DNA from: a bacterium
GTDB lineage: Bacteria > Krumholzibacteriota > Krumholzibacteriia > G020349025
Assembly (NCBI GenBank): GCA_031362565.1
Contig: JANLSU010000103.1
Coordinates: 32,001 to 96,000 of the forward strand
DNA: 64,000 nt
Direction of reading: 5' to 3'
Shown here: positions 1-64,000 of the stretch, one piece after another
Layout: each line of letters opens with the position of its first letter
Numbering within the stretch: position 1 is the first letter of the stretch
Program-made: the position numbers and the translations under genes
The notes under the pieces: model-generated
Seen by the model: the letters and a program-made list of their open reading frames with translations, nothing else
What the model was told of the DNA's origin: nothing
Database searches by the model: none

Positions 1-420
1 CTGATCGCCCTCTGGGTTCTCGCCACCATTGCGACCGCCTATGTGTCGCCCGAAATCTTCCAGGGGCTCGCCGCCCACCCGCTCGCCTGGCTCGCCACGG
101 CGCTGTTTCTGGGCGGCCTCGCGGTCAGCTTTCGCGCCCGCCACCGGGGGAAGGACCTCGCCGCCTTCGTCGGCTCGGGGGCTTTCTTGCTCGGCCTGCT
201 GGCGGCGACCGTCGCCTCGGTTTATCCAACCCTGCTCAAGTCGAGCCTCGATCCATCGGCGTCGCTGACTGCCCACAACGCGGCCGCCAGCCCGCACTCG
301 CTCGCCGTCGGCCTCGTGTGGTGGCCGCTCGGCTTCGTCCTCGCCGTCTTCTATACGGCGGTGATTTTCCGCGTTCACCGCGGCAAGGCGCAAAGTGCCG
401 CCGACGGCGAGGGGTACTGA
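1..420 (+). CDS. cydB: Cytochrome bd ubiquinol oxidase subunit II, C-terminal part (runs off window start)
   Basis: Hydrophobic helices ending in YPTLLKSSLDPSASLTAHNAAASPHSL...YTAVIFRVHRGK, the typical CydB C-terminus. Confidence 0.85.
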   Translation: MIALWVLATIATAYVSPEIFQGLAAHPLAWLATALFLGGLAVSFRARHRGKDLAAFVGSGAFLLGLLAATVASVYPTLLKSSLDPSASLTAHNAAASPHSLAVGLVWWPLGFVLAVFYTAVIFRVHRGKAQSAADGEGY

Positions 421-484
421 CGCTGCGGCCGCTGCCCGCCAACACACCGCGGTCCCGTGATACATTGAAAGGCACAAATTCCTC

Positions 485-1057
485 GTGCCGGAGGACACCT
501 TGCATCTCGCGCTCGAACATTGCGTCGTTCGGAGTTGGGAACGTTCCGACGTCCCGGCGTTGGTGCGCAATGCCGACCATCATATTGTGTGGCGCAACCT
601 GCGCGACCGTTTTCCGTATCCGTACACGCGCGCTGCCGGCGAGGCCTGGGTGCGGGCGGCGCGCACCGAACACCCGGAAAGCTCCTTCGCGATCGAGTTT
701 GAGGGCGAAGCCGTCGGCGGCATCGGCCTCCTCTTGCAGGAGGACGTGGCGCGGCGTTCGGCGGAAGTCGGCTACTGGCTGGGCCCGGAGTCCTGGGGCC
801 GCGGTCTCGCCACCGAAGCGCTGATCGGTTTTACCGATTGGGCCTTTGCGAATCTCGACATCTGCCGTCTGTTCGCCAACGTATTCGAGTGGAACCCGGC
901 GTCCTGCCGGGTGCTCGAGAAGGCGGGCTACGAGTTCGAAGGGCGTTTGCGCAAGAGCGTGACCAAAGAAGGCCAGACCATCGATCAATTGCTGTATGCG
1001 GTCGTGCGTGAGCGCCCGGATGGCGCCCGCGTCGAACGCCGCGGGCTGGGGCGCTGA
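485..1057 (+). CDS. GNAT N-acetyltransferase, RimJ/RimL family
   Basis: AEVGYWLGPESWGRGLATEA and NPASCRVLEKAGY motifs. Confidence 0.9.
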   Translation: MPEDTLHLALEHCVVRSWERSDVPALVRNADHHIVWRNLRDRFPYPYTRAAGEAWVRAARTEHPESSFAIEFEGEAVGGIGLLLQEDVARRSAEVGYWLGPESWGRGLATEALIGFTDWAFANLDICRLFANVFEWNPASCRVLEKAGYEFEGRLRKSVTKEGQTIDQLLYAVVRERPDGARVERRGLGR

Positions 1058-1058
1058 C

Positions 1059-1742
1059 GTGACGACGGTGCGCGGCCAGGTCGCCGTGCCGGTGCCATTG
1101 CACTGGCGTTTGGAGGGTGCCGGCGACGACCCGACAGAGCCACTCGTCGTCGCGCTCCACGGCCAAGGGATGGACGAAGACGCCTTCGCACTGCTCTTGC
1201 AGCGGCTCGTGGCGCTGCCGTGCCGGCTTCTCGTACCGCGCGCCCCGTGGCCGTTCGATGTGCGCAGTGAAAACCGCATCGGCTGGAGTTGGTATCCGTA
1301 CGACGGCGATCCGGAGCGTTTCCGCGCCGATCTCGCCCGTACCGAATCAATGCTGCTCGAAGTCCTCGGTGCCGCCGAACGGCAGGCCGGATTGCGCCCG
1401 CGGCGGCGTTTCCTGCTGGGCTTTTCGCAAGGTGGCTACTGCGGCGCGGTGATCGCGCTCCGGCATCCGGAACTCTTCGCCGGCCTCATCGTGTCCGGGG
1501 CCCGGGTCAAAACGGAAATCCTCGGCGCCGAAATGCGCCGGGCGGCGGCAGAGCGCTTCGAGGTGCTGCTCGTGCATGGCATGCGGGATGTGCATGTCCT
1601 GCCGGAAGCAGCGGAACGCGGCCGCGATGCGCTTGCGGCCGCCGGCGTGCGCGTCGAATTGCACAGCGTCGACGGTGGCCATTCGTTGGGACGCACCCAG
1701 ATGGATCTCGTCACCCCGTGGCTTGCAGCCCGGCTCGCATGA
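1059..1742 (+). CDS. Phospholipase/carboxylesterase (alpha/beta hydrolase)
   Basis: LHG, GFSQG nucleophile elbow, HGMRD and GGH triad motifs; GTG start directly after the GNAT stop. Confidence 0.85.
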   Translation: MTTVRGQVAVPVPLHWRLEGAGDDPTEPLVVALHGQGMDEDAFALLLQRLVALPCRLLVPRAPWPFDVRSENRIGWSWYPYDGDPERFRADLARTESMLLEVLGAAERQAGLRPRRRFLLGFSQGGYCGAVIALRHPELFAGLIVSGARVKTEILGAEMRRAAAERFEVLLVHGMRDVHVLPEAAERGRDALAAAGVRVELHSVDGGHSLGRTQMDLVTPWLAARLA

Positions 1743-1779
1743 TCTGAGCCGCGACGCGCATCCGATCGGACGGAATCCC

Positions 1780-3432
1780 GTGAGCCGAACCCCACGCCAG
1801 GACGATCTCGTGCGCCTCGCGGCGCGGCTCCGGCCGGGCGCCGCTGTGGCGGCGGCAGCGATCACCGGCAACTCGACCCTTCCAGACGACTTGCTCGTCG
1901 AATCGTGCCGCCGGGTGCGCATCGTCGCCTTGATCACCGCCGGGCTCTGGGCGTTCGCGTTACTGATGAACGAACTACTGTACCCGCTCGTTTCGCACAC
2001 CAAGGAGTATTGGCGCGCCGCCTGGGAGGGCGTCGGACCACCCGTCTGCTACGCCGGAATTGTCGCCTCTGCCGCCATGTTCTGGGCGACGAGACATTTT
2101 GCCGCCCGCCCGAGCCGCGTTATGACACTCGGCCTCGTATTCGAGGTCGTGACCGCCGCCCTGATCGCCGTCATGCAGTGGTGGCACCCGCTCGTCATGC
2201 ATGGCGGGCGAGTGTCGTGGGTTGGGGTTTTTATCTTGGTGTATCCCAGCATTGCGCCGAGCACCGAGCGCGCGACTCTCGTTGCGTCGCTCGCGGCCGC
2301 GACGACCGAGGTCGTGTGCGTGGCGCTCGCTGCAGCGCGCGGCGTCCTGCCACCGGATGCGACGCCGATCACCATTGGGTGGATGCTTGTCGGCGGTTAC
2401 ATCTGTGCGTTTCTGGCGATCGTCCCGGTGCGCGTCATTCGCGGCTTGAGCCGGCAGGTGGCGTCGGCGCGTGAGCTGGGGAGCTACCGGCTCGAGCGCC
2501 GGCTTGGCAAAGGTGCAATGGGCGAGGTGCATTTGGCGACGCACCGGCTCTTGGCCCGCCCCGCGGCAATCAAGCTCATGCGCCCCGAAGTGTTGGGCGC
2601 CGCACCGCCCGAACGCGTCCGCGCCTTTGCCGAGCGCTTTCGACGCGAGGCGAACGCCGCCGCGAGCCTGCGTTCGCCGCACACGATTCAGTTGTATGAC
2701 TTCGGCGTCGCCGACGACGGCACGTTCTACTACGTGATGGAATTGCTCGACGGGCTCGATCTGGACGCCCTCGTCCGCCGCTTCGGACCGCAGCCACCCG
2801 AACGGGTGGTGCATTTTCTGGTGCAGGCGTGTGCGTCGCTCGCCGAAGCCCATGCCCGCGGGCTCGTGCACCGCGACGTCAAGCCCTCCAACCTGTACAC
2901 GGCCTGTGTCGGCCTCGAGACCGACGTGCTCAAGGTCTTGGACTTCGGATTGGTGCGCGTCGATGCCGATCGCGACGCGGAGGATGGGTCTTTGGCGCAG
3001 GGCACGCCGGCGTACATGGCGCCGGAAGCCATTTTGCGGCCGGAGACTGTGGATGCGCGCACCGATCTCTATGCGCTTGGTTGTGTCGGCTGGTGGCTGC
3101 TGACGGGACGGCCCGTATTCACGGCCACGGTGCCGGCGGACGTCATGCTGCAGCACGCGCACGCGGCACCTGAGCCGCCGTCGCGCTATGCGACTCAGGC
3201 GGTGCCGGCCGAACTCGATGCCGTGCTGTTGGCGTGCCTCGCGAAGAATCCCGACGAGCGCCCGCAGAGCGCCTTGGATCTCAGCTCGTGGCTCGCGGTG
3301 CTGACGCCGGCGGCACGGTGGACGCCGGAGCGCGCGGCGGCCTGGTGGCAGGCGCACCGGGACGCGATCACCGCCGCCGTGGGTGAGCCGGAAACGTCGG
3401 CAACACTACTACCGACGCGCTTGCTCGACTGA
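1780..3432 (+). CDS. Hanks-type Ser/Thr protein kinase with multi-TM N-terminal domain (start uncertain)
   Basis: LGKGAMGEV, AAIK, HRDVKPSN, DFGL, GTPAYMAPE, DLYALG; about 5-6 hydrophobic segments upstream. Confidence 0.9.
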   Translation: MSRTPRQDDLVRLAARLRPGAAVAAAAITGNSTLPDDLLVESCRRVRIVALITAGLWAFALLMNELLYPLVSHTKEYWRAAWEGVGPPVCYAGIVASAAMFWATRHFAARPSRVMTLGLVFEVVTAALIAVMQWWHPLVMHGGRVSWVGVFILVYPSIAPSTERATLVASLAAATTEVVCVALAAARGVLPPDATPITIGWMLVGGYICAFLAIVPVRVIRGLSRQVASARELGSYRLERRLGKGAMGEVHLATHRLLARPAAIKLMRPEVLGAAPPERVRAFAERFRREANAAASLRSPHTIQLYDFGVADDGTFYYVMELLDGLDLDALVRRFGPQPPERVVHFLVQACASLAEAHARGLVHRDVKPSNLYTACVGLETDVLKVLDFGLVRVDADRDAEDGSLAQGTPAYMAPEAILRPETVDARTDLYALGCVGWWLLTGRPVFTATVPADVMLQHAHAAPEPPSRYATQAVPAELDAVLLACLAKNPDERPQSALDLSSWLAVLTPAARWTPERAAAWWQAHRDAITAAVGEPETSATLLPTRLLD

Positions 3433-5628
<2,196 letters not shown>

Positions 5629-5757
5629 GCTCGAGCGCCTCCTTGGGACGCAAAAGGACTCCTGTTCCGAGGCATCAACGAACCACGCGTGCCGCACCCG
5701 AAGAACGAGCGAGATCGAGGGAGTGCGTGGCCGCATCGGACCCAAGGAACTGGGCGC

Positions 5758-5786
5758 ATTCTCTCGACCGTCCAGGCGAGCGTCAA
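5758..5786 (-). promoter_or_regulatory. Sigma70-like promoter for the GSIII gene
   Basis: Minus strand TTGACG-17 nt-GAGAAT. Confidence 0.55.
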
Positions 5787-5829
5787 TCCCCCCAATTTAC
5801 GCTTCCCACGGGGAGGCCAAGCAAGGCGG

Positions 5830-6381
5830 TCAACCGGTGGTCTGCCGCGGCCGGTAGAAGGTCGGACCGGGAGGCTCCGGCACTCGCGCCGCGGTCCCGG
5901 ATGCGTCATGCGCTCGCCGTTGCAGCTCGAGGCGCAGACTCTCCTCGCCGCGCGCCATGGCCCAGCGATGATTGGCCGCGAAGACCGGCTTGAAGACGAA
6001 GGAAAGCGACCGCAGCAGGCCTTTTTCGGCGCGAATGCGCCAATCGAAAGTCACGTCGACATCGGCACCGTTGGGGATGAGGGTCCACACGCCCGTGCCG
6101 TCGAAATCGCCCTCGGCGGCGATCGTAAACCCGTACGGCGACTTGGATTCGACGACCCGGAACTGCCACTGCAACGTGTATGGCAGCCAGCCTTTGGTGT
6201 GCAGTGCGACGCGTTTGCCGACGCCGCCGGGGTCGCCGGGTTCGAGCACCCGCACATCCAAGTACACGGACGGCCACCAGCGCCCGAGCGCCGCGGTGTC
6301 TTCGAGGACCGCAGCCACCGTCCGGACGTCGCCCGGCACCCGCCAGTGCGTTACGAACACATAGTCGTTGCTGCGGGACAT
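5830..6381 (-). CDS. SRPBCC/polyketide cyclase-like (START fold) protein
   Basis: YVFVTHWRV...RWWP...GDFDGTGVWTL...NHRWAMARGE pattern. Confidence 0.75.
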   Translation of the reverse strand: MSRSNDYVFVTHWRVPGDVRTVAAVLEDTAALGRWWPSVYLDVRVLEPGDPGGVGKRVALHTKGWLPYTLQWQFRVVESKSPYGFTIAAEGDFDGTGVWTLIPNGADVDVTFDWRIRAEKGLLRSLSFVFKPVFAANHRWAMARGEESLRLELQRRAHDASGTAARVPEPPGPTFYRPRQTTG

Positions 6382-6413
6382 GGCAGCCCCTCGAAACGGA
6401 CGCGGGCCGCGTT

Positions 6414-7706
6414 TCAGCCCACCGAGACTTTGTCGCCCGGGACTTCGGTGGGCGTCGCGCCGGAAGGTGTCACGCCAGGGGATCCGGTTGCAACATCGGG
6501 CGTTGCCGTTGCCGCGTGCGGCTTTTCGCCGCGCAGATGCTCGCGGACCCACCACGCGGCGGCGCGCAGGTGCAGCGCATGCGGGCGCGGGTCACTCCAG
6601 GAGATGTCGCTCTGCGTATCGGGCCGCAGCGTCGAAAGCGCCGCAAGCGCGAAACGGCCCGGCGCCTCGAAGGCTTGGGTGACGTTCTTGGACAAAAGCC
6701 ACCGGTACTTGAGTCCAGCGCGATACGGTGCCGGTACATCCACCGGCAGGCCGGCGGCCATTTGCACATAGAGCCACGGCAAATCCACGCCGGCCGCGAT
6801 CGCCAAGTCCAAGCTGCCGACGAAGCGCGGATTGATTTCCATCAGGTAGAAATGTCCGTCGCGATCGCTGCGGCGGAATTCCACCATGGCGACGCCGTCC
6901 CAGCGCAACGCTCGCAAGAGCGCCAGACCGGCCTCACGGAGTTCCGGTTCGTCGACGCTCTCGGCGCCGGCGGCGGCATGCGCGAGTCCGGTGCCGCGCG
7001 CCACATCGTGTTCTTCGAGGCGCCGGTGCATGAAGACCGCCAGCGGTTCGCCCTGGCGGCAGAGCGCCGAGAGTCCGTAGCCGCGCCCCGGAATGAACTC
7101 CTGCACGACCGGCAACGGCAGCGATGCTTCTTGACGCAGAGCCGCGATTCGATCGACCGTCGGCCGCAAGTCCTCGGGCCGCCGGGCGACCGCGACCTGA
7201 TGGCCGCACGAACCCCACACACCCTTGACGATTGCCGGGAAAGCGCACTCTCCGGCCAGATGTTCCGCGTCGGCGGCCGATTGCAACTCGTAGGTGCGCG
7301 GCGCACGCACGCCGATACGGTGCGCGAGGCGCATGACCTGATCCTTGCGGTCGGCGACCATGAACGTTTCGAGATCCGGAATCGGGAAACCGGTGCGGGC
7401 TTGCACCGCGGCGCGATGCGGCAGGATGACGTTGGCGCTCGTCTCGCCAAAAAACAGGGTCGCATCGAAATGCTGTGCGCCGAGGGTTTCCAAAAGCCAG
7501 GCGATATAGGCCTCGGGAGCATCGGCGGGCGAGGGTGCGATCAGCCGCTCGGCGGCGTAGCGCGATGCAAACGACATGGCGTCGCGCTTGTGCGAGGCCA
7601 CCGTGACGCGCACGCCGCGGCGACCGAGGCTGCGCGTCGCCGCCAGCGCGTGACATTCCTGGCCGTCGAGAACGAGCGCGGCGAGAGCCTGCGGATTTGA
7701 AGTCAT
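6414..7706 (-). CDS. ATP-grasp carboxylate-amine ligase (D-aspartate-ligase-like/COG3919-like)
   Basis: FPAIVK, VVQEFIPG, GVAMVEFRR, LMEINPRF, GVDLPW. Confidence 0.85.
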   Translation of the reverse strand: MTSNPQALAALVLDGQECHALAATRSLGRRGVRVTVASHKRDAMSFASRYAAERLIAPSPADAPEAYIAWLLETLGAQHFDATLFFGETSANVILPHRAAVQARTGFPIPDLETFMVADRKDQVMRLAHRIGVRAPRTYELQSAADAEHLAGECAFPAIVKGVWGSCGHQVAVARRPEDLRPTVDRIAALRQEASLPLPVVQEFIPGRGYGLSALCRQGEPLAVFMHRRLEEHDVARGTGLAHAAAGAESVDEPELREAGLALLRALRWDGVAMVEFRRSDRDGHFYLMEINPRFVGSLDLAIAAGVDLPWLYVQMAAGLPVDVPAPYRAGLKYRWLLSKNVTQAFEAPGRFALAALSTLRPDTQSDISWSDPRPHALHLRAAAWWVREHLRGEKPHAATATPDVATGSPGVTPSGATPTEVPGDKVSVG

Positions 7707-9061
7707 CGTGTCATCACCACCTTCCGCTCGTGTGCAACCCCAAGCTCCACGGGTTCCGGGCGCGCGGACTCGATCCGCCGTTCGGAGTACAGCCCGGCGG
7801 GCGGTGGCGGCGCCGGCAGGGACTCAGGCGTCGACGTCGGAATGTCCAGTTCGTGTCCGGAGTCGCCGCTCCACACCGCGGCGTCGCGGAGCTGTTGCCA
7901 ATGCGGCCGCAGATCGCCGAGCGCGATGTCGGTGCGCGTTCCCGGCAGCAGCGCCGCCGCCGTTCCGAGCGCGAAGCGCAACGGATTGGCACGCGCCGGC
8001 GCCAGTGACTTGGAAAGAATCCAGCGATACCGCAGTCCAACTCGATAGCGGTTCGGCCCCAGGATTGGACGGCCGGCACCCCACTGCGCGTAGAGCCACG
8101 GGAAGTCGATGCCGGCGGCGATTGCCAGGTCGAGACTGCCGGCGAAGCGCGGATTGACGTCCATCAAGTAGAAGCGTCCATCGCGGCTGCTGCGGCGGAA
8201 TTCCACCATCGCGATGCCATCCCAGCAGAGCGCCTGCAGGATCGCGAGGCCCGAGTGGCGCAACTCCGGTTCCTCGACGCTCTGCGCGCCGACTGCATCG
8301 TGCGCCCATCGGGTGCCACGCCGGACATCGTGTTCGGCGAGACGTTTGTGCATGAACACCGCAATGGGCTCACCGCGGCGCACCAATGCGCTCAAACCAT
8401 AGCCGCGGCCTTCGATGTACTCCTGCACGATGGGGAGCGGTTCGTGGACATCACGGCGCAAGGCGGCGATGCGGCGCACCGATTCGACGAGGTCCGCGGG
8501 CTTGCGAACGATCTCGACCTGCCGGCCATGCGAGCCGCGAACGCCTTTGACAACGACGGGAAACTCCATCGCACGGGCGATGCCGGCCGCATCCTCGATG
8601 CGTTCGAGTTCCTGCGTGAACGGCACCGGCAGGCCGATCTGACGGGCAAGCCGGGTGACGCGATCCTTGCGGTCGGCGGCGAGGAAAATGTCGCGCGGCG
8701 GCATGGGACAGCCGGTGAGTTTTTGAACCCGGTCGCGATGCTGGTTCAAGAGGTCGGCGGTGCGGGCTGCGAAGCACAACGTGGCGTCGTAACGCCCGCG
8801 GCGCAGCGTCTCCAGGATCCAGTCCACCACCGCACGCGAGTCGTGCGCCGGTGCCGGCACGTGCAACGCCTCGGCGCAGAATCGCGACGCGAAACCCATG
8901 GCATTCGGCCGGTGCGATGCGACGGCGACGAACGCTCCGCGGCGTCCGAGACTCCGGATCGCAGCAAGTGCGTGGCTGTGATGCCCGTCGAGGACCAACA
9001 CCCGGAGCCGGGGTGTCGCACCCGTGATGACGGAGAGCGGTCCTGGGTCGAGATTCCGCAC
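7703..9061 (-). CDS. ATP-grasp carboxylate-amine ligase, paralogue of 6414-7706
   Basis: FPVVVK, IVQEYIEG, GIAMVEFRR, LMDVNPRF; GGAGG RBS before GTG at 9061; ATGA overlap with the next gene. Confidence 0.85.
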   Translation of the reverse strand: MRNLDPGPLSVITGATPRLRVLVLDGHHSHALAAIRSLGRRGAFVAVASHRPNAMGFASRFCAEALHVPAPAHDSRAVVDWILETLRRGRYDATLCFAARTADLLNQHRDRVQKLTGCPMPPRDIFLAADRKDRVTRLARQIGLPVPFTQELERIEDAAGIARAMEFPVVVKGVRGSHGRQVEIVRKPADLVESVRRIAALRRDVHEPLPIVQEYIEGRGYGLSALVRRGEPIAVFMHKRLAEHDVRRGTRWAHDAVGAQSVEEPELRHSGLAILQALCWDGIAMVEFRRSSRDGRFYLMDVNPRFAGSLDLAIAAGIDFPWLYAQWGAGRPILGPNRYRVGLRYRWILSKSLAPARANPLRFALGTAAALLPGTRTDIALGDLRPHWQQLRDAAVWSGDSGHELDIPTSTPESLPAPPPPAGLYSERRIESARPEPVELGVAHERKVVMTR

Positions 9062-9252
9062 GATCCCTCCAGCGGTGATTACCGGTTGGGGTGTGCAACC
9101 CACGGTCCAAAAGGGGGACCGCGCCGCCCATCCCGGGCAGCGTTGGCCGCGTGGGGGCGGGCGCCGCATGGGCTCCGGCCGGCCCGATCCGCCGCGCCGG
9201 GAATCTGCGGTCTACGGGTCCATTCAAGCAAGGCGCAGCGTGCGGAAAAAGC

Positions 9253-9280
9253 TTGCCCCGCTGTTCGGAAGGAGTATGCT
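9253..9280 (+). promoter_or_regulatory. Sigma70-like promoter
   Basis: TTGCCC-16 nt-TATGCT in a locally AT-richer intergenic patch. Confidence 0.4.
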
Positions 9281-9413
9281 TTCGCGCTAGTAACACACCT
9301 TGAACCGCAACCCGTGTCCGAAGCGTGACCCGTCGGTCGACGTCCCCTCCTCTGCGCCGGACGACGCTGGAACCGCTCGCCGAAAAAATCATCCGCCCCG
9401 AATGGGGGAAGCC

Positions 9414-9599
9414 ATGATTCGCTCCCTTGGCCTTCCTGCTGCTTGGCTTTGTGGCGCGGCGCGCATTCATCGCGCGCTGGCGATCGTGGCTCGTTCTTTG
9501 GCCTCACTCCCGCTGCCTTGGTCTCCGGCGCTTGGGGCGCCGGATCCCGCGACGTTGGCGCTCGACGCTCCGCGCGCGCGTCGCCCGCGGCTCGAGTGA
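9414..9599 (+). CDS. Possible small protein (61 aa, MIRSLGLPAAWLCG...)
   Basis: GGGGGA RBS-like motif before ATG, downstream of the predicted promoter; no recognised homology. Confidence 0.3.
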   Translation: MIRSLGLPAAWLCGAARIHRALAIVARSLASLPLPWSPALGAPDPATLALDAPRARRPRLE

Positions 9600-9791
9600 G
9601 GCCTCTCGTTGCGGCGTTGTGGAGCGCCGCTCCGTGCGCGCGATCGTCGGGAGGGGTGGTTGCTGCGCACGACGGATTAGAGCGGACTCCACGACGCCGT
9701 TGCATGCCCCGTCCAGGACGGCCCGTCCGAGCGCGCGGTTTCGCGCCGCGTGGTGTAGGATGCCGGGCCGGCCCCTGGACGAAGGACGTGG

Positions 9792-10112
9792 ATGGCAACG
9801 AACGCACCGGTTGGCATCGAAGCGCGCGGCGAGCGCGAGGTTGCCATTGCCTGGGCCGACGGACACCACAGCCTGTATGCCAGTTCCGACCTGCGCTTCG
9901 CCTGCAGTTGCGCGCGCTGCGTCGACGAATGGTCCGGCCAACGCACTTTGAATCGGCAGGACGTCGCCGCCGATATTCACCCGGTGGAAATGCAACTCGT
10001 GGGCAACTACGCGCTCCAAATTACCTGGAGCGATGGCCACTCCACCGGACTCTATACTTGGGATGCATTACGACAACTGTGCCCGTGCGCGGAGTGCGCC
10101 GGCCGCGGATGA
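9792..10112 (+). CDS. DUF971/GBBH-like N-terminal zinc-binding domain protein
   Basis: W-x-DGH-x-S-x-Y, LRFACSCARC, VGNYALQITWSDGHSTGLYTW. Confidence 0.85.
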   Translation: MATNAPVGIEARGEREVAIAWADGHHSLYASSDLRFACSCARCVDEWSGQRTLNRQDVAADIHPVEMQLVGNYALQITWSDGHSTGLYTWDALRQLCPCAECAGRG

Positions 10113-10127
10113 AAATGGAGGCAGAAG

Positions 10128-10577
10128 ATGGACAAGAATGTCGCCGGGGGACTTTCGCACGCGGCTGACACGCTGGGACTCACCGGACTCGTGCCGTTCG
10201 AGGTCGTGATCGCGTCGCAGGTGACGCTCAGGGCCGCGCCCGGCATCGTCCGCATCATGGTGGAGCTGCCAGCGGGACGGTCCCTCGTCCCCGGCAAGCC
10301 GGTGACCTATCGCGTCCACGGCGGCGAGGCCGGCTTCGACTTCGAACGCGGTGGCCAGATTATCAATCTGCAGGGCGTGAGTTTCCCGCTCGTACTGCGC
10401 TATGAGCCGCGCCTCTTCCCGTCGGCGCCGGCGCGCGGCGAGCTCTCGATCGATCTGGCGTTTTGGCACACCGACGGAACGCACACCGCCGGCCAAGACC
10501 TGCAGTGGCGCCAGCCCATCGCGTGGGACCCCAAGGGTGGCACCACGGTCGATCTGCGCCACACCCTCGGCGCCTGA
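10128..10577 (+). CDS. Hypothetical beta-rich (Ig-like?) protein
   Basis: GGAGG RBS, co-oriented with the DUF971 gene, protein-like composition. Confidence 0.65.
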   Translation: MDKNVAGGLSHAADTLGLTGLVPFEVVIASQVTLRAAPGIVRIMVELPAGRSLVPGKPVTYRVHGGEAGFDFERGGQIINLQGVSFPLVLRYEPRLFPSAPARGELSIDLAFWHTDGTHTAGQDLQWRQPIAWDPKGGTTVDLRHTLGA

Positions 10578-10592
10578 AATCAGCGGCCTGCT

Positions 10593-11717
10593 TCAGCGAT
10601 CTTCGCGCAGCACGTACGGCACACCGCGTTTGCCGACGTAATCGGAGCGCGGCCGAATGAGCCGGTTGTCGAGCAACTGCTCCATGATGTGCGCCGTCCA
10701 ACCCGAGACCCGGCTCATGGCGAAGAGCGCCGTGTACAGCTCGAGCGGGATGCCCATCATGTAGTACGTCGATGCCGAGTAGAAGTCGACGTTCGGCGCC
10801 AGGCCCTTCTCTTCGCGCACCACGCGTTCGATGGCTTGCGACATGTGGAACCACTTCGAATCGCCTTGCGCTTCGCCGACCGCCTGGCAGGCGCGGCGCA
10901 AGTGCGCGGCGCGCGGGTCCTCGACTTTGTAGACCCGGTGGCCGAAGCCCATGATGCGTTCCTTGGCGGCGATTTGGGTCCGGACCCAGGTATCCGCGGT
11001 CGAACCGCTGGCATCGATTTGCAGCAGCATTTGCATGACGCGAATGTTGGCGCCGCCGTGCAGCGGGCCCTTGAGCGTGCCGATGGCCGAGACGACGGCG
11101 CTGTGCATGTCGGCTTGCGTCGAGGTCGTAACCCGCGCCGCGAACGTCGAAGCGTTGAACCCATGGTCGGCATGCAGAACGAGCGCTTGGTCGAACGTAC
11201 GCTCGACGACCGGATCGGGATTCGTACCCGTGAACATGTAGAGGAAATTGCCGGCGTACGACCGTTCGGTCGACGGCGGCACGAACGGGAGCCCGGCGCG
11301 CGCCCGGCCGATGGCTGCGACGATGGTGCCCATCGACGCCGTCAGGCGGCGCGCTTTGCGATGCGAGGCCTCGACACTCATGTCCTCGGCTTCGGGATCG
11401 AACGCCGAGAGCGCCGACACCGCGGTACGCAGCGTCGCCATCGCGTCGTCTTTGGCGGCGATTCGCGCCACGATTTCCAGAACCGGCGCCGGCACCTGGC
11501 GATCGGCGGCCAGTTCCTTGGAAAACGTCGCGAGTTGGCCTTGGGTCGGCAGGACGCCGTTCCACAGCAGATAAACGGTTTCTTCGAAGGTCGAATGCTT
11601 GGCGAGATCGTGAATGTCGATCCCTTGATAAATCAGGGCGCCCTTTTCCCCATCGACCTTGCTGATCGAGGTTGGGGCGACAACGACCCCTTCGAGGCCG
11701 CGCGCGACTTCCGGCAT
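10593..11717 (-). CDS. Citrate synthase / 2-methylcitrate synthase family (short type)
   Basis: ARGLEGV, HADHGFNAST, GPLHGGA, MGFGHRVYK, NVDFYS. Confidence 0.95.
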   Translation of the reverse strand: MPEVARGLEGVVVAPTSISKVDGEKGALIYQGIDIHDLAKHSTFEETVYLLWNGVLPTQGQLATFSKELAADRQVPAPVLEIVARIAAKDDAMATLRTAVSALSAFDPEAEDMSVEASHRKARRLTASMGTIVAAIGRARAGLPFVPPSTERSYAGNFLYMFTGTNPDPVVERTFDQALVLHADHGFNASTFAARVTTSTQADMHSAVVSAIGTLKGPLHGGANIRVMQMLLQIDASGSTADTWVRTQIAAKERIMGFGHRVYKVEDPRAAHLRRACQAVGEAQGDSKWFHMSQAIERVVREEKGLAPNVDFYSASTYYMMGIPLELYTALFAMSRVSGWTAHIMEQLLDNRLIRPRSDYVGKRGVPYVLREDR

Positions 11718-11882
11718 GTGTCAATCCTCCGGGACAGCCCTGTTCAAGGGCTACGATCGTGGGTCGTTCGGTGATTCGGGACCGCTGGACGAGCCGCGGG
11801 GCCAAACCAAGACTGTCCTGAGTATAGGAACGCCGCGCGCCGGTCGCAAGGGTCGTGCAGCCCCGCACGGGGCGCCCTTTTT

Positions 11883-13886
11883 CTAGAGCTTGCGCTGGTA
11901 CCAGCCGAGGGTCCGTCGCAGGTGCTCGGCACGCGCGCGCGGCCGCCCGCTGCGCGTCAAGGCGTGCGATTCGCCAGGAAAACGCACGAATTCAACCTCG
12001 CGGCCCAGGACCCGGAGCGCCGTGAACAGCTCTTCGGACTGGCCAATCGGACAACGGTGATCCTGTTCCCCATGCAGCAAGAGGAGCGGGGTGCGGATCG
12101 CCCCGGCGCGCGCCAGGGGCGAAACCCGCCACCAGCGGTCGAACGAGTGCCATGGGAGCTGGCCCTCGAACTCAGGGAGGAGTTCGGGCCCGATGTCACA
12201 CGTCCCGAACATGGAGAACAGATTCGTGACCCCGCGCATCGAGACGGCGCACTTGAAGCGCTGCGTGTTGGCGATCGCCCAAGCGGTCAAGTAGCCGCCG
12301 TAGGAACCGCCCGCGACGGCGATCCGGGCGGCGTCGACGAACGGCAGCCGCTCGATGGTGTCGGTGACGCGCATCAAATCCTCATGATCCGAGTGGCCCC
12401 AGTTGCCGACCAGGGCGCGCATGAAATTGCGGCCGTAGCCGGCGCTGCCGCGCAGGTTGGTGAATACGACGTGATAGCCTTGGCTCGCGAGCATTTGAAA
12501 TTCGAAGAAAAAGCTCCAGCCGTACATCAGGTACGGACCGCCGTGAATCGCCACCACGGTAGGGCGGCGCTCCGGCGCTCCCGTTGCACGCAGGATCCAA
12601 CCGTGGACTTCGTGACCGGGCACACACTTGACGCGAATCTCTTCGGGCACGGGCAGGCGATAGCGGCGCAGCCAAGTGTTGAGCTTGGTGAGTTGCTTGA
12701 CACCGGCACCCGGGACCATGCGGCTTCGGCGCCCCGTTCCGCCGGCTGTAGCAACGAAGACGTCGCCGGGTTCGGTCGGCGTGCGCCGCACGAATGCCCA
12801 CCGGCTTGCCCCACGGCTCTGCGACAGTTGGCAAATGCCGTGGCGGCCGGCGGTGCGCGGCCGCGCGGCGCCGTTCGCGACCGTGACTTCCCACACCTGA
12901 GTTTCGCCACGCTGGCTCGCCAACACGAACAACCGGTCACCGCGCGGCGACCAGAGCGGTGCCGGCGGCGGTCCATCGACGTCGTCGACATCGGTGAGCA
13001 GCGAATCGCCGCACATGAGATCGGACGCCGCCATCAAGTCGCGTGGTTTGCCGCCGCTCGCGTCGACGATCCACACGTGCAGGTTCTCGACCGCATCGGG
13101 AAAGCCGCGGTGCCCCATGTAAGCGATGCGGCGCCCGTCGGGTGACCACGCCGGCGCATGCTTGGGACCCATAGCCGAGGTCAGGGCGCGGATCCGGCCG
13201 CCTGCGGCACCGACCACGTAGACGTCGGCGTGCGGCCGTTGCACATCGGCGCGCGCGCTGCGATTCGACACGAACGCCAGCTGGCGGCTGTCCGGCGACC
13301 ACGCCGGATCGGCGACATCGGCATCGCCTGAGGTGAGAGACCGTTTGCGGCCGGTCGCGAGATCGAGAACCATGAGTTGGCTGAACGCGCCATCGCGGAA
13401 ACCGCGGCCATCCTGTTTGTCATCGATGCGGGTCATGACGCGCGCGACGGGCACTTCGTCGGCGGTTCCGAGTTCGTCCATGCCGGGCAATGGCGTATGC
13501 AAGAACGCCACGCGGCGTCCATCGGGCGAGACGGAGACGGCGCGCGCGTTGCCGTCGACGATCGTGAGTTGTTCCACCTTGCCGGTCTCTATACGCAAGC
13601 GCCAGAGCCCAGTCGCGTCCACGAGCCGGGTGGCGAAGACGAGGGTTCGCGAATCCGGCGCCCAGGCCGGCGCACCCTCCGCATCGAGTTTCGGCACCGC
13701 GACGCGGACCGCGCCGGTCACGGCATCGACAACCCGTAACTCCTCGCGGTACGTGTGGCGCGACGCGGCAGTGGTCCGCTCCACGTAGGCGACCCAACGT
13801 CCATCCGGCGACAAGCGCGTGCCGTAGGGCACTCGCAACTGCAGGACATGACTCGGGGTGAGTTGGGATTGGCCGGAACGCGGCAT
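11883..13886 (-). CDS. S9 family prolyl oligopeptidase/acylaminoacyl peptidase
   Basis: WSPDG beta-propeller repeats, IHGGP, GGSYGG, HGEQD, GESH. Confidence 0.92.
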   Translation of the reverse strand: MPRSGQSQLTPSHVLQLRVPYGTRLSPDGRWVAYVERTTAASRHTYREELRVVDAVTGAVRVAVPKLDAEGAPAWAPDSRTLVFATRLVDATGLWRLRIETGKVEQLTIVDGNARAVSVSPDGRRVAFLHTPLPGMDELGTADEVPVARVMTRIDDKQDGRGFRDGAFSQLMVLDLATGRKRSLTSGDADVADPAWSPDSRQLAFVSNRSARADVQRPHADVYVVGAAGGRIRALTSAMGPKHAPAWSPDGRRIAYMGHRGFPDAVENLHVWIVDASGGKPRDLMAASDLMCGDSLLTDVDDVDGPPPAPLWSPRGDRLFVLASQRGETQVWEVTVANGAARPRTAGRHGICQLSQSRGASRWAFVRRTPTEPGDVFVATAGGTGRRSRMVPGAGVKQLTKLNTWLRRYRLPVPEEIRVKCVPGHEVHGWILRATGAPERRPTVVAIHGGPYLMYGWSFFFEFQMLASQGYHVVFTNLRGSAGYGRNFMRALVGNWGHSDHEDLMRVTDTIERLPFVDAARIAVAGGSYGGYLTAWAIANTQRFKCAVSMRGVTNLFSMFGTCDIGPELLPEFEGQLPWHSFDRWWRVSPLARAGAIRTPLLLLHGEQDHRCPIGQSEELFTALRVLGREVEFVRFPGESHALTRSGRPRARAEHLRRTLGWYQRKL

Positions 13887-13976
13887 GCGGGGAGCTCCTT
13901 CGAACAAGTTCGGGGGCGCGGGCGCGACAGCGCACGGTACCCGAGCCTGCAACTCGCACACAAGCCCGCGTTCGCT

Positions 13977-15221
13977 TTAGCGCGTTCCGATGACCGGCAG
14001 TGGCGTGGAGACCAGATGTTCGAGCACCGGCGTTGCGAGACTTCGCGCCGCGATGGCGTGCCCACGCATGTTCCAGTGGTTGTCGCTGCTGAGATACGGA
14101 TGGTCGCCGTGCGCGATGCGGGCGGCGAATTCGGGGGTCAGATCGAAGAACGGCAGGCCGGCGGCATCGGCGAGCCCCGCCAAGGTGCGGTTGGGGCGCT
14201 CGAAATCGAGTTTGGACGCATCGAGCCCGAAACGTGCGATCCAACGTTGGCGTGCGGCGGGGTCGACTTGCTGTTCGGCGGGAATCGCCACCACGAGTGC
14301 CGTTGCATGCTGGATGTCGCACCACAGTCGCAGCGCGCGGAGGGCGCTGCCGGTCGAATCGATTGCGGCCCGGAGATCGGCGCTCGGTTCGTCTTGCAAA
14401 GCGTCCGCGAAACCCTTGTCGTAGACGTAGTAGTCGAACGGCTTCGGCTCCGCCGATTCGCCCGGCTCGGCGGGGGTACGGGCGCGCCGCACCGGATGCA
14501 CGAGCCGCGCCTTCAGCAACAAGTACAACTCGGAGTGCGAGTGCAGCCAGAGACGCACTTGCCGGTGCCACGGACGAAACTCTTGCCGGAAGCCGGCGGC
14601 GGACGCTTCCAACATTTGATAGCCGTCCACGACCGTCATCCGCGTGCGGCCGGAGTTGTCGGTGAAGTCGTTGCCGAGATAGAACGCCAGCAGCACACCA
14701 TCCGGTCCGATCTCGCGTCCGAGCCGCCGGAGCATGCCGATCTCTTGCTCCGTTCCGTAACCATCCACACCGGCATTGACGACTTCGGCGTCGTGCCACG
14801 CCGGCCGTCCGGGTGCCGTGGGCAACGCGGCGAGTTGCCCGCGCAGTTCGACTTCGAGGCGCTTCACGAAGCAACTGTCGAGCGGGCCGGCGTGAATTCC
14901 GAGCGTGAACGAATCACCGAGAGCCAAAAGACGCAGGCGACCGGGCACCCGCGGTCCGATCTCGCGGTCGCGAATTCCGAGACTGTTGGTGCGCACGTCG
15001 CAGGTGAACTCCGCGGTGTGCACGTGCTTGGCGAACCTGGGCACCATGACGTAGCCGAGTTCAGCGTTCGGTTGGTGCAGGCCACGCAGCGCGACGGCGA
15101 GCGGGAAGTGCTGTGGCGCGATGCGCCGCACACACAGTTCGCAGACGACAAGCGCAACGGCCGTACCGGCTGCGGCCAGCAGAATGTTGGAGACGACGCG
15201 CAGGAGGACGTGGGAGCGCAT
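13977..15221 (-). CDS. SGNH/GDSL hydrolase-like protein (polysaccharide O-acetylation type)
   Basis: N-terminal TM, LGDSFT, NAGVDGYGT, GND, DNHWN. Confidence 0.85.
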   Translation of the reverse strand: MRSHVLLRVVSNILLAAAGTAVALVVCELCVRRIAPQHFPLAVALRGLHQPNAELGYVMVPRFAKHVHTAEFTCDVRTNSLGIRDREIGPRVPGRLRLLALGDSFTLGIHAGPLDSCFVKRLEVELRGQLAALPTAPGRPAWHDAEVVNAGVDGYGTEQEIGMLRRLGREIGPDGVLLAFYLGNDFTDNSGRTRMTVVDGYQMLEASAAGFRQEFRPWHRQVRLWLHSHSELYLLLKARLVHPVRRARTPAEPGESAEPKPFDYYVYDKGFADALQDEPSADLRAAIDSTGSALRALRLWCDIQHATALVVAIPAEQQVDPAARQRWIARFGLDASKLDFERPNRTLAGLADAAGLPFFDLTPEFAARIAHGDHPYLSSDNHWNMRGHAIAARSLATPVLEHLVSTPLPVIGTR

Positions 15222-15384
15222 GTCAGCGACCGCCGTCGGAGGGCGTGAACCTGAAACGCGATGAACGAGGCGAGCATACTCCGCTCTCCGAACGCCGTCG
15301 AGCCTCGCTCCCTTGACGCTCGGCAGGTCTTGCCCCTATACCCTTGGTCTACAAAGACGAGCCGGCCGTAAGGCAAGGCTCGAT

Positions 15385-15459
15385 CCGTTAGGGGTGGCCG
15401 AAAGGCCTGAGACCAAACCCTTCGAACCTGACCTGGGTCATACCAGCGTAGGGAAACGG
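15385..15459 (+). ncRNA. TPP (thi-box) riboswitch aptamer
   Basis: GGGGTG...CTGAGA...ACCCTT-GAACCTGA-C-GG-T-ATACCAGCGTAGGGAA consensus; P1 CCGTT(15385-89)/AACGG(15455-59). Confidence 0.95.
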
Positions 15460-15482
15460 GCCAAGATCCTCAGGTACCCACA

Positions 15483-15506
15483 GCTGCCTCTCGGGTGGCG
15501 TTTTTT
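15483..15506 (+). terminator. Intrinsic terminator, likely the riboswitch expression platform
   Basis: GCTGCC-TCTCG-GGTGGC hairpin followed by GTTTTTT, between aptamer and start codon. Confidence 0.6.
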
Positions 15507-15555
15507 CAAGCCAACGTCCGGCGCCAATCGGCCGGTCGAACCGAGGGGGATCGCG

Positions 15556-17967
15556 TTGTCGCGTCATGCCGTTTTGTTCATGCTCGTTGCTGCGGCGCTC
15601 GCTGGTCGAGCCCGCGCCGACACACTCCAGGGCCGGGTTGTGGACCGCGTCACCGGCGCCCCGGTGGCGGCGGTGGAAGTGCGTGTGATCGGCGCGCCGC
15701 GCGTCGTGCTCACGAACCAGGCCGGCGAATTCACGGTTGCCGATGTCTCGGACAGTGATCTCGAAATCGAACTGCTGCGCTTCGGCTACCTGCCGGCGCA
15801 CCAGCGGGTGTCCCGCGCCGGCGTCGCGAGCAGTGGCGGAACACTCGAAGTGCGCCTCGAACCGCTCGCGTTCCAGGAGGATCCCGTCATCGTCAGCGCG
15901 GCGCGCGTGCAGCGGCGCGAAAGTCCGATTCCGCACTCGGAGTTGACGCACGCCGAACTTCAGGAGCGCTATACGACGCAGGATCTGCCGGTGCTCTTGG
16001 CGGCGCTGCCGTCCTCGATCTACTACTCGGAAAGCGGCAATGGCATCGGTTACAACTACCTGACGTTGCGCGGCTTTGACCAGCGGCGCATCTCGGTGCT
16101 GGTGAATGGTGTGCCGCAGAACGACCCCGAGGACCAAAACGTCTACTGGCTCGATTTCCCGGACCTCGCCGCCAACTTGCAGGACGTGCAGGTGCAACGC
16201 GGTGCGGGCAGTGGCTTCTACGGACCACCGGCCATTGGCGGCGCGGTCAATCTCGCAACGGCGGCCTTCGATCCGCAGCCGGGCGTCCGCGTGCAAACCG
16301 GTGCAGGGAGTTTCGGCACCCGCAAGTCGTCGTTGCAGTTGAATTCCGGGCTGGTGAACGGCGTCTATGCTTTTTCGGGCCGTTATTCGCGGCTTCTCTC
16401 GGACGGCTACCGGCAAGACTCCTGGACCGACTTCACGTCATTCTTCTTTGGCGCGGCGCGCTACGACGCCCACCTGACGACGCGCATCCACGTCTACGGC
16501 GGGCCGCTGTCGGATGGCTTGGCCTACTACGGCGTGCCGGGCACCGCGGTGCACGATCGCGTCGCGCGCCGCCAGAATGCCCTCGCAGGCGGCGCCCAGA
16601 TCGAGAATTTCTCTCAACCACACTACGAATTGCTGAGCGAATGGCGGCCGAATGCCAAGGTGCGGGTCGTGAACACGCTCTTCTACGTGCAAGGTGACGG
16701 CTTCTTCGACTTCGACGGTTCGTTCGCCGACACGACGTACTATCGCCTGACCGGCGCGTACGGATTCCGCCCGGCGACGAATCCCGGGCGGTCGCTCATT
16801 CGGGCTTCGGTTGCCAACAAGCAGGCCGGCTGGCTGCCGCGAGTCGAATGGCAGCATGCGAACGGCGAACTGACGGTTGGTGCCGAACTGCGCCGGCACC
16901 GCTCCGATCACTGGGGCCAGATCCGCTGGGCCGAAGCCCTGCCGGCGGGCCTCGATCCCGAGCGCAAGTACTATCGCTATCGCGGCGGCAAGGACATTCT
17001 GGGCGCCTATGCGCACGAAGTGCTGCACGCGACCGAACGCTTGCAAGTGACCGGCGATCTGCAGCTCGTCTACGACCGCTATCGGATTTTCGACGAGGAT
17101 TTCGCCGCCACGACGTTCGCCCAGCCGTATGTGTTCGCGAATCCACGCTTCGGCGTCAACTACAACGCCAACCAGTCGCTGCACGGCTACGCGAGTTACG
17201 GCTACGTGCAGCGCGAGCCGCGGCTAAAGAATCTCTATGACGCCGCCGAATCGAGCGGCGGCGCCACACCGCAATACGACACCTTGTCCGGCGGCGGGGT
17301 CGATTTCGATCAGCCATTGGTGCATCCCGAAAAGTTGCACGACTTCGAATTAGGCGCCGGCTGGCGCCAAGGCACCCGCGCCACTGCGGCGGTGAATCTG
17401 TTCTGGATGGATTTTCACGACGAGATCGTCTCCAACGGCCAGCTCGACCGTTTCGGGCAACCGGTCACCGGCAACGCCGCGCGCTCGGTGCATCGCGGCA
17501 TCGAGTTGGAAGCCCGTGTCCGGCCGGTTGCGGCGTTCGAAGTCGAGGGCAATCTGTCTTGGAGCCAAAACCGGTTCCGCGACCACCGTGTCTTCGTGGA
17601 CGCCGGCGGCAGTGCGATTCCGGCCGGCGTGCAACTGGGCGGCAACGAGATTGCAGGCTTCCCGAGTTTGGTTTCCAACTTGCGCGGCACGCTCCGTGGG
17701 CACGGCGCGACTGTGGCACTCGCCGCCCGTGGCGTCGGTGAGTTCTTCACGACCAACTTCGAAAACGCCAGTGAACGCGTCCCCGGGCACTTCGTATTGG
17801 ATGCCGAGGCCGCGTACGAACTGCCGTTCGCGACCCTGCGCCGCACGCGGCTCCAATTGCAGGTGCGCAACGTGCTCGACCAGTTGTACGTGCTGCACGG
17901 TGAGGGCGATCAGTTCTTCCCGGCCGCAACTCGCAATTTCTTTGCCAGCGTCGAGTTCGGCCTGTAA
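15556..17967 (+). CDS. TonB-dependent receptor, probably a thiamine or thiamine-precursor transporter
   Basis: CarboxypepD-reg-like N-terminus, plug (LTLRGFDQRRISVLVNGVPQND, VQRGAG...GGAVN), barrel ending RNFFASVEFGL; TTG start after GAGGGGG; TPP riboswitch upstream. Confidence 0.9.
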   Translation: MSRHAVLFMLVAAALAGRARADTLQGRVVDRVTGAPVAAVEVRVIGAPRVVLTNQAGEFTVADVSDSDLEIELLRFGYLPAHQRVSRAGVASSGGTLEVRLEPLAFQEDPVIVSAARVQRRESPIPHSELTHAELQERYTTQDLPVLLAALPSSIYYSESGNGIGYNYLTLRGFDQRRISVLVNGVPQNDPEDQNVYWLDFPDLAANLQDVQVQRGAGSGFYGPPAIGGAVNLATAAFDPQPGVRVQTGAGSFGTRKSSLQLNSGLVNGVYAFSGRYSRLLSDGYRQDSWTDFTSFFFGAARYDAHLTTRIHVYGGPLSDGLAYYGVPGTAVHDRVARRQNALAGGAQIENFSQPHYELLSEWRPNAKVRVVNTLFYVQGDGFFDFDGSFADTTYYRLTGAYGFRPATNPGRSLIRASVANKQAGWLPRVEWQHANGELTVGAELRRHRSDHWGQIRWAEALPAGLDPERKYYRYRGGKDILGAYAHEVLHATERLQVTGDLQLVYDRYRIFDEDFAATTFAQPYVFANPRFGVNYNANQSLHGYASYGYVQREPRLKNLYDAAESSGGATPQYDTLSGGGVDFDQPLVHPEKLHDFELGAGWRQGTRATAAVNLFWMDFHDEIVSNGQLDRFGQPVTGNAARSVHRGIELEARVRPVAAFEVEGNLSWSQNRFRDHRVFVDAGGSAIPAGVQLGGNEIAGFPSLVSNLRGTLRGHGATVALAARGVGEFFTTNFENASERVPGHFVLDAEAAYELPFATLRRTRLQLQVRNVLDQLYVLHGEGDQFFPAATRNFFASVEFGL

Positions 17968-17971
17968 GGCG

Positions 17972-19054
17972 TCACGCCGAGCCGGCCTCGAAGGCATTGA
18001 ATGCGTCGCGGTAGAGCCCGCCCAGCCGCTCCCACGAATAGTCGTGGGCGGCGGTGTGGGTGGCTTGCCGCATGCGGTCGCGCTCCGCGGCCGGCATTTC
18101 GACAAACCGCCGCATAGCGTCGCCGACTTCGTTCGCATCGCGCAGGAAGATGCCGATGGCCTGTTTCTCGAAGTCCACGACGTTGCCCTCGGACTTGATG
18201 ATGATCGGCAACTCGAAAGCCAACGCCAAGTAGATGGCCGAACAGGTCTCGATGTACTTGTACGGCGCGACGAAGCAATCGGCGGCGCGCAGATAGACCT
18301 GGATGTCGTCGTCCGGCACATAGCCGAGCGCCAGGTGCACGTGCGGAGTGTCGCGGGCTTGGGTTTCGAGCCCGGCTTGGAATTCGGGCGAATAGGGTTT
18401 GCCGGCGATGAGCAGCCACGTGTCCGGCGCCGTGCGCTGCACGGTCGCGAAGGCGTCCAGCAGAATGTCGACGCCTTTGTACGGCCGCACGTTGCCGAAG
18501 AAGACGAAGACCGTCGCCGCTGCCGGAATCCCGAGCCGGGCCCGGGCGTCGGCGCGCGACACGCGATCCTCATAGGCGCCCGCGTAGCTGCCGATCGGAA
18601 TCGTGTAGGCATGCCGCTTACGCCCCCAGCGCCGCTCGGCTTCGGCGCGCACGTCCGGGGTGTGAAAGAAGACGATCGATGCGAGGTTCCACAACATGCG
18701 TCGCGATGCCATGTGCAGCCAATTGAGCTGCTCGGCATCGTGGACGTGCACCTCGTGCACGGTCCAAATGATCTTGTAGCCGCGCGCCACGAGCGCCAGC
18801 CACACGAGATGGGTCACGATGTAGTGTTTGAGCCCGAACAATCGCGTCCAGGCCCGGGGCCGCAGAGTAAAGAACACTTCCGGCCAATGGAAATGCACGT
18901 AGTGGAACCGGTCGCGCCGCCGGTGGGTGAGCACCCAGCGGAGCGAAAACGGAAACTGCTCGTAATGCAGCCCGATCGTCGCCAAGGCGCGGTACAGGAG
19001 CACGGTATAGACGTTGCCCGATTCCTGGCTGGGCAGCATCGTGATCCGGCTCAA
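17972..19054 (-). CDS. Glycosyltransferase family 4 (GT-B)
   Basis: HFHWPE, FFGNVRPYKGVD, LRAADCFVAPY; TTG start overlaps the upstream TGA, with a GGAGG RBS. Confidence 0.88.
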   Translation of the reverse strand: MSRITMLPSQESGNVYTVLLYRALATIGLHYEQFPFSLRWVLTHRRRDRFHYVHFHWPEVFFTLRPRAWTRLFGLKHYIVTHLVWLALVARGYKIIWTVHEVHVHDAEQLNWLHMASRRMLWNLASIVFFHTPDVRAEAERRWGRKRHAYTIPIGSYAGAYEDRVSRADARARLGIPAAATVFVFFGNVRPYKGVDILLDAFATVQRTAPDTWLLIAGKPYSPEFQAGLETQARDTPHVHLALGYVPDDDIQVYLRAADCFVAPYKYIETCSAIYLALAFELPIIIKSEGNVVDFEKQAIGIFLRDANEVGDAMRRFVEMPAAERDRMRQATHTAAHDYSWERLGGLYRDAFNAFEAGSA

Positions 19055-19998
19055 GTCGTAGCCTCCGCCGCAATCCGCGCCCGCCAATCGGCCATGATGT
19101 CGTCGAGCGTCGTGTCGATCGCGTACTCGGGCTGCCAGCCGGTGCGGGCATGCAGGCGTGCCGGGTCGCCGGCCAGCACCGGCAGATCGCTCGGCCGCCA
19201 GCGTTCGGGATCGACTTCGGAGCGCAGTGGCACGCGGGCGCGACGTATGAGACCGTCCAGCAGATCGCCAATGCGCGCCGCTTCACCGCGGCAGACGTTG
19301 TAGACCGTGGCTGGTTCGCCGTGTTCGGCGAGCAGCGCATACGCCCGCACGACGTCACGCACGTCGAGGAAATCACGCCACACGTCCAGGTTGCCGACCC
19401 GCAGGAGTGGTGGTTGCCCGCCGCGTTCGATCGCCGCAATCTGGCGCGCGAAACCCGGTAACACGAATCGATCGCTTTGGCCGGGGCCGCTATGGTTGAA
19501 ACTGCGGACGAGCACGACGTTGAGTCCGTGGCTGGCCGCATACTGCAGCGCCAACATCCCTTGGGCGGCTTTGCTGACGGCGTAGGGACTTTGCGGCCGC
19601 AACGGTGCGGTCTCGGCGATGGGCTGGTGTTCGCGGTCGACGGCGCCGTACTCCTCCGCCGATCCCACCACCACGATCCGCGCCTGCGGCGCCTTGGCGC
19701 GCATCGCCTCGAGCACGTTGCACGTGCCGGTCAGGTTGACGTGCAGCACCTCTTGCGGATGGGCGAATGAATAGGCGACCGAAGAGAGGCCAGCCAGATG
19801 GAAGATCCAGTCCGGCCGCGCCGCATCGACCAGCGCCACGACGGCCGCAACGTCCAAAAGATCGGCGCGGATATGGCGTTCGCCGCCCATGCCGTCGGCG
19901 CGATCCGTCGTCCACACCTCGTGACCCGCGCCCGTGAGCCGCGCCACGAGGTGCGGCCCCACGAAGCCCGAGGCTCCGGTCACGAGACAGCGCCGCAC
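19051..19998 (-). CDS. rmd: GDP-4-keto-6-deoxy-D-mannose reductase-like extended SDR
   Basis: GASGFVG, GSAEEYG, YAVSK, FNHSGPGQ, GNLDVWRDFLDVRD; directly downstream of gmd. Confidence 0.8.
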   Translation of the reverse strand: MRRCLVTGASGFVGPHLVARLTGAGHEVWTTDRADGMGGERHIRADLLDVAAVVALVDAARPDWIFHLAGLSSVAYSFAHPQEVLHVNLTGTCNVLEAMRAKAPQARIVVVGSAEEYGAVDREHQPIAETAPLRPQSPYAVSKAAQGMLALQYAASHGLNVVLVRSFNHSGPGQSDRFVLPGFARQIAAIERGGQPPLLRVGNLDVWRDFLDVRDVVRAYALLAEHGEPATVYNVCRGEAARIGDLLDGLIRRARVPLRSEVDPERWRPSDLPVLAGDPARLHARTGWQPEYAIDTTLDDIMADWRARIAAEATT

Positions 19999-19999
19999 G

Positions 20000-20959
20000 T
20001 CAGCGCCTCAAGCGATCGAGGTCGGCGCGGACCATCATCTCGACGAGTTGCGGCAGATCCACCTCGGCGCGCCATCCGAAGGCCTTCTTGGCGCTCGAAC
20101 AGTCGCCGATGAGCTGGTTGACTTCCGCCGGCCGTACGAAGCGCGGATCGACGACCACATGTTTTTCCCAATCGAGTCCGGCGGCTTCGAACGCCAGGCG
20201 CGCGAACTCGCGCACGGTGTGCGTTGCGCCGGTCGCGATGACGAAATCCTGCGGTGTGTCGAGCTGCAGCATCTGCCACATGCCGCGCACGTAGTCGCCG
20301 GCAAAACCCCAGTCGCGTTCGGCGTCCAGGTTGCCGAGCGCCAGTTCCTTGGCGAGGCCGGCCTTGATGCGCGCCGCGCCGTCGGTGATCTTGCGGGTCA
20401 CGAACTCGAGGCCGCGGCGCGGCGATTCGTGATTGAACAAGATCCCCGAACTGACATACATGTTGTAGCTCTCGCGATAGTTCACGGCGATGTAATGGCC
20501 GTACACCTTGGCGACGCCATAGGGGCTCCGCGGCGCGAACGGTGTCGTTTCACGCTGTGGCGATTCGCCGGCATTGCCGAACATCTCGCTGGACGATGCT
20601 TGATAGAAGCGTGCCTCGGGCGCCATCATGCGCGCCGCTTCGAGCAGGCGCGTGACACCCAGCGCCGTGAACTCGCCGGTCAGGACCGGCTGGTTCCAGG
20701 ACGTCTGCACGAACGACTGTGCCGCCAGGTTGTAGATCTCGTGCGGCCGAGCGGCCCGCACTGCTTCCAGCAACGAATTTTGATCCAAGAGATCGCCTTG
20801 CAAGAGTTGCAGGCGATCTTGGATATGCTCGATGCGCTCGAAGTTGAGGGTGCTGCTCCGGCGTACGAGGCCATACACCTCGTAGCCCTTGTCGAGCAGG
20901 AACTCGGCGAGGTACGAACCGTCCTGTCCGGTGATGCCGGTGACCAGGGCCCGTTTCAC
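20000..20959 (-). CDS. gmd: GDP-mannose 4,6-dehydratase
   Basis: [53 protein letters not shown]. Confidence 0.97.
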
Positions 20960-21077
20960 GGGGACCTCCGCTCGGGAAAAAACGTCATCGGGAAAGCGCG
21001 GACGGCGGCAAGCTCCGCGCAACCGCACGCGAACACGCCAGCATAGCACACAGGCCGCGATACGGCCGCGGTCGTGG

Positions 21078-22928
21078 TCATTTCTTCGGGGCGCCGAGCG
21101 TTGCCTGCAGATCCTTGAGAGCGCCGGCTCGCAACACCGTGATCTTGAGCGTTTCGCCCGGTTGGTGCGTCTTCAGCACATGCGTGTAGTCGTAGATGTT
21201 GCCGATCGTCATCGCGTCGATCTTGACGATGAGGTCGCCACCCTGCAAGCCGGCTTTGTCCGCCGGACCGCCGGCACGCACGCCGGAAAGCAACACGCCC
21301 TTCAGGTTCTCGTCTTGGCTGTAGTCGGGAATGGTGCCGAGGTAACTGCCGAAGGAACTGCCGCCGCCGTCGCCACTCGATGGCGCCGGTCCGGTCGCTG
21401 CCGCGAACGTCAGCGGCTTGTCCTGCACCGCACGAGCGACCTCGGTCACGAACGCCGCTACTTCCGAGAGGCCGTCGTAGTTCACCAGCGCCGCATCATC
21501 GGTCGGCTTGTGGTAGTCGGTGTGTGCGCCGGTGAAGAAGTGCAGCACCGGGACGTTTTTCTCGAAGAACGACATGTGGTCGGACGGCCCGTAACCGTCG
21601 CCTTTCATGGTCAATTGGAACTTAGGTCCGGCGGTGTTGGCGGCGTCCACCAGGGCGTTGAACTCCTTCGCCGTGTCCGTGCCGTACACCATGAGCTTGC
21701 GATCGCGCAGCCGTCCCACCATGTCCATATTGAGCATCGCGGTCGTGAACTCGAGCGGCACGCTTGGCTGCTTGACGTAATGCCCCGAGCCCACGAGCCC
21801 GAGTTCTTCACCGGAAAATGCCGCGAACAGGATCGACTGCGCCGGCTTGGGTCCGGCCGCGAAATCGCGCGCGATGGCCAGGAGTGCCGCGGTGCCGGAC
21901 GCGTTGTCATCCGCACCGTTGTGGATCTCATGCGCATCCGGCGCCAGCGAGTTCTCGCCGCCCATCCCGAGATGGTCGTAGTGCGCGCCGATGACCAGCA
22001 CATGATGCGGGTCGAGCCCTGGCAACAGCGCCAGCACATTGCGCAATCGGGTGCGTTGCTTCGCGAGTCCCACGGCCCAGTCGGCATCGCCGACCACGAT
22101 GGCTTCACCGAGCGGCTTGCCGCCTTGGTCGATGCGCTTCTGCAAGGCGGCGATGTCGATTCCTGGGGCGGCCTTCGCGAGCGCGTCGCGCCCGATCTGG
22201 CCGCAGGGGATGCCGGTGGAGTAGTAGCCGGTGTCGGCGCGTAGTTTGCCGAGCCGGTCGGGTTCGCCGCTCGCGGGCCCGGTCACAACCAGCATGCCGA
22301 CGGCGCCCGCTTCGCGCGCCTCGATGGCCTTGCGACGCAAGTCGGCGGCGGGCACGAGTTGGGCTTGCAATGCATTCGCCGAATCGGCGTGACCAGGCTC
22401 GAAGCGCAGCACGAGGACGATCTTGCCTTTGACGTCGAGCCCCGCGTAATCGTCGTAGTGCGTCTTGGGAGCGCGAATGCCATAGCCGGCAAACACCACC
22501 GGCGCCTCGACCGCGCTGCTTTCCGCGAATCCGTACGCCATCCAGTCGCGATTGAGCTCGAGATCGTGGCCGGCGATGCGGAGCGCGTTGCGGCCCTCGG
22601 GCCGCACGCCGATCGTCACCTCGAAGCCCTGGAAATAAGTGTCGCCGTCGCCTGCAGGTTCGAGTCCGGCGGCTTTGAAGCGCGCCGCGATGTATTCCGC
22701 TGCCGCATCCAAACCCGGCGTGCCGGGGCCACGTCCTTGCAGCCGGTCGGCGGCGAGATACCCCACCATGGCGCGCAGTGAGTCGGGCGCAAAGGCGTTC
22801 GGTACGGCGATCGTCGCACCGGCCATGGACCCGAACCCCCAAACCCCGGCGCCAAAGAGTGCGCCGGCAAGGACGGCGGCAGCATGTCGCGGGGCCACGA
22901 AATCACGGCGCCTGGGGACGGCTTGCAT
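21078..22928 (-). CDS. M28 aminopeptidase with PA and C-terminal PDZ domain
   Basis: [47 protein letters not shown]...[11 protein letters not shown]. Confidence 0.93.
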
Positions 22929-23010
22929 CGTTTCTCCTTTGGGGACCGGCACGGCGGAAAAGAGCGCGCCAGTATAACACTGGGTGGCGCGTCCCGCGTA
23001 CAATGCGCCG

Positions 23011-25014
23011 ATGGCCGAACGTCCCACATTCGATCCCGTGACGCGCGCCGCACATCGCGACCAACTGCGCGGCGCGCGCCAGCAAGAGGCGGCGGCTGCC
23101 GCCGTGCGTGAACGCCGTGGCCGGCGGCTGTCGAGCGGCATCGGGCTCGTGCGCTTCGCAGTGTTCGTGGTGTTCGTGATTCTCGCGGTGCGTGTCGTCG
23201 GGCACAGTACGATGTCGTCGGCGTGGCCGGCGGCGGCTGGTTTGGTTTTCGCTGCCGTCGTCGCGGTGCATGCACGCGTCCGTAGCGCAGCCGATCATGC
23301 GGCCCGCGAGCGCCAACTCAGTGCGGAGAGCGCGGCGCGCCTCGGCGGTGCGTTTGGCCCTGGCGCCGGGGCGAGCAGCAGTGGGCAGCTCCCCGCCCAT
23401 CCGGCGTCGGATCTCGATGCCGGCGAAGCGGTGTTTCGCGCCACGGATGCCGGCGAGGCGCTCGACCCGGAAGCGCTCGCCGACTTGGGCGTCGACGGTG
23501 CGGCGCCGTCGCTCTACCGCCGGCTCGACAGCACCCAAACTCTGTTGGGCGCGCGGCGCTTGCGGCGCATGTTGCACACGCCACTGCTCGACGCTGCCGC
23601 GATTCGTGCCCGCCAAGACGCCGTGCGGGAACTTGCGGCCGAGCGCATCATGCGCGACCAGTTGCTCGAAGCCTTTGCCGTGGCGCGCGGCGCGCCCATG
23701 ACGCGCGCGCCGCTATTTCTCGCCGCACCGCGTCGCCTGTTCGGCACTTCGACCCCGGTTGTCATGGGTGCCGCAGCGTTGGCCGTGATCGCCGGTGCGG
23801 CGGCGGTGGCGTTTTGGGCCCAGTACCATCTGGCGCCGATCGTGTTCCGTACCGGCAGCGTCCTAGCCGGCGTCGGACTTCTGTTATCGATCGCCGTGCA
23901 CGCGCGGTTGCAGGGGGCGACCGCGGGGCTCCGCGATTCGTACCTGGAGCTCGAGCCCATCGTCCGGCTCGCCGCCGATGTCGCGCGCGTGCTGCTGGCG
24001 CATTCGCCCCAAAGCAGCCGCCTCGTCGAACTGCGCGCCGAATTCACCGCCCTCGTCGCCGGACGCGGTGCGGCGCGTCTCACTTCCGTGCGCCGGGCGC
24101 TGCGTCTCTTGCACGTGCACGAGTTTGGTGCCGCGTATCCGGTCGTTGAACTCTGCACTGGTTCCGAGGTGCAGGCACTCTTCGCCCTCGAAGGCAGCAT
24201 GAAGCCGCCGCACGCCAACTGGGAACGCGTCGCCGGCGCGCTCGGTGAGTTGGAAGCACTGGCGGCGCTGGCGGTCGACGCCGACGAGTGTGGTCCGTGG
24301 CCGTATGCGGAGTTTGTCGATGGCGCGCCCGAACTCGAGATCGAAGCCGGCGCCCATCCGCTGCTCGATGCGCTGCATGTCGTGCCGAACGACTGCCGGC
24401 TGGCAGGAGCGACACGCTTGGCGCTCGTGACCGGCAGCAACATGGCGGGTAAGTCGACGTTCTTGCGCATGGTGGCGTTGAATGTCGTGCTGGCGCAGGC
24501 TGGAGGCGTGGTGCGCGCCCAACGCGTGCGGCTCACACCATTGCGTTTGCGGGCGCTCATCCATGTGCGCGATTCGCTGGCCGACGGCAAGAGTTACTTC
24601 AAGGTCGAGGTCGAACGCGTCCGCGAGGTGATCGAAACCGTTGGGCGGGAAGCACATGTGCTGGCGGTGTTCGACGAGTTGTTTCGCGGCACCAACTCGA
24701 TCGAACGCATCGCGGCCGGCCGCGCGATCGCGCGCCACTTGGCGGCGTCCGGCGGACTCTTCCTGCTCGCGACCCACGACCATGAACTGGCGCGGTTGGC
24801 CGAACAGGCCGCCGACGGTGTCGTGGCATGGCACTTTGGCGACGAGGTCGTCGACGGCGCGTTGCACTTTTCATACGCGCTCGAGCCGGGTGTGAGCCGG
24901 GCCCACAACGCGATTCGCTTGCTGGAAGAGGCGGGCTACCCGACAGCGATCGTCACTGAGGCGCGCGCCGAGGCGGCGCAGCGGACCGCCGGTTTGCCGT
25001 TGGATGAGGGCTAG
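23011..25014 (+). CDS. Membrane-anchored MutS-related ATPase (MutS domains III/V only)
   Basis: Two pairs of TM helices; HPLL, TGSNMAGKSTFLR, DSLADGKSYF, DELFRGTN, ATHD. Confidence 0.88.
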   Translation: MAERPTFDPVTRAAHRDQLRGARQQEAAAAAVRERRGRRLSSGIGLVRFAVFVVFVILAVRVVGHSTMSSAWPAAAGLVFAAVVAVHARVRSAADHAARERQLSAESAARLGGAFGPGAGASSSGQLPAHPASDLDAGEAVFRATDAGEALDPEALADLGVDGAAPSLYRRLDSTQTLLGARRLRRMLHTPLLDAAAIRARQDAVRELAAERIMRDQLLEAFAVARGAPMTRAPLFLAAPRRLFGTSTPVVMGAAALAVIAGAAAVAFWAQYHLAPIVFRTGSVLAGVGLLLSIAVHARLQGATAGLRDSYLELEPIVRLAADVARVLLAHSPQSSRLVELRAEFTALVAGRGAARLTSVRRALRLLHVHEFGAAYPVVELCTGSEVQALFALEGSMKPPHANWERVAGALGELEALAALAVDADECGPWPYAEFVDGAPELEIEAGAHPLLDALHVVPNDCRLAGATRLALVTGSNMAGKSTFLRMVALNVVLAQAGGVVRAQRVRLTPLRLRALIHVRDSLADGKSYFKVEVERVREVIETVGREAHVLAVFDELFRGTNSIERIAAGRAIARHLAASGGLFLLATHDHELARLAEQAADGVVAWHFGDEVVDGALHFSYALEPGVSRAHNAIRLLEEAGYPTAIVTEARAEAAQRTAGLPLDEG

Positions 25015-25135
25015 GAAGTAGGTCGACCCGGGTCGCAGGAACACCGACTAAGTTGAAGCCGGACCCGCGACCCGGGATCTACCTGCAAAATGTACCCGCG
25101 AGCGGCACTGAAAGTGCCCGGCCTTGAGCCAAATC

Positions 25136-27463
25136 TCAGTGCAGAACGACGATTCCGGCCGTCCCGTGCGCCCCGCGCCACGCGGCGCGCGCCGCCCAGT
25201 CCAATGCACCCAACCGCCGCCAGGTGTCGATGCCGGGTGTGGTGGCCAGAGCTCGGAAACGCGCCTCGGCGGCGGCGGAATTCCCGGCCGCAAAATCCGC
25301 CCGCGCCCGCAGTTCCTCGGCGGTGCGCCGCGCCAACGGGCCGAGCGTGGCGCTCGCGAGCGCCGCGTCCAATTCCACCGCCGCGGCTTCCGGCTGGCCC
25401 GCGAAATAGAGCCGCCTGCCGAAGAGATACCGAGGGAGTGCATCCGCCGGCACCGCGAGCCGCGCCCGGACCAAGAGTCCCAGTGCCGCGGCGTCGGTGG
25501 GGGTGACATCGGTGAGGTAGTCGCGCAGGAGCGTTGCGACGCCAGTGTCGCCGAGCGCGGCGCGCAACACTTCGTAGGCGCGTGCATCGTCGGACGAGGT
25601 ACTCGCGGTCAAGCCTTGCAAATAGAAACTGTCGGCGGCCGCGACGCGGCCCAAGTGCCACGCCGCGTCGCCGGAGAGTCGCAGCGCGCGGTCGCGCACG
25701 CTCGGTCCCGCATGCGCGTCGGTCAAAGCGCTGCCGGCGAGTTCGAGCGCGCCGCGCGCGTCGCCGCCCGCCAGTTTGGCGCGCCCCCAGTCGACGAGCC
25801 GCGCCGGATCGTCGGGGTCGATCGCCAGCAAACGCGACAGCGTCGATTCGGCGCGCGTGCCGTCGCCGACGGCGCGTGCCGCCGTGGCTTGCGATTCGAG
25901 TTGAGCCGTTTCGTGGGCGCACGGCGCCGCGAAGATCGACCGCGATCCGAACAACCGGTCGGCGCGCCGCAGTTGCGGGGCCGTGGGTGGGGTGCGATGG
26001 ATGATGGCGCGCCACTCGCCGGTCAGCGCCGACAAATGCTTGCCATACGCCGCCTCGAAGTCGCCGCGGCGCCAGAGCGCGTTGAAACGCGCCATGCCAT
26101 ATGTGTCGACGAGATAGCGCACGAATGAACCCGCTGCCGTGTAGGCACGCGAACCGGAAAGCGTCCAAAAGCCCCAGGCGGAGAGCGCCCGTTCGATGTC
26201 GGGCAAGAGATGCAGCGAATCCATCGCCGCGCAGGCCTCGTGCGGCGTCATCTCGAGGCGGGCGCTTTCGTCGGCCCATTCGGCGGCGACAGCGATGCCT
26301 TCGTGAATGCCGATCTTCCAGCACACCGGCACCCAAGGATCGATTTGCGCCGCGAAGATGTGCGCCATCTCGTGGGTCAGCACCGGATGCGGGTCGTCGT
26401 TGGCGGAGTTGATGTGGAACTCGTCGGCGACGGCATCTTCGAAGCTCGTGCCGCCGGCCCCCATGAGGCGTTTCTTTTGTTCGGCGGATGCGTACACGTA
26501 GCTGCCGATGCGCCGTCCCGGGGAGCGCCCGAAAAACGCGCTCAATTGCGCATAGCGAGTCTCGTGCTCGACGGCGAGTGCCCGGGCGCGGGCTTCGGTC
26601 AGCGCACTGCGCGCGAAGTACAAGTGCACATGCGGCGTCTCGATCTCGCCACCGAGAGTGCGTTGAATGAAGGCGCGGTCGATGCGCAGTCCGAGCGGTG
26701 CGCTGAACAGCGTCGTGAGACCGAGTCCTGCGAGCACCGTGCCGAGGAGCGCCGCCACGACCGCGCGCTCGCTCTGCCAGGCGCGAACCACGTACGAGAG
26801 CCGGCCACGCCGCCCATCCCAGGCCAGCCATCCTACGAGCAGTGCCGCGATCGCTTGCGCGACGACGATCGCCCGCGCCAGCACCAGCGTTGCGGACAGG
26901 GGAATCTCGGTGTCATAGAGCGGTCCGGCGAAGAAACCGATGAAGGCGTTGTAGGCGAACTTCTGCGGCTCGGCGAGCACGAAGATGAGCGTTGAAACGT
27001 ACGTCGCCACGCTCCACAGGATGAATGTGGCGCGCGGCCGCCGGGCGCCCAACCCGAAGGTGAATCCGAAGGCGCTGCCATAGAGCACCGCGGGCAGAAC
27101 GAGTACGGCGTAAAAGCCGAGGCCCTCCACCGCGTTGCAGGCCGGCACCCAGAAGGAGCGCAGGCCCATGAGCAAGAGCGGGGTGACTGCGAGGGTCAGG
27201 TTCTCGAAGCCGGTGCGCGCCCAGACCGTGCCTGGAAAAGGCGCCGCTTCGGCATCCGGGTGGCGCCTCGCCGCACGTGCCACCCCCGCCGCGCGCCAGC
27301 CCGAGACGTAGGCGAGGACGCAGCCGAGGACGACCGCAAATTCGAAGCCCAAGGTGTTGTAGAGCGGCACCGCCCACAGAACCAGGGTCGCCACGGCCAC
27401 CACGCCGTGGGCGCGCCAGATCGCTGCAACGCGCGGAACTCCAAACGCCACCGGCGGTTTCAT
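25136..27463 (-). CDS. Multi-TM protein fused to a gluzincin (peptidase MA-like) domain and TPR-like helices
   Basis: About 7 TM segments, then HEMAH...EGIAV...AYTAAGSFVRYL, then Ala-rich helical repeats. Confidence 0.75.
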   Translation of the reverse strand: MKPPVAFGVPRVAAIWRAHGVVAVATLVLWAVPLYNTLGFEFAVVLGCVLAYVSGWRAAGVARAARRHPDAEAAPFPGTVWARTGFENLTLAVTPLLLMGLRSFWVPACNAVEGLGFYAVLVLPAVLYGSAFGFTFGLGARRPRATFILWSVATYVSTLIFVLAEPQKFAYNAFIGFFAGPLYDTEIPLSATLVLARAIVVAQAIAALLVGWLAWDGRRGRLSYVVRAWQSERAVVAALLGTVLAGLGLTTLFSAPLGLRIDRAFIQRTLGGEIETPHVHLYFARSALTEARARALAVEHETRYAQLSAFFGRSPGRRIGSYVYASAEQKKRLMGAGGTSFEDAVADEFHINSANDDPHPVLTHEMAHIFAAQIDPWVPVCWKIGIHEGIAVAAEWADESARLEMTPHEACAAMDSLHLLPDIERALSAWGFWTLSGSRAYTAAGSFVRYLVDTYGMARFNALWRRGDFEAAYGKHLSALTGEWRAIIHRTPPTAPQLRRADRLFGSRSIFAAPCAHETAQLESQATAARAVGDGTRAESTLSRLLAIDPDDPARLVDWGRAKLAGGDARGALELAGSALTDAHAGPSVRDRALRLSGDAAWHLGRVAAADSFYLQGLTASTSSDDARAYEVLRAALGDTGVATLLRDYLTDVTPTDAAALGLLVRARLAVPADALPRYLFGRRLYFAGQPEAAAVELDAALASATLGPLARRTAEELRARADFAAGNSAAAEARFRALATTPGIDTWRRLGALDWAARAAWRGAHGTAGIVVLH

Positions 27464-27515
27464 AGGGCCATGCTAGACTGAGGCCCACCCCGGAAGGAAG
27501 CAAGAGGAGGAAACG

Positions 27516-27881
27516 ATGCGATTTGGAACGAGAGCGCTCGTTGTGACCGCAGCCGTGGTCCTGGGGGCTGGGTTCGGGCTCGGACGGGCTTCGGCGCGGG
27601 TTCGCGGCGACACCGTGACCGGCGTCTTTGGAGTCGGCGGCGTGATCGTGCAACACGGTACTGACGCAGTCCTCTGGCAGTATCTGCCGGACGACAAGAA
27701 ATGGCAGACGATCGACGCAGCCTTCAAGCGCGACGGACGCGAGACGCACGTGCTGCCACTGCCCGTTCCGGCCGCCAAGATCCGCGCGATGGAGAGTTGG
27801 GGATTCCTGGTCACGACCGATGGCCAGATCTGGCACTACGACATCGACGACAACAAATGGCACGATATCGGAATGCCTTGA
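27516..27881 (+). CDS. Small exported hypothetical protein
   Basis: GAGGAGG RBS, signal-like N-terminus, two W-x-Y...DD-x-KW repeats. Confidence 0.7.
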   Translation: MRFGTRALVVTAAVVLGAGFGLGRASARVRGDTVTGVFGVGGVIVQHGTDAVLWQYLPDDKKWQTIDAAFKRDGRETHVLPLPVPAAKIRAMESWGFLVTTDGQIWHYDIDDNKWHDIGMP

Positions 27882-28055
27882 GGCCTATTGGGGCTTTGGT
27901 TGGCCCCGCGGCGCCCGCGCGCCGGAGCGCCTCCAGCCGCGGGCATCGCAACCCGGGACTTTCAGCGCCGGGGAGCGTATCTTTAGATAGAGCGCGGTGA
28001 GCAGAGCCCCATTCCCCTGTGGGCTGAGTTCCCTAAAGGGAGAGGGTTGGTTGTC

Positions 28056-29120
28056 ATGAAATGCCGCAGTTTCGTCTTCGCTTGCGCCCTCGTCGCGACG
28101 ATGGTTGCGCCGGTCTTCGCGGATCGTGCCGCCAACGGCGATGACGAGATTGGCGCTGTCCTACGCCTCGTCGCGGCCGGTGTTTCCGATGAAGTCATCG
28201 TGAAGCACATTCGTGCCGCCGGTTACGTCTTCGATCTCACGACCGACGACATCGTCGATTTGCGCCACCAGGGTGTGAGCGACACGCTGCTCGCGGCGAT
28301 GATCGACACATCGATCGACAACGGCGATGCGCCGCGGTCGACTCCGAACCGTGAGAGTGACGTCGATGACGATTCGGGTGACACGACGACACAGGTGACG
28401 CTGAGTGCCGGGTGGTTCTCGCCTTGGTACCAGTATCCGTACGCTTGGGGCTCGTACTACGATCCGTTCCCGACGTGCTACTCGTACTACTACTATCCAT
28501 TCCGCTTCTGCCATTCGTGGGGTTACTACGGCTCCAACCGTGGTTACTACTACTGCGATACATGGGCAGGATATCGCTGGTGGGACAACGTCGGCTGGTA
28601 CAACCAGTGCGCGTCGCGGCCGGGCTGCCGCATCCCGATTCATCGCACCGACGGTTTGTCGTGGCAAGCGGGCCGGGCGTTGCCGGCGAACCATGGCGTC
28701 GGCAGGGTGCGCACGCGCAACGCCAGCGAGATCGCCCGTCCGCGGCGTGAACATTGGAGTTCAGCGTCGCGTCTCGACAATCGTTTCGATCGCACCCGCA
28801 CGCGGGTGAGCGCGCCCGTCAACTCCAGCGAACCGGCGCATGCACCGCGCGGCCGCGGCTCGGAATCGGTACAAGCGCCACGCAGCCGTGCATCCGAACC
28901 GACGCGGGCACCGCGCGAGTACTCGCCGCCGGCGGCGGCGCCACGCGAGTTCTCACCGCCGGCCGCGGCGCCACGTGGGCACGAATCGGCACCCGCGCCG
29001 TCGCCGCGTGGATCCATGTCGCCACCGCCATCCAGCGCACCGCCTGCAGCTGCACGTGGTGCCGGCGTTTCAATGCCGGCGCGTGGCGAAAGCGGCGGAC
29101 GGTCACGAGTGCGTCCGTAA
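28056..29120 (+). CDS. Exported hypothetical protein with Tyr/Trp/Cys-rich core and Pro/Arg/Ser-rich repetitive tail
   Basis: Signal peptide; two GVSD helical repeats; aromatic low-complexity block; strong terminator downstream. Confidence 0.75.
   Translation: MKCRSFVFACALVATMVAPVFADRAANGDDEIGAVLRLVAAGVSDEVIVKHIRAAGYVFDLTTDDIVDLRHQGVSDTLLAAMIDTSIDNGDAPRSTPNRESDVDDDSGDTTTQVTLSAGWFSPWYQYPYAWGSYYDPFPTCYSYYYYPFRFCHSWGYYGSNRGYYYCDTWAGYRWWDNVGWYNQCASRPGCRIPIHRTDGLSWQAGRALPANHGVGRVRTRNASEIARPRREHWSSASRLDNRFDRTRTRVSAPVNSSEPAHAPRGRGSESVQAPRSRASEPTRAPREYSPPAAAPREFSPPAAAPRGHESAPAPSPRGSMSPPPSSAPPAAARGAGVSMPARGESGGRSRVRP
28908..28976 (+). repeat. About 2.3 copies of a 30-nt coding tandem repeat (APRE[Y/F]SPPAA)
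   Basis: gcaccgcgcgagtactcgccgccggcggcg / gcgccacgcgagttctcaccgccggccgcg / gcgccacgt. Confidence 0.75.
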
Positions 29121-29161
29121 AGCAACGCGAGCGCGGCAAGCTCCCGAGCGCGACTCAAGAC

Positions 29162-29200
29162 AAGAACCGGCCGCGAACCTCTCGCGGCCGGTTTCTCTTT
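29162..29200 (+). terminator. Rho-independent terminator
   Basis: AACCGGCCGCGA-ACCTC-TCGCGGCCGGTT stem followed by TCTCTTT. Confidence 0.85.
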
Positions 29201-29428
29201 GTTGAGCCTCCCCCGAGAGCACGGCGGCGCGGAAGGCGGGCGCGAGGCGCATCGCGCCGCGGAATCAAATTTGGCGCCTGATCCAAGTCGTTGACCGGTA
29301 TGGCGCGGGTGCGGTATCGCTCCCCGGCGCGGTTCATCGCCCCCTGAATGAAGGGGGGCACGGGGTCCGCAGGGGTGAGGGGTCGAGGGGCAAGGGGCGC
29401 GGGCGGATCGTCGCGGCGTTTCCCACAG

Positions 29429-29576
29429 TAGGATTCGACACGCGGCATGGCCGGGCATCGCGAGATGCTCTCGGTTGTGCATCGGGGTCGTCGCCTTGGG
29501 TCAGTCTGGCCGAGATATTGCCCCCGGTAGTCTCCGGGGGCAGGCTCGCGCCGCTCGTGACCGGCCTCCAATCCTG
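29429..29576 (+). ncRNA. Candidate structured RNA of unknown family
   Basis: Closing stem plus three nested hairpins with many G-U pairs and a GCGA tetraloop (hand-folded). Confidence 0.35.
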
Positions 29577-29678
29577 TAACTCCTTGTGTGTATGAGCATT
29601 GGCCCGATCGGCCCGAATCTCCCTGGGGGGCGTTCGGCGGGCACGGTGCAAGCGCGGGATTGCAGAGGGGGAAACCAC

Positions 29679-30422
29679 GTGCGGCGAGAGAAGCTCTTTG
29701 GCTTCATTGGCTTGGGGCTCTTCTTCCTTTTTCCACTCATCAGCGTCTTGCAGGTGAGCGACGTCGACGGGGCGTGGCGCCAGGTCGTTGCCAACACGCA
29801 GCCGAGCGTGGTGCGCATTACGAGCCTCGACGACGGCGTGGCTGCGGTCTCGGGCGTGGTTGTCGAACGCACCCCGCTCCGCGTCGCGATTGCCGGGCGC
29901 TCGGAGAGCGCCGTGCTGCGAACGGCCTCGGGCGACGGTTGGCTCGAATGGCAGCCGGTTTACGCCGATCCGCATGGCGATTTCACGATTCTCGAAGCCC
30001 GCACGGCGACTGCCGCGGCGGCGAGCGTCCCGGCTCCGACCGCGGTCGACCCAGCGGTCATCGGTGACATGACTGCGGCCCCGGAAGACGACCGGGGCGT
30101 GGTGGCAGTCCTCGTCGCACCCTCGGCGCGCCCCGAACTGCCGATGTGGGTGGGCAAGCTGACGGCGCAACGTGGCGCCGACGGCCGCCCGTCCTACCAA
30201 GGGGATGGCCTGCGGCCGTTGCGCGCCGATGTCGTCGGCACGGCGGAAGCCGAAGCCGCGGCGCCGCCCGTCGATCCGGCGCTGTGTGGCGCGCCGTTCG
30301 TGACCCGCGACGGGGTGGTGCTGGCGCTCTATGCCGGCCGTACCGCCGACGGCATTCGGGCGGTCCCCATGGCACTCGTCCGCGACGCGATGGCAGTACT
30401 CGATCGTCACGCTCGGCACTGA
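29679..30422 (+). CDS. Membrane-anchored trypsin/HtrA-like fold protein with degenerate active site
   Basis: N-terminal TM; PSVVRI, SGVVV, DPHGDFTILE and PALCGAPFVTRDGVVLAL align by eye with HtrA motifs. Confidence 0.6.
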   Translation: MRREKLFGFIGLGLFFLFPLISVLQVSDVDGAWRQVVANTQPSVVRITSLDDGVAAVSGVVVERTPLRVAIAGRSESAVLRTASGDGWLEWQPVYADPHGDFTILEARTATAAAASVPAPTAVDPAVIGDMTAAPEDDRGVVAVLVAPSARPELPMWVGKLTAQRGADGRPSYQGDGLRPLRADVVGTAEAEAAAPPVDPALCGAPFVTRDGVVLALYAGRTADGIRAVPMALVRDAMAVLDRHARH

Positions 30423-30464
30423 ACGCGCCGCCGGCGCGACTCGATCCGGCATAGAATCCGGCCC

Positions 30465-33400
30465 ATGAAGGCCCGATTCGAATTCGTTCTCGCTCCACTC
30501 CATCCCGACCTGCAAGCCGCGCTCTTCGCGGCGTGGCCCGCCGCATCCTTCGATGCCGTGCCGCGCACCGTCGTCGTGCCGACGCGTGCCCTCGGACGGT
30601 TTCTGTTGCGTGAGCGGGCCCGGCTCGGCACCGCGACGTGCGGCGTGCGCACCCTGACCTGGCTCGAACTCGGTCTCGAACTCAGCGCGTCGGAACGCGA
30701 CGCCGAAGCGCGGCGCTTTCTGGGATCCGAAGCCCAGGCCTGGCTCGTGCGCCAATTGCGCGAGACAACGTCACGCGCCCCGACGCCGTTCGATGCGGCG
30801 CTCGACGTGCGCGGGTTTCGCGCCGTCTTGCAGCGCGCGTTCGACGCCCTGTCGCGCGCCGGACTTACGAGCCGCCGTGACGTCGAACGCTTTCTCGTGC
30901 ACCACGGGTTCGATCTGCCGCTCGCCGCGCGGCATGTTCTCGAATTGGGCCTCGCCTATCGCACCAGCTTCGAAGCCACCCACGATGATGCCGCAGCCGT
31001 CCTAGCGCGCGCCGCCCGGGTGCCGGCCGGGCGCTGGCGCGAGGTGCTCGGCACGGCGCATTTGGAGGTGTACGGCTTCGACGCTCTCGATGCGGTCGAG
31101 TTGCAACTGCTGGGGCGTCTTACAACGGAGCCCGGGCTCGATCTCGCGCTCTACATTCCGTACCAGGAAGGCGCCGAGCCGGTCCTGGCACGGCGCGTCC
31201 GTGAACTCGGCGCTCTCGAACGCGCGGTTCCGGCGGCCGTGCCCTACGCGCCCGAGACGCGCTTCGTGGCTGCACCGAGCGATGAGTCCGAGGCCGAAGA
31301 GATTGTCCGGCACTTGCTGCGTGCCGCCGCCGGCGGGATTCGCTTCGATGCCATGGCGGTCGTGGCGCGCAACTCGCGCCGATTGGACCTCGTGCGCTCG
31401 ACGCTCGGGCGATGCGGCGTGCCGTACACGCTGCAGCCGGGTGCGTCGCTGCAAGGCACGCGTTCCGGGCGCGCCTTGGTGGCGTTTTTCGAGGTGCTGG
31501 ATGCAGGCATTCGTCTCGATCCGGTGTTGGCGTTTCTGGCGCTCGCGCCGGTTCGCTGGCACGATTGGGCTGGGCTCGAGACTGACGCCGTGGTGTCGGC
31601 GTGGGAGCGCGCGGCACATGCGGCGGGCGTTGGCCGCGGCCTTGCCGAATGGACCGCGCAACTCGAACGGTACGCAACCGATTTGGAAGCCGAGGCGGCG
31701 CGCCGCGAGGCGGACTCGGAACCGGCGCAGCGGGCCCGCGACGCGGCGCGCGCGGCGCGTGAACTGTTGCAGGTCGTGACCGTGCTCGACGCCGAGGCCG
31801 GGCGCTTTCCGGTCCGCGCGCGCTGGCGCGAATGGGTCGACGCGACGGCCGCGTGGCTCGTGCGCACGTTGGCGCCAAGCGTCGAACTCGACGCTGTGGG
31901 AAGTGCCGTCGGCCGATTGCAGAGCCTGGAAGGTCTCGGCCGTTCGTTGCCATCGCGCGCCGATTTTCGCGATGCGGTTCGCAGTGTGCTCGCCGACGCG
32001 ACGTTGACCCGGCCATCGGACACGGTGCCGGCTGTTTGGCTCGGCACCAGTAGTGCCCTGTGGGGCGCGAGCTTCGATGTCGTGTGCATCGCCGGATTGC
32101 GCGAGGGCGAGTGGCCGGCGGCGGCGCGCGACGATCCGGTCTTGCCCGATCGCTTGCGCACCGCGCTGGCGAATCGTCTCGCCGATGACGAGTCACTGCC
32201 GTCGCGCCACGCGGCCGTCGAGCGCGAGCGGCGCGAGTTCGTGCAATGGTGCAGGGCGGCGCGACAGCGGCTCGTTTTGACCTGGGCGCGGCTCGATCCG
32301 GCGACCGGAGCACCGGGCCTGCCGTCGACGCTCGGACTCGAATTCGCCTCGGCGCTCGCCGGCCGGCCGCTCGACTATGAGGGCATCGAAACCTGGGACG
32401 GCACGGAGCGTGTGGCGCTGCGGCGCACCGGTGCCGAAACTGCGGCCGAGCCGCTCGACCTGGCGGAACTCGACGTGTGGACCGTGGCCGGCCTGCCGCC
32501 GGCAGCTGCACGCCGTTATGTGGCCGGACTCGGCAGTGTCGCGGCGCGCGGCCAGGCCCTCGAACGGTTGCGCCAGAATACGCCGCGCTTCACGAGCGTC
32601 GATGGCTGGCTTGCAGGACCGGCGGCGCGCGCCGCGCTCGAGGCGCGCGGCGCTCCCACCAGCATCAGCGTCAGCCAACTCGTCACCTACGCTACCTGTC
32701 CATTTCGCTATTTCATGCGCTACATGCTGCGCGTCGAACCGCTCGACCGCGATGAACCGCGCGATTTGTCGGGCCAAGAATCCGGCAAGTTGGTGCATCG
32801 CATTCTCGAACAGTTTCACCGCGACCTGCAGCGCGCCGGCATCAGCCTGGCTGAACTGACCGACGCTGAACTCGGGGCGCGCTTCGCGGCCGCCTTCGAA
32901 GCCGGTTGCCGCGAAGTCGAAGCGCGCGGCCGCACCGGGGCGCGCCTGCTCTGGGCGGTGCGCAAACAGCGCCTGCGCGACGACCTATCGCGTGCCCTGC
33001 GGTTCGAACGCCAACGGAGCGGCCGCTGGCAGCCGCGCGAATTCGAACAGCGCTTCGGCAGAGGTGGCAAGGGCGTTCCAAGCCTGCGCTTGGACGACGG
33101 CTCGCTGGTCGGGCTGCACGGCGTCATCGACCGCGTCGATGTCGATCCCGAAACCGGTGGGTTGTGTGTCATCGACTACAAGACCGGGCGCGCGCTCACC
33201 GGCCGCACCGGTGACCCGGCGGCGGTGCAACTCGTCGTCTATCTGCATGTGGCGACGGCCGGCCATCCGGAGCAATTGGCGGCGAGTGAAGCGCGCTTTG
33301 CGTACGTGACGCGGCGGGCGCAATTCGCACTGCAGCGCTTGCCGGGACCGGTGCTCGCAGCGCGGGCCAACGATCTGGTGGCGTTCGTGTCCGGCGTCGT

Positions 33401-33629
33401 CGGTGGTATCGCGCGCGGCGAGTTCCTGCCGCAACCCGGGCCGCGCGCGCAGCGTTGCGAGATCTGTGACTACCGCACGACCTGCGACGCACGCATTGCG
33501 GTGCTTGCCGAGCGCAAGGCGGGTGCCGGGCAAACCGTTCGTCTCGACGCCCTGCCGGAATTCGCCTCGGCGCTCGAAGCCGACATTCCGGCCGGTAGTG
33601 GCGCGGACTCCACGGCAGGTGACGCATGA
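30465..33629 (+). CDS. addB: AddB-like subunit: inactive helicase-like scaffold plus PD-(D/E)xK nuclease with Fe-S cysteines
   Basis: SVSQL..YATCPFRY, GKLVH, LHGVIDRVD, IDYKTG, QLVVY, CEICDYRTTC. Confidence 0.8.
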   Translation: MKARFEFVLAPLHPDLQAALFAAWPAASFDAVPRTVVVPTRALGRFLLRERARLGTATCGVRTLTWLELGLELSASERDAEARRFLGSEAQAWLVRQLRETTSRAPTPFDAALDVRGFRAVLQRAFDALSRAGLTSRRDVERFLVHHGFDLPLAARHVLELGLAYRTSFEATHDDAAAVLARAARVPAGRWREVLGTAHLEVYGFDALDAVELQLLGRLTTEPGLDLALYIPYQEGAEPVLARRVRELGALERAVPAAVPYAPETRFVAAPSDESEAEEIVRHLLRAAAGGIRFDAMAVVARNSRRLDLVRSTLGRCGVPYTLQPGASLQGTRSGRALVAFFEVLDAGIRLDPVLAFLALAPVRWHDWAGLETDAVVSAWERAAHAAGVGRGLAEWTAQLERYATDLEAEAARREADSEPAQRARDAARAARELLQVVTVLDAEAGRFPVRARWREWVDATAAWLVRTLAPSVELDAVGSAVGRLQSLEGLGRSLPSRADFRDAVRSVLADATLTRPSDTVPAVWLGTSSALWGASFDVVCIAGLREGEWPAAARDDPVLPDRLRTALANRLADDESLPSRHAAVERERREFVQWCRAARQRLVLTWARLDPATGAPGLPSTLGLEFASALAGRPLDYEGIETWDGTERVALRRTGAETAAEPLDLAELDVWTVAGLPPAAARRYVAGLGSVAARGQALERLRQNTPRFTSVDGWLAGPAARAALEARGAPTSISVSQLVTYATCPFRYFMRYMLRVEPLDRDEPRDLSGQESGKLVHRILEQFHRDLQRAGISLAELTDAELGARFAAAFEAGCREVEARGRTGARLLWAVRKQRLRDDLSRALRFERQRSGRWQPREFEQRFGRGGKGVPSLRLDDGSLVGLHGVIDRVDVDPETGGLCVIDYKTGRALTGRTGDPAAVQLVVYLHVATAGHPEQLAASEARFAYVTRRAQFALQRLPGPVLAARANDLVAFVSGVVGGIARGEFLPQPGPRAQRCEICDYRTTCDARIAVLAERKAGAGQTVRLDALPEFASALEADIPAGSGADSTAGDA

Positions 33630-36600
33630 CGCACGGCTTCGATGCCGATCTCGTCGATCGCGAGGCGCGTGAACTCGCCATCACGACTCTCGACAAACCG
33701 CTGCTCGTCGAGGCGGGAGCCGGCACCGGCAAGACCACACTGCTCGTGGCGCGCCTCGTGCATGCCCTCGCGGCCGGCGCGGTGCTCATGCCCCGTGTCG
33801 TCGCGATCACGTTTACCGAAAAGGCGGCGGCGGAACTTCGCCTGCGCCTGCGGCAAGGACTCGAACGCGCCGCCGCCGATACCGCCCGTCCGGTCGACGA
33901 GCGCACGCGCTTGGGACGCGCCCTGCACGAACTGGATCGTGCCACCGTGTCGACGATCCACGCCTTCGCGGCGGCGCTCCTGCGCGAGCGGCCGGTACAG
34001 GCGCGCATCGATCCGCAATTCCGCACTCTCGACGAACTCGAGTCGGCGCAGTTGTTCCGCGAGTTCTGGAACCGTTGGGTCGATGCGGAACTCGAAACGG
34101 ATGCGGCGGCGCAGTGCTTACGGTTCGCACTGCTGACCGGCGTGCGGCTCGAACCCGACATCGTCGACCTGGCACGCGACCTCGACTTGCAGCGCGATTG
34201 CGTCGAGGCGCTCGCACCACCGTCCGCGGCGGCGGATCTCGAATCTCGCATGCGCGACGTGCATGCGGCGGTGCGGCGTTGTCTGGCGCATGCGGAGCGC
34301 TATTGCCGCGAGCCCGAAGATCGCGGCTTCGCTCAAGGGCGCGATTTGGCGGCGCAACTCGCGACGCTCGACGGACTCGACCCGCAGGGCTGGCCGGCGG
34401 TGTTCTTGCAAGATCTGCCACTGCAGACCAACCTGGGCCGGGCGAGCGCCTGGGTGGGACAGGAGGGCGCCGCGAGCAAGCAAATGCGGCGCGAGATTCG
34501 CGCCGCGATCGAGTCCCTGCGCCAGGCCTTCGCCGACACGGCGCTGCACGGTGTCCTGCTCTGGCTCGAACGGTTTCGCGACGCCTATGACATCGAAAAA
34601 CAACGGCGTGGCGTTCTCGACTTCCAGGACCTGCTGCTGCGGGCCCGCAAACTCGTGCGTGAGGATCCGGCGGTGCGCCGCGAACTCGGGGCCGGAATTG
34701 ACATGCTGTGCGTCGACGAGTTCCAGGACACCGATCCGCTGCAGGCGGAACTCGTGCTCTTTCTGGCCGAACGTGGCGGTCCGGCGTTGGACTGGCACGA
34801 CGTCGTCGTCGGGCCGAAGTTGTTTTTGGTCGGTGATCCCAAGCAATCCATTTATCGATTCCGCCGCGCCGATCTCGACGTGTATGCGCGCTGCGTCGAT
34901 CTCGTGACGCGCTCCGGCGGACTGCGGCTCGACATCGTCCGCAACTTTCGCAGCCGGCCGGCGGTCATCGACTGGGTGAACGGCGTTTTCGAATCGACGT
35001 TTCAGCCGGCGCCCGAGGATCCGTCGGCACCGCGCCATGTGGCGCTCGTGGCGGGGCCCGAAGCACTCGACCGCCCGGCGGTATGGATCGTGCGGCATGG
35101 TGCCGGGGCGCTGGAAGCAGCGGCCGATGCGGCGCGGCGCGCCGAGGCCACGGCGCTCGCCGCGTTTATCGCCCGCGCCTTGCACGAGGCCTGGCCAGTG
35201 CGGGACGCCGGCACGGTGCGGCCGCTGCGCGCCGCGGACATCGCGCTCTTGTTCGCGCGCACGTCGGGGATCGAGTTGTACGAGACCGCACTGCGGACGG
35301 CGGGGATCGCGTTCCAGCAGGAAGGCGGCCGGTTGTTCTTCCAGCGCCCCGAAGTTCGCGATGTGTTGCACACGCTGGCGGCGATCGACGACCCGCACGA
35401 CGAGCTGGCATTGGTCGCTGCCTTGCGATCGCCGCTCTTTGGCATCACCGATGAGGAACTGCTTCTGCATCGATTGGCATTCGGCGGTTTTGTGAGCGCC
35501 GATCCGGCGGTGAACCCGGCGCTCGCCGAGCCGCTCGCGATCGTCGCCGCACTGCACGCCGCGCGGCACACGAACGGTGTGGCGGGCACCATTGCGGCGT
35601 TACTCGATCGCACTAGTGCGCGCGCTGCCCAGGCGGCACGGCCGCAGGGGGCGCAGGCGCTGGCGAATTTCGAAATGTTGCAGCGGCGGGCGCGGCAATT
35701 CGAAGCGACGCACGCCGCCGGGCTGCGTGAATTCATTCGCGCCTTGCAGGATCTCGACCGCGATACGCCGCGCATCGCCGAGTGGGCGCCACAAGACGAC
35801 GCCGACGACCGCGTGCGGCTGCTGACGGTGCACATGGCAAAAGGGCTCGAGTTCCCGTGCGTGCTGCTTGCCAACATGGGGGCGCGGGCGAGCGGCCAAA
35901 CGTCGTCGGTGCTCGTCGAGCGGCTGTCCGCCTCCGTCTCGGTGCGATTGCGCGCCGGCGACATCGGCCATTCCTTCAAGAGTGCGACCTGGGATGAGGT
36001 GTCGGTGCGCGACCGCGACCGCGACGCTGCCGAAGAGCGCCGGTTGTTGTATGTCGCAGCGACCCGGGCCCGCGACTATTTGGTCGTGCCGGCGTTCGAA
36101 GGTGCCGCATCCGGCGGTTTCGCGCGGCTGTTGCGCGAGGTGCCGGGCGCCCTTGGGGATGCGCCGTGTGGCGCGTTGCCCGCACCGGCGGAGCCCGGCG
36201 CTTTCGTGCCGCGCGATGTGCCGTGGTGCCGGATCGAAGCCGCGGATCTTCCCATCGTCGTGCCGGCGGTGACGCGCCGGGCGGCCCGCACCGACGTGGA
36301 GTTGCTCTGGCGGCGCCGCGACGAGTGGCGATTGCGACACGCGGCGCAGCTGCGCGGCGGTGGTGCCGGCGAGGCGTCGCAAGAGCGTTTGCCGGTGGGA
36401 GAGGAACTCGGCGACGTGCCGCGCTGGCGCCTGCTCTTAGGACGGGCGCTCGAGAGCATCGGCGGCGACCCAAGTCCCAGCGCCATCGAGTCGGGCGTGC
36501 GGCGCGTTACGGCCGCGCATGGCGCACGCCTGTTTGCTTCAGAACTCCGCGAACTGGCGCCGGGGGCGATCGCGTTCGATTGCGCCCAAGGTTCCAGACG

Positions 36601-36865
36601 GATCTGGCGCGGTGTGACATGGGTGGGCATGGACGGTGCGCGGCCGGTCAGCCTGTGGCTCGATTGTATTCACGACACGCCGGATGGATTGCTGCTCGTC
36701 GAGTACGTGCTTGAAGCATCGGATGTCGGGTTGGAAGCGGCTCGGGCGGTGGTGCGTTGGAAGGCGGCGGTGCTCCGGAGCGCGCCGGTGCAACTGGCGC
36801 GGGCCGGCATCTTGTGCCTGCCCGAGGGCACCTGGCACCCGGCTGGCGAGTCGACGGCGCTGTAG
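33626..36865 (+). CDS. addA: AddA-like UvrD superfamily 1 helicase
   Basis: EAGAGTGKT, ITFTEKAA, STIHAF, VDEFQDT, VGDPKQSIYRFRRAD, NFRS, TVHMAKGLEF, RLLYVAATRAR; ATGA overlap with addB. Confidence 0.88.
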   Translation: MTHGFDADLVDREARELAITTLDKPLLVEAGAGTGKTTLLVARLVHALAAGAVLMPRVVAITFTEKAAAELRLRLRQGLERAAADTARPVDERTRLGRALHELDRATVSTIHAFAAALLRERPVQARIDPQFRTLDELESAQLFREFWNRWVDAELETDAAAQCLRFALLTGVRLEPDIVDLARDLDLQRDCVEALAPPSAAADLESRMRDVHAAVRRCLAHAERYCREPEDRGFAQGRDLAAQLATLDGLDPQGWPAVFLQDLPLQTNLGRASAWVGQEGAASKQMRREIRAAIESLRQAFADTALHGVLLWLERFRDAYDIEKQRRGVLDFQDLLLRARKLVREDPAVRRELGAGIDMLCVDEFQDTDPLQAELVLFLAERGGPALDWHDVVVGPKLFLVGDPKQSIYRFRRADLDVYARCVDLVTRSGGLRLDIVRNFRSRPAVIDWVNGVFESTFQPAPEDPSAPRHVALVAGPEALDRPAVWIVRHGAGALEAAADAARRAEATALAAFIARALHEAWPVRDAGTVRPLRAADIALLFARTSGIELYETALRTAGIAFQQEGGRLFFQRPEVRDVLHTLAAIDDPHDELALVAALRSPLFGITDEELLLHRLAFGGFVSADPAVNPALAEPLAIVAALHAARHTNGVAGTIAALLDRTSARAAQAARPQGAQALANFEMLQRRARQFEATHAAGLREFIRALQDLDRDTPRIAEWAPQDDADDRVRLLTVHMAKGLEFPCVLLANMGARASGQTSSVLVERLSASVSVRLRAGDIGHSFKSATWDEVSVRDRDRDAAEERRLLYVAATRARDYLVVPAFEGAASGGFARLLREVPGALGDAPCGALPAPAEPGAFVPRDVPWCRIEAADLPIVVPAVTRRAARTDVELLWRRRDEWRLRHAAQLRGGGAGEASQERLPVGEELGDVPRWRLLLGRALESIGGDPSPSAIESGVRRVTAAHGARLFASELRELAPGAIAFDCAQGSRRIWRGVTWVGMDGARPVSLWLDCIHDTPDGLLLVEYVLEASDVGLEAARAVVRWKAAVLRSAPVQLARAGILCLPEGTWHPAGESTAL

Positions 36866-36992
36866 TGTCCGACGCGGGAGGCGGAACGAGGCCCGCGGTC
36901 GCATCCGCACCCCTGCCGCACCCCAAGACGAATCACACCAATCCGAGGGTCGTCGCACGCCTCCCGGACGTCGGTCACTGCCTGGCACACTT

Positions 36993-37008
36993 TGCAAACC
37001 GGGTGCCA
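36993..37008 (-). promoter_or_regulatory. Sigma54 (-24/-12)-like promoter embedded in a 10-bp inverted repeat
   Basis: Minus strand TGGCACCCGGTTTGCA (GG-N10-GC). Confidence 0.45.
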
Positions 37009-37079
37009 GGCATCCGAGGCGGTACGCGCGCTGTCGGGGGGCGAGAGCGGCGCCGCCGCATGCGGCGGCGCCGCATCCT

Positions 37080-37664
37080 CTACCGTACGAGGGGGTTCGG
37101 CGCCGCTTCCACCAGAACTGCGTCTTGGCGCAGCGTGACCGTGGTGTTGAGGATCCGCATCACACCATTCTTGGCGTCGATGAGGGTTGCGGGACCGTAG
37201 ACCTTTTCCTTGGCCTTCTTGCCGCCCGGCAGTTTAACCGTCGTGACGCGGAACTTGGTGGCCTTGAAACTGCCGTTCGCTTGCACCGATCCCTGCACTT
37301 TGACCGCCATTCCATCCTCCATCTTGGAGCTCATGATCTGGCGTTTCAGCTCGTCCTTGATCGTGGTCTTGTCATCCCAGGTCACCACGTACCCCAGCAC
37401 CTTCATGGTGCTCTTGACGCGGTTGATGTCTTGGATGGCGCCATAGATCGCCCGGTCCTCGCCGAGCGAGTCGGCCGGGGCGTAGATCTCGAAATCCTTG
37501 CCCATCAACGTGCCATCCGGCATGAGGGTGCCGTCGGCTTCGACCCAGGAGCCGGGGCGGGCGATTTGTTTCATGGCGAAGTCACGCCCGAGCGGCGGAC
37601 CCGCGAACGCGGCTGTGGCGCTGAGCGAGAGCGCCAACACGGCGATTCCGTGGGCCTTCGACAT
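37080..37664 (-). CDS. Exported OB-fold repeat protein (DUF5666-like)
   Basis: AGGAGGAG RBS, signal peptide, repeated G-x-x-VE/KV-x-G....GTL/GSF-x-A and IYG-x-I/VYG-x-A units. Confidence 0.65.
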   Translation of the reverse strand: MSKAHGIAVLALSLSATAAFAGPPLGRDFAMKQIARPGSWVEADGTLMPDGTLMGKDFEIYAPADSLGEDRAIYGAIQDINRVKSTMKVLGYVVTWDDKTTIKDELKRQIMSSKMEDGMAVKVQGSVQANGSFKATKFRVTTVKLPGGKKAKEKVYGPATLIDAKNGVMRILNTTVTLRQDAVLVEAAPNPLVR

Positions 37665-37913
37665 ATGTCTACTCCTCCTTGGCGAAATTGACATTCCAGG
37701 CACGCAGCCCTCTGTAACCCGCAGCCTACTCGAAGGTTCCAGCGTTGGGGAAGCACAGGTTCGGGGCAAAATGCGCAGCCGGCGGCAGAGCGTCGGGACC
37801 CAAGCCGCGGGCGGATCCGCGGGGCTTGAGACCATGTGGCGGCAGGGACTCGCGCCGGCCGGAAACGAGTGCTATATTACGAACGCGTTTTCAAGACTGG
37901 GAGATTCGAACGT

Positions 37914-38363
37914 ATGCGCCGCTTCCGCCTGCCGATTCTCACCGTCCTGGCCTTCGTTGGCGCCGGCTGCAATAGCACGCCCGAAAGCGTTCTCGAAGTC
38001 GCGAAACATACCCAGCCGGTCGTCGACATCCGCAACGTGATCATCAACGGCCAGGCGCGAGTGTCCTTCTCGTTCGCCGTGCCCGGCGATGTGGGGCATC
38101 CGCATTTCCAGGGCCGTTGGACGGTGCGCGACGCTGAAAAACCCGTGCAGGTGTTCGTGTTCCGGGCCGCGGACTACAACGACACTCTCCTGCCGACGGT
38201 GCAGACCGCCACGTGGTCGTGGACGCTGACCTCCGACAAGCCCGAGATGCACGTGCATCCGACGCCGGGCAGCTGGGTCATCGTGTACTTCAATCCGGCC
38301 CAGGGTGGAGCGACGACGCGCACCGATTTGTCGTCCGAGATCGACTTCAGCTACTTCAAGTGA
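37914..38363 (+). CDS. Hypothetical lipoprotein
   Basis: MRRFRLPILTVLAFVGAGC lipobox; beta-rich mature part. Confidence 0.7.
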   Translation: MRRFRLPILTVLAFVGAGCNSTPESVLEVAKHTQPVVDIRNVIINGQARVSFSFAVPGDVGHPHFQGRWTVRDAEKPVQVFVFRAADYNDTLLPTVQTATWSWTLTSDKPEMHVHPTPGSWVIVYFNPAQGGATTRTDLSSEIDFSYFK

Positions 38364-38376
38364 TCCGGCGCGCCGT

Positions 38377-39012
38377 TCAGCGCACGCCGCCCAGATGCCC
38401 CCAGCGCACCTTGCTGCGCGCCGTAGCCTCGCCGTCCCAGGAAAAATAAATCGCCAGCGGGTGGGCTCGGACGTTGGCGATCGGCACGGCGCCGAAGAAC
38501 CGGCTGTCGAAGCTATTGTCCCGGTTATCGCCCATGGCGAAGAAGTGGTCGGGCGGGACCACGAACGGCCCAAACTGGTCCCGGAGGGCGCGCGCTTGCA
38601 CGTCGGTGTGTTTGCAGCCGGGCGCTTCCAGCCGCGGCTCCCCATTCACGAAGAGCTGTTTGTTCCGAACCTCGACGATCTGGCCGGCGACCGCGACACA
38701 GCGCTTGATGAGATCGATTTCCGGATCCTCGGGACTCTCGAAAATCACCAAATCACCTGCGCGTGGCGTGCGCAGCCCGGGAACTCGAATCGAGGGCACG
38801 ACTGCCGAGAGGAGGGGGATGCGCCCCGGCACGTGGGGTCCGAAGCTGATTTTTTCGGCCAGCACGAAGTCGCCGGGGAAAAGTGTGTCTTCCATGGATC
38901 CCGACGGAATGTGATACGCCTGGACGAGCGTCGCCCGCACCAGGAGCGCAATCGCGATCGGCACGCCCAGGCCGGTGAGGGTGCGGCGAACGATCCGAGG
39001 CAGAGCGGTCAC
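38377..39012 (-). CDS. lepB: Signal peptidase I
   Basis: IPSGSMEDTL, LIKRCVA, MGDNRDNSFDSR. Confidence 0.95.
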   Translation of the reverse strand: MTALPRIVRRTLTGLGVPIAIALLVRATLVQAYHIPSGSMEDTLFPGDFVLAEKISFGPHVPGRIPLLSAVVPSIRVPGLRTPRAGDLVIFESPEDPEIDLIKRCVAVAGQIVEVRNKQLFVNGEPRLEAPGCKHTDVQARALRDQFGPFVVPPDHFFAMGDNRDNSFDSRFFGAVPIANVRAHPLAIYFSWDGEATARSKVRWGHLGGVR

Positions 39013-39229
39013 GATTCCTCCGCACCTTGGGCTGTTGCGCGTCCACGGCGTCCCGAACGACATTCGCTTGTACGGACGCCACGCGCTGGTGGTTCCGGCG
39101 TCCGAGGCGCCAAGGTGCAGGCTTCGAGCCCACGCCTGGGGTGAATCGAGCCCCAAACCGCCGCAGGCGGCGCGGGACTTGCTCGGAATTCCGGGCGGCC
39201 GGGAAAAGGCCAGAAGCGCGGAGGATGCC

Positions 39230-40942
39230 ATGACGCAGGGATTTGCGCGCGCCACCTTCACGGGTGTGCTGCCGCGCGACGTAGTGTTTCCGTATCCCGA
39301 GATGCGCCCCGAAGACGCCGAGGTCGTCGGGATGCTGGTCGATTCGATTCGCAAGTACGCTTCCGAACACATCGACGATGCGCGCATCGACTCCGAAAGC
39401 CGCATGCCGCGCGAGATTCTGACCACCCTCGCCGAACTCGGCATCATGGGCATGATCGTTCCCGAGGCCTACGGCGGTTCGGGAATGAGTGTGACGGCCT
39501 ACTGCCGCGTGTTGGAAGAGATCGCCTACTACTCGGGCGCGGTCGCCGTAACGGTTGGCGCGCACCAGTCCATCGGCATGAAGGCGATTTTGCTCTATGG
39601 CACCGATGTGCAGAAGCGCGCCGTGTTGCCCAAGCTTGCTACGGGCGAGGAATTCGCCGCCTTCGCGCTCACCGAGCCGGGTGCCGGAAGCGATGCCGGC
39701 AGTGTGCAGACGACGGCGACGCTGACTCCGGAAGGCGACTTCTGGGTCCTGAACGGCACGAAGCAGTGGATCACCAACGCCGGGTTCGCCGACGTGTTCA
39801 CGGTCTTTGCGCGCACCGACAGCACCGGGACGCAATCGACCGGCAAAGCCATCTCGTGTTTCATCGTCCGCCGCGACACGCCGGGCGTCACGGTGGGGCC
39901 GCCGGAGAAAAAAGTTGGGCTGCGCGGTTCGGAGACCAACGAAGTGCATTTCGAGTCGGTGCGGGTACCGGCCGGCAATCTCCTGGGTGAAGTCGGCAGC
40001 GGCTTCAAGATCGCCATGTCGGTGCTCAACGAAGGGCGGCTCGGGCTCGCGTCGGGCTGCGTCGGCGCGTCGCGCCGGCTCCTGCAGCAAACGGTGGCGT
40101 ACGCCAACCAGCGCCGGCAATTCGGCCAATCCATCGGCAGTTTCGAGATCATCAAGGAAAAGCTCGCCCATATGGCGGCGCGCACCTATGTCATGGAAAG
40201 CTCCGCCTATCTGACCGCCGGCATCGCCGACCGCGGCGTCAAGGACATCAGCATCGAAGCCGCCATCTGCAAGGTGATGGGCAGCGAGACTCTGTGGTAC
40301 GTGGTCAACGAAGCCATTCAGATTCACGGTGGCAACGGCTTCATGGAAGAGTTTCCGTTCGGCCGGGTCATGCGGGATGCGCGGATCAATCTCATCTTCG
40401 AGGGCACGAACGAAATCCTGCGGGTCTTCATCGCCGGCATGGGCGTCAAGGGTCCGGGCGAGGAACTGCGCCTCGTGGCGCACGCGTTGCGCCACCCGGC
40501 GCGTGAGATGGGCGTTCTGTCGCACTACTTCGGGCGGCGCATCGAGCGGCGGTTCTTGCGTGATCGCCTCCGCGACCTGCGCCCCGAACTCGACGAGTGT
40601 GCACGCGGCATCGAGCGCGTCGTGCAGCAACTGCCGCGGCGCGTCGAAACGTTACTGCGGGTCCATGGCCGCGACTTCGCGACCCGCCAATACCTCATGA
40701 AGCGGATCGCCGATGTGGCGATCGACACCTACGGCATGGTTGCTGCGACCTCGCGCACGAATTCCTTGCTCGAGCGCGGTGAACCGGCGACCCAGGAACT
40801 GGCGATGACCCGCTTCTGGTGCCGCAAGGCGATCCGGCGGATCCGGCGCAACATGCGGGGACTGGTCGTCAATAGCGACGCTCTCACGACCGATGTCGCC
40901 GATGGGATCCTGTCGGCGCCACTCTGGTTCGATCGCACCTGA
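39230..40942 (+). CDS. Acyl-CoA dehydrogenase, ACAD9/VLCAD-like with C-terminal extension
   Basis: AHQSIG, FALTEPGAGSDA, NGTKQWITN, RRQFG, QIHGGNGF, IFEGTNEI. Confidence 0.93.
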   Translation: MTQGFARATFTGVLPRDVVFPYPEMRPEDAEVVGMLVDSIRKYASEHIDDARIDSESRMPREILTTLAELGIMGMIVPEAYGGSGMSVTAYCRVLEEIAYYSGAVAVTVGAHQSIGMKAILLYGTDVQKRAVLPKLATGEEFAAFALTEPGAGSDAGSVQTTATLTPEGDFWVLNGTKQWITNAGFADVFTVFARTDSTGTQSTGKAISCFIVRRDTPGVTVGPPEKKVGLRGSETNEVHFESVRVPAGNLLGEVGSGFKIAMSVLNEGRLGLASGCVGASRRLLQQTVAYANQRRQFGQSIGSFEIIKEKLAHMAARTYVMESSAYLTAGIADRGVKDISIEAAICKVMGSETLWYVVNEAIQIHGGNGFMEEFPFGRVMRDARINLIFEGTNEILRVFIAGMGVKGPGEELRLVAHALRHPAREMGVLSHYFGRRIERRFLRDRLRDLRPELDECARGIERVVQQLPRRVETLLRVHGRDFATRQYLMKRIADVAIDTYGMVAATSRTNSLLERGEPATQELAMTRFWCRKAIRRIRRNMRGLVVNSDALTTDVADGILSAPLWFDRT

Positions 40943-40950
40943 CCAAACCC

Positions 40951-41580
40951 TCACGCTTGTGGCGGGTGCGCCGGGCGTGTACCGCGTGGCCGCGGCCAGC
41001 GCGGCGACACGGTGCGATAGATCGCTTGGATCACGGCTGCCGACGCGCCGCCGGCCAGGAACCCCACCAGCACATCCGCCGGGTAGTGCACCCCGACATA
41101 GCAGCGCGAGTAGCCGACGGCGAACGCCGTCAGGCCGAGTGGAATGCGCCAACGCCGGTAGAAGAACATGAAGTGCACGGCCGCCGCCGCCGAGTTCGCC
41201 GCATGTGAACTGGGCATCGACCACGAGCCGGAGCACCCGGCGAGCAAATGCACGTGCTCCAGCACGTGGCATGGGCGCACGCGGTGAAACGCATCTTTCA
41301 GGAAATGGCTCGAGAGTTGATCGGAGAGGGCGATCAACGGAATGACGAGCAACGCCGCCCAGCGTTCGCGCCGCTTCCCGAACACCAGCAGCAGCACGAA
41401 GACGATGACGAACAGCACTTTGAAGTTACCGTCGCTGGAGAGAAACGGCATCAGGCGATCGAAGAGGCCGTTCTGCCAGGCGCCGTTGACGCGCTCGAAG
41501 AGGGCGCGGTCGGCAGACGCGAGAGTTTCGAGCACTGGGCGTCCGAATCGCAAAAGAACACGGCGGGTCCCCGGCGCCAC
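40951..41580 (-). CDS. PAP2 family membrane phosphatase (start uncertain)
   Basis: K...R.RP, SMPSSHA, SRCYVGVHYPAD. Confidence 0.9.
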   Translation of the reverse strand: MAPGTRRVLLRFGRPVLETLASADRALFERVNGAWQNGLFDRLMPFLSSDGNFKVLFVIVFVLLLVFGKRRERWAALLVIPLIALSDQLSSHFLKDAFHRVRPCHVLEHVHLLAGCSGSWSMPSSHAANSAAAAVHFMFFYRRWRIPLGLTAFAVGYSRCYVGVHYPADVLVGFLAGGASAAVIQAIYRTVSPRWPRPRGTRPAHPPQA

Positions 41581-41648
41581 CGCACCTTAAACACTGGTGT
41601 CAGCGGTGCGCAAGCCGCAGGCAGGCCGCTACGCCGCCCCGCGGGGGC

Positions 41649-41676
41649 TTGCCGCCGCCCGGATGCATGCTAGAAT
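41649..41676 (+). promoter_or_regulatory. Sigma70-like promoter of the queE operon
   Basis: TTGCCG-16 nt-TAGAAT with extended -10 TGn. Confidence 0.5.
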
Positions 41677-41794
41677 GACCGCACGGGACGCGATCCCCGC
41701 ACAATTCTCGCCGAGGCCACGGCGTGGCCGGAACAGAATCGGCGCGACAAACGGGGGCCCACGAGGCCCTTTCCCTTATCGTCCTGGAGACGGT

Positions 41795-42442
41795 ATGGAC
41801 GGACGCTTGCGCGTCAACGAGATCTTCTATTCCGTGCAGGGCGAATCGACGCATGCGGGGCGTCCGTGTGTCTTCGTACGGTTGACCGGTTGTCCGTTGC
41901 GCTGCACCTACTGCGACACGGCCTACGCGTTCCATGACGGGCGCTGGATGACGCTCGACGATGTGCTGGATGCGGCCGGCGCGCACCCGTGCCGGCTGGT
42001 CGAAGTCACCGGTGGCGAACCGCTCGCGCAACCGGCGACGCTCGCACTGCTGGCAGCGCTCGTGGAGCGCCAGTACGAAGTCCTGCTCGAAACGAGTGGC
42101 GCGTTGCCGATTGCGGCCGTGCCGGCGGGCGTGCGGCGCATCGTCGACTTCAAGACGCCGGACTCGGGTGAATCGCACCGCAATGATTGGACGAATGTCA
42201 CGGCGTTGCGAACTGGGGACGAAGTGAAATTCGTCATCGGCTCGCGCCGCGACTACGAATGGGCCCGCGAGATCATTCGCGAGCACGCACTCGACGCGCG
42301 CGTGCCGGTTCTCCTGTCGCCGGTTTGGGAGAGTGGCATCGAGCGCGATCTGGCCGCCTGGATGCTCGCCGATGGCCTGCCGGCGCGGTATCAGATCCAA
42401 CTTCACAAGTGGATTTGGCCCGGCGTCTTGCGCGGGGTGTGA
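41795..42442 (+). CDS. queE: 7-carboxy-7-deazaguanine synthase (radical SAM)
   Basis: EIFYSVQGES..AGRPCVFVRLTGCPLRCTYCDT (CX3CX2C), TGGEPL, ETSG, QLHKWIW; GGAG RBS. Confidence 0.93.
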   Translation: MDGRLRVNEIFYSVQGESTHAGRPCVFVRLTGCPLRCTYCDTAYAFHDGRWMTLDDVLDAAGAHPCRLVEVTGGEPLAQPATLALLAALVERQYEVLLETSGALPIAAVPAGVRRIVDFKTPDSGESHRNDWTNVTALRTGDEVKFVIGSRRDYEWAREIIREHALDARVPVLLSPVWESGIERDLAAWMLADGLPARYQIQLHKWIWPGVLRGV

Positions 42443-42445
42443 CAC

Positions 42446-43801
42446 GTGTCCGAGTTTCAGCCATTGCTTGCGGATCTTCGCACCCCGCCCCCGGGGCCGC
42501 GCTCGCGCGCCTTGGCCGGGCGGCTCGAACGAGTCGAATGCCCGGACACGACGTTTCTTTCGGATCGCTTCCCGGTGTTCTGGGAACGTGCGTCCGGGGC
42601 GAACGTTTGGGATGTGGACGGCAATCGGTACATTGATTTGACCGCTGCCTTTGGCGTGGCGCTTCTTGGACACGGCCATCCGGATGTCATTGACGCGCTG
42701 CGCACGCAGGCGACGCGTCTCGTGCATGGCATGGGCGACGTTCATCCCACTGAACTCAAAGTCGAGGTCGCGGAGCGGTTGGCGGCACTCGCACCCGGTG
42801 GGCACGGTGTGACGTTGTTCGGCAACGCCGGTTTCGAGGCGGTCGAAGCGGCGCTCAAGACGGCGGCGCTCGCGACGGGGCGTCCCGGTGTGCTGGCGTT
42901 CGAAGGTGCGTACCATGGGCTCGGGATGGGTGCGCTCGCCACGACCTGGCGCGAAGAGTTTCGCGCCCCGTTTCGCGCTCAGTTGAATCTACACGTCACG
43001 CACGTGCCGTATCCCGCCGGCCGCGGGGTCGGTAGCGCCGCCGACGCTGGGCGTGCGCTGGATGCGGTCGATAGGTTGCTCGGCTCATCGGATGGCGCCA
43101 ACATCGGTGCGGTGCTCGTCGAACCCGTGCAGGGGCGCGGCGGCATTCGGATTCCACATGCGAGTTTTCTCACCGGCCTGCGTGAGGTCTGTACGCGGCG
43201 CGGCCGGCTACTCATCGTCGATGAAATTCTCACCGGTCTCGGGCGCACCGGCCGCTGGTTCGCGTGTGAATACTCGAATGTCGTGCCGGATCTGCTGTGC
43301 GTCGGCAAGGCGCTGGCCGGCGGGCTGCCGTTGTCGGCGTGCATCGGCACTCCGGCTGTCATGGCGAGCTGGGGCCGATCGACGGGCGAAGCGCGCCACA
43401 CCTCGACGTTTCTTGGCAATCCCATGGCGTGCGCTGCTGCCATTGCGACTCTCGATGCGTTGGCGCGCCTGGATGCGCCGCGGGTGGCGATCGAGCGCGG
43501 GGCGCGGCTTGGACGCCTCTTGGCCGGGCTCGGGGCGCATCCCGGCGTCGCGGACGTGCGTGGGTTGGGATTCTTGTTTGGCGTGGAACTGGTGTCAGCG
43601 GAGGGTTCTCCCGACGGGGCGGGCTGTTTCGACGTTGTCTGCGCCGCGCTGCAACAGGGAGTCCTGGTGCTCGGCGACGGCAGTGACGGCAACGTGCTCG
43701 CCTGCATGCCGCCGCTCTGTCTCGCCGATGAACCGATGGATGCGGCCGTCGCGGCTCTTGACGCGGCGCTCGAGATGCGTGCCGCGGGGAGCGCTCCATG
43801 A
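42446..43801 (+). CDS. Class III PLP-dependent aminotransferase
   Basis: DVDGNRYID, GFEAVEAALK, GAYHG, EPVQGRGG, DEILTGLGRTG, GKALAGG (PLP Lys), TFLGNP. Confidence 0.93.
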   Translation: MSEFQPLLADLRTPPPGPRSRALAGRLERVECPDTTFLSDRFPVFWERASGANVWDVDGNRYIDLTAAFGVALLGHGHPDVIDALRTQATRLVHGMGDVHPTELKVEVAERLAALAPGGHGVTLFGNAGFEAVEAALKTAALATGRPGVLAFEGAYHGLGMGALATTWREEFRAPFRAQLNLHVTHVPYPAGRGVGSAADAGRALDAVDRLLGSSDGANIGAVLVEPVQGRGGIRIPHASFLTGLREVCTRRGRLLIVDEILTGLGRTGRWFACEYSNVVPDLLCVGKALAGGLPLSACIGTPAVMASWGRSTGEARHTSTFLGNPMACAAAIATLDALARLDAPRVAIERGARLGRLLAGLGAHPGVADVRGLGFLFGVELVSAEGSPDGAGCFDVVCAALQQGVLVLGDGSDGNVLACMPPLCLADEPMDAAVAALDAALEMRAAGSAP

Positions 43802-44994
43802 ATGCTTCGCAAGCAGCACGCGATCCCGAAGCCGAGCGGCTCGATGCGCGCCTCCGCGACTGGATGACGACGGCACCGGCGGGGTTCACGCAGGCGGGCC
43901 GAAACCTTGGGGCACGCTACGGGCTCGATGCGGCGGGAGCCACGCGACTCGATCGTGAGTTCGATGCACTGGCCCTCGATCTGTTCGAATATCAAACCAA
44001 TCGCATCGAAGTGTATCGAACCTTTGCCGCGGCCGGCGACCGGCGCGCGACTCCGCAGCGTGCCGTCGATGTGCCGGCACTGCCGCTCGTGGCCTTCAAA
44101 CAGGCACGGGTTGCGGCTTTCCCGCCGGCGCGCGAGTGCGCGGTATTCCACACGAGCGGCACCACCGACGGCCGGCCGGGAAAGCTCCATCTCGACGACT
44201 TGTCGCTCTATGAACTGTCGCTTGCCCGCGGCTTTCGCCATCACGTGCTGCCCGACTTAGATCGCATCCGTATGTTGCTCGTAGTCGGTACGGCCCGCGA
44301 GATGCCACACTCGTCACTCGCCTACATGCTCGACCACGTGCGCCAGTTGTGGGGTACGGCCGAGAGTGGACATTTTGTTCAGGATGGCAAAGTGCAGTAC
44401 GCGGCGTTCGTGGCCGCAGTGCGCTTGGCGTGCCGTGATCGCGAGCCTGTGTGTTTGATGGGCACAGCGCTCGCGTGGGTCCAAATCCTGGACGCGTGTG
44501 CAGCCGAAGGCTTTCGCGTCGTGCTTCCCGAGGGTAGCCGGGTCTTCGAAACGGGCGGCTATAAGGGACGTACTCGAGAGTTGTCCCGCGCCGACCTCGC
44601 GGCGGGCTTCGAACCGCATTTCGGCATTCCGGCAACGCATGTCGTGAGTGAATACGGTATGACCGAGATGGCGTCGCAGTACTACACGACATCGTTGCGT
44701 GCCGCACTTCTCGACACGCCGCTCGACCAGGCAGTGTGGTCGCACCCCGCGTGGCTGCGCCCGCATTGGCTCGATCCCGAGCGCGGCACTCTGTTGGAGG
44801 TTGCGGAGGCGAGCGGCATCGGGCTGCTGGCCCATCACGATCTCGCGAATCGTGGCAGCGTTGCGCATCTGTTGACCGCCGATCTGGGCAGCGCGCACGA
44901 CGCGGGCTTTGACCTCGCCGGGCGATGTCCGCAAGCCGACCCGCGCGGGTGTGGACTCGTGTACGAAACGTTGCCGCTGGTGCGGGCGCCGTGA
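43798..44994 (+). CDS. LuxE-like acyl-protein synthetase (ANL-type carboxylate activation)
   Basis: FHTSGTT, FETGGYKGR, SEYGMTE..SQ, DLAN..S...T.DLG, C-terminal GR...RGC acyl-accepting Cys; ATGA overlap. Confidence 0.88.
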   Translation: MNASQAARDPEAERLDARLRDWMTTAPAGFTQAGRNLGARYGLDAAGATRLDREFDALALDLFEYQTNRIEVYRTFAAAGDRRATPQRAVDVPALPLVAFKQARVAAFPPARECAVFHTSGTTDGRPGKLHLDDLSLYELSLARGFRHHVLPDLDRIRMLLVVGTAREMPHSSLAYMLDHVRQLWGTAESGHFVQDGKVQYAAFVAAVRLACRDREPVCLMGTALAWVQILDACAAEGFRVVLPEGSRVFETGGYKGRTRELSRADLAAGFEPHFGIPATHVVSEYGMTEMASQYYTTSLRAALLDTPLDQAVWSHPAWLRPHWLDPERGTLLEVAEASGIGLLAHHDLANRGSVAHLLTADLGSAHDAGFDLAGRCPQADPRGCGLVYETLPLVRAP

Positions 44995-46337
44995 CTCGCC
45001 GGCGACTGGCGCATCTGCCAGGCCTCGCGGGCGAACACGATTGGCGCCCGCTCGGTGACCTCCAGTTCGATACGCCAGTGCTTGCCGCGGCCGATGTTCG
45101 CACCGTTTGGACCGCGATCGCGACCGCAAGCCGTGCATGGCGCGCGCGCCCGCTCGCCGAGCGCCTTGATCGATTGGCGGCGGTCGCGGCGTGGTTGCGG
45201 ACCGAAGGCCCTGGTCCAGAAGCAGACGCACTCGTTCGTACAACAGGATTGTCATCGGCCGGGCTTGCCGCAGCATGGGACGCGACGTTCGCACCGTCCA
45301 CACTCGCTGCGCTCGCGGCAGCAATCGACGCTGAAGGTTTGTGGGACCGGCTCGAGGCCCCCGGCGCCGACGTTGGACCCGTCGTGCATGTCGTGGCCGG
45401 TAACGTCATGCCCGCAACATGGACGATGCTCGTTCGCGGCTGGCTCGTCGGGGCGCCGCAGTGGCTGCGTCCCGCGAGCCGCGAACCGCTCTTCCCGATC
45501 ATTGTTGCGGCGCGATTGCAAGCGCTCGCGCCGGAATTGGCGGCGACATTCGCGGTGACCTGGTGGCTGCACGGCGACGATACTGTCGAACGGCACGTGC
45601 TCGAAGCGGCTCATGTCGTGACAGTGCAGGGCGACGATCCGGCGATTGCTGCGGTGCGGGCGCGTGTGCAAGCGGTCGCGGAACAAGCGCGCTGCGTTGC
45701 CTATGGACCACGCTGGAGCGCGGCGCTCGTCGCCGAGGCAGCGCAAACGCCGGACAATGCCGCCCGGTTGGTGCAGGACATGGCGCTTTTCGACCAACAA
45801 GGTTGCCTCTCGCCGTCGATCATCCTCGCCGAAGACGGTCCGCGTCTCGAAGCATGGTGCGGTGAACTTGCGGCCGCGCTCCAGGCAGCGGAGACGCGTT
45901 TGCCACGCGGCAACGTGGATGCGACGCGAAGCGCTGGACTTCGTCTGTGGCGGGAGTCGGCGCGCCTCGGAATTGCGCTCAGGACGGTACGGCAGTTGTG
46001 GGAAAGTTCAGGTTCGTCAGCGTGGGCCGTGGCGCTCACGGCGCCGGGCGCGTCGCTCGCTTCGCCGCTCGACCGCCATGTCGTCGTGATGCCAGTGGGC
46101 AACACCGCTGGCGCCGCGCAAGAGTCGATCGATGTCGTGCGTGCGGCCCTCGGCCCGCGTTTGGTGCGGTTGCAAGGGCTTGGCGTCGACACCACGGGTT
46201 GGTCGGCAGAGACGCGTGACGCCTGGGTCGCAGCCCTCGATGCAGCGCATGTCGCGCCGCTCGGAACCCTGCAATGGGCGCCACCCGGCTGGCGCCAGGA
46301 TCATCACCCGCCGCTCGGTTCACTGCTCAAGTCGTAA
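44991..46337 (+). CDS. LuxC-like acyl-thioester reductase (ALDH fold)
   Basis: HVVAGNV, RPASREP, GDD.AI..VR, YGPRWS, DMALFDQQGCLSP (catalytic Cys); GTGA overlap. Confidence 0.85.
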   Translation: MTRRRLAHLPGLAGEHDWRPLGDLQFDTPVLAAADVRTVWTAIATASRAWRARPLAERLDRLAAVAAWLRTEGPGPEADALVRTTGLSSAGLAAAWDATFAPSTLAALAAAIDAEGLWDRLEAPGADVGPVVHVVAGNVMPATWTMLVRGWLVGAPQWLRPASREPLFPIIVAARLQALAPELAATFAVTWWLHGDDTVERHVLEAAHVVTVQGDDPAIAAVRARVQAVAEQARCVAYGPRWSAALVAEAAQTPDNAARLVQDMALFDQQGCLSPSIILAEDGPRLEAWCGELAAALQAAETRLPRGNVDATRSAGLRLWRESARLGIALRTVRQLWESSGSSAWAVALTAPGASLASPLDRHVVVMPVGNTAGAAQESIDVVRAALGPRLVRLQGLGVDTTGWSAETRDAWVAALDAAHVAPLGTLQWAPPGWRQDHHPPLGSLLKS

Positions 46338-46346
46338 GAACTGGGC

Positions 46347-46685
46347 CTACCGCACCGACATGCGCAGCGCGTCGTCTTCCGAGGCTGCGAGGTCGAGCTT
46401 GGCGGCGACGTTGGTGCATTCGAACAGACGCAGCGCGGAGTCGCGGGCGCCGGTCAGACTGAAACGGCGGGCGCCGCTTCGGGCCCGCTGCTGGATCCGG
46501 AAGAGATAGGCGAGGGCGTCCGCGTCGACGCGTTCGACGTCCTGCAGGTTGAGCACGACATCGCGCGCGGTGGGAGCGAGTTCCTTGTCGATTTCGCCCA
46601 ACAATTCGCGCGCCGCGGCGCGGGTCAGGTCGCCCCGGACGCGGACGACGAGCGCCTCATCCACGGCTTGAATTCGAATCTGCAT
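46347..46685 (-). CDS. STAS-domain protein (anti-sigma-factor antagonist-like)
   Basis: VVRVRGDL, VVLNLQDVERVDADAL, about 112 aa; GAGGAGG RBS. Confidence 0.85.
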   Translation of the reverse strand: MQIRIQAVDEALVVRVRGDLTRAAARELLGEIDKELAPTARDVVLNLQDVERVDADALAYLFRIQQRARSGARRFSLTGARDSALRLFECTNVAAKLDLAASEDDALRMSVR

Positions 46686-46850
46686 GTCGCCTCCTCGCTC
46701 GGTTCCTTGGAGTATCGTCCGGTCTGCGGGCCAACGAGGGGGTATCCAGGAACGACAACTACTGTAGCCCACCACGCTGGCAGCCTGCAACAAGCGGCGA
46801 CCGCCGCCTCCCCGTCCGCCCAAGGGCTTGCCCGGGCCCCCCGCTCGCAG

Positions 46851-46865
46851 GCAGCCCGCGTGCCA
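46851..46865 (-). promoter_or_regulatory. Sigma54-like promoter upstream of the STAS gene
   Basis: Minus strand TGGCACGCGGGCTGC (GG-N10-GC). Confidence 0.4.
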
Positions 46866-46881
46866 GGCGCCAGGCCGCGCC

Positions 46882-47376
46882 CTAGGCTTCGAGCTGGGTT
46901 TCGCAGCGCCCGCTTTGACCCGGGGATTCCTCGACCGTGGCGGCGAAGGCCACGACGCCGCCCGAGCGGAGCGCGTCGTGCAATCGCTCGACGAGGGTGG
47001 TGCAAAAATACTGGGCGAGACACTCGCAGCTGACATTGGGCACCGGGAGGATGGTGCAGTCTTCGGCGGGGAGTACGTAGCGCTTGCCGCGGCACCGCAC
47101 TTCGATCTCGCCGTCCCGCGAAGTGATTTGGAGATCGGCGGCCGCACCGGGCAAGAGCAGAGTCTCATCGAGTTCGGCGCACAGGCGCCGCGCTTCGACC
47201 TTCACGGTGCCGAAGTCGACGAGCAGGCCATGCTGCAGTGTCTTAGCGCGCAGCGTGAGTTGCACGCGGTAATTGTGGCCATGCAGGCGTTCCATGGCCG
47301 ACTCGAACAATGTGAAGTGGGCGCTGGAGAACTTCATGTCCTCCTTGCCCAGCGAGATCTCGTGGATTTGCATCAC
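46882..47376 (-). CDS. 6-pyruvoyltetrahydropterin synthase/QueD family (COG0720), PTPS-III-type signature
   Basis: KFSSAHF...MERLHGHNY, GLLVDFG, SCECLA, VEESPG; E-x2-HGH with no Cys. Confidence 0.88.
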   Translation of the reverse strand: MMQIHEISLGKEDMKFSSAHFTLFESAMERLHGHNYRVQLTLRAKTLQHGLLVDFGTVKVEARRLCAELDETLLLPGAAADLQITSRDGEIEVRCRGKRYVLPAEDCTILPVPNVSCECLAQYFCTTLVERLHDALRSGGVVAFAATVEESPGQSGRCETQLEA

Positions 47377-48701
47377 CGGAACGTGAGGCCAAGGCCGATG
47401 TAGCTGGCCTTCGTCACGCCCGAGCGGCCGACGCCGTTTGCATCGACGACGCGAAAGTGGCTGAGGTTGCTGACGCGGACGAGCGCAGTTCCCATCACAT
47501 GATCACTGAGCGGCAGGCGCAGGCGCCCGGCGTAGCTCGGCCCGACCTCGGTCTCGCCGACGACGCGCAGCCCGGTGAAACCGATCATCCCGGCCAGATT
47601 CACGAACCCGAAATCGATGTCGAGTCCGCCCGAAATGGAACCGCCGTTCACGACCGGCGCCCGGCTCGAACTGAATGCCACGAAGGCGCTCTCGTTCACA
47701 AGCAAGAATTTGAAGAAGCGCTGGTTGAACGCGAAATAGACGCCGCCTTCCGTGACCGGGTCACCGGCCGGCGTGCGGGCGCCGAGGAACGCGATCACGC
47801 CCACCTCGGGCTGCAGGTCGAGCTTCGAGGGCGCGTATTGCAGGTTGTAGCCCTGGTAGTTGGGCCCGAGCATGTTGACGCCCTGTCGCAACGCCGCTGC
47901 CGGTGGCGCCGGATCGAGTGGCGCCAAGCGATCTACCGGCACCGGATCGAGCGAGACGTACTGGCTCGGGTCGGAGCTCTTGCGCGGCGGGTATTGGTCG
48001 CGCGTCGAATCCGGCTCGCCGCGGAAGAGTCGCATGTCGTTCACGGCCGGGAGCGAGTCCGGGCCGGTGGCAATCCAAACGTCGCCACCGCGCGCTGCGA
48101 GTTGCACGACCTCTTCGGCGAGCCGCTTCCGATAGGCGAGCACCACGGCGGTGGTCATATCGAGCGCCATGGCGGAATCGGCATTCTCGATCGGCGCGAT
48201 GGTGGCCGTGAAACCTTGCTTGCGGATGTTCGGAAACAGCGCGACGCTTTCGTCCGGTACCTGCGGATCGAGCTTGCCGTAGCGCGGCAGCCCGCCGTCG
48301 TAGTCCTTGCCGCGGTTGAGGTAGATCACCATCGGCCAGTACGTCGCCGCGAACCCCGCCGGCGACGAGCCATCGGCGATCGAATAGATGCGCGATGCGA
48401 TGTCACGCAGGTCGTGCCCGTTCATGAACACTTGCACCATGTTGGCGGTGTTCGGCACCGGCTCGAACGGCACGCTGGCCATCAGTTCCTTGTAGAGACG
48501 GACACGCTCGTTGATGTGATCGACGCGCGCCTTCTCGTCCAGGTACTCGATCCGCTTGCGCTCGGCTGCCTCGCGCTGCTGCTGGATTTCGGCGGGATTC
48601 GGCTGTTGAGCCGCAAGGCGCGAAACGGATCCGGCCGCCAGCAAGAGCACGCCGGCGAGGCCCAGGGTTCGGATCAAAATGGATCGGCTGCGCCCTCGCA
48701 T
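47373..48701 (-). CDS. Exported hypothetical protein with probable C-terminal outer-membrane beta-barrel
   Basis: Signal peptide, coiled N-terminus, amphipathic strands ending YIGLGLTFR. Confidence 0.65.
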   Translation of the reverse strand: MRGRSRSILIRTLGLAGVLLLAAGSVSRLAAQQPNPAEIQQQREAAERKRIEYLDEKARVDHINERVRLYKELMASVPFEPVPNTANMVQVFMNGHDLRDIASRIYSIADGSSPAGFAATYWPMVIYLNRGKDYDGGLPRYGKLDPQVPDESVALFPNIRKQGFTATIAPIENADSAMALDMTTAVVLAYRKRLAEEVVQLAARGGDVWIATGPDSLPAVNDMRLFRGEPDSTRDQYPPRKSSDPSQYVSLDPVPVDRLAPLDPAPPAAALRQGVNMLGPNYQGYNLQYAPSKLDLQPEVGVIAFLGARTPAGDPVTEGGVYFAFNQRFFKFLLVNESAFVAFSSSRAPVVNGGSISGGLDIDFGFVNLAGMIGFTGLRVVGETEVGPSYAGRLRLPLSDHVMGTALVRVSNLSHFRVVDANGVGRSGVTKASYIGLGLTFR

Positions 48702-48941
48702 CTCGGGTCGAACCTCCTGCGTTGGACCGTTCCTCGGGGGAACGTTTCGGGACGGAACGAGCCGGGGCTCGAACCCCGCGCCCGCCGCGGGCCGGGCCCT
48801 GCTCCGGTGGGACCAAATAAGCGCCACATCCTAGCACAGGCCCACGGCGGGCGGGCGCTGGGCCAAGGCCGCCCGGCACGGCCTGCCGGACGGCCCGGAA
48901 ACAAAGCCGGTGGATGCCGTGAGCGCAAGTCCCGGCGGCGA

Positions 48942-51008
48942 TTACGGCCGGGCGGTGAGCAGGCCGGCGGCGACGAATGCGGCCCCGATCCCGGCCGGGT
49001 CGGTGACCGGCACTTGGCAGGCAAAGTCGCGGCAGACGTGGGCCGCGGCACCGGACGCGGGGGGCTCCCGGCCGGCGAGCAGCGCGAGTCCGGCGGGCGG
49101 CCCTTGTTCCGGCCATCCGGCAACGACCTTATGCGGCGCAAACGGCCGATGGACGGCGGTGGCCAAGGCGCGGGCGGCCGGACCCCGGCCGACGATTGCG
49201 ACCTCTGCATTCGGCCCGAGTGCCCAGTCGAGAGCGCACAACATCTCCGCCATGCCGCCGGGTGAATCGCGCATCAATCGTCCGAATGTGGTCAGCGTGC
49301 GCCAGGCCCGCTGGCGCGTTCCGCCGTCGCCGGTGAGGGCTGCGAGGCGCAACAAGTTGCCGGCGTGCAGCGAGTTGCCGGCCGGCGTTGCGTTGTCGTA
49401 CGGCTGCCGTGAACGCGCCAACAGCGCTTCGTGGCCGCGTCCCGTGAAGAAAAATCCACCGTGCTCCGAATCCCAAAAATCAGCGTCCAGCACCGCATCG
49501 AGGCGCTGCGCGGCGTCGATCCAGCGCGGCTCGAATGTCGATTCGTAGAGGTCGAGCAGCCCGGTGATGAAGGCCGCATAGTCGTCGAGAAAGCCCGGGC
49601 CCTTGGTGCGCTCGTCCTTGTAAGTGCGAAAGAGCGTGTCGCCGGTCATGTGATCCAGAATGAATGCCGCCGCCTCGCGCGCCGGCGCGAGCCATGCCGC
49701 GTCATCGAAGGCGCGTGCGGCACGTGCAAAGGCGCTGATCGCGAGTCCGTTCCATGCGACGACCACTTTGTCATCGCGGCCGGGCGCGACGCGTTCGGCG
49801 CGCGCTGCGAAAAGTGTCGTGCGCGCCCGCCGGACGATGGCACTCAGTTCATCGATCCCGAGTCCGAGTTCCGCCGCCACAACCTCGGGGTCGCGCGGGA
49901 TAGAGAGCACGCTCGTGCCGGCTTCGAAGTTGCCGCGCGCTTCGACACCGAAATAGCGGCAGACGACGCGCCCGTCGGCGGCGCCTATCCGGGCGGTGAT
50001 TTCGTCCGGCGTCCAGGCGAAGAACTTGCCCTCGGAGTTCTCACTGTCGGCGTCTTGAGCGGCCGCGAATCCGCCGCCGGGGGCCCGCATCTCGCGCCCC
50101 AGGTAGCCGAGCGTTTCGGTTGCGACATCGCGCAGCCACGGCGCTCCGGTTGCCTGCCAGGCTTCGACGTACGTGCGCGCCAAGAGCGCATTGTCGTAGA
50201 GCATTTTTTCGAAATGCGGCACGAGCCAGCGTGCATCCGTCGAGTAGCGGTGGAAGCCGCCGCCCAGTTGATCGCACAATCCGCCGCGCGCCATCCGCAA
50301 GAGAGTGTGATTCACCATGCGGAGCGCGCTGGGCGCAGCGGTGCGCGCCTGGTAACGCAGCAGAAACGACAGCGCCATGGAGGGCGGAAACTTGGGCGCG
50401 CCACCGAAGCCGCCGGCCTCGGGATCGTAGGCGCGCTCGAGTGTCGCGAATGCGTTGTCCAGCACCGCGGTGTCGGGAACATCGGTGGACGGCGGCAGTT
50501 CGGCCATTGTCCGCAGCGCGTCCACGACTTGGCGGGCGGTCGTTTCGACATCGCCGCGCCGCGCCCGGTAGGCTTCGGCGGTGAAATGCAAAACTTGTGG
50601 GAAGCTCGGCATGCCGTGGCGCTCGGTGGGCGGAAAATAGGTACCGCCGAAAAACGGCTCGAGCTGCGGAGTCAAGAACACGCTCATCGGCCAGCCGCCG
50701 TGGCCGCCCGAGAAGAGCTGCACCGCCTGCATGTAGAGTTCGTCGATGTCCGGCCGCTCTTCGCGATCCACTTTGATGCTGACGAACGCGGCGTTCAACT
50801 GGGCGGCAATGGCCTCGTTCTCGAACGACTCGTGCTCCATCACATGACACCAGTGACACGCGGAGTAACCGACGCTCAGAAAGATAGGCCGGTCCTCTTG
50901 GCGGGCCCGCTCGAGCGCTTCTGGTCCCCAGGCATACCAGTCGACGGGATTGTTGGCGTGTTGGCGGAGATACGGACTCGTCTCGGCCGCCAGCCGGTTC
51001 TGTTGCAT
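48942..51008 (-). CDS. YyaL/SPATA20-like thioredoxin-domain protein (DUF255 plus alpha/alpha toroid)
   Basis: [52 protein letters not shown]. Confidence 0.93.
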
Positions 51009-51100
51009 TGCCGCGCGCGTCCTTTCACCAACTCGTTCTGGAGCCAAGCGCCGCAAGATAGCACGGCGGCTTGACCGAACAGTTGGGCGCGCCGGAAAGC

Positions 51101-51126
51101 AAAAACGGCCGGCGTATGCCGGCCGT
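51101..51126 (-). terminator. Rho-independent terminator after the small ORF
   Basis: Minus strand ACGGCCGGC-ATAC-GCCGGCCGT followed by a T run. Confidence 0.8.
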
Positions 51127-51162
51127 CTTGGTCACTCATTCGGGCGAGGGGTGGCGGGTCCG

Positions 51163-51279
51163 TTACATCAGGTGGCGCAGCAGGAGGAGCAGCGCACAGC
51201 TCACGAGTACGCCGACCGCAACGCGTCCCAAACCCTGTTTTCGACCCTTCAGCTCCTCGACTTCGATCTCGTAGTCCAT
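51163..51279 (-). CDS. Small single-pass membrane protein (38 aa)
   Basis: MDYEIEVEELKGRKQGLGRVAVGVLVSCALLLLLRHLM; GGAGG RBS and its own terminator. Confidence 0.6.
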   Translation of the reverse strand: MDYEIEVEELKGRKQGLGRVAVGVLVSCALLLLLRHLM

Positions 51280-51687
51280 GGTGCCTCCAGCTCGAAACGG
51301 GCCCTCGTTGGACCGTCGGCGTGGGATGCGACGCCGCGGTCCGAACATGCGTCACGCAACCGATGTGCCCGTGGGCGGTGGGTAGGCACGGGACCGCGAG
51401 TGGAACGACGAGGCAGCGATATCCCCTGCGGGGCTTGGACCCACGACGCAGCCTGCGACGCACGCACCGCAAAGCGCGCGTTCGGTGCCTCGAATCCATC
51501 CAGCACTTGCCGCGTTGCGGAAACCCCACGGAATCAAAGGCCCGTTACGGCAACGCACGGTGCCTTGCGATGTGATGCGCCGCACCGCATTCTTCTGCGG
51601 CCGAGGCGAGCGTCCGCGGGACGTTCGCGGCGCGCCAAGTTCGCGAGCGGATTGCCAGGGTGCAGCGTGGCCGGGAAGGGAACAACG

Positions 51688-52527
51688 ATGCGTGGGTTCG
51701 TGCGGCGGGAGTGTTGCCGTCGCCTGCGTCGAATGCGGGGCACCGCGCTTGCGATGCTGGTGTGCGGGGTCGCGCCTGCCGCGCCACCGCCAAAGCCCGC
51801 CCCCGCTCACGCCTCGACAGTTGTCGGCCGGCTCGAGATCTCGGCGCCGCTGCCGGCGGCCGACTCGAGCGTCGCGCGCCGGCTCTTTGTGTGGCTGCCC
51901 GCCGCCTACGATTCAACGCACCGGTATCCGGTCTTGTACATGCCGAATGGGCAGGATCTCTTCGACACGGCGACGGCTGCCGGCGGCGAAGAGTGGGGGA
52001 TCGACGAATTGCTCGCGGCGCATCCCGCCGGGATCCCGGATCTCATCGTCGTCGGCATCGAGGCGGCGCCGCATGCCATCGACGACTACGCCCCGCCCGG
52101 CAGCGGCGACGGGGCGCGTGGTGCGGCGTATGTGGCTTTTCTCACCACCGTCGTGAAGCCCTACGTGGACAAGCACTACGCGACGCGCCGTCAGGCGGAC
52201 TGGACCTGGATCGCCGGCGACGGATCGAGTGCGGCCATCGTTCTCTACGCCGCATGGACACGGGCCGACATTTTCGGCGCCGGCATCGCCCTCGCCGTGC
52301 CCGATCTCGACCGCGCCGCGTTGGCGTGGGCCCGCGTGCTGCCGGTCGCAACAGCGCCGCGCTTGTGGGTCGACCAACTCGGCAGTGGCGCGATCGCGGC
52401 AGCGAGCACGACTGATCTCTATGGCCTCCTGTCGAAGGGTGCACGGGTCGAATTCCACCTTGCAGGGAGTCATGCGTACCGGTTGGTGCGTCTCGGGGCC
52501 GCGTTGCGTTCGATGGCGGCGCCCTAA
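51688..52527 (+). CDS. Putative-esterase (IroE/Fes-like) alpha/beta fold protein with degenerate motifs (start uncertain)
   Basis: VWLPAAY....RYPVLYMPNGQDLFD, LIVVGI, Y..FL...VKPYVD. Confidence 0.7.
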   Translation: MRGFVRRECCRRLRRMRGTALAMLVCGVAPAAPPPKPAPAHASTVVGRLEISAPLPAADSSVARRLFVWLPAAYDSTHRYPVLYMPNGQDLFDTATAAGGEEWGIDELLAAHPAGIPDLIVVGIEAAPHAIDDYAPPGSGDGARGAAYVAFLTTVVKPYVDKHYATRRQADWTWIAGDGSSAAIVLYAAWTRADIFGAGIALAVPDLDRAALAWARVLPVATAPRLWVDQLGSGAIAAASTTDLYGLLSKGARVEFHLAGSHAYRLVRLGAALRSMAAP

Positions 52528-52703
52528 GTCCGAAATCCGCCCGCGTTGCAGATCGAAGCGTTATACTCGAAGCCGAGCCTCGTGTTTCGGGCGCCGCCCC
52601 TTGAGTCCGTTCGAGTTTCCGATCGCAACTCATTGTTTCTAGTGGCTGCGAACGCTAACGCGTCGCGGTGTGTCGTAGCGGCTGTGCGGCCAATGGATGG
52701 GCC

Positions 52704-55520
52704 ATGCAGAGACGGCTGGCGTTATCGACATGGAGCGCACTCTTCCTGATGGCGGCGGCCTTCCTGCCGCCGCTGTATGCGTTGCGCTGGCTCTCGGCGG
52801 CGGCAGTGCGGCGCGCACCGGCGCCGGTTGCCGCACCGCACGCCGGCGCGCCGTTCGCACCCGCTGTCGACGCTGCAGGCCACACGCGGCGCGCCTATTT
52901 TCCGGGCTCGGCCACGCCGGGCAGTCTCGCGGACCGGGCTCGTGAAATGGTCTGGCAAGGTGCCCGGCAGTTTGGCATCGACGCCGGGCGCACCGATTTG
53001 CAACTCGTGGCGGTGCGCCGGAGCCCGAGCGGCTCGCATGTGCGTTTGCGGCAGCGCATCGGTGCGGTGCCGGTGTGGGGTGCCGAAGCGGTCGTGAGTT
53101 TCGACCGCACGGGCCGTGCAACCGTGCTCGCGAATGATCTTCAACCGGTGCCGATGCTGCCCGCTGCCAAGCCGCTCGCCGATGCTGCGGCGTGTTCGCT
53201 GGCCGTGCAGGCTGTCGCGGTGCGTGGGGCGCTCGCGGACCCACCCACGGTGCAGCTTTACTGGCGCGAGCGCAGCGGGCAATGGGACCTCGAATCGCGC
53301 GTCTCATTCTACTGCGCCGATCCGGCCGGCGACTGGGACGTGTGGATTGCTGCTGCGAGCGGCGAAGTCCGTGAGGTGCAGGATCGAACCGTGTGGCGCG
53401 TGGCTCCGCAAGCGAACGCCACGAATGGCACCGGCCGCATCTTCCGCCCGGATCCGGTGCTCGTCGGCGGCGATCTGCAACTCACCGATCAAAACGATGC
53501 CGACACCGCCGTGCCGGCGGGTGCATACACGACCGGCGCACTGCTCGATCTCGCGACACCGGTGCGCGGACTGTATCGCTTGCGCGGCCCTTGGGTGTCG
53601 ATCGAGGACTGGGAAGCGCCGCTCTCGGCACCCGATTCGTCGCTGGACGGCACCTTTCTGCACTACCGGTCCGAGCCAGGCTTCGAAGACGTGATGGCCT
53701 ACTACCATCTCGACACGATACAGCGTTGGTATCAAAGCCTCGGATTCGAAGACGCGAATCATCGCATGCAAGTCGTCGATCCACATGGCTTGAACGGGCT
53801 CGACAACTCGAAGTTTGTGCCCACCCTGCGCAAGATTGCATCTGGCGAAGGTGGCGTCGACGACGCCGAGGATGCGGCCGTGCTGGTGCACGAGTACGGC
53901 CATGCGACGCAGTTCGACATCGTCCCGACCTGGGGCACCGGCGGCCACGAGGGTGCGATGGGCGAGGGCTTTGGCGACTATCTCGCCAACTCGTACGCCT
54001 GGTCGTTGCAGCCGGCGCGGGTGCAGGCCTGGAACGGCGTTTTTCAGTGGGATGGACACAACGAATATTGGCCCGGCCGGCGGGCGATCGAGCCGGCGTT
54101 GCACTATCCCGAGAACGCAACCGGCGCGGTGCACCGCGCTGGAACTCTGTGGTGCTCGGCGCTCACCGAAGCGCTGTACGCCATCGGTGACCGCGCCGTC
54201 ATGGACCGGCTGGTCATCGATCACCACTACGCGTTGACGGGCACCGCGACCATGGAGGATGCCGCCAACGCAATCTTGGCGAGCGACGTGGCGCTCTATC
54301 GCGGCAGCCATTTGCCGGTCTTGGTGGAAACCTTCGCCCGCTGGGGCTTGGTCGATGCGAGTGCATGGCGGCCGGTGCAGATCAGCCACGCAGCGCTCGA
54401 CATCGCGGCGTCGGCCGATGGGCCGGCGTGCATCATGGCGACGATTGTCTCCGCACTCGCCGGGATCGAGCCGGCGTCGGTCGTGGCACAGGTGCGGGTC
54501 GGGAGCGGAACGTGGTTGGCGGTGCCGCTCGCCCCACAGGCCCTCGATCGCTACACGGCGATGCTGCCGCAAGTGGGCGGCGGTGCCTGTACGTTCGAGT
54601 ACTACATCGAGGGGCGCGACAAACTCGGCAATAGTGCCTTCTTGCCGGCGCAGGGCTCGGCGGCACCGTTCCTGGCGGCGCGCGGGGTGCGTGCCGAAAG
54701 GTTCGAAGCCGAATCCGGTTGGGCGGCGGGAGCCGCCGGCGATGCCGCGGTCGCCGGCCGCTGGGTGCGCGCCGTGCCGGTCGGAACGACGGCGCAGCCC
54801 GGCGCCGATCACACGAGCGCCGGCACCGCGTGCTTCGTTACCGGCAACGGCGTCCCGGGGTCGCCGGCCAGCGATTCGGATGTCGACGGCGGCACGACGA
54901 CGCTCGTTTCACCGCTCTACGACTTGCGCGGTGCGGCGCATGTCACTCTGTCGTATTGGCGCTGGTATGTGAACGATGGCGGCTCGCTGCCGGTCGATGA
55001 CCAATGGCGCGTCGATGCCTCCAACGACGCCGGCACCACTTGGACCACCGTTGAACGTACGGCGCTCTCGCAGCCGGGCTGGCACCGCGTCGTCGTCGAC
55101 TTGAGCGCCGTTCTTGGGGCGCCCGGTTCGGTGCGCCTGCGTTTTGTGGCGAGCGACTTGGGTTCGCCCTCGATCGTCGAAGCGGCACTCGATGACGTGC
55201 TCTTGCAAGCCGACTTCGCGTCCGATGCCGCGGGCGGCAATGGCGCCCGACTGTCTTTGGACGTCGCGGCGTGGCGCCCAGGCCTGCCGTTGCGCTTCGC
55301 ACTCGGGCAGCCTGGCGACGCTCACATGAATGTGTATGACCCGCGCGGCCGCGTGGTGCGCGAACTCGTCGCCGGCCATTTGGCGGCCGGTGATCACAGC
55401 GTTGTTTGGGATGGCAGCAATGGGCGTGGACAAGCCGTCGCCCGTGGGGTGTATTTCGTCCGCCTGGCGACTCCCGAGGGCGCTGTAACGCGCAAGATCC
55501 TCCTCGTGCGTCGAGATTGA
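52704..55520 (+). CDS. Secreted M36/M4-like zinc metallopeptidase with propeptide and FlgD-Ig-type C-terminal domain
   Basis: FTP/PepSY-like N-terminus, DDAEDAAVLVHEYGH...EGFGDY; C-terminal VYDPRGRVVR...WDG.N..G..V..GVYFVRL. Confidence 0.85.
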   Translation: MQRRLALSTWSALFLMAAAFLPPLYALRWLSAAAVRRAPAPVAAPHAGAPFAPAVDAAGHTRRAYFPGSATPGSLADRAREMVWQGARQFGIDAGRTDLQLVAVRRSPSGSHVRLRQRIGAVPVWGAEAVVSFDRTGRATVLANDLQPVPMLPAAKPLADAAACSLAVQAVAVRGALADPPTVQLYWRERSGQWDLESRVSFYCADPAGDWDVWIAAASGEVREVQDRTVWRVAPQANATNGTGRIFRPDPVLVGGDLQLTDQNDADTAVPAGAYTTGALLDLATPVRGLYRLRGPWVSIEDWEAPLSAPDSSLDGTFLHYRSEPGFEDVMAYYHLDTIQRWYQSLGFEDANHRMQVVDPHGLNGLDNSKFVPTLRKIASGEGGVDDAEDAAVLVHEYGHATQFDIVPTWGTGGHEGAMGEGFGDYLANSYAWSLQPARVQAWNGVFQWDGHNEYWPGRRAIEPALHYPENATGAVHRAGTLWCSALTEALYAIGDRAVMDRLVIDHHYALTGTATMEDAANAILASDVALYRGSHLPVLVETFARWGLVDASAWRPVQISHAALDIAASADGPACIMATIVSALAGIEPASVVAQVRVGSGTWLAVPLAPQALDRYTAMLPQVGGGACTFEYYIEGRDKLGNSAFLPAQGSAAPFLAARGVRAERFEAESGWAAGAAGDAAVAGRWVRAVPVGTTAQPGADHTSAGTACFVTGNGVPGSPASDSDVDGGTTTLVSPLYDLRGAAHVTLSYWRWYVNDGGSLPVDDQWRVDASNDAGTTWTTVERTALSQPGWHRVVVDLSAVLGAPGSVRLRFVASDLGSPSIVEAALDDVLLQADFASDAAGGNGARLSLDVAAWRPGLPLRFALGQPGDAHMNVYDPRGRVVRELVAGHLAAGDHSVVWDGSNGRGQAVARGVYFVRLATPEGAVTRKILLVRRD

Positions 55521-55593
55521 CGCGCTCGCCTTCCGCCGTCACACTGGCCGCCACCGCGCCCAAGCCTATGGCCGCGGCCTGGAGGTCCGACGA

Positions 55594-57018
55594 ATGCGGC
55601 AGCAGGCGACAAAGCTTCTCTGGATTGCACTCCTGATTTGCGCCGTGGTTCCCACCGCGCACGGCGCTGATGTCGAAGCGCTCCGGCATCGCTGGAACGA
55701 TCTCTTGGTACAGGAGCCGGCGACGCTGTCGCCGAAGCGCTATCGCGACGCGCACGAAGCGATGGAGGCACTCGAGGCGGCGACGCGTCGCAGTGCGCCG
55801 GATGTCGCGACCCTCGGCGCCGCTGCCGAAACCCACCTCGCAGCACTCGAATCCGCCTTGCAAAAGACCCGCGCGGCCATCCCGGAGGTTTTGCGGGCCC
55901 GCGATGCGGCGCGTGCCGCGCATGCGCCCGAGACCGCCGGACGCGAGTGGCGCACGGCAGAGAATGTTCTGGCCGCTGCGGCGCAAAAATTGGAAGCGGG
56001 GCGCATGGAAACCGGCGCCGCGCAAGCCCAGGAAGCTCGCGGCCTCTACGAGCAAGCGCGCCTCGCAGCATTGCAGGGCGATATCTTGGGCGAAGCGCAT
56101 GCCGGCTTGCGCAAACTCGAGGCCAACAAGGGCCGCTTGTATGTGCCACGCAGTTACGTCCGCGCCCTCGACGCTGTCACTCGAGCCGAGACATTGCTGC
56201 GCGGCCGTGGTGAAGCCGATCCGGAAGTGCGGGCCGCCGCCCAACATGCCGCGGCGGAAACGCGCCGCGCGCAGTTTCTGCTGGAGCGCATTCGCGGTGC
56301 CTGCGAGCAGCCCGATGCAGCGCACTTGGAAAGCACGATCCTGGATTGGCAGGACGCGTTGGAACGGACCCTCAGGGCGCTTGGCGCCGACGCGAGTTCC
56401 GAGACCTGGCTCGGCCCGGGATTAGCGGCAGCCGAGAGTGCCGCGGTCGCGCTCCGCGGCCACGTGGACTTCTCGCACACCGATGCACAACGCGACCGCT
56501 CGGCGGCGGAATCGCTCGCGGTTGTCGTCAACACCTTGCAGGACTCGCTACAGCGCGGGCAATTGCAGCGCGCCGACGCGGCGCGCGCCAGTGCCCCCTA
56601 CGAGCGCTTTCAGCGCCTGCAAAGCCTTCTGACGCGGGACGAGGGACGGGTGTTTCTGCAGGACCGTGACATCGTGCTGCGCCTGCCCGGTCTTGCCTTT
56701 GCAGCCGGCGACACGAGTCTTACCGACACGACCCGGGCACTCCTCGACAAAGTCGCGGCGGCGTTGAGGGAAATCCCGCACCCGACCGTCGTCGTCGAAG
56801 GCCACACCGATGCCCAGGCCAACCCCGAAACCAGTCTGCCGCTCTCACGCCGGCGCGCCGAGGTGGTGCGTGCCTATCTCACCGCGCAAGTGCCGCTCGA
56901 TGCGGCGCGCGTCACGGCGTTGGGTGTGGGTAGCACGCGGCCCGTCGTCGCCGAAGACAGTGAGGCGTCACGGGCGCTCAACCGCCGCATCGAGATCATC
57001 GTGTCGACCGACGAGTGA
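55594..57018 (+). CDS. OmpA/MotB C-terminal domain protein with long helical N-terminus
   Basis: VEGHTD, LSRRRAEVV, G.G..RP, NRRIEI. Confidence 0.85.
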   Translation: MRQQATKLLWIALLICAVVPTAHGADVEALRHRWNDLLVQEPATLSPKRYRDAHEAMEALEAATRRSAPDVATLGAAAETHLAALESALQKTRAAIPEVLRARDAARAAHAPETAGREWRTAENVLAAAAQKLEAGRMETGAAQAQEARGLYEQARLAALQGDILGEAHAGLRKLEANKGRLYVPRSYVRALDAVTRAETLLRGRGEADPEVRAAAQHAAAETRRAQFLLERIRGACEQPDAAHLESTILDWQDALERTLRALGADASSETWLGPGLAAAESAAVALRGHVDFSHTDAQRDRSAAESLAVVVNTLQDSLQRGQLQRADAARASAPYERFQRLQSLLTRDEGRVFLQDRDIVLRLPGLAFAAGDTSLTDTTRALLDKVAAALREIPHPTVVVEGHTDAQANPETSLPLSRRRAEVVRAYLTAQVPLDAARVTALGVGSTRPVVAEDSEASRALNRRIEIIVSTDE

Positions 57019-57028
57019 AGGGGAGTCC

Positions 57029-57775
57029 GTGCGATCACCGTTCCAGGCGCGGAATCGATGCGGCACGGTGGCGCTGGCTTGCAGCGTCGCAATCCTGAGT
57101 CACGCGAGCGCGCGAGCCCGTGTTACGAGCCCGGAGGCCGCCATGGCGTCGGATCCCGCGAGCCCCGCTACGGCGCAAGTTTCGCTGCTCCTCGTGCCGC
57201 ATGTCGTTGCACCCGGCGAATCGATCGTGGCGCGGCTCCTGGGCACTGTGGGGCCCAACGGGTCGTGGAGTCTCGAGTCGGTCGAAGTGCGCCGCCAGGG
57301 CGCGAGTGTGGAACTCGTGCCGCACGTACGAAGGGTTCCAGGCGACATGTTCACGCAGATGGTGGTGCCGCTCGACGTCAGCGTGCGTTTCGCGGCGTTT
57401 GCCGGTTTGCGCGACGTGCGGGTGCTCGGCAGTGACACGACGCTCGTCGTCCCAGTGCAGGTGCGCAAGCAGGCGCGGCGGGCACCGCCGCGGGTGCGCA
57501 TCCATGCCGAATCGTCTATTCCCATTGGTGCAGACGCCGCCGTGCCTATCGTCATCGATGCGACGAGCGCCGATGGCTGGGTCGAGCGCCTGGAGATTCG
57601 GAGCGGCGCGCTCTGGGTGCCGCCTGACTCGGTCGAGCGCGACGGCTCGAGCTTGCAGGCGCGCACGACGATCCGGCGGCCGCCGCATGACGGGGCACGC
57701 CGGATCGAAGTCCGTGCGATCGATGGCCAGGGCCGGCGCTCACGGCGTGTCGTGTTGACGCTGCCGAAGCGTTAG
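57029..57775 (+). CDS. Hypothetical exported protein with two Ig-like domains
   Basis: GGGGAG RBS before GTG; beta-rich; C-terminal IEVRAIDGQG. Confidence 0.6.
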   Translation: MRSPFQARNRCGTVALACSVAILSHASARARVTSPEAAMASDPASPATAQVSLLLVPHVVAPGESIVARLLGTVGPNGSWSLESVEVRRQGASVELVPHVRRVPGDMFTQMVVPLDVSVRFAAFAGLRDVRVLGSDTTLVVPVQVRKQARRAPPRVRIHAESSIPIGADAAVPIVIDATSADGWVERLEIRSGALWVPPDSVERDGSSLQARTTIRRPPHDGARRIEVRAIDGQGRRSRRVVLTLPKR

Positions 57776-58344
57776 AACACGCTCAGTTGCGACACCATGT
57801 GCACGTCGAGCTTGGATACACTGCAGGTGCCTTGCATCGTCTGTGCGGACTGCGGATTCCACGTCCAGTCGAGCCCCATGACGAGATGCTTCGACGTGAA
57901 CAGGTCGAGAACCCGCTGGTCCATGTCGATCCGGATCGCCCCCGGCGTGACCGCGGCCGGCTGCAAGTCGGTGTCGAGCGTCGCGACCGGCGCCGTCGAG
58001 TACACCGTCGATGCGTCGTCTCCGAAGTAGACGGTGAAATTCCCCTGGCCCTGGCCGGTCTGATTGTCATAGAGCAGCCCGATGTCCAGCGACGCCGCCT
58101 CGGCGGTGCCGAAATCGGCGAAGCCCTCCACGAGGTTGATCGGCACTGCCGGCAGCCGCACGCTGAAGGGCAGCAACGACGGTGCCGAGTACGGCTGTTG
58201 CGCTTGCGACGCATCCATGAAGCTGAGTGCATCGACGTTCAGCAGGACGCGATTCTTACCGCAGCCCGTGCCGACCAGGGCGGTGAGTGCCAGGGCGCCG
58301 AGCGCCGCGCATTGCATCCGGCCCGCGAATCGAGTGATTTTCAT
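57772..58344 (-). CDS. Hypothetical lipoprotein
   Basis: LALTALVGTGC lipobox; beta-rich mature region. Confidence 0.7.
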   Translation of the reverse strand: MKITRFAGRMQCAALGALALTALVGTGCGKNRVLLNVDALSFMDASQAQQPYSAPSLLPFSVRLPAVPINLVEGFADFGTAEAASLDIGLLYDNQTGQGQGNFTVYFGDDASTVYSTAPVATLDTDLQPAAVTPGAIRIDMDQRVLDLFTSKHLVMGLDWTWNPQSAQTMQGTCSVSKLDVHMVSQLSVF

Positions 58345-58410
58345 TTCAAAGCCCTCCCGTGGCTCGAGGCGCGGCACAGCCAATCGCGTTGGCGCGCCGC
58401 GGCACCTTGA

Positions 58411-59757
58411 TCAGCGAATGGCCAGCGATGTACCGAGCGTCATGCCGCGCTCGCCGGTGACCGTATGATTGTGCGTTTGAAAGCCGAGATCGAAGCAGAC
58501 GTGTGCCAGGCCGAGCCCCGCACCCCAGGCGTACTGCACCTTCGAGTTGTCGTCGGTGAGCATGCCGCCGCGCATGGCGAGGATGCCCAGCTTGCGCTCC
58601 GCGCCGACGTGCATCTCGGTGCCCCAACGGTTCGTGGTCAAGTCGGCGGCCAGCAAGGTGCGGTGGCCCGTCCACGCGACGTTGAGTGTCGTTTGCTGCG
58701 GCAGCTTGCTCGTGTAAGGCTCGCTGTCGGACAGCGTTTCGGTGACGACCTCGCCGGTCACGTCGTCGAGATACGAGTGATCGACTTGGGTCCCGCTCCA
58801 GTGCACGCTCGAGCCGAGGTCGCGCAGGCCGAGCCCGATGTCGAAACCGCCCATGCGATAGGCGACACCGGTATCGAAGCCGACGCCGTTGCCGATCTTC
58901 CCGAAGCGCGACACGCGGGTCGTGGCGTCGTAGCCGACATTCATCGGGTCGCTGTCCCCGAAGATCGTGTCGCCGGTGGCGAGCGAAAATTGGGTATCGG
59001 CCTTCCCGAGTCCAAAACCCATGATGTACTTGGTGTAAGCCCCCAAGTAGAACCCGTCGCCGTTGGGATGTCCCCAGCCACCGCCGGAGTAACCGACGTT
59101 GAACGACGCGCCGGCCATCGTCTCGCCATTCGCGGTCATGGTGTACTCGCGGTTGGGGAGCAGCGCCTCGCCTTGGGTCAAGACACCAAAGAGGGCGTTG
59201 TCGAAAGCGATGCGTCCTTCGAGCGTCACCACCGGAGCGAAATACGTGCGGGCCCCGAGCAAGCCCAGTCCGAACAGCGGCCGCGCGTACATCGATCCGA
59301 CATTCAACGGCTCCTGCGGCAGCAGGGTGCGCGCGTCGGCAATGTCGATTGCAAAGGAGTTCCGGGCGATGGTCAGCGAAATGTCGCCGTCGAGCGGGTC
59401 GGCGTTGCCCGTCTCCATGAAGAACGGCGGATTGATCGCCAGGTTGGCGATGCGCGTCACGCTGAAATTCGGGTCGTTGGCGTCGAATGTCGGGAAGTCC
59501 TGGGCCAACTGGATGAGGCCGAGCGGCAGCGGAATCACGAAGCCGCGGCCATCACGCCGTGAAGGCATGGTTTGGTATGCGACGTTGGCGGATGCGAGAT
59601 CGCGGCCGCCTGGAACGAAGGGGCTGCCCATGCCGAGCCGCCGCGCATCGGTAGTGAAAGCGGCGGCGGGAGCTGCGAATGCAAACAGGCTCGCCGCGGC
59701 GAGCGCCAACTGTGCAGCGACGCAGGCGCGTCGCGCGGTGCGGTCCCGATCCATCAT
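58411..59757 (-). CDS. Probable outer-membrane beta-barrel protein
   Basis: Signal peptide, ARRLGMG N-terminal motif, alternating Gly/aromatic strands (GVGFDTGVAY, IGLGLRDLG). Confidence 0.65.
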   Translation of the reverse strand: MMDRDRTARRACVAAQLALAAASLFAFAAPAAAFTTDARRLGMGSPFVPGGRDLASANVAYQTMPSRRDGRGFVIPLPLGLIQLAQDFPTFDANDPNFSVTRIANLAINPPFFMETGNADPLDGDISLTIARNSFAIDIADARTLLPQEPLNVGSMYARPLFGLGLLGARTYFAPVVTLEGRIAFDNALFGVLTQGEALLPNREYTMTANGETMAGASFNVGYSGGGWGHPNGDGFYLGAYTKYIMGFGLGKADTQFSLATGDTIFGDSDPMNVGYDATTRVSRFGKIGNGVGFDTGVAYRMGGFDIGLGLRDLGSSVHWSGTQVDHSYLDDVTGEVVTETLSDSEPYTSKLPQQTTLNVAWTGHRTLLAADLTTNRWGTEMHVGAERKLGILAMRGGMLTDDNSKVQYAWGAGLGLAHVCFDLGFQTHNHTVTGERGMTLGTSLAIR

Positions 59758-59966
59758 GCAATTCCCTTCGCCTAGCCAAGGCGCGTCCCGCGCCCTCCGT
59801 TCGCACGACAGGCTCACGGCGCGTGACAATCGAGCGTCCACGCACCCTTTCCACAATGCCGTGTCGGCCAGGAGTGAACTCGGCAATGCGCATGCCAGAG
59901 CCCAATATTCGTGCGGCGCGCGTGTGCTATCGTGACGTGGAGCGGAGTTGCGCAAGGGGGCAGGTC

Positions 59967-60176
59967 ATGGCGAAACGATTCCAGCGCATCACGTCCGGAA
60001 AAAAAATCGCCGGTGTGTGTACAGGGTTGGCGGATTACTTCAACTTGGATGTCACGCTCATCCGGGTCCTGTTCATCGTCTTGTGTGCCGCATACGGTGC
60101 GACGCTGTTGGCGTACCTCATTCTGTGGATGGTGGCGCCGGTCGCGCCTGGAGAAGCGGCTCCGCCCCGCGAGTGA
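59967..60176 (+). CDS. pspC: Stand-alone PspC-domain protein
   Basis: KKIAGVCTGLADYF..D..LIRVLF...AYLILW. Confidence 0.88.
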   Translation: MAKRFQRITSGKKIAGVCTGLADYFNLDVTLIRVLFIVLCAAYGATLLAYLILWMVAPVAPGEAAPPRE

Positions 60177-60367
60177 CGCCGTGGTGGTGACGTCCGCACA
60201 CGCCGCCGTCGTCGCCCGGACAACCGCCACGCCCGCTTCGGCCCGCAGCACCGCTTGGCGCGGCTGACACAAGTCCACGCTTCGCAGCGACTTGCAGCAA
60301 TGACCCCAGGATCGAGCCATGCCGGACCCGGACCTGCAATGACGCCTTGCGTCATGGGAGGTTCGAG

Positions 60368-61093
60368 ATGCGATTCGCTTCGAAATGGTGTCTTTGCCTG
60401 GCGCTCTTGGCGGCGCTCCCGGCGCTCGCCGCCGCCAATCCGCATGAGCCGGAGTTCGGTTGGCGGCATCGCGAGCGGCGCCGGGAGTCCTTCGGGCCCG
60501 CGCAAGGGTACGTCGCGGTCAAGGGCGGCGGGCTCGCGCTTGGCGCGGCCGGCGCGACAGGCGGTACCTATGTTGGTGTCGAAACCGGCATCACGGCCTC
60601 CGAGGTTCTGGACGTCGGGTTCTCGGTCGACTATTTCCATCGCCGGAGCCGCGACCTGGACGTCTGGTTCGAAACCGACCATGGGTTCGATCCACCGGTG
60701 CGCGGCGAAATCACCCGCTTCGAGTCGTCGGCGGACTTCGTGCCGATCGGCGTCACGGCGCGTCTGCGGCTGCCGACCGGCACCCAAGCCTGCAGGCCCT
60801 TCGTGGCGGCGACTCTTGCCTACGAGGTGTTGCATCTGTCGTTCTTCGATCGCAACGCACCAGTGCGCCCCTATGACAACATCCTCACCAACGACGAAAC
60901 GTTCATGGGATTCGGCTGGCAGGCATCCGCCGGCGTCGACTTTGGGCTGGCACCGGGTGTCGGCGTCTTCGGCGAGCTGGGACTGCACCGCGGGACGCCG
61001 TCGCAGGCCGTCGAGGTGAACGGTGATCCAGTGGATTTGCGCGTCCAGATGAACGGCGCTTTTCTGCGCGGCGGTGTGCGTGTCGCCCTTTGA
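60368..61093 (+). CDS. Small 8-stranded outer-membrane beta-barrel protein
   Basis: GGAGG RBS, signal peptide, amphipathic strands, GFGWQASAGVDF. Confidence 0.75.
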   Translation: MRFASKWCLCLALLAALPALAAANPHEPEFGWRHRERRRESFGPAQGYVAVKGGGLALGAAGATGGTYVGVETGITASEVLDVGFSVDYFHRRSRDLDVWFETDHGFDPPVRGEITRFESSADFVPIGVTARLRLPTGTQACRPFVAATLAYEVLHLSFFDRNAPVRPYDNILTNDETFMGFGWQASAGVDFGLAPGVGVFGELGLHRGTPSQAVEVNGDPVDLRVQMNGAFLRGGVRVAL

Positions 61094-61211
61094 CGCCGGT
61101 CCGCCGGCGCAAGGGGCGGCGCAATCGGCCCCTTGAGTCCGGCGCCGGGTAGCTTACAATCCCCCCCCAGGCAGCCCCCGTGGGCAAGCCTAGTCCTAAA
61201 GGGGAGGATGC

Positions 61212-62699
61212 ATGCGCACGAGAAGGAAGGCACGGATCGCCTGGCTCGCGTTGGTCGTACTGGCGATCGGTTTCGTCTCGTGCGCGGTCAATCCGGTCAC
61301 GGGGCGGCGGCAGTTGAGCCTGTTGTCCGAGTCACAAGAGATCGCCCTCGGCACCGAATCGGATCCGCAAATCATCGCCGAGTACGGCCTCTACGACGAT
61401 CCGCAGGTGCAAGCCTACGTCGATGCGGTCGGCCAGAAGATGGCGCATTTATCGCATCGGCCGAACTTGAAGTTCACGTTCCGGGTTCTCGACTCACCGG
61501 TCATCAATGCGTTCGCGTTGCCGGGTGGTTACATTTATATCACGCGCGGCATTCTGGCCCACATGAACAACGAGGCCGAGCTCGCCATGGTCGTCGGCCA
61601 CGAGATCGGCCATGTGACGGCCCGGCATGGCGCTGAGCAGTACACCCGCCAGCAGATCGCCGGGATCGGGCTCGGCATCGGCTCGGTCTTGAGTGAGCGC
61701 GTGGCGCAGTTCGGCGGTGCGGCGCAGCAAGCGCTCGGGCTCATGTTCCTCAAGTACGGACGTGATGACGAGAATCAGGCCGACGACCTTGGCGTCGAGT
61801 ACGCGTTGCGCGCCGGCTACGACGCCGAAGCCGGCGCCCACTTCTTCGAAGTGCTCGATCGCCAGAGCAAGGAGTCCGGGTCGTCGATGCCGGAATGGCT
61901 GTCGACCCATCCGGCTCCCGAGGGCCGCATTACCCACACGCATGATCTCGCGGTGGCGCGCAAGCCGGAGCACCCGGATGCGACGCGGATCGGCGAAGCC
62001 GGCCACAAATCGCATGTGGACGGCATGATCTTTGGTGACGATCCGCGCCAGGGCTTCATGGACGGCAATGTGTTCAAGCACCCGGCACTGCGTTTCCAGC
62101 TCGAACTGCCGAGCGGTTGGCAAGTTCAGAACACGCCGAACGCGGTGTTGGCGGGGGCGCCGGATCAGAAGGCCGTGCTGCAAATGACGCTCGAGAAGAG
62201 TGGCGGCGTGGGGCCGGCCGAGTATGCGGCCAAACTCGCGCAGTCCGCGAAGGCGACGATCGCGCAAGCCACCGCGGAACGAGTCCACGGCAGCGATGCC
62301 TATGTCGCCATTCTCAATGTGACCGATAACGCTGGTGCCGTGGCGTCGGTGCAGGCGGGATTCGTGCAGCGTGAACGGGGTGGTCCCATCTATCAGATCA
62401 TCGGCCAGGCGGCGCCCGACGCGTTTGCGTCGTATCGCGACAGCTTCGTACACACGATTCGCAGCTTGCAGACGCTTCAGGAGACGGCGGCGTTGCAGAT
62501 TCAACCGAACCGCGTCAAACTCGAAACGATTCGTGGGGCGACGACGCTGTCCCAGGCGTTCGACCGGGCCGGCTCGGTGCCGGTGCCGGTTGCGACGATT
62601 GCCCTCGTGAACAACCTTGCGCCGGCTTCGACGCTCAAAGCCGGGTTCCAGCTCAAACTCGTGCAGGGCGCGTACCGGCCGAAATCGAGCGCCCATTGA
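61212..62699 (+). CDS. M48 family zinc metalloprotease lipoprotein
   Basis: SCAVNPVTG, NAFALPGG, HEIGH, ENQAD, STHP. Confidence 0.93.
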   Translation: MRTRRKARIAWLALVVLAIGFVSCAVNPVTGRRQLSLLSESQEIALGTESDPQIIAEYGLYDDPQVQAYVDAVGQKMAHLSHRPNLKFTFRVLDSPVINAFALPGGYIYITRGILAHMNNEAELAMVVGHEIGHVTARHGAEQYTRQQIAGIGLGIGSVLSERVAQFGGAAQQALGLMFLKYGRDDENQADDLGVEYALRAGYDAEAGAHFFEVLDRQSKESGSSMPEWLSTHPAPEGRITHTHDLAVARKPEHPDATRIGEAGHKSHVDGMIFGDDPRQGFMDGNVFKHPALRFQLELPSGWQVQNTPNAVLAGAPDQKAVLQMTLEKSGGVGPAEYAAKLAQSAKATIAQATAERVHGSDAYVAILNVTDNAGAVASVQAGFVQRERGGPIYQIIGQAAPDAFASYRDSFVHTIRSLQTLQETAALQIQPNRVKLETIRGATTLSQAFDRAGSVPVPVATIALVNNLAPASTLKAGFQLKLVQGAYRPKSSAH

Positions 62700-62804
62700 G
62701 GCCGTGAGCGGGGCGGCGGAATTGCCGGTGCTCCCCTCCGGGTGCATGAGCTAGTCTGGGAAAGAACGCAGCGCGGGCCCCCCCGCCGGAACCGAGGAGA
62801 TTTC

Positions 62805-63761
62805 GTGCGCGCGATCGCCATGCGGCCACGCGGCTTCTGTGCCGGTGTCGACCGCGCCATCGACATCGTCGAGGAAGCCCTGCAGCTCTTCCCAGCGCCG
62901 ATCTACGTGCGCAAGGAAATCGTTCACAACCGCGCCGTGGTGGAAGGGTTTCGCGCCCGCGGCGTCATCTTCGTCGACGCGCTGAGCGAGGTGCCGAACG
63001 GCACGGTGGTGATCTTCAGTGCCCACGGCGTGTCGCCGGCGGTGCAGGACGAAGCCCGGCAACGCCACCTGCAGGTCATCGACGCGACCTGTCCGCTGGT
63101 CACCAAGGTGCATTTCGAAGTGCGGCGGTTCGTGAAACAGGGCTATGACATCGTCCTCATCGGGCACGAGGGGCACGACGAAGTCTTGGGCACGACCGGC
63201 GAGGCGCCCGAACATATCTTTCTGGTCGGCAGCGTCGACGACGTCGAGCATCTCACGGTGCCGCAGACCGAACGCCTGGTGTATTTGACGCAAACGACGT
63301 TGTCGGTCGACGAGACGGTCGAGATCGTCGCGGCGCTGCGCCGCAAGTTTCCGAAGCTGACGCGGCCGCCGAAGGACGACATCTGCTATGCGACCCAGAA
63401 CCGCCAGGAAGCGGTCAAGGCCATGGTGGCCGCGGGTGCCGACTTGGTGCTCGTCGTGGGATCCGAAACCAGTTCGAACTCGATTCGCCTCTGCGAAGTT
63501 GCACACGAGCGCGGGGCGCGCGCCCACCTCATCGATTCGGTCGGCGACATCGACCCGGCGTGGATCGAGGGCGCCCAGGTCGTTGGTGTGACCGCTGGGG
63601 CGTCGGCACCCGAGCACCTCGTGCAGGATGTTCTGGCGTGGTTGCAAGCGCGCGGCGCGGTGGTCGAGGAGTCCGAGATCATCCGCGAGGATGTGCATTT
63701 CGCGCTGCCCCCCGAGTTGGTCGCCGCGCGGCGTGCCGCCGTCGCGGCCAATCGAACCTGA
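62805..63761 (+). CDS. ispH: 4-hydroxy-3-methylbut-2-enyl diphosphate reductase
   Basis: PRGFCAGVDRA, EIVHN, SAHGV, DATCPLV, QTTLS, ICYATQNRQ, SSNS, TAGASAP. Confidence 0.97.
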   Translation: MRAIAMRPRGFCAGVDRAIDIVEEALQLFPAPIYVRKEIVHNRAVVEGFRARGVIFVDALSEVPNGTVVIFSAHGVSPAVQDEARQRHLQVIDATCPLVTKVHFEVRRFVKQGYDIVLIGHEGHDEVLGTTGEAPEHIFLVGSVDDVEHLTVPQTERLVYLTQTTLSVDETVEIVAALRRKFPKLTRPPKDDICYATQNRQEAVKAMVAAGADLVLVVGSETSSNSIRLCEVAHERGARAHLIDSVGDIDPAWIEGAQVVGVTAGASAPEHLVQDVLAWLQARGAVVEESEIIREDVHFALPPELVAARRAAVAANRT

Positions 63762-63794
63762 CGACCCTCTCGACGACGCTCGATAGTTGACGAG

Positions 63795-63998
63795 CTACGG
63801 TACAGGTTCCCCCGTCAACACCCGCGCCGCCTGGGCTGAATCTGCCATCGCAATCAGCAAGGGCATGAGCGCCCGAGCCACCTTGTCGTGCCCCGCCGGC
63901 CGCCAGTGCGTGTCACGTTGGAAGTAATCGCTGGGCGCAAGAATGTTGCGGCCATCGACGCAGCTTGCACCCCATTCCCGTACGTCGCCGGCCGTGAG
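63795..63998 (-). CDS. C-terminal end of an SGNH/AlgJ-like protein (runs off window end)
   Basis: My translation gives ...DYFQRDTHWRPAGHDKVARAL...*; D-x-H-W motif. Confidence 0.65.
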   Translation of the reverse strand, partial: LTAGDVREWGASCVDGRNILAPSDYFQRDTHWRPAGHDKVARALMPLLIAMADSAQAARVLTGEPVP

Positions 63999-64000
63999 CG

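Follow-up and report, generated by a model that had tools for sequence, protein, structure and literature searches.

The stretch of DNA analysed here, a window of 64,000 nucleotides, contains four tightly coupled genes at positions 41795-46337, which encode QueE, a class-III aminotransferase, a LuxE-like activator and a LuxC-like reductase (the last three are called the trio below). The features of the locus are:

41649..41676, + strand: sigma-70-like promoter site TTGCCG-16-TAGAAT, TG-extended (consensus match only)
41679..41701, + strand: 23-nt motif CCGCACGGGACGCGATCCCCGCA, start of the queE leader (pattern search: window, L005, L103, L105)
41795..42442, + strand: queE, predicted CDG synthase (ORF, family profiles, PDB sequence matches)
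42446..43801, + strand: class-III (omega-type) aminotransferase, proposed to convert 7-formyl-7-deazaguanine into preQ1 (family profiles, closest solved proteins)
43798..44994, + strand: LuxE-like ATP-dependent acid activator with a conserved C-terminal Cys (RGC), proposed to activate CDG (family profile)
44991..46337, + strand: LuxC-like NAD(P)H thioester reductase, catalytic Cys in DQQGCLSP, proposed to carry out the reduction to the aldehyde (family profiles)
46882..47376, - strand: PTPS/QueD-family paralogue close to the operon, scoring under the QueD cut-off, a candidate pathway member (profile scores)

The first-pass annotation had described four co-oriented, coupled genes behind one sigma70-like site, an arrangement borne out by the ORFs and the consensus match. 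The queE ATG has GGAG just ahead of it, the aminotransferase gene starts with a GTG 3 nt past the queE stop, and ATGA and GTGA overlaps couple, respectively, the LuxE-like gene to the aminotransferase gene and the LuxC-like gene to the LuxE-like gene, the LuxC-like frame being also open from an ATG at 44925. Two sigma-70-like sites lie ahead of queE, against 0.5 +/- 0.7 in shuffles, and three members of the same family carry the leader motif ahead of their queE. An Rfam scan of window positions 40900-47600 with E up to 5 returned just a chance CRISPR-repeat match of 17 bits and no preQ1 riboswitch, and the preQ1-I riboswitch (RF00522) gave no match in 51 genomes (50 carriers of the LuxE-like gene and the window's own). 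An acyl-CoA dehydrogenase gene is located upstream of the operon, with a divergently oriented PAP2 gene in between.

Queuosine genes and enzymes of the operon

Queuosine synthesis is regarded as a solved pathway, in which QueE produces 7-carboxy-7-deazaguanine (CDG), QueC converts CDG into the nitrile preQ0 and QueF reduces the nitrile to the amine preQ1. QueF represents the only enzyme class known for the reduction of a nitrile to an amine. The product of 41795..42442 is treated here as a probable QueE despite a TIGR04349 score just under the cut-off (292.6 bits, cut-off 300), since it also matches Radical_SAM, carries the CX3CX2C motif as CPLRCTYC and finds only CDG synthases (3/3 matches) in a PDB sequence search; it is the sole QueE in the genome.

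The genome, which is 100% complete by marker genes with 1.85% contamination, also encodes FolE (TIGR00063, 256.6 bits), Tgt and QueA side by side, QueG, and three PTPS/QueD-family proteins, of which the operon-adjacent one scores lowest on the QueD model. Profile searches of the whole genome found neither QueC nor QueF, the sole QueF signal being FolE, and tblastn with QueC and QueF from same-phylum relatives gave a best E of only 0.25, so the canonical pair for preQ1 synthesis is not found in this genome. The outcome named beforehand as support was tgt, queA and queE present with queC and queF absent, and this is the gene content found. QueT and QueH are likewise absent from the genome, and a YhhQ/Vut_1 transporter gene is present (153 bits). 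The narrower claim that the window contains no queC, queF, luxA/B or luxD agrees with a scan of 124 of the 137 ORFs of at least 190 aa outside 38-49 kb (13 short ones left out) and nine ORFs of the operon region, none of which belongs to these families; with no luciferase (luxA/luxB) or LuxD family among the scanned ORFs, the locus does not qualify as a lux operon.

The aminotransferase matches Aminotran_3 (PF00202) with 330.3 bits, covering positions 7-403 of the 403 in the profile, and its closest solved proteins, matched at full length, are GABA and putrescine aminotransferases (4FFC, E 2e-73; 4UOX, E 2e-63), while every NCBIfam equivalog score is below its cut-off. The LuxE-like protein had no match in a single-sequence Pfam scan, and a profile of 16 family members matches LuxE (7XC6 chain E) with an E of 5.7e-29 over positions 27-364 of 370; PF04443 appears in the precomputed annotation of most homologues. 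Its C385, in the RGC motif, is invariant in 16/16 sequences and aligns with the GCSL of LuxE, in which C364 is the residue that enters the LuxC site (7XC6 paper). The LuxC-like protein belongs to PF05893 (132.9 bits, cut-off 21), and its DQQGCLS lines up with DQQACFS in 7XC6 chain A, whose catalytic cysteine is Cys296 (7XC6 paper). Neither protein is a member of the corresponding NCBIfam equivalog: the LuxE-like one scores 27.6 bits on NF052244 (cut-off 550) and the LuxC-like one 49 bits on NF052251 (cut-off 750). The catalytic motifs listed at first reading were all recovered in the translations, that is, CPLRCTYC, GKALAGG (with the putative PLP lysine of the aminotransferase), TSGTT, YGMTE, the near-C-terminal RGC and DQQGCLSP.

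Distribution of the trio and of QueC and QueF

Four further members of the window's family and L005 retain the operon, queE adjoins the genes in four Verrucomicrobiia loci, and queG lies directly upstream of an aminotransferase-LuxE-LuxC string in the loci L011, L019, L030 and L049; the trio adjoins queE in two unrelated clades and stands directly behind queG in two others. The order is LuxE-LuxC-aminotransferase in L071, and in G060 and L059 a single open frame spans LuxE and LuxC. Among 80 fetched loci, with all long ORFs of the high-GC loci scanned for families, an aminotransferase was detected within 3 kb in at least 36 and LuxC in at least 46, and neither was detected in 24 (detections are lower bounds). 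Adjacency to queE is a minority arrangement, seen in five of these 80 loci and, besides them, in the window and three family members. The expectation of recurrent linkage was upheld, the trio being tied to queuosine genes in several phyla. Linkage to queE is not universal. In an actinobacterial LuxE/LuxC-like clade, placed by a neighbour-joining tree without support values, an SDR gene lies alongside in three of five fetched loci, and the three genomes searched, which are included in the 50 carriers, all lack a QueE-like match, two of them also lacking Tgt.

QueF is present in only one of 60 distinct genomes carrying the LuxE-like gene, so the trio almost never occurs together with queF, as predicted, and the opposite outcome, most carriers having both queC and queF, was not seen. 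Candidate QueF matches in 50 carriers were rejected: all 13 over the Pfam cut-off are FolE (leaving 0/50); all six weak hits are FolE. The same 50 carriers encode Tgt in 48 cases and a QueE-like gene in 43. QueC exceeds the equivalog cut-off in two of them (G016, 199 bits; G002, 154 bits), and QueC-like genes occur in nine more, seven of which were scored and fell below the cut-off (G031 and G037 stood outside the scoring).

Within the window's own phylum the LuxE-like gene is confined to the window's family, and carriers and non-carriers differ in QueF (1/6 vs 123/195) as well as in QueC (1/6 vs 171/195). G237, a family member with a 64% complete genome, carries a queC-queF-queD-queE cluster on another contig in addition to the operon. 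In Verrucomicrobiota, QueF is found in 0/6 carriers vs 124/145 others (hypergeometric 2e-5) and QueC over the cut-off in 0/6 vs 120/145 (hypergeometric 5e-5), both probabilities being uncorrected for relatedness. Two families of the window's phylum have QueC without QueF and without the LuxE/LuxC/aminotransferase system; therefore, loss of QueF also occurs without the trio. A search of 27 genomes from the QueF-less same-phylum families f3, f7 and f2 gave just two weak matches to the LuxC family, and these families are not explained by the trio.

A candidate route to preQ1 and its alternatives

The direct observations are gene content and order, conserved catalytic residues, and phyletic pattern. 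Because queE is joined to enzymes of acid-to-amine conversion in a genome without QueC and QueF, the operon probably encodes an undescribed, QueC- and QueF-independent route from CDG through 7-formyl-7-deazaguanine to preQ1. QueE, by family assignment, would make CDG; the LuxE-like enzyme would adenylate the CDG carboxylate and load it as a thioester onto its own C-terminal Cys, and the acyl group would then move to the Cys of the LuxC-like reductase, from which NAD(P)H would release 7-formyl-7-deazaguanine. The class-III aminotransferase would convert this aldehyde into the aminomethyl compound preQ1, which Tgt would insert into tRNA, with QueA and QueG completing queuosine. We infer the substrate, intermediate and product of this route. 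The proposed intermediate is already known as a compound that QueF variants release (PMC13740343). The pathway was put forward as undescribed, and a literature search covering few subscription journals turned up no paper that connects LuxE/LuxC or an acid reductase with queuosine or preQ1.

Import offers another reading, in which preQ1 or a related base enters through a YhhQ-type transporter and the operon makes a different 7-deazapurine from CDG, not the preQ1 used by Tgt, for example a formyl or aminomethyl compound destined for a metabolite or a different modification. The genome does have a Vut_1/YhhQ gene, and PMC5372724 describes the YhhQ of E. coli as transporting preQ0; moreover, neither the Rfam scan of the operon nor the preQ1-I search of 51 genomes revealed a riboswitch tying the operon to preQ1, and a few carriers retain QueC. 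Since E. coli matches Vut_1/YhhQ as well as QueC and QueF in the same searches, the transporter is compatible with de novo synthesis. Salvaged preQ0 needs QueF, which is absent here, and import leaves unexplained both the queG in the same gene string and the absence of QueF from 59 of 60 carriers while Tgt is retained in 48 of 50, so this reading is unlikely.

The same net pathway could also run in another order, the trio acting on 6-carboxy-tetrahydropterin (the QueD product) and QueE contracting an aminomethyl pterin to preQ1. A PTPS/QueD-family gene does adjoin the operon here and in G160, but this paralogue is the lowest of the genome's three on the QueD model, and QueE looks like an ordinary family member (292.6 bits on TIGR04349, other carriers above 300) with no hint of a changed substrate, which makes this order quite improbable. 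Highly improbable is a module from fatty acid to fatty aldehyde to fatty amine, of the kind found in lux-type acid reductases, lying beside queE by chance. The sole solved relatives are indeed the LuxC-LuxE fatty acid reductase, and upstream, beyond the divergent PAP2 gene, there is an acyl-CoA dehydrogenase gene. LuxC-related acyl-thioester reductases with a transaminase make alkylamines in tambjamine BE-18591 synthesis, as a preprint describes (bioRxiv 10.1101/2025.08.11.669332). Nevertheless, the LuxE and LuxC equivalog scores are far below their cut-offs, the scanned window ORFs include no luciferase or LuxD family, and chance adjacency does not account for linkage to queE or queG in four clades, nor for the near-exclusion of QueF.

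Under the preferred reading, synthesis of preQ1 from CDG, the trio, which occurs in at least 579 species-level genomes across many phyla, may well be a widespread, undescribed preQ1 synthase system working via an aldehyde, and because it would supply the precursor in this way, the nitrile chemistry of QueC and QueF would not be obligatory for queuosine. If so, this would account for most of those bacteria in trio-bearing lineages that have queE, tgt and queA without queF, and it would alter the scoring of genomes for de novo queuosine synthesis versus salvage. The lux-like genes of non-luminous bacteria, a large "hypothetical" family, would gain a function, and a new carboxylate-reducing enzyme pair acting on a polar heterocycle could be of interest for biocatalysis.

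Comparison with known systems

The operon pair and the LuxC-LuxE fatty acid reductase (7XC6; PF05893, PF04443) are homologous, with both key cysteines aligned, and the two genes lie next to each other, in some cases as a fusion. The operon pair is very distant from the luminous proteins, far below the NCBIfam equivalog cut-offs, and stands in one unit with an aminotransferase and queuosine genes. Its proposed substrate is a polar deazapurine acid; in LuxC, a hydrophobic cleft more than 40 A in length accommodates a myristoyl group (7XC6 paper). 4FFC and 4UOX, the GABA and putrescine aminotransferases, catalyse the conversion between a terminal amine and an aldehyde, as is proposed for the aminotransferase of the operon.

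TabE/TabA of tambjamine BE-18591 and TamH likewise combine an aldehyde-dehydrogenase-like thioester reductase with a subsequent omega-transaminase. Their substrates are fatty acyl-ACP/CoA and their setting is natural-product clusters, whereas the operon includes a LuxE-type activator, lacks a carrier protein and is tied to tRNA-modification genes.

The canonical QueC/QueF route shares with the proposed one its start (CDG), its end (preQ1) and the later Tgt, QueA and QueG, but QueC and QueF belong to enzyme families unrelated to the trio. The proposed route would pass through a thioester and an aldehyde, with no amide or nitrile intermediate, and its nitrogen would come from an amino donor, in contrast to the ammonia of the canonical route.

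Layout of the operon and its products

ORF calling placed four co-oriented open reading frames at 41795-46337 of the window, preceded by two candidate control elements:

41649-41676, predicted promoter-like site close to consensus, TTGCCG-16-TAGAAT
41679-41701, variant copy of the motif CCGCAGGGTTCGTCTCCCCYGC
41795-42442, queE, co-oriented with the other three genes; GGAG precedes its ATG
42446-43801, class-III aminotransferase gene, co-oriented; GTG start, 3 nt past the queE stop
43798-44994, LuxE-like gene, co-oriented; ATGA overlap
44991 (start), LuxC-like gene, co-oriented; GTG start with GTGA overlap, the most likely start

The LuxC-like frame is also open from an alternative ATG at 44925. 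Every catalytic motif that the first-pass annotation had listed was found in the translations of these ORFs. In four family members, namely the window and the fetched loci L005 (5721), L103 (4528) and L105 (4915), queE is preceded by the motif CCGCAGGGTTCGTCTCCCCYGC, which is 22-24 nt long and has a core that forms an inverted repeat; in the window this motif begins right after the -10 hexamer. It may act as an operator or form a hairpin in the leader. Beside the operon, a 484-aa ORF at 47373-48827 (reverse strand) matches no Pfam or NCBIfam family and is kept in this position in L005, L103, L104 and L105.

The operon QueE falls just under the TIGR04349 cut-off (292.6 bits against 300), and its PDB sequence matches are synthases of 7-carboxy-7-deazaguanine (CDG) in three of three cases. 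The aminotransferase has a full-length PF00202 match, and the LuxC-like protein is above the PF05893 threshold. The LuxE-like protein gave no match as a single sequence in a Pfam scan, and a profile of 16 homologues matched the LuxE of 7XC6 at E 5.7e-29. The LuxE C-terminal Cys and the LuxC catalytic Cys, between which the acyl group moves according to the LuxC-LuxE cryo-EM paper (PMC9157457), both have aligned counterparts in these proteins. Both fall far under the NCBIfam equivalog cut-offs of true LuxE and LuxC; on this sequence evidence they are relatives of the lux enzymes, not lux enzymes themselves.

Queuosine genes in the genome and in two phyla

The window's assembly (100% complete, 1.85% contamination, 133 contigs) encodes FolE, QueG, adjoining Tgt and QueA, exactly one QueE, which is the operon copy, and three PTPS/QueD-family proteins, none above the QueD cut-off (best 75.2 vs 89.25). 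Searches of this genome returned no QueC, QueT or QueH; the sole weak QueF match was FolE, and tblastn with same-phylum QueC and QueF proteins gave a best E of 0.25. The genome has the pathway gap that a QueC/QueF-independent route requires, and the expected pattern of tgt, queA and queE without queC and queF was borne out. A YhhQ/Vut_1 transporter gene is also present. The third PTPS paralogue adjoins the operon (46882-47376, reverse strand), as it does in G160, a genome of the same family; it has the lowest QueD-model score of the three, with ERL before the HGH motif and no cysteine close by, where one would be expected.

Across 201 sampled genomes of the window's phylum, only the window's family has the LuxE-like gene: it occurs in the window's genome and in five of the six others of that family, against 0/194 elsewhere. 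QueF was found in 1/6 carriers (genomes with the LuxE-like gene) vs 123/195 others, and QueC in 1/6 vs 171/195 (hypergeometric p 0.03 and 2e-4, respectively, which ignore relatedness and overstate the case). The exception is G237, an assembly of 710 contigs at 64% completeness that also has the operon; another of its contigs holds queC, queF, a queD-like gene and a queE of a second, Cx14CxxC type together (L092, 3542-9187), near an IstB-like ATPase gene. This group of genes could represent a 7-deazaguanine cluster of mobile or phage type, or could have arisen from faulty binning. Among 151 Verrucomicrobiota genomes, six carry the LuxE-like gene; QueF occurs in 0/6 of them vs 124/145 others and QueC above cut-off in 0/6 vs 120/145, with p of 2e-5 and 5e-5 that likewise ignore relatedness and overstate the case, and with two carriers scored negative as missing from match lists (G382 for QueF and QueC, G361 for QueC).

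Two other families of the window's phylum, f3 and f7 (e.g. G053, G057, G070 and G075), have QueC in 37/42 and 8/8 genomes, QueF in 0/42 and 0/8, and no LuxE-like gene, and the LuxC family was absent or weakly matched in the 23 genomes checked; absence of QueF can thus have other causes.

Carriers across phyla and their gene neighbourhoods

Among 50 carrier genomes, Tgt was found in 48, a QueE-like gene in 43 and QueF in none. Thirteen QueF matches in 11 carriers, barely above the Pfam cut-off at 27-31 bits and spanning roughly the first 60 of the 81 model positions, were all FolE. QueC-like matches of at least 70 bits occur in 11/50. Nine of these 11 genes (all except those of G031 and G037) were scanned with the QueC equivalog model, whose cut-off is 150.3; two passed, G016 at 199 and G002 at 154, and seven failed (G019, G012 and G004 at 100-111, G045 at 86.6, G028 and G013 at 72-78, G050 at 57.7). 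In L090 (5600-8698) the G016 QueC neighbours a transposase and another QueE that differs from the first, and in L101 (1981-4593) the G045 QueC-like gene adjoins a CBASS cyclase, which suggests defence- or mobile-element-linked deazaguanine genes, apart from tRNA queuosine. The QueC-like PP-loop genes of the Verrucomicrobiia carriers G013 (L089, 5554-6396) and G028 (L102, 3922-4848), at 72 and 78 bits against 150.3, adjoin a futalosine-type menaquinone decarboxylase gene. Since G001 and G052 are one genome, with identical Tgt coordinates, distinct carriers number 60, and QueF occurs in 1/60, in keeping with the proposed anti-correlation with queF.

The protein collection holds 410 LuxE-like homologues at E <= 0.001; those with a name in their source are all 'hypothetical protein' except one 'Acyl-protein synthetase, LuxE' and one 'long-chain fatty acid--CoA ligase', and at least 579 stretches encode a relative when one genome per species is counted. 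The best 80 of these loci span Gemmatimonadota, Myxococcota, Eremiobacterota/Vulcanimicrobiota, Verrucomicrobiota, Methylomirabilota, Actinomycetota, Acidobacteriota, Armatimonadota, Sumerlaeota, Chlamydiae and others. With the window proteins as queries, a same-strand aminotransferase lies within 3 kb of the LuxE-like gene in 36/80, LuxC within 3 kb in 46/80, both in 26/80 and neither in 24/80; these are lower bounds on presence. The LuxC of L071 (order LuxE-LuxC-aminotransferase) escaped the single-sequence search. In the Sumerlaeota locus L067, a class I/II aminotransferase (PF00155, 9022-10245) follows the LuxE-like gene, replacing the class-III enzyme.

The anticipated recurrent linkage to queuosine genes was seen: queE adjoins in L005 and four Verrucomicrobiia loci, and queG is directly upstream of aminotransferase-LuxE-LuxC in L011, L019, L030 and L049. 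Clustering of neighbour ORFs gave no further gene family common across phyla. Within the window's family, G160 retains the string ACAD, PAP2, queE, aminotransferase, LuxE, LuxC, STAS, and G060, G151 and G237 retain part of it; a single open frame holds LuxE and LuxC in G060 and in L059.

Actinobacterial LuxE/LuxC-like pairs form their own clade in the neighbour-joining tree (L039, Arthrobacter sp. DWC3; L048, Geodermatophilus chilensis; L050, Modestobacter sp. DSM 44400). A short-chain dehydrogenase gene comes after the pair in 3/5 fetched loci, the three genomes searched, all among the 50 carriers, have no QueE-like match, and Tgt is absent from two of them (G. chilensis and Modestobacter sp.); this clade therefore probably does something else.

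Proposed route to preQ1

In the canonical pathway, QueC uses ATP and ammonia to turn CDG into preQ0, which QueF then reduces with NADPH. This scheme agrees with PMC5372724. The simplest account of our observations is that the aminotransferase, LuxE-like and LuxC-like trio supplies preQ1 from CDG: the acid would be converted to a thioester, then to an aldehyde and finally to the amine, preQ1. The aldehyde would be 7-formyl-7-deazaguanine, which QueF variants are known to release (PMC13740343), and the aminotransferase has GABA and putrescine aminotransferases as its nearest solved structures by sequence comparison, a group acting on terminal aldehyde/amine pairs. Against the trio as the source of preQ1, the YhhQ-type transporter in the window's genome allows salvage, QueC is retained in a few carriers, and most loci do not have queE next to the trio; the actinobacterial clade and the QueF-less families f3 and f7 also count against it, and riboswitch searches, of the operon region and for preQ1-I in 51 genomes, gave no support.

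In the full texts searched, which covered few subscription journals and no supplements, no paper was found that ties queuosine or preQ1 to LuxE/LuxC-like enzymes or to a carboxylate reductase of any kind. The acid-to-amine logic is already known for fatty acyl chains (bioRxiv 10.1101/2025.08.11.669332), and the novelty of the route proposed here would lie in the pathway, for which no description was found, its enzyme families and its product being known already.
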